Source of the DNA: a virus
Lineage: Duplodnaviria > Caudoviricetes
DNA length: 24,995 nt
Reading direction: 5' to 3' (one strand)
Virus record (IMG/VR): IMGVR_UViG_3300027819_000281
Coordinates: 1-24,995 of that record
Positions 1 through 24,995 of the stretch are shown here, piece after piece. Position 1 is the stretch's first letter; every line of letters starts with the position of its first letter. The notes below the pieces were generated by a model, which was not told the origin of the DNA, made no database searches, and worked only from the letters and a program-made list of their open reading frames with translations. A program made the position numbers and the translations under genes.

Positions 1-164
1 CTTTACCACATTTAGTTGCAATTGTAAAACAAAATTTTGATAATAATAGTGATAACAGATTTGTAAAAGTAGAAGCAAGTGGGCATGGTTATTCACTTAA
101 CGGAGCAACAGTCAGTAGAAGTTTAAATGTTTTAATTCAAAATAATTACGGAGATGTAGTATAA
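1..164 (+). CDS. 3' end of a hypothetical protein (truncated by window start)
   Basis: Frame 3 is open from base 3 (LPHLVAIVKQNF...VKVEASGHGYSLNG...YGDVV) to TAA at 162-164; followed by the AGGAG RBS of the next gene. Confidence 0.65.
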   Translation, partial: LPHLVAIVKQNFDNNSDNRFVKVEASGHGYSLNGATVSRSLNVLIQNNYGDVV

Positions 165-183
165 ATTAAAAAGGAGAAATAAA

Positions 184-426
184 ATGCAAGAAGAAAAAAA
201 TGAAACAACAGTTAAAAGACCACCAACAGAAACAGAGTTACTACAGTTGCAAATAGAAGCATTAAAAACACAATTAGAAAAAACTGAAAAAGAACATCAA
301 GATTATGTAAAAAGTTTTGAAGTATTTGATTTTGCTTCTGTTGCAAAAGCTATTGAACATTTTACATATACAGATCACACTGGTAGAACAGCATCACAAG
401 TAGTTTTAAGCTTAGGTAATAAATAA
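184..426 (+). CDS. hypothetical protein, coiled-coil N-terminal half (80 aa)
   Basis: AAAGGAG RBS upstream of ATG; heptad-like LLQLQIEALKTQLEKTEKE. Confidence 0.75.
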   Translation: MQEEKNETTVKRPPTETELLQLQIEALKTQLEKTEKEHQDYVKSFEVFDFASVAKAIEHFTYTDHTGRTASQVVLSLGNK

Positions 427-429
427 AAT

Positions 430-873
430 ATGACAAAAAGACTATATCTTCCAACTCTTGCAGAATTAATAGATAGAATGTCAATTGTACAAATGAAACA
501 AATTTTTATTTCACAAAATGCAGAACAATATGAGATAGAAATTAAAAATATAATGCATGATATAAATGAATTACTTATAAATAAAGAACCAAATAATGAA
601 TTGATATTTAATGCAAAATGTATTCGTGCATCTCTTATAATTCAATTAGCAAACAGGGTTATATGGGAGAATGAATCTAAAGCACGTTTAGGTGGATCTG
701 ATCAAGATAAATTATTGAAATTTACACATTCTATTAATGGTATTAGAAATACAGCTAAAAATATTATATCAAAAGAAATGGGTGAAAGAGTTGATTTGAA
801 AATAGATTCTTTGGCTGCAGATTTACCAACAGAATATGGTAATTGGAATATATTTACAGGGTGGGAACAATAG
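430..873 (+). CDS. conserved helical protein of the 'ELIDRxSIxxxK' type (DUF4254/DUF6165-like), usually near glycan genes
   Basis: N-terminal LPTLAELIDRMSIVQMK and later IWENES...SINGIRNTAKNII recall this family; family assignment from memory. Confidence 0.55.
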   Translation: MTKRLYLPTLAELIDRMSIVQMKQIFISQNAEQYEIEIKNIMHDINELLINKEPNNELIFNAKCIRASLIIQLANRVIWENESKARLGGSDQDKLLKFTHSINGIRNTAKNIISKEMGERVDLKIDSLAADLPTEYGNWNIFTGWEQ

Positions 874-880
874 TATAATT

Positions 881-1348
881 ATGAACTATAAAATATTTAA
901 ATTAAGAAAATATGATTATAAAAAAATATTAAAATGTTTAGGAAATGGTTTTTCAAAAAATGTAAGTTTAAAAGATAAAAAATTTATTAAAAAAATTTTT
1001 AATGAAAAATGGATAGGTTATGGTGCATTTATTGAAAATCTTGAAGCTAGTGGTTTAAATGATGATTTTGTATTAGATCTTATTGGTTATTGTTTTATAA
1101 AATATCCTCAAAAAAGACCTGAAACAATGACTGTTGTTAGAAAAGATTTTAGAGATAAAGGAATAGCAACAGATTTAAGAAATTACGCCTTAAAACAGAG
1201 AGAATTTATAGGGCATATAATTTATTCTTCTGTAAAATTAGATAATCCAGCTTCATTTAAGTCAATTATAAAGTCTGGGTTTAATGTATTTGATGTTACA
1301 AAAGATGGTTATATACAATTGATAAAAATATTAAAATATGAAAATTAA
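881..1348 (+). CDS. GNAT-family acetyltransferase
   Basis: Acetyl-CoA motif A VVRKDFRDKGIAT and motif B DNPASFKSIIKSGF. ATG at 881 preferred over 836 because it follows the upstream stop (873). Confidence 0.8.
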   Translation: MNYKIFKLRKYDYKKILKCLGNGFSKNVSLKDKKFIKKIFNEKWIGYGAFIENLEASGLNDDFVLDLIGYCFIKYPQKRPETMTVVRKDFRDKGIATDLRNYALKQREFIGHIIYSSVKLDNPASFKSIIKSGFNVFDVTKDGYIQLIKILKYEN

Positions 1349-1535
1349 AAAAATAACAATAAAAATAGAATATGATGATGCAAGATTTAGTTTTGGTTCA
1401 ATATTTGTGCCAGAAGAGTTTAGAACAAAAAAAGATATTAAAAAAAATTTATTTAAACCACAAACTAATAGTCCTATTGAATGGTTTGAAAATACACTTA
1501 AAACAAATGATTTTGACAGCAATAATAAAGTTTGA
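1338..1535 (+). CDS. hypothetical protein (65 aa)
   Basis: ATG overlaps end of GNAT gene; fills gap in the operon; no motif. Confidence 0.55.
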   Translation: MKIKKITIKIEYDDARFSFGSIFVPEEFRTKKDIKKNLFKPQTNSPIEWFENTLKTNDFDSNNKV

Positions 1536-1701
1536 AAAAACATTAGATATAACTATATTAAAAACAATAAAATTTCCAGAATATGTTTTAGAAAAATGGT
1601 GTTCTGGTTGTAAAGTTGAATTTATTTCTGATAATGATTATGATAAAAAGAAGGTTTTTATTCATAATTTATTAAAGGAAATAGAATGCAAAGAGTATTA
1701 G
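1507..1701 (+). CDS. hypothetical protein (64 aa, MILTAIIKFEK...)
   Basis: 3' part of the 1372..1701 ORF; ATG at 1507 minimises overlap with the preceding ORF. Confidence 0.5.
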   Translation: MILTAIIKFEKTLDITILKTIKFPEYVLEKWCSGCKVEFISDNDYDKKKVFIHNLLKEIECKEY

Positions 1702-2621
1702 TAACAGGAGGAGCTGGATTTTTAGGCAGCGTATTAGTAGAAGAATTATTAAAAAAAGATTATATAGTAACAGTAATAGATAATTTTTTATATCGACAAA
1801 CATCTTTATTAAATTTATGTCACAATAAAAATCTAAAACTTATAAAGGGTGATGTTAGAGATATAGAGTTAATGTCAAATTTAATACCAGATGCTGATGT
1901 TATTATACCACTGGCTGCTATTGTTGGTATGCCTGCCTGTAATAGAAATCCAGATTTAGCAACAGAAGTTAATTATGAAGCTATAAAATTTATAGCACAA
2001 AATAAATCAAATAATCAATTATTATTATATCCTAACACTAATTCGGGTTATGGTATAGGTGAAAATAATATATATTGCACAGAAGAAACAAAATTAAGTC
2101 CAGTTTCTTTATATGGTAAAACAAAAGTAGAAGCAGAAAAAGAAGTTTTATCTATAGAGAATTCTATGGTTTATAGACTTGCTACGGTTTTTGGAATGAG
2201 TTCTAGACCAAGACTTGATTTATTAGTAAATGAATTTGTTTACAAAGCTTTTAATGATGGTTATATTGTATTATATGAATCACACTATAAAAGAAATTAT
2301 ATTCATATTAGAGATGTAGCTGCTGGGTTTATTTGGGCAATAGAAAATTGGGATAAAGTTAATGGAAATGTATTTAATTTAGGTTTGTCAGATGCAAATC
2401 TTTCTAAATTAGAATTATGTCTTAAAATTAAAGAATTTTTACCAAATTTTCACATAGATTTAGCAGAAGTATCAAAAGATCCAGATCAAAGAAATTATAT
2501 TGTATCAAATGAAAAAATAGAATCTAAAGGATTTAAAGCTAAAATTTCTATTGAAGATGGTATAGAAGAATTATTAAAAGCATATCAAATATTAAATATA
2601 AATCAATATAGCAATTTATAA
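1686..2621 (+). CDS. NAD(P)-dependent NDP-sugar epimerase/dehydratase/reductase (extended SDR)
   Basis: TGGAGFLG Rossmann motif, LAAIVG, YGKTK (YxxxK), RLATVFG, RNYIHIRDVA. Confidence 0.93.
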   Translation: MQRVLVTGGAGFLGSVLVEELLKKDYIVTVIDNFLYRQTSLLNLCHNKNLKLIKGDVRDIELMSNLIPDADVIIPLAAIVGMPACNRNPDLATEVNYEAIKFIAQNKSNNQLLLYPNTNSGYGIGENNIYCTEETKLSPVSLYGKTKVEAEKEVLSIENSMVYRLATVFGMSSRPRLDLLVNEFVYKAFNDGYIVLYESHYKRNYIHIRDVAAGFIWAIENWDKVNGNVFNLGLSDANLSKLELCLKIKEFLPNFHIDLAEVSKDPDQRNYIVSNEKIESKGFKAKISIEDGIEELLKAYQILNINQYSNL

Positions 2622-2641
2622 AGATATAACAAAATGGAAAT

Positions 2642-2947
2642 ATGATACATCGTAACATAGATAATACAGAGCGTTTAGTTTTTTATCAAATGAGAGAAGA
2701 TTATATAAGAGTTAATAGTCAAAATAGACATTCAGATATTCCATATTTTGATATATATTATCCTAGTAAAGAATTTCCTATTGGTAAAGAAAATGAAGAC
2801 AAATTTTGTGTTGTAGAGATTGGTGGTGAAAATTATCATTATTTTAATATATTAGATGAATGTATTATTTATGTATTTAAAGTATTTAATGAATATTTAC
2901 AGAAAATAGAATATTTTACTAAAGAAAGTAAAGAAAATGAAATTTAA
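2642..2947 (+). CDS. hypothetical protein (101 aa)
   Basis: ORF between SDR and PLP enzyme, overlapping next start; no motif. Confidence 0.65.
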   Translation: MIHRNIDNTERLVFYQMREDYIRVNSQNRHSDIPYFDIYYPSKEFPIGKENEDKFCVVEIGGENYHYFNILDECIIYVFKVFNEYLQKIEYFTKESKENEI

Positions 2948-4133
2948 ACAACCAAAATATCCATTAGCATACGACACAATAGATAAATCAGATATAAACG
3001 CTCTTTGTGAGTGGCTTCGAAAAGGTGAGAGGCTTTCAAAGGGCGATCTTACAATAGAGTTTGAAAAACAATGGGCTAAATTTATAGGAACAAAATATTC
3101 AGTTTTTGTAAATTCAGGTTCATCTGCTAATTTTTTAATGGCATTGGCTTTATTATATTCTGAAAAACTAAAAAATAAAAAAGTTATAGTACCATCAGTT
3201 GGCTGGGTGACTACTGTTGCACCGTTTATGCAATTGGGATTTGAACCAATTATGTGTGGAGCTAATTCTTCTAATTTTGGATTAGAATTAGGTGAATTAG
3301 AATTTTTGTGTAAAAAACATAGACCAGCTATTGTTATTGCTGTAAATGTATTAGGTTTTAGTAATAATATTGCTTATTTAAGAACATTACAAAAAAGATA
3401 TGGATTTTGTTTATTAGAAGATTCTTGCGCAGCTCTTGGTTCAGAATATTATTCTCCTATTTCAAATGAACATGGTTATAAAGTTGGTTCACTGTCTGAC
3501 ATGTCTTCATTTTCATTTTATTTTGGACATCAACTTTCAACAATTGAGGGTGGGATGGTAAACACAAACGATGATGAATTATATCATTTAATGTTAATGT
3601 TAAGAAGCCATGGTTGGGGTAAAGATTTACCCAGAGGAGAGTATAATAATTTAATTGCAAAATATAACATAGATGATTTTCATTCTCCATTTACATTTTT
3701 TGTACCTGGTATGAATTTAAGATCTACAGATTTACAAGCATTTTTAGGTTTAAGACAAATAGAAAAAGCAAATTTTGTATCAAATAAAAGAAACGACAAT
3801 CATAGATTATATTATAAATTATTATCTGATTATTTTAAAATGCAATATTATACACCAGATGATATGTTTGTTAGTTCTATAAGTATAGGAGTTTTAGCTA
3901 ATAGTATAGAACATAGAAAAAAAATTGTAGAAAAATTAGTTGAAAATGATATTGAAACAAGAGTGTTTAGTGCAGGAAATTTAGGTAGACATCCATTTTG
4001 GGTAAATAAATATGGTGAATTTAGAGATGTTATTAGTGATAGAATACATGATACTGGATTTTTTTTACCAAATTATCCAACAATGACAGAAGAAGATATA
4101 GAATTTATCTGTAATATAGTAAAATCAGCTTAA
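2937..4133 (+). CDS. DegT/DnrJ-fold PLP enzyme, ColD-type NDP-4-keto-6-deoxyhexose 3-dehydratase
   Basis: VNSGSSAN, LEDSCAALG, SFSFYFGHQLSTIEGGMV (His at the position of the usual Schiff-base Lys), LRSHGWGKDLP, FxFFVPGMNLR; no Fe-S Cys cluster of E1/DdhC. Confidence 0.88.
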   Translation: MKFKQPKYPLAYDTIDKSDINALCEWLRKGERLSKGDLTIEFEKQWAKFIGTKYSVFVNSGSSANFLMALALLYSEKLKNKKVIVPSVGWVTTVAPFMQLGFEPIMCGANSSNFGLELGELEFLCKKHRPAIVIAVNVLGFSNNIAYLRTLQKRYGFCLLEDSCAALGSEYYSPISNEHGYKVGSLSDMSSFSFYFGHQLSTIEGGMVNTNDDELYHLMLMLRSHGWGKDLPRGEYNNLIAKYNIDDFHSPFTFFVPGMNLRSTDLQAFLGLRQIEKANFVSNKRNDNHRLYYKLLSDYFKMQYYTPDDMFVSSISIGVLANSIEHRKKIVEKLVENDIETRVFSAGNLGRHPFWVNKYGEFRDVISDRIHDTGFFLPNYPTMTEEDIEFICNIVKSA

Positions 4134-4136
4134 AAT

Positions 4137-4841
4137 ATGATATCAAAACAAGAACTTATAGATTTTGAAAAAGATGTAGAACAAATTTATTTTGCAGGTG
4201 GTATAAAAGCACCAATACATTTGTCGTCTGGAAATGAAGACCAGTTAATTGAAATATTTAAAAATATAAAAGATACTGATTGGGTGTTTTCTACATGGAG
4301 AAGTCATTATCATGCTTTACTTCATAATATACCAAAAGAAAAAATTAAACAACAGATATTAGATGGTAATAGTATTACATTATGTTTTCCAGAGCATAAT
4401 TTTTACACATCAGCAATAGTTGGCGGCATTATACCAATAGCCTTAGGTGTAGCTGTAAGTATAAAATTGAAAGAAATAAAAAGAAAAAAACAAATTAATT
4501 TATTACAAGATGCAATTGCTATTAATGAAGATTTAAAAAATAAAATTAATGAAGATTTAAATTATTTTTTATCTATTAAAGATGAACAAGTTTACTGTTT
4601 TATTGGTGATATGACTTTTAATACTGGTATATTTAAAGAATCATATGAATATGCAATAAATAATAATTTACCAATTACATTTGTTTTAGAAGACAATCAA
4701 TATAGTGTAGGGACACCAACAACTGAAGCTCAATTTTCATTAAATAAAAATAAATATTTAGATGGCAAAACTAGATTAATACAGTATTCTTATAACAACA
4801 AATATCCTCACAGTGGTATTGGAACTTTTGTGGCATTTTGA
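4137..4841 (+). CDS. ThDP-dependent enzyme, E1-alpha-like (PP-binding) subunit, short
   Basis: PIHLSSGNE, STWRSHYHAL, SAIVGG, ThDP motif GDMTFNTG...VLEDNQYSV; 234 aa including an insertion. Confidence 0.88.
   Translation: MISKQELIDFEKDVEQIYFAGGIKAPIHLSSGNEDQLIEIFKNIKDTDWVFSTWRSHYHALLHNIPKEKIKQQILDGNSITLCFPEHNFYTSAIVGGIIPIALGVAVSIKLKEIKRKKQINLLQDAIAINEDLKNKINEDLNYFLSIKDEQVYCFIGDMTFNTGIFKESYEYAINNNLPITFVLEDNQYSVGTPTTEAQFSLNKNKYLDGKTRLIQYSYNNKYPHSGIGTFVAF
4521..4561. repeat. 17-bp direct repeat (ATTAATGAAGATTTAAA x2, period 24) inside E1-alpha gene
   Basis: Copies at 4521-4537 and 4545-4561 encode INEDL twice. Confidence 0.85.
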
Positions 4842-4843
4842 TT

Positions 4844-5077
4844 ATGAATAAATACGATAAATTTACAATTGAATTTTATAAATATTTAAGACTTCAAGCA
4901 CAATATTTAAGAATTGGACAAGCATTGATGAATTTTCTTTTTATTTTTGATAAAGAAGAATATGAAAAAATTACATCTGCTCATTATTATGATAAAACAA
5001 ATGTTGACTGTTATTATTTAGATAATTTAATACCTAATACATTAGAACATTTACAAAAAGTTTGGAAAGATCAATGA
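4844..5077 (+). CDS. hypothetical phage protein (RIGQALMN motif)
   Basis: ORF between alpha and beta subunits; its TGA overlaps the beta ATG (ATGA); alternative TTG start at 4838. Confidence 0.7.
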   Translation: MNKYDKFTIEFYKYLRLQAQYLRIGQALMNFLFIFDKEEYEKITSAHYYDKTNVDCYYLDNLIPNTLEHLQKVWKDQ

Positions 5078-5604
5078 AATATTTTGATGAAATTAAAAAA
5101 TCAATGGAGTGGCTTGCTGAAAAAGGAGATACAATATTTCTCGGACAAGCAGTTTCATTTCCAGGAACTGTATTGACAAAAACTTTAAAAGATATAAACG
5201 ATAATAAAAAAATAGAAATGCCAGTTGCTGAAAATATGCAAATGGGAATTTCTATAGGCATGTCATTAAATGGATTTATACCAGTTACAATATATCCAAG
5301 ATTTGATTTTCTAATATTAGCTGCAGATCAATTGGTTAACCATTTAGATAAATTACCTGCAATTTCACAATATAAAAAGATTCCTAAATTAATTATTAGA
5401 ACTACAGTAGGTTCTAAAATACCATTACACCCAGGGCACCAACATTGTAATGATTATACAGATGCTTTTAAATTATTATTACCAACAATTAATGTTGTAA
5501 AGTTAAATGAATCAGAACAAATATTTGAAGAATATAAAAAAGCATATTTTAGTATAAAAAGTACTTTAATAGTTGAAATAATGGATTATTATAATTTAAA
5601 ATAA
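5074..5604 (+). CDS. ThDP-dependent enzyme, E1-beta/transketolase pyrimidine-binding subunit (no C-terminal domain)
   Basis: EMPVAENMQMGISIGMSLNG, DFLILAADQLVNHLDK, LHPGHQH; ATG at 5074 (ATGA overlap); only 176 aa. Confidence 0.87.
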   Translation: MKYFDEIKKSMEWLAEKGDTIFLGQAVSFPGTVLTKTLKDINDNKKIEMPVAENMQMGISIGMSLNGFIPVTIYPRFDFLILAADQLVNHLDKLPAISQYKKIPKLIIRTTVGSKIPLHPGHQHCNDYTDAFKLLLPTINVVKLNESEQIFEEYKKAYFSIKSTLIVEIMDYYNLK

Positions 5605-5605
5605 T

Positions 5606-6148
5606 ATGTTTACATTTAACGCATCTGCAGCACATGTAAAAGATATATTAAATTTTGAAGGTGTTTATCAATTTACACCTGGCAGATATTGTGATAATAG
5701 AGGAGAAAATGTTTTTACATTTCAAAAAGATATGTATGAACAATTACTTGGTGTAGAATTTGTAAAAGATGAAATATCAATATCAAAAAGAAATGTTATT
5801 AGAGGACTTCATGGTGACAATAAAACTGGTAAGTTAATACAAGTTTTATATGGTGAAGTTTTTTTTGTAGTTGTTGATTATAGAAAAGATAGTAAAAATT
5901 ATTTACAACATAGAACGTTTATATTAAATTCAAATAATAGATTACAAATATATATCCCACCAAATTTTCTAAATGGTCATATGTGTTTATCTGAAGAATG
6001 TGTTTTTTCATATAAAATGACACAATATTATTTTGGTATTGAAGATCAATATTCAATAAAATATGATGATAAAACTTTAAATATAAAATGGCCATTGGAT
6101 ATAAAACCAATTTTATCAAATAGAGATTTAGAAGCTAAAAATATATGA
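5606..6148 (+). CDS. rmlC: RmlC-family NDP-4-keto-6-deoxysugar 3,5-epimerase (cupin)
   Basis: DNRG, NVIRGLHGD, GKLI, VVVDYR, IPPNFLNGH, SYK, LNIKWP, ILSNRD. Confidence 0.88.
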   Translation: MFTFNASAAHVKDILNFEGVYQFTPGRYCDNRGENVFTFQKDMYEQLLGVEFVKDEISISKRNVIRGLHGDNKTGKLIQVLYGEVFFVVVDYRKDSKNYLQHRTFILNSNNRLQIYIPPNFLNGHMCLSEECVFSYKMTQYYFGIEDQYSIKYDDKTLNIKWPLDIKPILSNRDLEAKNI

Positions 6149-6309
6149 ATTATTTTTTTGGCTCTTTATTGTGTTTTTTGTTAAATGAACATAAATTTTT
6201 TGGATTTGATAAGCTTTATTTTAATAAAGAAGATAAATTTTTTTCTTTAACTATATGTTATAGATGCAATAAAATCAATAAAATAAAAGAATATGAACCA
6301 AACAAGTAA
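6145..6309 (+). CDS. small C/H metal-binding phage protein (54 aa; DUF1660-like pattern)
   Basis: Not in ORF track. ATGA overlap with rmlC stop; MNYFFGSLLCFLLNEHKF...ICYRCNK has a C-x5-H...CxxC pattern. Confidence 0.6.
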   Translation: MNYFFGSLLCFLLNEHKFFGFDKLYFNKEDKFFSLTICYRCNKINKIKEYEPNK

Positions 6310-7291
6310 ATATAACTTTAATATATATTTAGAACAAATTAAGAAATTAAATATTCTTGTTATTGGTGATATAATGATAGATAAGTGGGAATATTTTAAA
6401 TCTGTTAGATTGTCTCAAGAAGCACCAGTGCCAATTGTAATACCAGAAAAAAAAGAAGAATATGTATTAGGTGGTGCTGGTAATGTTGCAAAAAATTTAG
6501 ATTTATTAGGCGCAAATGTGTATTTATTTTCATTAATAGGTAATGATAAATATTCTGATTTATTAATTAATGATTTAATAAAAAAACAATCTAATATTAA
6601 ATTTCATTTTGTGTCTGATTCAAGAGTTAATACTATAAAGCAGAGGTTGATAGTAGATAATCAACATTTTTTAAGAATAGATAGTGAAAATACTAAAGAT
6701 ATTTCTGGCTATGTTTACAATGAATTTATTAAAAATATAAATAATATTTTTAAATTGGAAAAATTTGATGCTGTTATTTTACAAGATTATAATAAGGGTC
6801 TTTTAAGTGATAATGCAGTAAGCTTTATAATTAATAAATGTATAGCAAATAATATTAAAGTATATATTGATCCTAAAAAAATAAGATATTTTGAGGGTGC
6901 ATGGTTATTAAAACCTAATAAAAAAGAATTCTTTGAATTAACCAATATAGATATAAATAAAAATAATTATGATAAATATTCAATTGGTGTATATGATTGG
7001 ATGCATGTAAAAAATGTTAATAATTTATTGATAACTTTATCAGAAGATGGTATGGTTTTTTATGGTAGTAATGGTAATATTACATATTTTAATGAAAAAT
7101 TTATTTTTGATAATACTGTTGATGTTACTGGTGCTGGTGATATTGTTATAGCTTTATATACTGCATTAGATTTATTAAAAAATGTTTCTGAATATGAAAA
7201 ATTATATTATACATCTTTAGCTTCTCAAACAGCAATAACAAAGCGTGGTACATCAATCTTTTCGTTAAATGAAATTTCAAAATATATTTAA
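6293..7291 (+). CDS. rfaE1: PfkB-family sugar kinase, HldE/RfaE domain I type (D-glycero-D-manno-heptose-7-phosphate kinase)
   Basis: ILVIGDIMID, RLSQEAPVPIV, LGGAGNVAKNL, LRID, DYNKGLL, DPK, KPNKKE, DVTGAGD; no fused adenylyltransferase domain. Confidence 0.88.
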   Translation: MNQTSKYNFNIYLEQIKKLNILVIGDIMIDKWEYFKSVRLSQEAPVPIVIPEKKEEYVLGGAGNVAKNLDLLGANVYLFSLIGNDKYSDLLINDLIKKQSNIKFHFVSDSRVNTIKQRLIVDNQHFLRIDSENTKDISGYVYNEFIKNINNIFKLEKFDAVILQDYNKGLLSDNAVSFIINKCIANNIKVYIDPKKIRYFEGAWLLKPNKKEFFELTNIDINKNNYDKYSIGVYDWMHVKNVNNLLITLSEDGMVFYGSNGNITYFNEKFIFDNTVDVTGAGDIVIALYTALDLLKNVSEYEKLYYTSLASQTAITKRGTSIFSLNEISKYI

Positions 7292-7297
7292 AAAATA

Positions 7298-7326
7298 TTT
7301 ACAAGTCAACAGTATAATTTTATATT
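7298..7326 (+). promoter_or_regulatory. sigma70-like promoter upstream of SSB gene
   Basis: TTTACA (7298-7303), 17 nt spacer, TATATT (7321-7326); same layout recurs at 10805. Confidence 0.55.
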
Positions 7327-7374
7327 TAATTAATCAACAAATTCCTAAAAATAAATAAACAATAGGATTATTTT

Positions 7375-8235
7375 ATGTCAAAACAATCAGTTATAGATTC
7401 AATAAGAGAAAAACTTGCAAAACAAAGTAAGAATTCACAAAATAGTGAAAACAATAAAATGCGATGGTCACCAAAAGAGGGCGAAAAATATACTGTTAGA
7501 ATTGTGCCATATCAACATGGTGCAGACCCATTTACAGAGTTGCACTTTCATTATAACATAGGAAAAAACATAATGTGTCCTAAAGCAACTTTTCCGGGTG
7601 ATAATACAAAACGTTGTGCTATTGATGAATTTGCACAAGAGCTTTTAGCAGAAGCTAAAAAGTCAAAAGAAAAAAATAATGAATCATGGGAACAATTTAA
7701 ATTATTATCTCCAAGACCAAGACCACATTGTCCTATATTAATTAGAGGAAAAGAGAGTGAAGGTGTGAAATTTTGGGGTATGCCTATGAAAACATATAAT
7801 ACAATAGGTAAATATTTTTTAAATCCACAATGGGGAGATTTATCTGACCCAATAGATGGTAGAGATATTGAAGTTGAAGCAATAAAACAAAATAATGAAA
7901 AATATGCATCACCATCAATAACACCTTCTCCAAATAAAACAAAGATGATTACTACAGGAAATGTTAAAGAAGATAATAAAAAAGCAGCTGAAATAATCAC
8001 TTCTGTTCCAGAAATATATAGTGTTTTTGAAATACCATCATATGAAGATACAAAAGCTGTTTTAGAACAATATTTAGCTAAAGGAAATCAAGAAGAAACA
8101 ACACCAGAAGAAACATTACCAGAAGAAACACAGCAACCTTCAGAAAATGAAAACACAGATGTTGATCAGAATAATCCGGAAGATTCAGATGATATAGAGG
8201 TTTTATTAGCTAAAATGAAAAAAAATAAAAAATAA
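7375..8235 (+). CDS. T4 gp32-like single-stranded DNA-binding protein
   Basis: WSPKEG.YTVRIVP, ELHFHY...MCPK...RCAIDE, GVKFWG, WGDLSDPIDGRDI, long acidic C-terminal linker; adjacent to recombinase. Confidence 0.82.
   Translation: MSKQSVIDSIREKLAKQSKNSQNSENNKMRWSPKEGEKYTVRIVPYQHGADPFTELHFHYNIGKNIMCPKATFPGDNTKRCAIDEFAQELLAEAKKSKEKNNESWEQFKLLSPRPRPHCPILIRGKESEGVKFWGMPMKTYNTIGKYFLNPQWGDLSDPIDGRDIEVEAIKQNNEKYASPSITPSPNKTKMITTGNVKEDNKKAAEIITSVPEIYSVFEIPSYEDTKAVLEQYLAKGNQEETTPEETLPEETQQPSENENTDVDQNNPEDSDDIEVLLAKMKKNKK
8091..8135 (+). repeat. imperfect 15-bp tandem repeat x3 (EETxP) in SSB acidic linker
   Basis: AGAAGAAACAACACC / AGAAGAAACATTACC / AGAAGAAACACAGCA. Confidence 0.75.
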
Positions 8236-8238
8236 AAT

Positions 8239-9435
8239 ATGGGAAGAAAAATAAAAGATATTGGGGATTCTGAAACAGCAATTAGAAAGTTAAAAGACGC
8301 TGTAGCAGATAATTTAATAAAGGATATAAATAGCGGTTTAGGTAATATTGCATATTCTTTGGGTGAACATGAATCACCCAATAATATAAAAGATTTTATA
8401 CCATCTAGCAGTACTTTGTTAGATACTAATATGACAAATGGACAAGTTTATCCAAAAAATGGATATCCCGTTGGTAGACTTGTTGTAATTTCTGGTGATT
8501 CGTCTTCTGGTAAATCATTATTAGCAGCTCATGCTCTTATAAATACACAAAGACTTGGAGGAATACCAGTTATTTTTGATGAAGAATCAACTATTGATTT
8601 AGCATTACTAAAAAGAATGGGATTAAAAATTGGTAAAGAAGCAACTGATGCTGGATTTGAAAAACCAGTATATTTACAAGCAGGCACTGTTGAAAAAGTT
8701 TTAGAAGCAATGGAAAAAATTATTACAACCATTAGAGAAACTGAGACAAAAAAACTTGTAACAATTGTTTGGGATTCTATAGCTTCTACACCAACTGGTG
8801 TAGAATTAGAGGGTGATTATGAGCTTGAAGGTTATGGTATGGAAAAAGCCAAATTACTTTCTAAAGCAACAAGAAAATTAACGCAATTAATTTCTAATAA
8901 CAACATATTGCTTTTGTGGACAAATCAAATTAGAGATAAAATAGGTGGTCTTGGTTGGGGTGATAAAACATCTGAACCTGGTGGAAAAGCAGTTCCATTT
9001 CATGCAACAATAAGAATCAGATTGGCAAAAATTGCTGATATTAAAAATGATGCTGGTGACGTTATAGGTGTAACTGTTAAAGCAACAACAAAGAAAAATA
9101 AAATTGCGCCATATAATAGAACTTGTGAATTCAATATTTATTTTAATAAAGGTATAGATGATGTTGAAAGTTGGCTTGATAATTTAGAGTCTAGAAAAAT
9201 TGTAACAAAACCAACAAAACAAAAATATAGTATTGAAATTGATGGTAAAACATATGAATTTAAAAAATCAGCATGGTATAAAACATTAATAGATAATAAT
9301 TTATATGATAAAATAAAAGACATGGTTGTTAAAGCAAATACTATAGATTATGAATCATTAATACCAAGTTTTGATGATATGGTTAATTCAGCCAAAGAAT
9401 CTGTAGACGAAGATACCGGAGAAATAGAGGATTAA
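8239..9435 (+). CDS. uvsX: UvsX/RecA-family recombinase
   Basis: GYPVGRLVVISGDSSSGKS (Walker A), IVWDSIA (Walker B), NQIRDKIG, EPGGKAVPFHATIRIRL, KNKIAPY. Confidence 0.93.
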   Translation: MGRKIKDIGDSETAIRKLKDAVADNLIKDINSGLGNIAYSLGEHESPNNIKDFIPSSSTLLDTNMTNGQVYPKNGYPVGRLVVISGDSSSGKSLLAAHALINTQRLGGIPVIFDEESTIDLALLKRMGLKIGKEATDAGFEKPVYLQAGTVEKVLEAMEKIITTIRETETKKLVTIVWDSIASTPTGVELEGDYELEGYGMEKAKLLSKATRKLTQLISNNNILLLWTNQIRDKIGGLGWGDKTSEPGGKAVPFHATIRIRLAKIADIKNDAGDVIGVTVKATTKKNKIAPYNRTCEFNIYFNKGIDDVESWLDNLESRKIVTKPTKQKYSIEIDGKTYEFKKSAWYKTLIDNNLYDKIKDMVVKANTIDYESLIPSFDDMVNSAKESVDEDTGEIED

Positions 9436-9567
9436 ATGAAACCTGTTATATTATTTGTAAAATATAAAAATAACATTATTTCAATATCAGCTTTGGGATA
9501 TAAAAAACTTATACAGAAATTTATAAAACATTTAAATAAAAATTATGCAAAGACAAGAAGTTTATAA
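9436..9567 (+). CDS. small basic hypothetical protein (43 aa)
   Basis: ATG immediately after the recombinase TAA with GAGG upstream; MKPVILFVKYKNN...AKTRSL. Confidence 0.4.
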   Translation: MKPVILFVKYKNNIISISALGYKKLIQKFIKHLNKNYAKTRSL

Positions 9568-9817
9568 AATAATTGATACAGAAAGAGAATACCAAGATAA
9601 ATTATAGGGTAAAACATTATCAGATGATAGAGTTGGCAACGGAGAAAGAAGTGTTGATGAATTTGCGATATACATAAGTGCGTATTCAGCTAATCTTGTA
9701 GAGATATGTTCTAAAACAGGAGATCCGACAAGAAAAAAAGAAATAATAAGAAAAATTGCCGGACTTTGTGTTGCGTGTATGGAACAGCATAATACACCAG
9801 AAAGAAAAAATACCTAA
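9545..9817 (+). pseudogene. 90-codon phage helical protein interrupted by an in-frame TAG at codon 21
   Basis: MQRQEVYKIIDTEREYQDKL*GKTLSDDRVGNGERSVDEFAIYISAYS...IIRKIAGLCVACMEQHNTPERKNT; TAG at 9605-9607, frame continues 69 codons to TAA 9815-9817. Confidence 0.75.
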
Positions 9818-9835
9818 TTTCTTATATTTATATAT

Positions 9836-9914
9836 TGCGGGATAGGGGAGTTTGGCCGTCCCCGTCTGGCTCATAACCAGAAGATCGCTGGTTCGAATCC
9901 AGCTCCCGCTACCA
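9836..9914 (+). tRNA. tRNA-Met(CAT), initiator (fMet) type, CCA encoded
   Basis: Acceptor GCGGGA/TCCCGC with T1:T72 mismatch, D stem GGGG/CCCC, anticodon arm TCTGG-CTCATAA-CCAGA, T arm GCTGG-TTCGAAT-CCAGC, 3' ACCA. Confidence 0.95.
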
Positions 9915-9960
9915 AAATATATAAGTTTTTAATATTTATATATTATAAAAATTACATACT

Positions 9961-10012
9961 TTCGGGATTAAATAAATTAATCATTTGATGGCAATATCCC
10001 GAGGCCATTAAA
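9961..10012 (+). ncRNA. candidate structured leader RNA (two crossing helices)
   Basis: TCGGGAT 9962-9968 pairs with ATCCCGA 9996-10002; TTTGATGGC 9984-9992 pairs with GCCATTAAA 10004-10012; about 10 nt before the AAGGAG RBS. Confidence 0.4.
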
Positions 10013-10035
10013 ACTATAAATAAAGGAGTAATAAT

Positions 10036-10797
10036 ATGTATAATAACAGATTTATACTAGCTATAAAACATAATAACAAGGTTCTTAGAGAAAACAAAAA
10101 CGTTGTACAACTTCCATTCAATTCAGAATATTCTCTTCTATTAAAAAATGAAAACTACAGAAGAGCAATAGTAAATATAAAAATAGACTCAAAAGATGTA
10201 TTGAATGGTAATGGTATAATTTTAAATGCAAATTCTGAACTTAATCTTGAAAGATTTTTAGAAAAAAATGATAGTGGTAGAAGATTTAAATTTGTAGATT
10301 TATCGCATGGTGGTATTTTTGATAAAAAAAATCCAGAAAATGGTTTAATTGAAGTTGATTTTTGGTTGGAAGAAAATCCTGTATTAACAACATGGTCAGT
10401 GACAAATATAGATCCTTTTTGGGAAAAATTAAAGAAAACAGATTATGATAAAGAATATAAATATCCTATTATAACTTGTCAATCAGCAAATTTAGATAAT
10501 TTTTCTACTAAAAAATTTACATCATATTCCATGAATATGATTAACACAAATGCTGCTGTTAGTAATGATATCGGTGGTACAGTTAAGGGCTCTAAATCAA
10601 ATCAAAGATTTGAAAATGTAAATTTTGGAAATAAAGATTTAGCATCTCACACACAAATAAGATTATGGTTAAGAGCAACAAAAGAACCACAATATGTTGA
10701 AGATACAAAAATAAAATTTTGTACTCAATGTGGAAAAAAATTACAGTTTAAAGATAATTTTTGTTCTTCTTGCGGTAAAGATGTAAAAAATAATTAG
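10036..10797 (+). CDS. conserved phage hypothetical protein with C-terminal zinc ribbon
   Basis: AAGGAG RBS; LPFNSEYSLLLKN, LERF, RFKFV, NGLIEVDF; terminal CTQCG...FCSSCG. Confidence 0.8.
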   Translation: MYNNRFILAIKHNNKVLRENKNVVQLPFNSEYSLLLKNENYRRAIVNIKIDSKDVLNGNGIILNANSELNLERFLEKNDSGRRFKFVDLSHGGIFDKKNPENGLIEVDFWLEENPVLTTWSVTNIDPFWEKLKKTDYDKEYKYPIITCQSANLDNFSTKKFTSYSMNMINTNAAVSNDIGGTVKGSKSNQRFENVNFGNKDLASHTQIRLWLRATKEPQYVEDTKIKFCTQCGKKLQFKDNFCSSCGKDVKNN

Positions 10798-10804
10798 TTT
10801 TTTG

Positions 10805-10833
10805 TTTACTTCATGTAACTGTAGTTTTATATT
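10805..10833 (+). promoter_or_regulatory. sigma70-like promoter upstream of exonuclease/helicase genes
   Basis: TTTACT (10805-10810), 17 nt, TATATT (10828-10833). Confidence 0.5.
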
Positions 10834-10859
10834 TATATAACATAAAATTACAGTTACAT
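10813..10859. repeat. 18-bp inverted repeat with 11-nt loop
   Basis: ATGTAACTGTAGTTTTAT (10813-10830) vs ATAAAATTACAGTTACAT (10842-10859): 17 of 18 Watson-Crick pairs plus one G-T. Confidence 0.9.
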
Positions 10860-10886
10860 CTTCTTCAATCCTCTCGATTAAAATAA

Positions 10887-11894
10887 ATGCGAAAAAGAAT
10901 TTTGTTAATTGATTCATTTAATTTAATTATCCGTGCATTTGCAGCAATTCCAACTTCTAATGATAATGGAAATCATGATGGTGCTATTAGAGGAATGTTG
11001 CAAACTATAAAAATTTTATTAGAACAATTTAGCCCATCTATTGTTATTTTTTGCTGGGAAGGTAAAAATTCTAGTAAAAAAAGAAAAAAAATATATTCAA
11101 ACTATAAAGCAAGCAGAGTTGTCAAAAAAAGTCTTCAAAAACAATTTCAATGGGAATATCCAGAACAAGAACAAGAATCTCTTAGAGCTCAAGTTTTCAG
11201 AGTTAAAGAATATTTTAATGTCATGCCATTTTATGAACTTGAAATTGAAAATTGTGAAGCTGATGATATTATAGCATATATTTGCAACTATCATTTTAAA
11301 GATAGTGATAAAATAATTATATCATCAGATAAAGATTATTTTCAATTGCTTTCGGATTCAGTATCTGTTTATAGACCAGTTAAAAAAGAATTAGTAACAA
11401 AACAATCATTAATAGATTCACATCAAATATCACCACAAAACTGGATTATGATGAAGTGTTTGGTTGGTGATAATTCTGATGATGTTCCTGGTATAAAGGG
11501 AATAGGTATGAAAACAGCTGTTAAGTTGTTTCCATTTATTAGTCAAGAAAAAGAGTGTGATTTAAATTATTTATTTGAATACTCTGAAAATAATTTAAAC
11601 AATGAAAAAAAATCATTGATAAAATATTATGAGAAAATAATAGAGACAAAAAATAAAGAAATCTTAGAAAGAAACTATAAATTAATGCAATTAATGTCTC
11701 ATCAAATATCTTCAAGTGGTATTGAATCTATTAAGAGTACTATTTTGAATAAAAAATTACAATTTAGCAATTTTAAATTAAGATTGTTGTTTATGCAAGA
11801 CAATTATTTTATAACTAATAAGGTTTTTTTAGAATGGCAACAATGTTTAAATCCACTAACATTTCAACAAAAGGATGCATTAATTGATTTCTAA
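10887..11894 (+). CDS. 5'-3' exonuclease / flap endonuclease (T4 RNase H, PolA N-terminal type)
   Basis: LLIDSFNL, YKASR, EADDIIA, ISSDKDYFQL, LVGDNSDDVPGIKGIGMKTA (H3TH). Confidence 0.93.
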   Translation: MRKRILLIDSFNLIIRAFAAIPTSNDNGNHDGAIRGMLQTIKILLEQFSPSIVIFCWEGKNSSKKRKKIYSNYKASRVVKKSLQKQFQWEYPEQEQESLRAQVFRVKEYFNVMPFYELEIENCEADDIIAYICNYHFKDSDKIIISSDKDYFQLLSDSVSVYRPVKKELVTKQSLIDSHQISPQNWIMMKCLVGDNSDDVPGIKGIGMKTAVKLFPFISQEKECDLNYLFEYSENNLNNEKKSLIKYYEKIIETKNKEILERNYKLMQLMSHQISSSGIESIKSTILNKKLQFSNFKLRLLFMQDNYFITNKVFLEWQQCLNPLTFQQKDALIDF

Positions 11895-13308
11895 AAAAAC
11901 AGATATAGATACATTTCAAAAATTTGGTGGTTCTGTATTTCAAACAAAGTTAATACAATCGTTGATATTGGATGTAAAATTTTTTGCTAGAATTTTTAGC
12001 ATTCTTAAAAAAGAATATTTTACAAATCAAGCTCATCAATTTTTATTTGAAAAAATTAACGAATATTATGAAAAATATAAATTAGTTCCTAGTTTTGAAA
12101 TATTAGAAATAATTGTAACTTCTGAACAAGATGAATTAATAAGAACTGTTGCTCATGAAATATTAAAAGTAATTAAAAAATCATCTGTTGCTGATACAAA
12201 AATGATTAAAGATGAAGCTTTATTATTTTGTAGGCAACAAAGAATGAAAGCTGCAATATACAATTCTGTTAAAAGATTTGAAGAAAATGATTGGGAAGGT
12301 ATATGGAAAGATGTTGGTGATGCTTTTAGGGCTGGTGAAGATAATGATTCTGGACATGATTATTTTGAAGAATTAGACCATAGATTAGAAAAATTAAAAA
12401 GGGAGATTGTACCAACTGGATTAAAAGATCTAGACACATTACTTGGTGGTGGGATGGGTAAGGGAGAGTTAATAATTGTTGTTGGCGGTCCTTCTATTGG
12501 TAAGAGTTTTTTTATGCAAGTTGTTTCTGCAAACGTTGTTTTGCAAAATAAAAATGTTATTTATTATACATTAGAATTATATGAGCATCAAGTTGGTGTT
12601 AGATTTGATTCTAGATTTTCAGGAATATCTATAGATGATGTTCCTACTAATAAAGAATTTGTTAAAAATAAATTAATAAATTTATCAAATAAAGGTAAGT
12701 TTAAAATAAAAGAATATCCAGCTAAAACTTCATCTGTTAATATTTTAAGAATGCATTTAAATAAATTAATGATGGAGAATTTTATACCAGATTTAATTGT
12801 TGTAGATTATGCAGATTTATTAAAAGGTAGAAAAGGTATAAATGAAAAAAGATTTGAACTTGAAAGTATATATGAAGATTTAAGAGCATTAGCTTATGAT
12901 TTTAATGTTCCTGTATTATCTGCTTCTCAAGCAAATAAAGCTGAATATAATAATGAAGTTGTAACAATAGCTTCTCTGGCAGAATCTTTTGCAAAAGCTG
13001 CTGTTGCTGATATTATTATTACAATTTCTAGAAGAATGGATGATAAATTATCAACGCCTCCAAAAGCAAGAATGTTTATTGCAAAAAATAGAGCAGGTAA
13101 AGATGGTGTTATTATACCATTGCAACCATTTGATATTGGTACTATGCAATTAGAAACTAAAACAGCTATAACAGATAATGAAACATTAAAAAAAGAAATA
13201 TCAAAATTAACATATGGTGATGAAGAACAATTAAAAAGATCATTAAGCAAAAAATACGATAAATTTAAAAAGAAAGATACAGACAATGAAGACACTAGCA
13301 AATCTTAA
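11884..13308 (+). CDS. replicative DnaB/gp41-like SF4 helicase
   Basis: TTG start; VPTGLKDLD, GGPSIGKS (Walker A), YTLE, IKEYP, IVVDYADL, SASQAN, AKNRAG. Confidence 0.92.
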   Translation: MISKKTDIDTFQKFGGSVFQTKLIQSLILDVKFFARIFSILKKEYFTNQAHQFLFEKINEYYEKYKLVPSFEILEIIVTSEQDELIRTVAHEILKVIKKSSVADTKMIKDEALLFCRQQRMKAAIYNSVKRFEENDWEGIWKDVGDAFRAGEDNDSGHDYFEELDHRLEKLKREIVPTGLKDLDTLLGGGMGKGELIIVVGGPSIGKSFFMQVVSANVVLQNKNVIYYTLELYEHQVGVRFDSRFSGISIDDVPTNKEFVKNKLINLSNKGKFKIKEYPAKTSSVNILRMHLNKLMMENFIPDLIVVDYADLLKGRKGINEKRFELESIYEDLRALAYDFNVPVLSASQANKAEYNNEVVTIASLAESFAKAAVADIIITISRRMDDKLSTPPKARMFIAKNRAGKDGVIIPLQPFDIGTMQLETKTAITDNETLKKEISKLTYGDEEQLKRSLSKKYDKFKKKDTDNEDTSKS

Positions 13309-13507
13309 ACAATTAAGCTTAGAAGTATTAAGTGAAAATTCTAATCTTAGTTTAGAAAATGAAAATGACAGAGTAATATTAGCTGAAAAAATAGAAGAAA
13401 GATATAAAAATGTTGTTTCTAAAATTGCAAAAGATTATTTGCAAAAAGAAATTGATAATCGATCTACATTATCAACTTTCAATTCTCTAATTAAAAAACC
13501 TAATTAA
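13286..13507 (+). CDS. hypothetical protein (73 aa)
   Basis: ORF overlapping helicase end; no motif. Confidence 0.6.
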   Translation: MKTLANLKQLSLEVLSENSNLSLENENDRVILAEKIEERYKNVVSKIAKDYLQKEIDNRSTLSTFNSLIKKPN

Positions 13508-13508
13508 T

Positions 13509-13688
13509 ATGGAATTTTTTTGTAAAGACTGTAGCGAATCATTTTATCTTTCATTTTATAAGTCATTGTATCTTTGGCCAGTAAAATGTATAAAATGTGA
13601 TTCTCAAAATGTTAATTATTCATATTGTGGATCTTTAACAATTAAAAATAAAATAAAAAAAGAAGAAATTTTAAATGGCAATATTTAA
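13509..13688 (+). CDS. small zinc-ribbon protein (59 aa, FmdB-like)
   Basis: Not in ORF track: MEFFCKDCSESF...VKCIKCDSQNV; ATG 2 nt after upstream stop. Confidence 0.7.
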   Translation: MEFFCKDCSESFYLSFYKSLYLWPVKCIKCDSQNVNYSYCGSLTIKNKIKKEEILNGNI

Positions 13689-13989
13689 TTTTCAGTGTAA
13701 AGATCAATTTGATATACACAAAGAAGAATTGTATATTTTTGAAGAAATTCTTTTTTCAAAAGATGATGAAAATTCTATAAAGTGTCCTATATGTAAATCA
13801 GATTCTATAAAGATATTTTCACCACCTAAATCTATAAAATTTAATGGTTCTGGTTGGACTGAAAAATCAAGAAATAGAAATTATGATTCCACTCAAGGAT
13901 TAAGAGATCAAATACAGGAAATTAAAAAACAAAAAGAAAATTTAACAACAGAACAATTATTTAACCCAAATGGCGATAAAAAAATATAA
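13675..13989 (+). CDS. FmdB-family zinc-ribbon protein
   Basis: MAIFNFQC...FEE...KCPICKS...KIFS...IKFNGSGW, typical FmdB layout. Confidence 0.8.
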   Translation: MAIFNFQCKDQFDIHKEELYIFEEILFSKDDENSIKCPICKSDSIKIFSPPKSIKFNGSGWTEKSRNRNYDSTQGLRDQIQEIKKQKENLTTEQLFNPNGDKKI

Positions 13990-14085
13990 TTTAATAGTTA
14001 AAAGTATTTTTTTGAAAGCTTTAAAATATGAAACAAGTTTAGAGTTTTTGATGAAAGACTATTTAAAAAATAAAACGGAGAAAAA

Positions 14086-15738
14086 ATGAGTAAAGAAATG
14101 TATTATAGTGCTGAAAATAGACTAAGGCTTATAAATGGTGTTTCAAAATTATCTAGAGCTGTTATAACAACACTTGGTCCAAAGGGCAGAAATGTTATAA
14201 TTGATAAAGCTTTTGGAAATCCTATTGTGACAAAAGATGGTGTTACAGTTGCAAAAGAAGTTGAATTAAAAGATCCCATTGAAAACCTTGGTGCTAAAAT
14301 ATTAAAAGAAGCTTCAATAAAAACGGCTGATATTGCTGGCGATGGAACAACAACATCAATTGTATTAGCACAAGAAATTGTTAATCAAGGATTTAAAAAT
14401 ATTGTTGCTGGTGCCAATCCAATGGATTTAAAAAGAGGCATTGATTATGCAACAAAAGAAGTAATAAAAGAATTAAAAGAAATTAGTAAACCAATACAAT
14501 CAAAAGAAGAAATTGCACAAGTTGGAACAATATCTGCTAATAATGATAAAGAAATAGGTAATCTTATTGCCGATGCTATGGAAAAAATAGGTAAAGATGG
14601 TGTTATAACAGTTGAAGAATCAAAAACAATAGATACTTATGTAGAAATTACAGAAGGATTAAAATTTGATAAAGGATATGTTTCACATCATTTTATTAAT
14701 AATGCAGAAAAAAATAATGTTGTTTTAGAAAATGCTCATTTCTTATTATATGACAAAAAAATATCATCATTGAAAGATATAGTTAAAGTTCTTGAACTTA
14801 TGGCTCAACAAAAAAAATCTATAGTTTTAATAGCTGACGACTTTGAAGGTGATACTATACCAGGTTTAGTTATTAACAAATTAAGGGGTGCTATTCAATC
14901 AGTTGCAATTAAAGCTCCAGGTTTGGGTGATAAGAAAAAAGATATTTTGGAGGATATAGCAATTTTAACTGGTGGTGTTGTTATATCAGAAGAAAAAGGC
15001 TATAAATTAGATTCTGTTCAATTACAACATCTTGGTGTTGCTGAAAAAGTTATTATAGATAACGAGTCAACAACAATAGTGAATGGTAAAGGGTCTATCG
15101 AAAATATTAAAAAAAGAGTTGCTGAATTAAGAGTTCAGATTGATAATTCAAAAAATGATTTTGATAAAGAAAAATTACAAGAACGTTTAGCTAAATTATC
15201 TTCTGGTGTTGCAATATTAAAAATTGGAGCAGTAAGTGAAGTAGAATTAAAAGAAAAGAAAGCTAGAGTAGAAGATGCTTTACATGCAACAAAAGCTGCT
15301 GTTGAAGAAGGTATTGTACCGGGTGGTGGTATTGCATTTGTTAGAATATATGAAAAATTAAAAAATTATCCACAAATATTTGAAAATGCAGATCAATTAA
15401 CTGGTTGGAATATTGTGTTAGAGTCAATATTAAAGCCATTAAAATCAATAGTTGAAAATGCAGGTATTAATGGTGAAGTTATTTTAAGTAAAGTTATGAA
15501 AGTTTCAGGAACAGCAATGAATTCATCAACAGCTGTTGATTATGGTTATAATGCACAAACAAATGAATTTGGAAATTTATATGATTTAGGTGTAGTAGAT
15601 CCAACTAAAGTAACAAGAGTTGCTTTAGAAAATGCTTCGAGTGTTGCTTCTATACTTTTAACAACAGAAGCATCAATAGTAGAAATTAAAGAAGAAGAAA
15701 ATAATCAACAATTGCCAGATATGTCTGGTTTATATTAA
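14086..15738 (+). CDS. groEL: chaperonin GroEL (Cpn60)
   Basis: TLGPKGRNV, TKDGVTVAKE, AGDGTTT, GANPMDLKRGID, EKLQERLAKL, AAVEEGIVPGGG, DPTKVTRVAL; GGAG RBS. Confidence 0.98.
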   Translation: MSKEMYYSAENRLRLINGVSKLSRAVITTLGPKGRNVIIDKAFGNPIVTKDGVTVAKEVELKDPIENLGAKILKEASIKTADIAGDGTTTSIVLAQEIVNQGFKNIVAGANPMDLKRGIDYATKEVIKELKEISKPIQSKEEIAQVGTISANNDKEIGNLIADAMEKIGKDGVITVEESKTIDTYVEITEGLKFDKGYVSHHFINNAEKNNVVLENAHFLLYDKKISSLKDIVKVLELMAQQKKSIVLIADDFEGDTIPGLVINKLRGAIQSVAIKAPGLGDKKKDILEDIAILTGGVVISEEKGYKLDSVQLQHLGVAEKVIIDNESTTIVNGKGSIENIKKRVAELRVQIDNSKNDFDKEKLQERLAKLSSGVAILKIGAVSEVELKEKKARVEDALHATKAAVEEGIVPGGGIAFVRIYEKLKNYPQIFENADQLTGWNIVLESILKPLKSIVENAGINGEVILSKVMKVSGTAMNSSTAVDYGYNAQTNEFGNLYDLGVVDPTKVTRVALENASSVASILLTTEASIVEIKEEENNQQLPDMSGLY

Positions 15739-15976
15739 TAAATAGAGGTAAACATGTCAGAATTTATATATATACAAAAAGAATTATCAATATCAACTGG
15801 TAATAAACTTAATTCATTAAAAAAAGATTTTAATTTAAATGATAATGAAATATTTGTTCCTATAATGGATACGCACGGACAGTTAATGGCATTAGTTATA
15901 AAAAATAGACATAATATTAAATTTGAAGATCATGGTTTTATATTAAATGAATAAATAGAGGTAAACATGTCAGAAT
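15737..15976 (+). repeat. 27-bp perfect direct repeat flanking the 66-aa ORF
   Basis: AATAAATAGAGGTAAACATGTCAGAAT at 15737-15763 and 15950-15976; includes RBS and the start of the ORF (MSE). Confidence 0.92.
15754..15954 (+). CDS. hypothetical protein (66 aa)
   Basis: GAGGT RBS; sits between the two repeat copies. Confidence 0.7.
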   Translation: MSEFIYIQKELSISTGNKLNSLKKDFNLNDNEIFVPIMDTHGQLMALVIKNRHNIKFEDHGFILNE

Positions 15977-16194
15977 CAACAGAAAAAAATTATTATTTAG
16001 CAACAGTTAAAATTTCTAATACAATAGAAAAAGATGAAGAAACAAAAACAAAAAAATCAAGAGAATTATATCTTGTTGAAGGTGTATCATTAACAGATGT
16101 TGATGCAAAAATTAATAAAGAATTTAAAGATGTTACATTTGAATTTGAAGTTTCAAGTGTTAGAGAAGTTAAGATTGTTAAGGTATTAAAATAA
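15967..16194 (+). CDS. DUF4494-like protein
   Basis: YYLATVK...KKSRELYLVEGVSLTDVDAKI...FEVSSV resembles the Bacteroidota/phage DUF4494 pattern (E.YLV.A.S.TEAE). Confidence 0.7.
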   Translation: MSESTEKNYYLATVKISNTIEKDEETKTKKSRELYLVEGVSLTDVDAKINKEFKDVTFEFEVSSVREVKIVKVLK

Positions 16195-16340
16195 TGAAAA
16201 AAGAAAATATTATATTGACACGAGAAGAATTTATTTGTTTAATAATGGAAAATTTTAATGAAAATGCTAAAATATTAGATTTTAAAATTATAGGAAAATA
16301 TAAACATTTAACAACAAAACTAACACCAAGAAAAAAATGA
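16194..16340 (+). CDS. small hypothetical protein (48 aa)
   Basis: Not in ORF track: TAATG overlap at start and ATGA overlap at end; MKKENIILTREEF...TPRKK. Confidence 0.6.
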   Translation: MKKENIILTREEFICLIMENFNENAKILDFKIIGKYKHLTTKLTPRKK

Positions 16341-16777
16341 TAATATCAACTGATAGACTTGATATTTGGATATTCCATAAAAAATATCCAATCTGTATAA
16401 CAACAAACGGATATGTTAAAAATAATACTGGTGAGTGTGTAATGGGAAGAGGAATAGCTTTAGAAGCTAAAATAAAATTTCCAAAATTATCAAAAGAATT
16501 AGGTTTTCAAATAACAAAATATGGGAATAATGTTTTTTACTTTAAAGATTATGATTTATTTTCTTTTCCTGTTAAACATAATTGGTGGGAAAAAGCAGAT
16601 TTAAAATTAATAGAAAAAAGTTGTATTGAATTAGTTAATTTCTGTAATAATAGTAAAATTGACAAATGTTTTTTACCAAAAGTTGGATGTGGTAATGGTC
16701 AATTAAATTGGAAAGATGTAAAACCTGTTTTAGAGTTTATTTTAGATGATAGATTTTTTATTATAGATAAAGGATAG
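16337..16777 (+). CDS. macrodomain protein, DarG/TARG1-like ADP-ribosylhydrolase
   Basis: ITTNG...VMGRGIA, SFPVKHNWWEKADL, LPKVGCGNGQLNW. Confidence 0.85.
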   Translation: MIISTDRLDIWIFHKKYPICITTNGYVKNNTGECVMGRGIALEAKIKFPKLSKELGFQITKYGNNVFYFKDYDLFSFPVKHNWWEKADLKLIEKSCIELVNFCNNSKIDKCFLPKVGCGNGQLNWKDVKPVLEFILDDRFFIIDKG

Positions 16778-16779
16778 TT

Positions 16780-17241
16780 ATGAATTGGAATGAATATATG
16801 TTCAATCTTGTTGATGCTATATCTTTAAAATCAAAAGATAATTCTAATAAAGTTGGCTGTGTTATTGTTGGAGATAATTATGAAATATTATCTACTGGTT
16901 TCAATGGTTTTCCAATAGATGTAGAAGAAAAAGAAAATAGATTTGAAAGACCATTAAAATATTTTTATACAGAGCATGCAGAAAGAAATGCAATATATTT
17001 AGCAGCAAGAAGAGGAACACCACTCACTAATAGTAGAATATATTTAAAGTGGTTCCCATGTGCTGAATGTGCAAGAGCTATTATACAATCTGGTATTAAA
17101 GAAATATTTATTGATGGTAAATCATATAATCCAGATGTTATTTCAGAAAGAGATAAAAGATGGGAAGAAAGTTTTACCCAAGCAAAACTAATGTTATTAG
17201 AAGCAAACATATCAATAAAAATAATTAAAGGAGAAAATTAG
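16780..17241 (+). CDS. dCMP deaminase
   Basis: KSKD...KVGCVIV, STGFNGFP, HAERNAI, PCAECARAIIQSGIK. Confidence 0.92.
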   Translation: MNWNEYMFNLVDAISLKSKDNSNKVGCVIVGDNYEILSTGFNGFPIDVEEKENRFERPLKYFYTEHAERNAIYLAARRGTPLTNSRIYLKWFPCAECARAIIQSGIKEIFIDGKSYNPDVISERDKRWEESFTQAKLMLLEANISIKIIKGEN

Positions 17242-19226
17242 TGTTTAAGTTATCAGATTCTTTTATAGAAAAATATGAAAATAAAAAATCACCATTTGTT
17301 AATAATGTTTTAGGTGAACTTGTTTTTATAAGAACATATTCAAGAATAAAAGAAGATGAAAATAATGAACAGTGGTTTGAAACAGTGAGAAGAGTTGTTG
17401 AAGGTACATATAATATTCAAAAAAATTGGATAGAAAAACACCAACTTGGATGGAATAACTCTAGGGCTCAAAAATCAGCGCAAGAAATGTATGATAGAAT
17501 GTTTCATATGAAATTTCTCCCACCAGGTAGGGGTTTATGGGCAATGGGGAGTGATATAATTAATATAAAAGAATTATATGCAGCTTTAAATAATTGTTCA
17601 TTTGTTTCAACAGCAAATTTAAAAGATGATTTATCAAAACCGTTTTTATTTCTTATGGATATGTCTATGCTTGGTGTTGGAGTTGGTTTTGATACTAAGG
17701 GTGCTGAACAGATAGTTATAAAAGGCCCAAATAATAGAAAAAAAGATTTATATATAATACCAGATTCTAGGGAAGGTTGGGTTGAATCAGTTAAATTATT
17801 GCTAGATTCATATTTTCTTGGTAGTCAACCAATAGAATTTGACTATTCTCAAATAAGGTTAGAGGGTTTACCTATAAAAACTTTTGGTGGTATAAGTTCT
17901 GGTCCAGAACCATTAAAAGATCTACACAAACAATTAGAAAAAATTTTAGATTCACAAATAAATCAACCAATATCAATTACAACAATAGTTGATATAATGA
18001 ATTTAATAGGTAAATGTGTTGTGTCTGGTAATGTTAGAAGATCAGCAGAGATAGTATTTGGTGACTTTAATTCTGAAGAATATTTAGATTTAAAAAATTA
18101 TAAAAAAAATAAACAAAGAGAAAGTTATGGTTGGACATCAAATAATTCAATTTTTGCAGAACTTGGTATGGATTATTCTGATGCTGCTGAAAGAACAAAA
18201 ATAAATGGTGAACCTGGTTATGCTTGGTTAGAAAATATGAAAAATTATTCTAGAATGAATAACGGACCAGATTATAAAGATAAAAGAGTTGCTGGTGGAA
18301 ATCCTTGTTTGGAACAATCATTAGAATCCTACGAATTGTGTTGTTTAGTAGAAACATTTCCATATGAACATGATTCTTTAGAAGATTTTAAAAGAACACT
18401 AAAATATGCATATTTATATGCTAAAACTGTTACATTGGGTAAGACACATTGGTTTGAAACAAATAGAGTAATGTTAAGAAATAGAAGAATAGGTTGTTCA
18501 GTTTCTGGCATAGTTCAATTTCTTAAAAAATACAATATACATGAATTAAAAAAATGGCTAGAAGAAGGTTATAAAACAATTGAAGAGTATGATGAAATAT
18601 ATTCAGATTGGTTTGCAATACCATTGAGTAAAAAGAAAACTTCAGTTAAGCCAAGTGGTACTGTATCAAAACTACGCAATGCAACTCCGGGAGTTCACTT
18701 TCCAGAATCAAGATATTATATACAAAGAATTAGATTAGCAAAAAATAGTCAATTAGTAAAACAATTAGAAAAAGCTGGATATCATATTGAGCCATGTGTT
18801 GGTAGTGAAAAAACTACATCTGTTGTTGAAATTCCAGTTGATATTGGTGAAGGTATACGTTCAGTTGATGAAGTTTCGATGTGGGAACAATTATCATTGG
18901 CTGCTTTTATGCAAAAATATTGGGCAGATAATCAAGTTTCATGCACAATATCTTTTAATCCAAAAACTGAAAGTGAACAAATAAAACATGCATTAAATTA
19001 TTTTCAATATCAATTAAAAGGTATTTCGTTTTTACCAAAATTAGATGGTGGTGCATATCCACAAATGCCATATGAAAAAATTGATGAAAAAAGATATAAT
19101 GAAATGAGTAAAAATCTTAAAAAAATAAATTTTGGTAAAATAAAGGGTGAAGAAGCAGAACTTGACAGGTTTTGTAATAATGATGTTTGTGAAATAGATT
19201 ATTCTCAGCTTAAAAAGGAAAAATAA
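17241..19226 (+). CDS. nrdJ: class II (adenosylcobalamin-dependent) monomeric ribonucleoside-triphosphate reductase
   Basis: GTG start with AAGGAG RBS; RTYSR, LPPGRGLW, ALNNC, GNVRRSAE, NPCLEQSL..ELCCLVE, VKPSGTVS, WADNQVS, C-terminal FCNNDVC. Confidence 0.95.
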   Translation: MFKLSDSFIEKYENKKSPFVNNVLGELVFIRTYSRIKEDENNEQWFETVRRVVEGTYNIQKNWIEKHQLGWNNSRAQKSAQEMYDRMFHMKFLPPGRGLWAMGSDIINIKELYAALNNCSFVSTANLKDDLSKPFLFLMDMSMLGVGVGFDTKGAEQIVIKGPNNRKKDLYIIPDSREGWVESVKLLLDSYFLGSQPIEFDYSQIRLEGLPIKTFGGISSGPEPLKDLHKQLEKILDSQINQPISITTIVDIMNLIGKCVVSGNVRRSAEIVFGDFNSEEYLDLKNYKKNKQRESYGWTSNNSIFAELGMDYSDAAERTKINGEPGYAWLENMKNYSRMNNGPDYKDKRVAGGNPCLEQSLESYELCCLVETFPYEHDSLEDFKRTLKYAYLYAKTVTLGKTHWFETNRVMLRNRRIGCSVSGIVQFLKKYNIHELKKWLEEGYKTIEEYDEIYSDWFAIPLSKKKTSVKPSGTVSKLRNATPGVHFPESRYYIQRIRLAKNSQLVKQLEKAGYHIEPCVGSEKTTSVVEIPVDIGEGIRSVDEVSMWEQLSLAAFMQKYWADNQVSCTISFNPKTESEQIKHALNYFQYQLKGISFLPKLDGGAYPQMPYEKIDEKRYNEMSKNLKKINFGKIKGEEAELDRFCNNDVCEIDYSQLKKEK

Positions 19227-19227
19227 T

Positions 19228-19611
19228 ATGGATAATAAAATAGAGCATGAATATACAGCTGAAATTGTTTGCCCTCATTGTGGGTATAAATATGGAGATT
19301 CTTGGGAATATAACAATGATGATGGAAATAAAATAGAATGTGAATGTTGTGATAAAAAATTTATTTTATCAGTAAATTTCTCAGTAGATTATTCTACATC
19401 AAAAATTGATTGTGAAGAAGAAAAAAAAGAACACACATATATATTTAGTCATTTTTATCATAAAGAAAGAAAATATGGTAAAGGTCTTGATTATATAATC
19501 TTACCAGAAGAAGAACAAAAATTTTATAAAATATATATATGTGAAATATGTGATAATAATAAATATGATGAAATAACAAAAGAAGAATATTTAAAAGAAA
19601 ATAAAATATGA
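19228..19611 (+). CDS. multi-CxxC zinc-finger hypothetical protein
   Basis: CPHCG, CECC, C..H, CEICD. Confidence 0.75.
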   Translation: MDNKIEHEYTAEIVCPHCGYKYGDSWEYNNDDGNKIECECCDKKFILSVNFSVDYSTSKIDCEEEKKEHTYIFSHFYHKERKYGKGLDYIILPEEEQKFYKIYICEICDNNKYDEITKEEYLKENKI

Positions 19612-19877
19612 ATATATATATAACACCAACAATATTTAGCTCTATAGATTTCACGCCTAAAAAAGCAATGATTATACAAACAAATGCAATTGATATTTCT
19701 GGATTAGTAAATGATATTTCAACATGTCACGCAAATTTTCATATACCAACAGAAGATGAAATATTAGATGAAATAGGTGAAAATATTAAAAAAGAATTTA
19801 TTTCTTTAATGAAAGAAAAAAAATACAAAGATATACCAAGTAAAGAATTTAGAATGATACAATATTTATTGAGTTAA
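19608..19877 (+). CDS. hypothetical protein (89 aa)
   Basis: ATGA overlap; no motif. Confidence 0.65.
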   Translation: MNIYITPTIFSSIDFTPKKAMIIQTNAIDISGLVNDISTCHANFHIPTEDEILDEIGENIKKEFISLMKEKKYKDIPSKEFRMIQYLLS

Positions 19878-19881
19878 AACT

Positions 19882-20154
19882 ATGAGTAAATTAATATTAG
19901 CAACGCTTAAAGATGAAAATAATGAAATTGAAAATTTTTATGAACTCGACACAGATTGGATTAATGATTTTAATGAAGGATTTAAAAAATTAGATGTACC
20001 AAATAAAGAAAAAATATATCAAGCAGAATTAGTTTCATTTTTAGCTAAAAGTATTATAGACGAATTTATACAGTCAGATGACGATAAACAATTTAAAGCT
20101 AATACATTACCATTAGAGGCTATATTATCAGAATTATTATTTAAAACAAAATAA
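19882..20154 (+). CDS. hypothetical protein (90 aa)
   Basis: Tightly spaced in operon; no motif. Confidence 0.7.
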   Translation: MSKLILATLKDENNEIENFYELDTDWINDFNEGFKKLDVPNKEKIYQAELVSFLAKSIIDEFIQSDDDKQFKANTLPLEAILSELLFKTK

Positions 20155-20367
20155 ATGGAAAACAAAAACGAATTAAAATGCCCAACACCAAATTGTGATG
20201 GCAAAGAATTTAAAACAGAGAGTGTTAAACCAGAAACTTTTACTGTTGTTGATCAAAAAGCTGATGTTTTATATGGAAGTACTTTATATACATATAGATG
20301 TCTTAAGTGCCAAAAAGCATTTACTTCACATTTAGCACCACAAAATAAGAAAATATTACATGGATAA
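20155..20367 (+). CDS. zinc-ribbon protein (70 aa)
   Basis: CPTPNC and YRCLKC. Confidence 0.72.
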   Translation: MENKNELKCPTPNCDGKEFKTESVKPETFTVVDQKADVLYGSTLYTYRCLKCQKAFTSHLAPQNKKILHG

Positions 20368-20372
20368 AAATA

Positions 20373-20402
20373 TTTACAAGTTACAAGTTTTTAATTTAAT
20401 TT
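20373..20402 (+). promoter_or_regulatory. possible promoter upstream of metallophosphoesterase
   Basis: AAAAATATTTACAAGT identical to the 16-mer at 7291-7306; -10 less clear (TAATTT/TAAAAT). Confidence 0.4.
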
Positions 20403-20415
20403 AAAATTAAAAAAT

Positions 20416-21474
20416 ATGAGTAGAATACAGCATAGCAAAGATTTTAATATATGGCAAGAATTTTTTAATAAAAAGAAACATTTAAATGATTATGAGATTT
20501 CAAAATTTGCAGTTGAAAAATTTGGTGGTAGTAGACAAACTTGGACAAGTAGATTTGAAAGTATAAGACAATTATCAAAAAATAATGAACAATTATTACC
20601 TAAAAATAAATTACAAGAAGAACATGAAAAAGCAGATAATGCTTTTCTAACATTTATAGGAAAAGATTATCCATATATACAACCAAAAAAGAATTATAGT
20701 AAAAAAATTATAAATGAAAAAATTATAAATGTTTCTGACCCACACGAACCATATTCATTTCAACCTGTTTGGGATGATATATATAAAAATCATCATGATG
20801 CAGCTCATATACACGTAAATGGTGACATTGCAGATTTTTATTCAAAAAGTAGATTTAAGAAAACAGTTCATGAAGAATTTAGTAATGAATTAAAAGTTAT
20901 ATTTGAACGTCTAGAATGGTTATCGACTAATTGGAAAAAAATTACTTTAATTAGAGGCAATCATGATAATAGAGTTGAAAAATTAATGGCAAGCCTTGTA
21001 AATTCTGATATGTTATTTTTAACAAAAACAGATCTTCTTAGTTATCTATGTGCTTTTTTTGATAATATAGAATTAGTTGGTGAAAGAATAACAAGCACTG
21101 ATGGAACAGTGGCTGATATAGATTTTATTTGGCAATGTGGTGATATAATTTTTACTCATATTGAAAGAAGTCAAAAACAAAGTAGTGGTTTATTAGAAAC
21201 AATTTCTAATCAAATGCATAGATGGAGTAAGATGTTTAATCTTAAACCCTATAGAGTTATAATGCAGGGCCACAATCACAGATGTACTTTTGACACTAAT
21301 GGTGCAGAATATCTTTATATATGTCCAATGGCAGCATGTTTAACTACAAACGGATTGAAATATGCATTATCCCCTTCACTAAACGGAGTTCCACCTATAA
21401 CAGGTTATATTGAGATATATCAAAAAGATGGTATAACTGATGTTAATAAAACAAGAATTAAAATATTTGAATAA
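20416..21474 (+). CDS. calcineurin-like metallophosphoesterase with N-terminal HTH-like extension
   Basis: SDPHEP (DxH), NGDIAD (GDxxD), RGNHDNR, FTH, GHNH. Confidence 0.85.
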   Translation: MSRIQHSKDFNIWQEFFNKKKHLNDYEISKFAVEKFGGSRQTWTSRFESIRQLSKNNEQLLPKNKLQEEHEKADNAFLTFIGKDYPYIQPKKNYSKKIINEKIINVSDPHEPYSFQPVWDDIYKNHHDAAHIHVNGDIADFYSKSRFKKTVHEEFSNELKVIFERLEWLSTNWKKITLIRGNHDNRVEKLMASLVNSDMLFLTKTDLLSYLCAFFDNIELVGERITSTDGTVADIDFIWQCGDIIFTHIERSQKQSSGLLETISNQMHRWSKMFNLKPYRVIMQGHNHRCTFDTNGAEYLYICPMAACLTTNGLKYALSPSLNGVPPITGYIEIYQKDGITDVNKTRIKIFE

Positions 21475-21486
21475 GAAAGATAAGTT

Positions 21487-21711
21487 ATGATAGAAAAATA
21501 TATTCATCATGGAAAAGAAGTTGCAGTTGTTTCTGAAGTAAAAGGAAAACATAGAAATCACTGTTTATGTTTTCTAGGCTGTATTTATTTTAAACCTAAT
21601 ACAGCAGAAAATTGTGAAATAGCTCAATCAAACTTTGATTTATGTGTTAAATATAACTTAGTAACACCAGTTTATGAATGCAGTAAATTTGAGCAAAAAT
21701 TAACACCCTAA
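21487..21711 (+). CDS. Cys-rich small protein (74 aa)
   Basis: HCLCFLGC...NCEIA...LC...YEC, six Cys. Confidence 0.75.
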   Translation: MIEKYIHHGKEVAVVSEVKGKHRNHCLCFLGCIYFKPNTAENCEIAQSNFDLCVKYNLVTPVYECSKFEQKLTP

Positions 21712-21736
21712 AATGTTAATGTTTTAGGGTGTTTTT
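21702..21736 (+). terminator. intrinsic terminator
   Basis: AACACCCTAAAA / TTTTAGGGTGTT 12-bp stem followed by T tract, overlapping the stop of the Cys-rich gene. Confidence 0.85.
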
Positions 21737-21850
21737 ATATTACAAAAGCTATTAGAGCACTTATAAGACAATTACTTTAATAAGTTAATATTTCCTACAT
21801 ATAATGGTTTTTATGCTGCTTAAAAGTCAAATCTCAAACAAAATACAAAA

Positions 21851-22771
21851 ATGAAAAATTATATTACAGGTGGGGGAGTAGCTGGATTAGTATCTGCATT
21901 TTATAATAAAGATTATAAAATGATAACAGATAAAATAGGTGGTTGGCAAAATTTAAATAAATTTCAATTAGGTCCAAGATTACTTGAAGTTAATAATGCT
22001 ACAATTTCTTTTATGAATAAATTAGGGTTTTCTAATATTAATACAAAAGAAATTCATATTGGATATATGTATGAAGATGATGTAATAAGATCTTGGCCAA
22101 CAGATATTTTTAAAATAAAATATGCTTATAAAACAAGAGAACTTGAAGAAGGACAAATTCATAATTCTATTCTTTCATCTGGTAAAAAAAGTTTTATAGT
22201 TTTTGATATTGATTATGATTTAATATTAAAAAGATTAGAAGAATTAGTTTTAGATAGAATTTTTATGGGTAAAATTATAAAAATAGATACAGATAAATGC
22301 CTTATCAATTATAAAGACGGAAATTTTGATGTAACATCAGAATATGATAATTTAATAAATACATTACCAGCAACTTTATTTCAAAAACTATCAAATCTTA
22401 TAGATCTTGAAGAACATGACTTTACAGCTTTTCATACTACATTTTTTAAATGTGATTATAATGATTATTTAAGAAAAATAAAAAATGAATTAAATTTAGA
22501 TTATATTTATTCAATTTCTTCTACACATTGGCATAGATGTAACTTTTTTGATCATTATGTTGTTTTTGAAGTTAAGGGTAAAACAGATATATTAATGGAT
22601 AATTATTCTGTATTAGATAAAGTAACCTTACCGTTTGCTCAAATAAAATTTTCATATAATGATTGTAATACTACAAAACATAATATAAAACACATTGGAA
22701 GATTTGCGCAGTGGAACCACTCTATAAAAATGGAACAATTAATAGAAAGATTTGAAAAACAAAATGGATAG
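21851..22771 (+). CDS. FAD-dependent oxidoreductase, UDP-galactopyranose mutase/HemY-like fold
   Basis: ITGGGVAGL (GxGxxG), IGG, GPR, YDNLINTLP, C-terminal HIGRFAQWNH. Confidence 0.78.
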   Translation: MKNYITGGGVAGLVSAFYNKDYKMITDKIGGWQNLNKFQLGPRLLEVNNATISFMNKLGFSNINTKEIHIGYMYEDDVIRSWPTDIFKIKYAYKTRELEEGQIHNSILSSGKKSFIVFDIDYDLILKRLEELVLDRIFMGKIIKIDTDKCLINYKDGNFDVTSEYDNLINTLPATLFQKLSNLIDLEEHDFTAFHTTFFKCDYNDYLRKIKNELNLDYIYSISSTHWHRCNFFDHYVVFEVKGKTDILMDNYSVLDKVTLPFAQIKFSYNDCNTTKHNIKHIGRFAQWNHSIKMEQLIERFEKQNG

Positions 22772-23675
22772 ACTTAAAAGAATATTTGATATACAAAAAA
22801 ACTTTACAAATAAATATCATGAATATCAAAATATTGATGTAGATAATTTAGAACAAAAACAACAACAAACTAAAGAGTATATTTTGTGTCTCATTAAAGA
22901 ATCTACTGAAATATTGGATGAAATAAATTGGAAGCAACACAAACTCAATAAACAAAAAATATTAGAAGATAATATAATAGAAGAGTCAATTGATTCATTT
23001 AAATATTTATTGAATATAATCCAATTATGGAATTTTGATGATAATAAATTTTTTGATGAATTTGAAAGAAAATCTATTGTAGTAGCTCAAAAATTTGAGC
23101 AAGAAAAATTATTAAAATTTTCAAATAAAGAAAAAGTTGCTATATTAGATATTGATGGTATTTTATATCCTTGGCCAAAAGAGTTTTTAAGATTTTGTCT
23201 TTATTATAATATTAATTATAAATTTAAAAATTTATATGATTTTGAATCTTCAATTGATTTATCTGAAAGATTGAAAATAAAAGATGAATATAGAAAAAGT
23301 GGTATTAAAGCAACTGCAAATGTCATCGATGGAGCAGTTGAGTTTACGAATAAATTAAAAGAACTTGGATATACTATAATACTTGTTACAGCAAGACCCT
23401 ATCAAAAATATCAAAGAATATATGCTGATACATTACAATGGTTGAATAATCATAAGATACAGTTTGATGCTATTATATGGGAAGAACAAAAAGAAAAATA
23501 TCTTATAGAGAAATTTCCAAATGCTAAATTCGTTGTTGAAGATGATATTGAAAATGCTTTAATTTTATCAAGAAATGGTTTTAAAGTATATTTAAAAAAT
23601 ACTATTTATAATGAATCAAAAGCAACAACAGAAAACATTATAAGATTTAATAATTTTAATGAAATTGAATTATGA
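22764..23675 (+). CDS. fusion: all-alpha dNTP pyrophosphatase (dimeric dUTPase/MazG/dCTPase-like) + HAD 5'(3')-deoxyribonucleotidase
   Basis: N-domain LIKESTEILDEINWKQHK...IIEESIDSFKY; C-domain LDIDGILY (DxD), LVTARP, K, VEDD. ATG at 22764 preferred over TTG at 22752. Confidence 0.82.
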   Translation: MDRLKRIFDIQKNFTNKYHEYQNIDVDNLEQKQQQTKEYILCLIKESTEILDEINWKQHKLNKQKILEDNIIEESIDSFKYLLNIIQLWNFDDNKFFDEFERKSIVVAQKFEQEKLLKFSNKEKVAILDIDGILYPWPKEFLRFCLYYNINYKFKNLYDFESSIDLSERLKIKDEYRKSGIKATANVIDGAVEFTNKLKELGYTIILVTARPYQKYQRIYADTLQWLNNHKIQFDAIIWEEQKEKYLIEKFPNAKFVVEDDIENALILSRNGFKVYLKNTIYNESKATTENIIRFNNFNEIEL

Positions 23676-24097
23676 AAGAATCTATAATAATATTAGATGG
23701 GATTGATAGAAGTGGAAAAACATCGCTTAAAAATGAATTAATAAAACAGTCAAATGGGAAATGTTTAGTAATTGATAGAGCTTTTATATCACAAATAGTT
23801 TATAATAGAATATTTAAAAGAGAAATAAATGAAACTTTTTTTAAAAACCAAGCAACTTATTGTTTTCGTTTGGGATATAAGTTTGTATATTTATATGCAA
23901 ATAAAAATGATATAAAATATAGAGTAAGAAATACTAATGAAAAAGATATTAGTGAAAAAGATATAAACACACATAAAAAAATATTTGACAGTGTAATAAA
24001 AGAATTTGAAAAACTTAATATAAAAATATATAAATACAATACTAGTTTATATACTGTTGATGGACTTGTAAAGAAGATTTTTAATAACATTGAGTAA
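23672..24097 (+). CDS. deoxynucleoside monophosphate (thymidylate-like) kinase
   Basis: P-loop LDGIDRSGKTS and DRAFISQIVY motif; ATGA overlap. Confidence 0.82.
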   Translation: MKESIIILDGIDRSGKTSLKNELIKQSNGKCLVIDRAFISQIVYNRIFKREINETFFKNQATYCFRLGYKFVYLYANKNDIKYRVRNTNEKDISEKDINTHKKIFDSVIKEFEKLNIKIYKYNTSLYTVDGLVKKIFNNIE

Positions 24098-24103
24098 ATT
24101 TAT

Positions 24104-24995
24104 ATGAAAGCAATTTTTATTACTGGTGAAAGTGGAACAATACCTATGGCTATTCAGAGAATAGTTGTAGATAAACATCTCACTGCTATTGTAAATTCTC
24201 AATTAAGTGACAACTTTGATTATGATAAGTATAAAACACACCAAAGTTTTAAAATAAGAAAACCTGAAATAGATTTTCTTAATAGAGAATTATTATTTAA
24301 AATATTTAAAGAAAAATTTGATAGTTATAATGAAATAACTCATATTATTCATTCTGGTGCTTATGTTGGAACTGATTTTTGTGCAGCAAATCCATTAGAT
24401 GCTATAAGAACAAATATTGAAGGTACTAAAAATATAGTAGATATCTGTAACACTTTTAATATTAAGCTTATTTATTTTTCTACAACTGCAATTTTTGACC
24501 CAAAAGATTATTCTGAAGATAAGCCAATAACAGAAAACACAAAAATTAATCCTCAAACATTATATGGTATTACTAAATATGCTGGAGAAATGATAGTTGA
24601 AAAAGAGTGTAAAGCTTTATTTACTATTGTTAGGCCAGTTTTTGGATTCAGCGATTATCCAGATGATTTACACAGTGCATTAACAAAAATTATTTATAAT
24701 ATAATATATAATTTAAAAAATAACACTAATATTAAATTAGATGTTTTGTTGAATAGAAATATAAATAAATCATATACTAGAGTTGAGAATATAGCTGATT
24801 GTGTATTAAACATAATAAGAAATGATTATTTTTTAAACGTTTTTAATATTGGTATAAATTATAAAGAATCTGTTGATTGGTATTATTTATTTGAAGTAAT
24901 TAAAGATGAAATTCTAGTTTTTCAAGAACATTTTGAAAATTTACAAAATCTAGAAAACATATATTCAAACATAGTTTTTTATCATAAAAAAGATT
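24104..24995 (+). CDS. NAD(P)-dependent NDP-sugar epimerase/reductase (extended SDR), truncated by window end
   Basis: Not in ORF track. MKAIFITGESGTIP, HSGAYVG, TNIEGTKN, STTAIFD, YGITK, FNIG; open to base 24995. Confidence 0.88.
   Translation, partial: MKAIFITGESGTIPMAIQRIVVDKHLTAIVNSQLSDNFDYDKYKTHQSFKIRKPEIDFLNRELLFKIFKEKFDSYNEITHIIHSGAYVGTDFCAANPLDAIRTNIEGTKNIVDICNTFNIKLIYFSTTAIFDPKDYSEDKPITENTKINPQTLYGITKYAGEMIVEKECKALFTIVRPVFGFSDYPDDLHSALTKIIYNIIYNLKNNTNIKLDVLLNRNINKSYTRVENIADCVLNIIRNDYFLNVFNIGINYKESVDWYYLFEVIKDEILVFQEHFENLQNLENIYSNIVFYHKKD

Follow-up and report, generated by a model that had tools for sequence, protein, structure and literature searches.

What the genes at the end of this phage sequence make, and onto which base, is the question raised by an operon that combines nucleotide-pool enzymes with sugar-type enzymes. 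The window, that is the whole stretch of 24,995 nucleotides analysed, ends within this operon. A sequence-only reading had described four tightly coupled genes behind a terminator as a probable DNA base-modification operon. All four genes lie on the + strand, joined by overlaps or a 6-base gap, and the hairpin that precedes them, a 14-pair stem with a T tail, sets the cassette apart from the upstream genes.

The operon and its continuation

The features considered are as follows:
16780..17241, + strand: dCMP deaminase, upstream context outside the operon
21702..21733, + strand (with a hairpin on the - strand too): intrinsic-terminator-like hairpin
21851-22771, + strand: ORF1, small FAD-binding flavoprotein, 306 aa, with GxGxxG and GRFAQW
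22764-23675, + strand: ORF2, dNTP pyrophosphatase-HAD fusion, 303 aa from an ATG overlapping the ORF1 stop
23672-24097, + strand: ORF3, dNMP kinase, 141 aa, with an ATGA overlap with ORF2
24104-24995, + strand: ORF4, RmlD-like NAD(P)H SDR reductase, 297 aa before the window edge, after the 6-base gap

Scanning the window yielded three terminator-like sites, compared to 0.6 +/- 0.7 in shuffled sequences. ORF2 joins an all-alpha dNTP pyrophosphatase, weakly similar to dUTPase_2 and phrog_173 (E 0.004 and 1e-4), to a HAD phosphatase with the motifs DIDG, TAR, and EDD; the PDB search assigned no substrate to the pyrophosphatase. ORF3 matches thymidylate kinase (E 1e-7) and carries the P-loop GIDRSGKT and a DRA motif, and the best family for ORF4 is RmlD_sub_bind (E 3e-22).

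The locus L043 matches 13,145 bases of the window with 100% identity and reaches 706 bases further. Its join at 13121-13145 is based on 25 overlapping bases between two contigs and on the open SDR frame. Here the complete SDR comprises 342 aa (L043:12254-13282) and is directly followed, outside the window, by a minimal thymidylate synthase (TS) homologue of 169-172 aa (L043:13282-13791), just where such a gene had been predicted. Aligned reads gave no extension past L043, the runs X3 and X4 spanning parts only. With only 60 bases of contig left beyond the TS-like gene, neither a ThyX-like gene nor DnaE is seen in this genome; DnaE occurs in 42 of 48 related loci, and the ThyX-like gene is predicted to lie further downstream in this phage.

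Gene content across relatives supports a conserved and widespread phage base-modification cassette, of which the four window genes represent the front half. With its dNTP pyrophosphatase, dNMP kinase, and modifying enzyme of the TS type, it has the gene set of pre-replicative pyrimidine replacement as in T4, SPO1, and SP-15. HAD was found in 47 of the 48 flavoprotein loci and the TS homologue in 44. The SDR is missing in 4 of 22 clusters, and in two lineages an aldo-keto reductase takes its place. A 120-aa protein, c6, was named by neither Pfam nor PHROG, and its ESM Atlas scores were all ≤0.82. A dCMP deaminase lies close to the cassette in 10 of the 22 ThyX-anchored clusters, and the one upstream in the window is likely a supplier of dUMP.

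The flavoprotein and its ThyX partner

ORF1 matched no Pfam or PHROG family. The flavoprotein family comprises 636 clusters at 50%, in which Y220, G283, and R284 are invariant and R229 is near-invariant, and its best PDB match is a fungal UDP-galactopyranose mutase (UGM; E 3e-8). The structural model (pLDDT 96) has the FAD-binding GR2 fold, with TM scores by query of 0.67-0.70 to UGM (4dsh/3ute); by target the scores are 0.43-0.52, with 306 aa set against UGM targets of 360-510 aa (465-510 aa for the best matches). The likeness to eukaryotic-type UGM (4dsh, 3uka) consists of the best profile and fold match and of aligned Tyr, Arg, and GR-x-x-W motifs. However, the flavoprotein is about 150-200 residues shorter, shares 8-11% identity, and has G-P-R in place of the histidine loop: G41-P42-R43 is nearly invariant in 149 sequences, and the G-x-H loop that UGM has at this position is not present. 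The full-length UGM architecture with its helical UDP-binding domain is likewise lacking, and the secondary structure of the model suggests that the helical domain is the absent part. Amine oxidases score nearly as well as UGM. The mutase likeness originally read from GRFAQW holds for the fold, but not for the length or the mutase histidine. We propose the flavoprotein as a sugar-supplying enzyme.

Wherever 10 kb or more of downstream sequence was available, flavoprotein loci carried a divergent ThyX: 48 of 48 loci (47 without L042, whose ThyX was assigned by eye) and 22 of 22 clusters at 70%. In the reverse direction, every ThyX-anchored locus reaching 9 kb or more upstream had the flavoprotein (44 of 44). 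This near-invariant partner, as well as the connection to phages in which T modifications have been measured, lay outside the view of the earlier reader. The cassette ThyX shares with canonical ThyX (PF02511) the fold and the equivalents of Gln75, Arg78, Arg80, Arg90, Arg147, and Arg174. In contrast to the canonical enzyme, it does not display RHRxxxxxxxSxR together with His53: His53 is missing in 39/39 cassette-type rows and the RHR histidine in 38/39 (one further row without a readable motif was left out of the count), Ser88 is changed to Gly in the window clade, and the protein is often split into two complementary paralogues. Canonical ThyX from the same loci retained both histidines in 11 of 11 rows. 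His53 stacks on folate (PMC11940539), and ThyX is able to use free aldehyde via a flavin carbinolamine (PMC8316439). The cassette ThyX proteins do not form one clade, the actinophage rows branching apart in a quick tree with long branches. In the F8 and actinophage regions read, the cassette-type ThyX was the sole ThyX seen.

Profile comparison detected the flavoenzyme in three groups of cultured phages: in Pbunavirus (HH probability 96.5%; the profile detects F8 weakly, E 2.6e-4), in Vibrio phage VA-RY-3 (97.9%), where the gene adjoins ThyX, and in actinophages, clusters D and EF among them (95.5%, 126 records). A tblastn search of cultured phages with the window flavoprotein, a marine flavoprotein, and marine ThyX-a returned zero matches, so the cassette lineages are joined by profile comparison only. 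F8 and 14-1 DNA carries modified T of 362 and 390 Da, reported to be a tetrose-alcohol and a pentose derivative; in F8 the modification is TG-specific and affects about a quarter of T, and the paper links no genes to it (PMC12191111). Both phages have in common with the cassette a homologous flavoenzyme (gp65 in F8), a His53-less ThyX (gp59 in F8), HAD, and a phage DnaE within ~8 kb. They differ in that no minimal TS was found, SDR and dNMP kinase are not annotated in the region, and flavoprotein identity is ~18%; the kinase HMM gave no match among 8 Pbunavirus proteins tested. The flavoproteins of F8 and 14-1 are 97% and the ThyX proteins 94% identical, yet the modifications are 28 Da apart, and comparison of 24 gene pairs revealed no gain or loss accounting for 362 versus 390. 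In the non-subscription literature searched, we found no assignment of a flavoprotein-ThyX pair to a modification.

Candidate products: uracil and cytosine

A pre-replicative chain on C5, as proposed for the cassette, is found in SP-15, whose base is the C-linked 5-(4',5'-dihydroxypentyl)uracil, and is matched by the linkers of Carin-5 and YerA41; a published proposal makes gp130 of SP-15 an hmdUMP synthase (PMC5977210, PMC12686479). SP-15 gp130 is a second, divergent Thy1 that lies beside FabG (an SDR), a kinase, and HAD; the latter two match the cassette HMMs (kinase HMM versus gp134, E 1.6e-8). Ribose labelling is reportedly the title subject of one SP-15 study. Homologues of gp130 occur in Carin-5 and YerA41. 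All three phages differ from the cassette in having PolA, not DnaE, a gp130 from another ThyX branch, and a nucleoside-deoxyribosyltransferase-like (N-glycosidase-like) gene with no flavoprotein match. No such gene was found in the flavoprotein-bearing F8, SirHarley, and G001; this complementarity covers three versus three genomes, the first three being related, and the flavoprotein profile is weak on distant members. As the cassette ThyX falls into more than one clade and searching with gp130 retrieved neither Pbunavirus nor actinophage records, the ThyX link to SP-15 may reflect convergence.

Gene content, gene order, folds, motif losses, and co-occurrence led us to a best reading that we hold to be about as probable as its negation: a sugar aldehyde from the flavoprotein serves ThyX in the alkylation of dUMP, resulting in a sugar-derived carbon chain on uracil C5. 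An open-chain sugar would come from the flavoprotein and be used by the folate-site-less ThyX where the canonical reaction takes formaldehyde. The SDR might then tune the chain's oxidation state, the HAD domain might strip phosphate from the chain or from the canonical dNMP, the pyrophosphatase could lower the competing dNTP, and the kinase would hand the product on to the phage's own DnaE. Adding the aldehyde to dU and subtracting O yields 362 with a pentose, 346 with a deoxypentose, and 330 with a dideoxypentose, in agreement with F8, YerA41, and SP-15 with Carin-5, respectively. Against the reading, 362 Da fits an O-linked hmdU-tetritol equally well; the 28 Da gap between F8 and 14-1 and the lack of a kinase match among the 8 Pbunavirus proteins count against it too. 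A broader version is possible but doubtful. It holds that a folate-independent ThyX family uses sugar aldehydes, derived from a truncated mutase-like flavoprotein or a nucleotide N-glycosidase, for C-C-linked polyol chains on uracil, so that one chemistry underlies the SP-15, YerA41, Carin-5, and Pbunavirus bases, and that both pyrimidines are modified from one operon in the window clade.

The TS homologue likely adds a separate cytosine branch, its residues pointing most simply to 5-hydroxy-dCMP. In the PDB it is closest to T4 dCMP hydroxymethylase (E 1e-8); the profile has 164 positions against the 246 aa of T4 gp42, and family members measure 160-190 aa. N177D occurs in 67/67 genuine full-length rows and D169N in 42/67, including the window phage; the remaining 25 have D, E, H, or S at position 169. 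The L043 copy holds Cys146, D169N, and N177D, the residues of a 5hodCMP synthase. At the phosphate site Arg166-Ser167, however, it reads Gly-Arg, where Arg166 is found in 66/67 rows, so this copy may be impaired; the contigs X1 and X2 agree with the reading but may be the source data themselves. Being dCMP-type and often fused to the kinase in the window clade, the TS homologue suggests that the kinase serves cytosine, a point against the uracil reading.

That cytosine glycosylation is the main job of the cassette appears rather unlikely, but it is the strongest competitor. Here, TS would make 5-hydroxy-dCMP, which the kinase and a dCTPase would bring into DNA; the flavoprotein together with the SDR would produce an unusual NDP-sugar for transfer by a GT-B enzyme. 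The TS residues, the T4 match, and the presence of the TS homologue in 44 of 48 loci speak for it. According to PMC13326640, D169N is the 5hodCMP-synthase signature, and a true UGM lies in a cluster of this type in RL38J1. RB69, DLP3, and RL38J1, with glycosylated 5-hydroxycytosine, share with the window clade N177D, mostly D169N, a dNMP kinase, and sugar-type enzymes; the clade differs in its short TS, its ThyX partner, a flavoprotein that is not a full UGM, and, in most relatives, the lack of an adjacent DNA glycosyltransferase. Within the cassette, a glycosyltransferase-like gene is confined to 2 of 22 clusters, which are the two lineages nearest the window flavoprotein. Its product matched no PDB sequence (two-sequence profile); a GT-B-like fold is supported, nothing narrower, and it may resemble T4 beta-glucosyltransferase. 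Cytosine glycosylation as the main job leaves the ThyX partner without explanation, and the flavoprotein occurs in F8, 14-1, VA-RY-3, SirHarley, and LuckyLeo, in none of which a TS homologue was found; the rarity of the glycosyltransferase-like gene, the variable position 169 and the Gly-Arg of the window copy also count against it. The furanose NDP-sugar and transferase suggested earlier remain weakly supported, favoured by the GT-B-like gene in the lineages nearest the window flavoprotein and disfavoured by the short flavoprotein, its G-P-R, and the rarity of that gene and occasional absence of the SDR. As a whole, the earlier base-modification interpretation is partly supported.

The TG context and quarter occupancy in F8 point to a post-replicative step, against alkylation of dUMP with a sugar aldehyde by ThyX. 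A ThyX-like enzyme might instead make hm-dUMP, with the flavoprotein transferring or remodelling a sugar on hmU in DNA at certain dinucleotides. The masses agree (hmdU + 104 = 362, a tetritol ether; hmdU + 132 = 390, a pentoside), and the missing UGM length could open the flavoprotein site to DNA. We regard this route as improbable: the rest of F8 T would require regeneration or co-incorporation, for which no enzyme was identified, a ThyX without the folate-stacking histidine hardly qualifies as a folate-dependent hydroxymethylase, and the C-C-linked chain of SP-15 does not fit. Ordinary nucleotide supply, in which ThyX would be a normal if divergent dTMP synthase accompanied by sanitising enzymes and a flavin reductase, is very unlikely, for although dUTPase, kinase, and ThyX are common in phages and no other ThyX was seen in the F8 and actinophage regions, the loci also hold canonical ThyX (11 rows) and, in 13/48, a separate trimeric dUTPase behind the fusion, methyltransferase, sulfotransferase, and radical-SAM genes come and go within the cassette, and F8 and 14-1 are measurably modified.

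Implications for modified phage DNA

Few Pseudomonas phages see more therapeutic use than the Pbunaviruses. It took until 2025 for their modified thymidine to be discovered, and no genes were linked to it; the cassette now offers candidates, along with a specific reaction. It also bears on the origin of the SP-15 pentyl chain, a fifty-year question concerning a base reported since the 1970s. If alkylation of dUMP with a flavoprotein-supplied sugar aldehyde is true, flavin-carbinolamine chemistry would extend from one-carbon transfer to sugar C-alkylation, and a small flavoprotein together with a His53-less ThyX would be a genomic marker for hidden DNA modifications. If the folate-independent ThyX family is also true, modified DNA would be predicted in more than 100 cultured actinophages.

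Gene content of the window and its continuation

The window (GC content 25.3%) represents part of the genome of a large phage. Its family matches include a gp32-like and a RecA-like protein, a 5'-3' exonuclease, DnaB, GroEL, dCMP deaminase and a class II ribonucleotide reductase. The cassette and its upstream terminator comprise the following features.

21702-21733: hairpin terminator, 5' of the four-gene run
Cassette gene 1: flavoprotein of 306 aa with GxGxxG and GRFAQW motifs, no family match
Cassette gene 2: dUTPase_2-like/HAD fusion (family searches)
Cassette gene 3: thymidylate-kinase-like protein (family searches)
Cassette gene 4: RmlD-like SDR (family searches)

The four genes 3' of the hairpin overlap or abut one another, in line with the sequence-only reading of a terminator followed by tightly coupled genes. 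The same reading had predicted a thymidylate synthase (TS)-like or transferase gene just beyond the window, and a metagenome scan recovered one of the TS type: locus L043 shares 13,145 bases with the window at full identity and extends it by 706 bases, completing the SDR gene and adding a TS homologue of 169-172 aa, after which the locus stops. Sequencing runs labelled as groundwater metagenomes match the stretch without differences and may be its very source; they yielded no extension past L043.

Elsewhere in the window, a second sugar operon (1686-7291) encodes an NDP-sugar epimerase, a DegT-type aminotransferase, a split TPP-dependent E1 alpha/beta pair, an RmlC epimerase and a PfkB kinase; through these enzymes a branched sugar or an amino sugar could be made for glycosylating virions or DNA. 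The nucleotide-metabolism region includes a metallophosphoesterase that has a long extension at its N-terminus (20416-21474) and a Macro-domain protein (16337-16777).

Association of the flavoprotein with a divergent ThyX

With the flavoprotein as anchor we collected 40 viral and 70 metagenome loci, and with the ThyX-like gene as anchor another 64 viral loci; their genes were labelled by family HMMs. Among the 48 of 110 flavoprotein loci with at least 10 kb downstream (62 were too short and left out), a divergent ThyX occurred in all 48 (L042 assigned by eye), HAD, pyrophosphatase and kinase in 47 each, minimal TS in 44, DnaE in 42, SDR in 37, a UDG-like domain in 18 and a GT-B-like gene in 5. 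Clustering at 70% identity gave ThyX in 22/22, TS in 19/22, SDR in 18/22 and the GT-like gene in 2/22 clusters. Of the ThyX-anchored loci, 44 of 64 had at least 9 kb upstream and all 44 carried the flavoprotein, which was still visible in 5 of the 20 left out. The TS HMM matched in 38/44; by eye, a TS-like tail also occurs on the kinase fusions of L157 and L159, and probably on that of their relative L172. A family-4-type GT lies further downstream, past other genes, in 13/44. In two lineages an aldo-keto reductase and a radical SAM gene occupy the place of the SDR, in keeping with a reductase role.

Several variations were observed. The UDG-like domain is free, DnaE-fused or kinase-fused (L041:12046-15888, L024:12114-13025, L157:12957 onward), and in some actinophages a pyrimidine-dimer-glycosylase-like gene replaces it (L180:11214-11801). 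A protein of 100-135 aa with the motif FYE-x-P-x-A (c6; L021:12270-12650) occurs in 37/48 flavoprotein loci; it is not in the window and gave no family or Atlas match. L072, L096, L171 and L101 each carry two minimal TS paralogues, and L101 also repeats SDR and kinase.

Properties of the predicted enzymes

The flavoprotein family comprises 636 representatives at 50% identity. Its profile (149 sequences) matched a fungal UDP-galactopyranose mutase (UGM) best in the PDB (E 3e-8), and UGMs also ranked top against the AlphaFold model (pLDDT 96), at TM 0.67-0.70 by query; amine oxidases came a close second. UGMs carry a G-x-H motif, and their reaction passes through a flavin-N5 sugar iminium. The UGM-aligned Tyr, Arg and GR-x-x-W positions are kept, but the flavoprotein is 150-200 residues shorter and reads G-P-R at the place of G-x-H. 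The resemblance to UGM proposed from sequence thus stands at the level of fold, profile and GR-x-x-W, while membership in the family fails; the protein plausibly acts as one half of a UGM would. In the closest relative (L004:10001-10900), the open frame of the flavoprotein spans 308 aa, but its first ATG, GTG or TTG comes no earlier than codon 73, so a rare start codon is probably used.

In cassette-type single-chain ThyX rows, His53 is absent from 39/39 and the RHR histidine from 38/39, and four flagged rows read E-T, E-V or E-P at the motif; both histidines are present in 11/11 canonical ThyX rows of these loci. His53 stacks on the folate pteridine (PMC11940539), and ThyX can methylate dUMP from formaldehyde via a flavin carbinolamine (PMC8316439; mechanism also PMC8989533). 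A quick tree places the ThyX-like proteins of these uncultured phages in one supported clade (42 rows, SH-aLRT 100). Taken together, the divergent ThyX proteins fall into more than one clade, which counts against the pathway proposed below. Many of the genes in the uncultured phages are split or duplicated (L021:18045-19572, L004:19605-20897 and many others): the 'a' paralogue keeps G-x-R-D-N and S-W-Q-x-x-R, the 'b' paralogue Q-H-x-R-x-R and R-R-L-x-F-C-E-E. These complementary halves of the active-site motifs suggest an obligate heterotetramer.

The minimal TS is nearest to T4 dCMP hydroxymethylase. Of 72 aligned rows, 67 were kept (3 truncated, 1 canonical ThyA and 1 false alignment left out); position 177 is Asp in 67/67 and position 169 Asn in 42/67. 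N177D has been linked with dCMP, and D169N with the synthesis of 5-hydroxy-dCMP (PMC13326640). The window genome's enzyme (L043:13282-13791) has both substitutions, and Gly-Arg replaces the near-invariant Arg166-Ser167, which may mean that the phosphate site has shifted, that the gene is decaying or that the assembly is wrong here. The profile matched genomes G001-G003 and gave no match in F8, 14-1, VA-RY-3, SirHarley, LuckyLeo, SP-15 or Carin-5.

Cultured phages and a proposed pathway

Searching with the HAD domain led to actinophages, where an oxidoreductase, a ThyX-like gene and DnaE occur together in 6/6 regions read; this oxidoreductase, present in 126 records, matches the flavoprotein profile with an HH probability of 95.5%. 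A search with the ThyX-like protein matched 192 records of Pseudomonas phages, and Pbunavirus encodes a homologous flavoenzyme (HH probability 96.5%), a His53-less ThyX, a HAD fusion and DnaE. In the Pbunavirus phages F8 and 14-1, nucleosides of 362 and 390 Da stand in for about a quarter of T, at TG sites, and are compatible with a tetrose-alcohol and a cyclic pentose derivative; by the authors' account, the modification genes known so far miss this family (PMC12191111). Wifceviruses are described as resisting restriction-modification without known protection (PMC11990801). Vibrio phage VA-RY-3 carries adjacent flavoprotein, ThyX, HAD and sulfotransferase genes; the sulfotransferase-like gene inside the cassette (L182:9378-10133) predicts a sulfated base.

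Phage SP-15, which has genes for two Thy1 proteins, makes 5-(4',5'-dihydroxypentyl)uracil ahead of replication (PMC5977210). One of the two, the divergent gp130, lacks His53 and RHR and adjoins FabG-like gp129 and nucleoside-deoxyribosyltransferase-like gp127; the SP-15 kinase and HAD match the cassette HMMs (E 1.6e-8 and 1.8e-9). Near the polymerase, gp114 (L193:9784-10521) is annotated as a 7-cyano-7-deazaguanine synthase. Carin-5 and YerA41 are among the 10 records with homologues of gp130, and their T linkers give nucleoside masses of 330 and 346 Da (PMC12686479; PMC13697223). SP-15, Carin-5 and YerA41 have the deoxyribosyltransferase-like gene and no flavoprotein match, and F8, SirHarley and G001 the reverse, a three-versus-three pattern from a small and kin-biased sample. 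The deoxyribosyltransferase family includes nucleotide N-glycosidases, which release sugar phosphates.

We propose that the flavoprotein or an N-glycosidase would supply a sugar, with which the ThyX-like enzyme would alkylate dUMP; SDR, methyltransferase, sulfotransferase or GT may then tailor the chain, and kinase and DnaE would put the modified nucleotide into DNA. In the window's clade, the minimal TS may treat dCMP separately. By mass arithmetic, a ThyX-type reaction yields 362 Da with a pentose, 346 Da with a deoxypentose and 330 Da with a dideoxypentose, while dU plus hexose minus water comes to 390 Da; O-linked hmU fits the same masses equally. Other points also weigh against the proposal: the TG specificity of F8 and 14-1 favours a post-replicative step, their nucleosides differ by 28 Da despite near-identical enzymes, and the window genome's own ThyX-like gene is predicted to lie beyond the contig end. 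Cytosine glycosylation is a good alternative role of the cassette for the lineages nearest the window and is compatible with the uracil reading. In the literature searched, none of the cassette genes was assigned to a modification; PMC11385102 and PMC12390725 do no more than list or mention them. Taken as alkylation of dUMP with a sugar, the cassette possibly represents a phage pyrimidine replacement that employs a new reaction.
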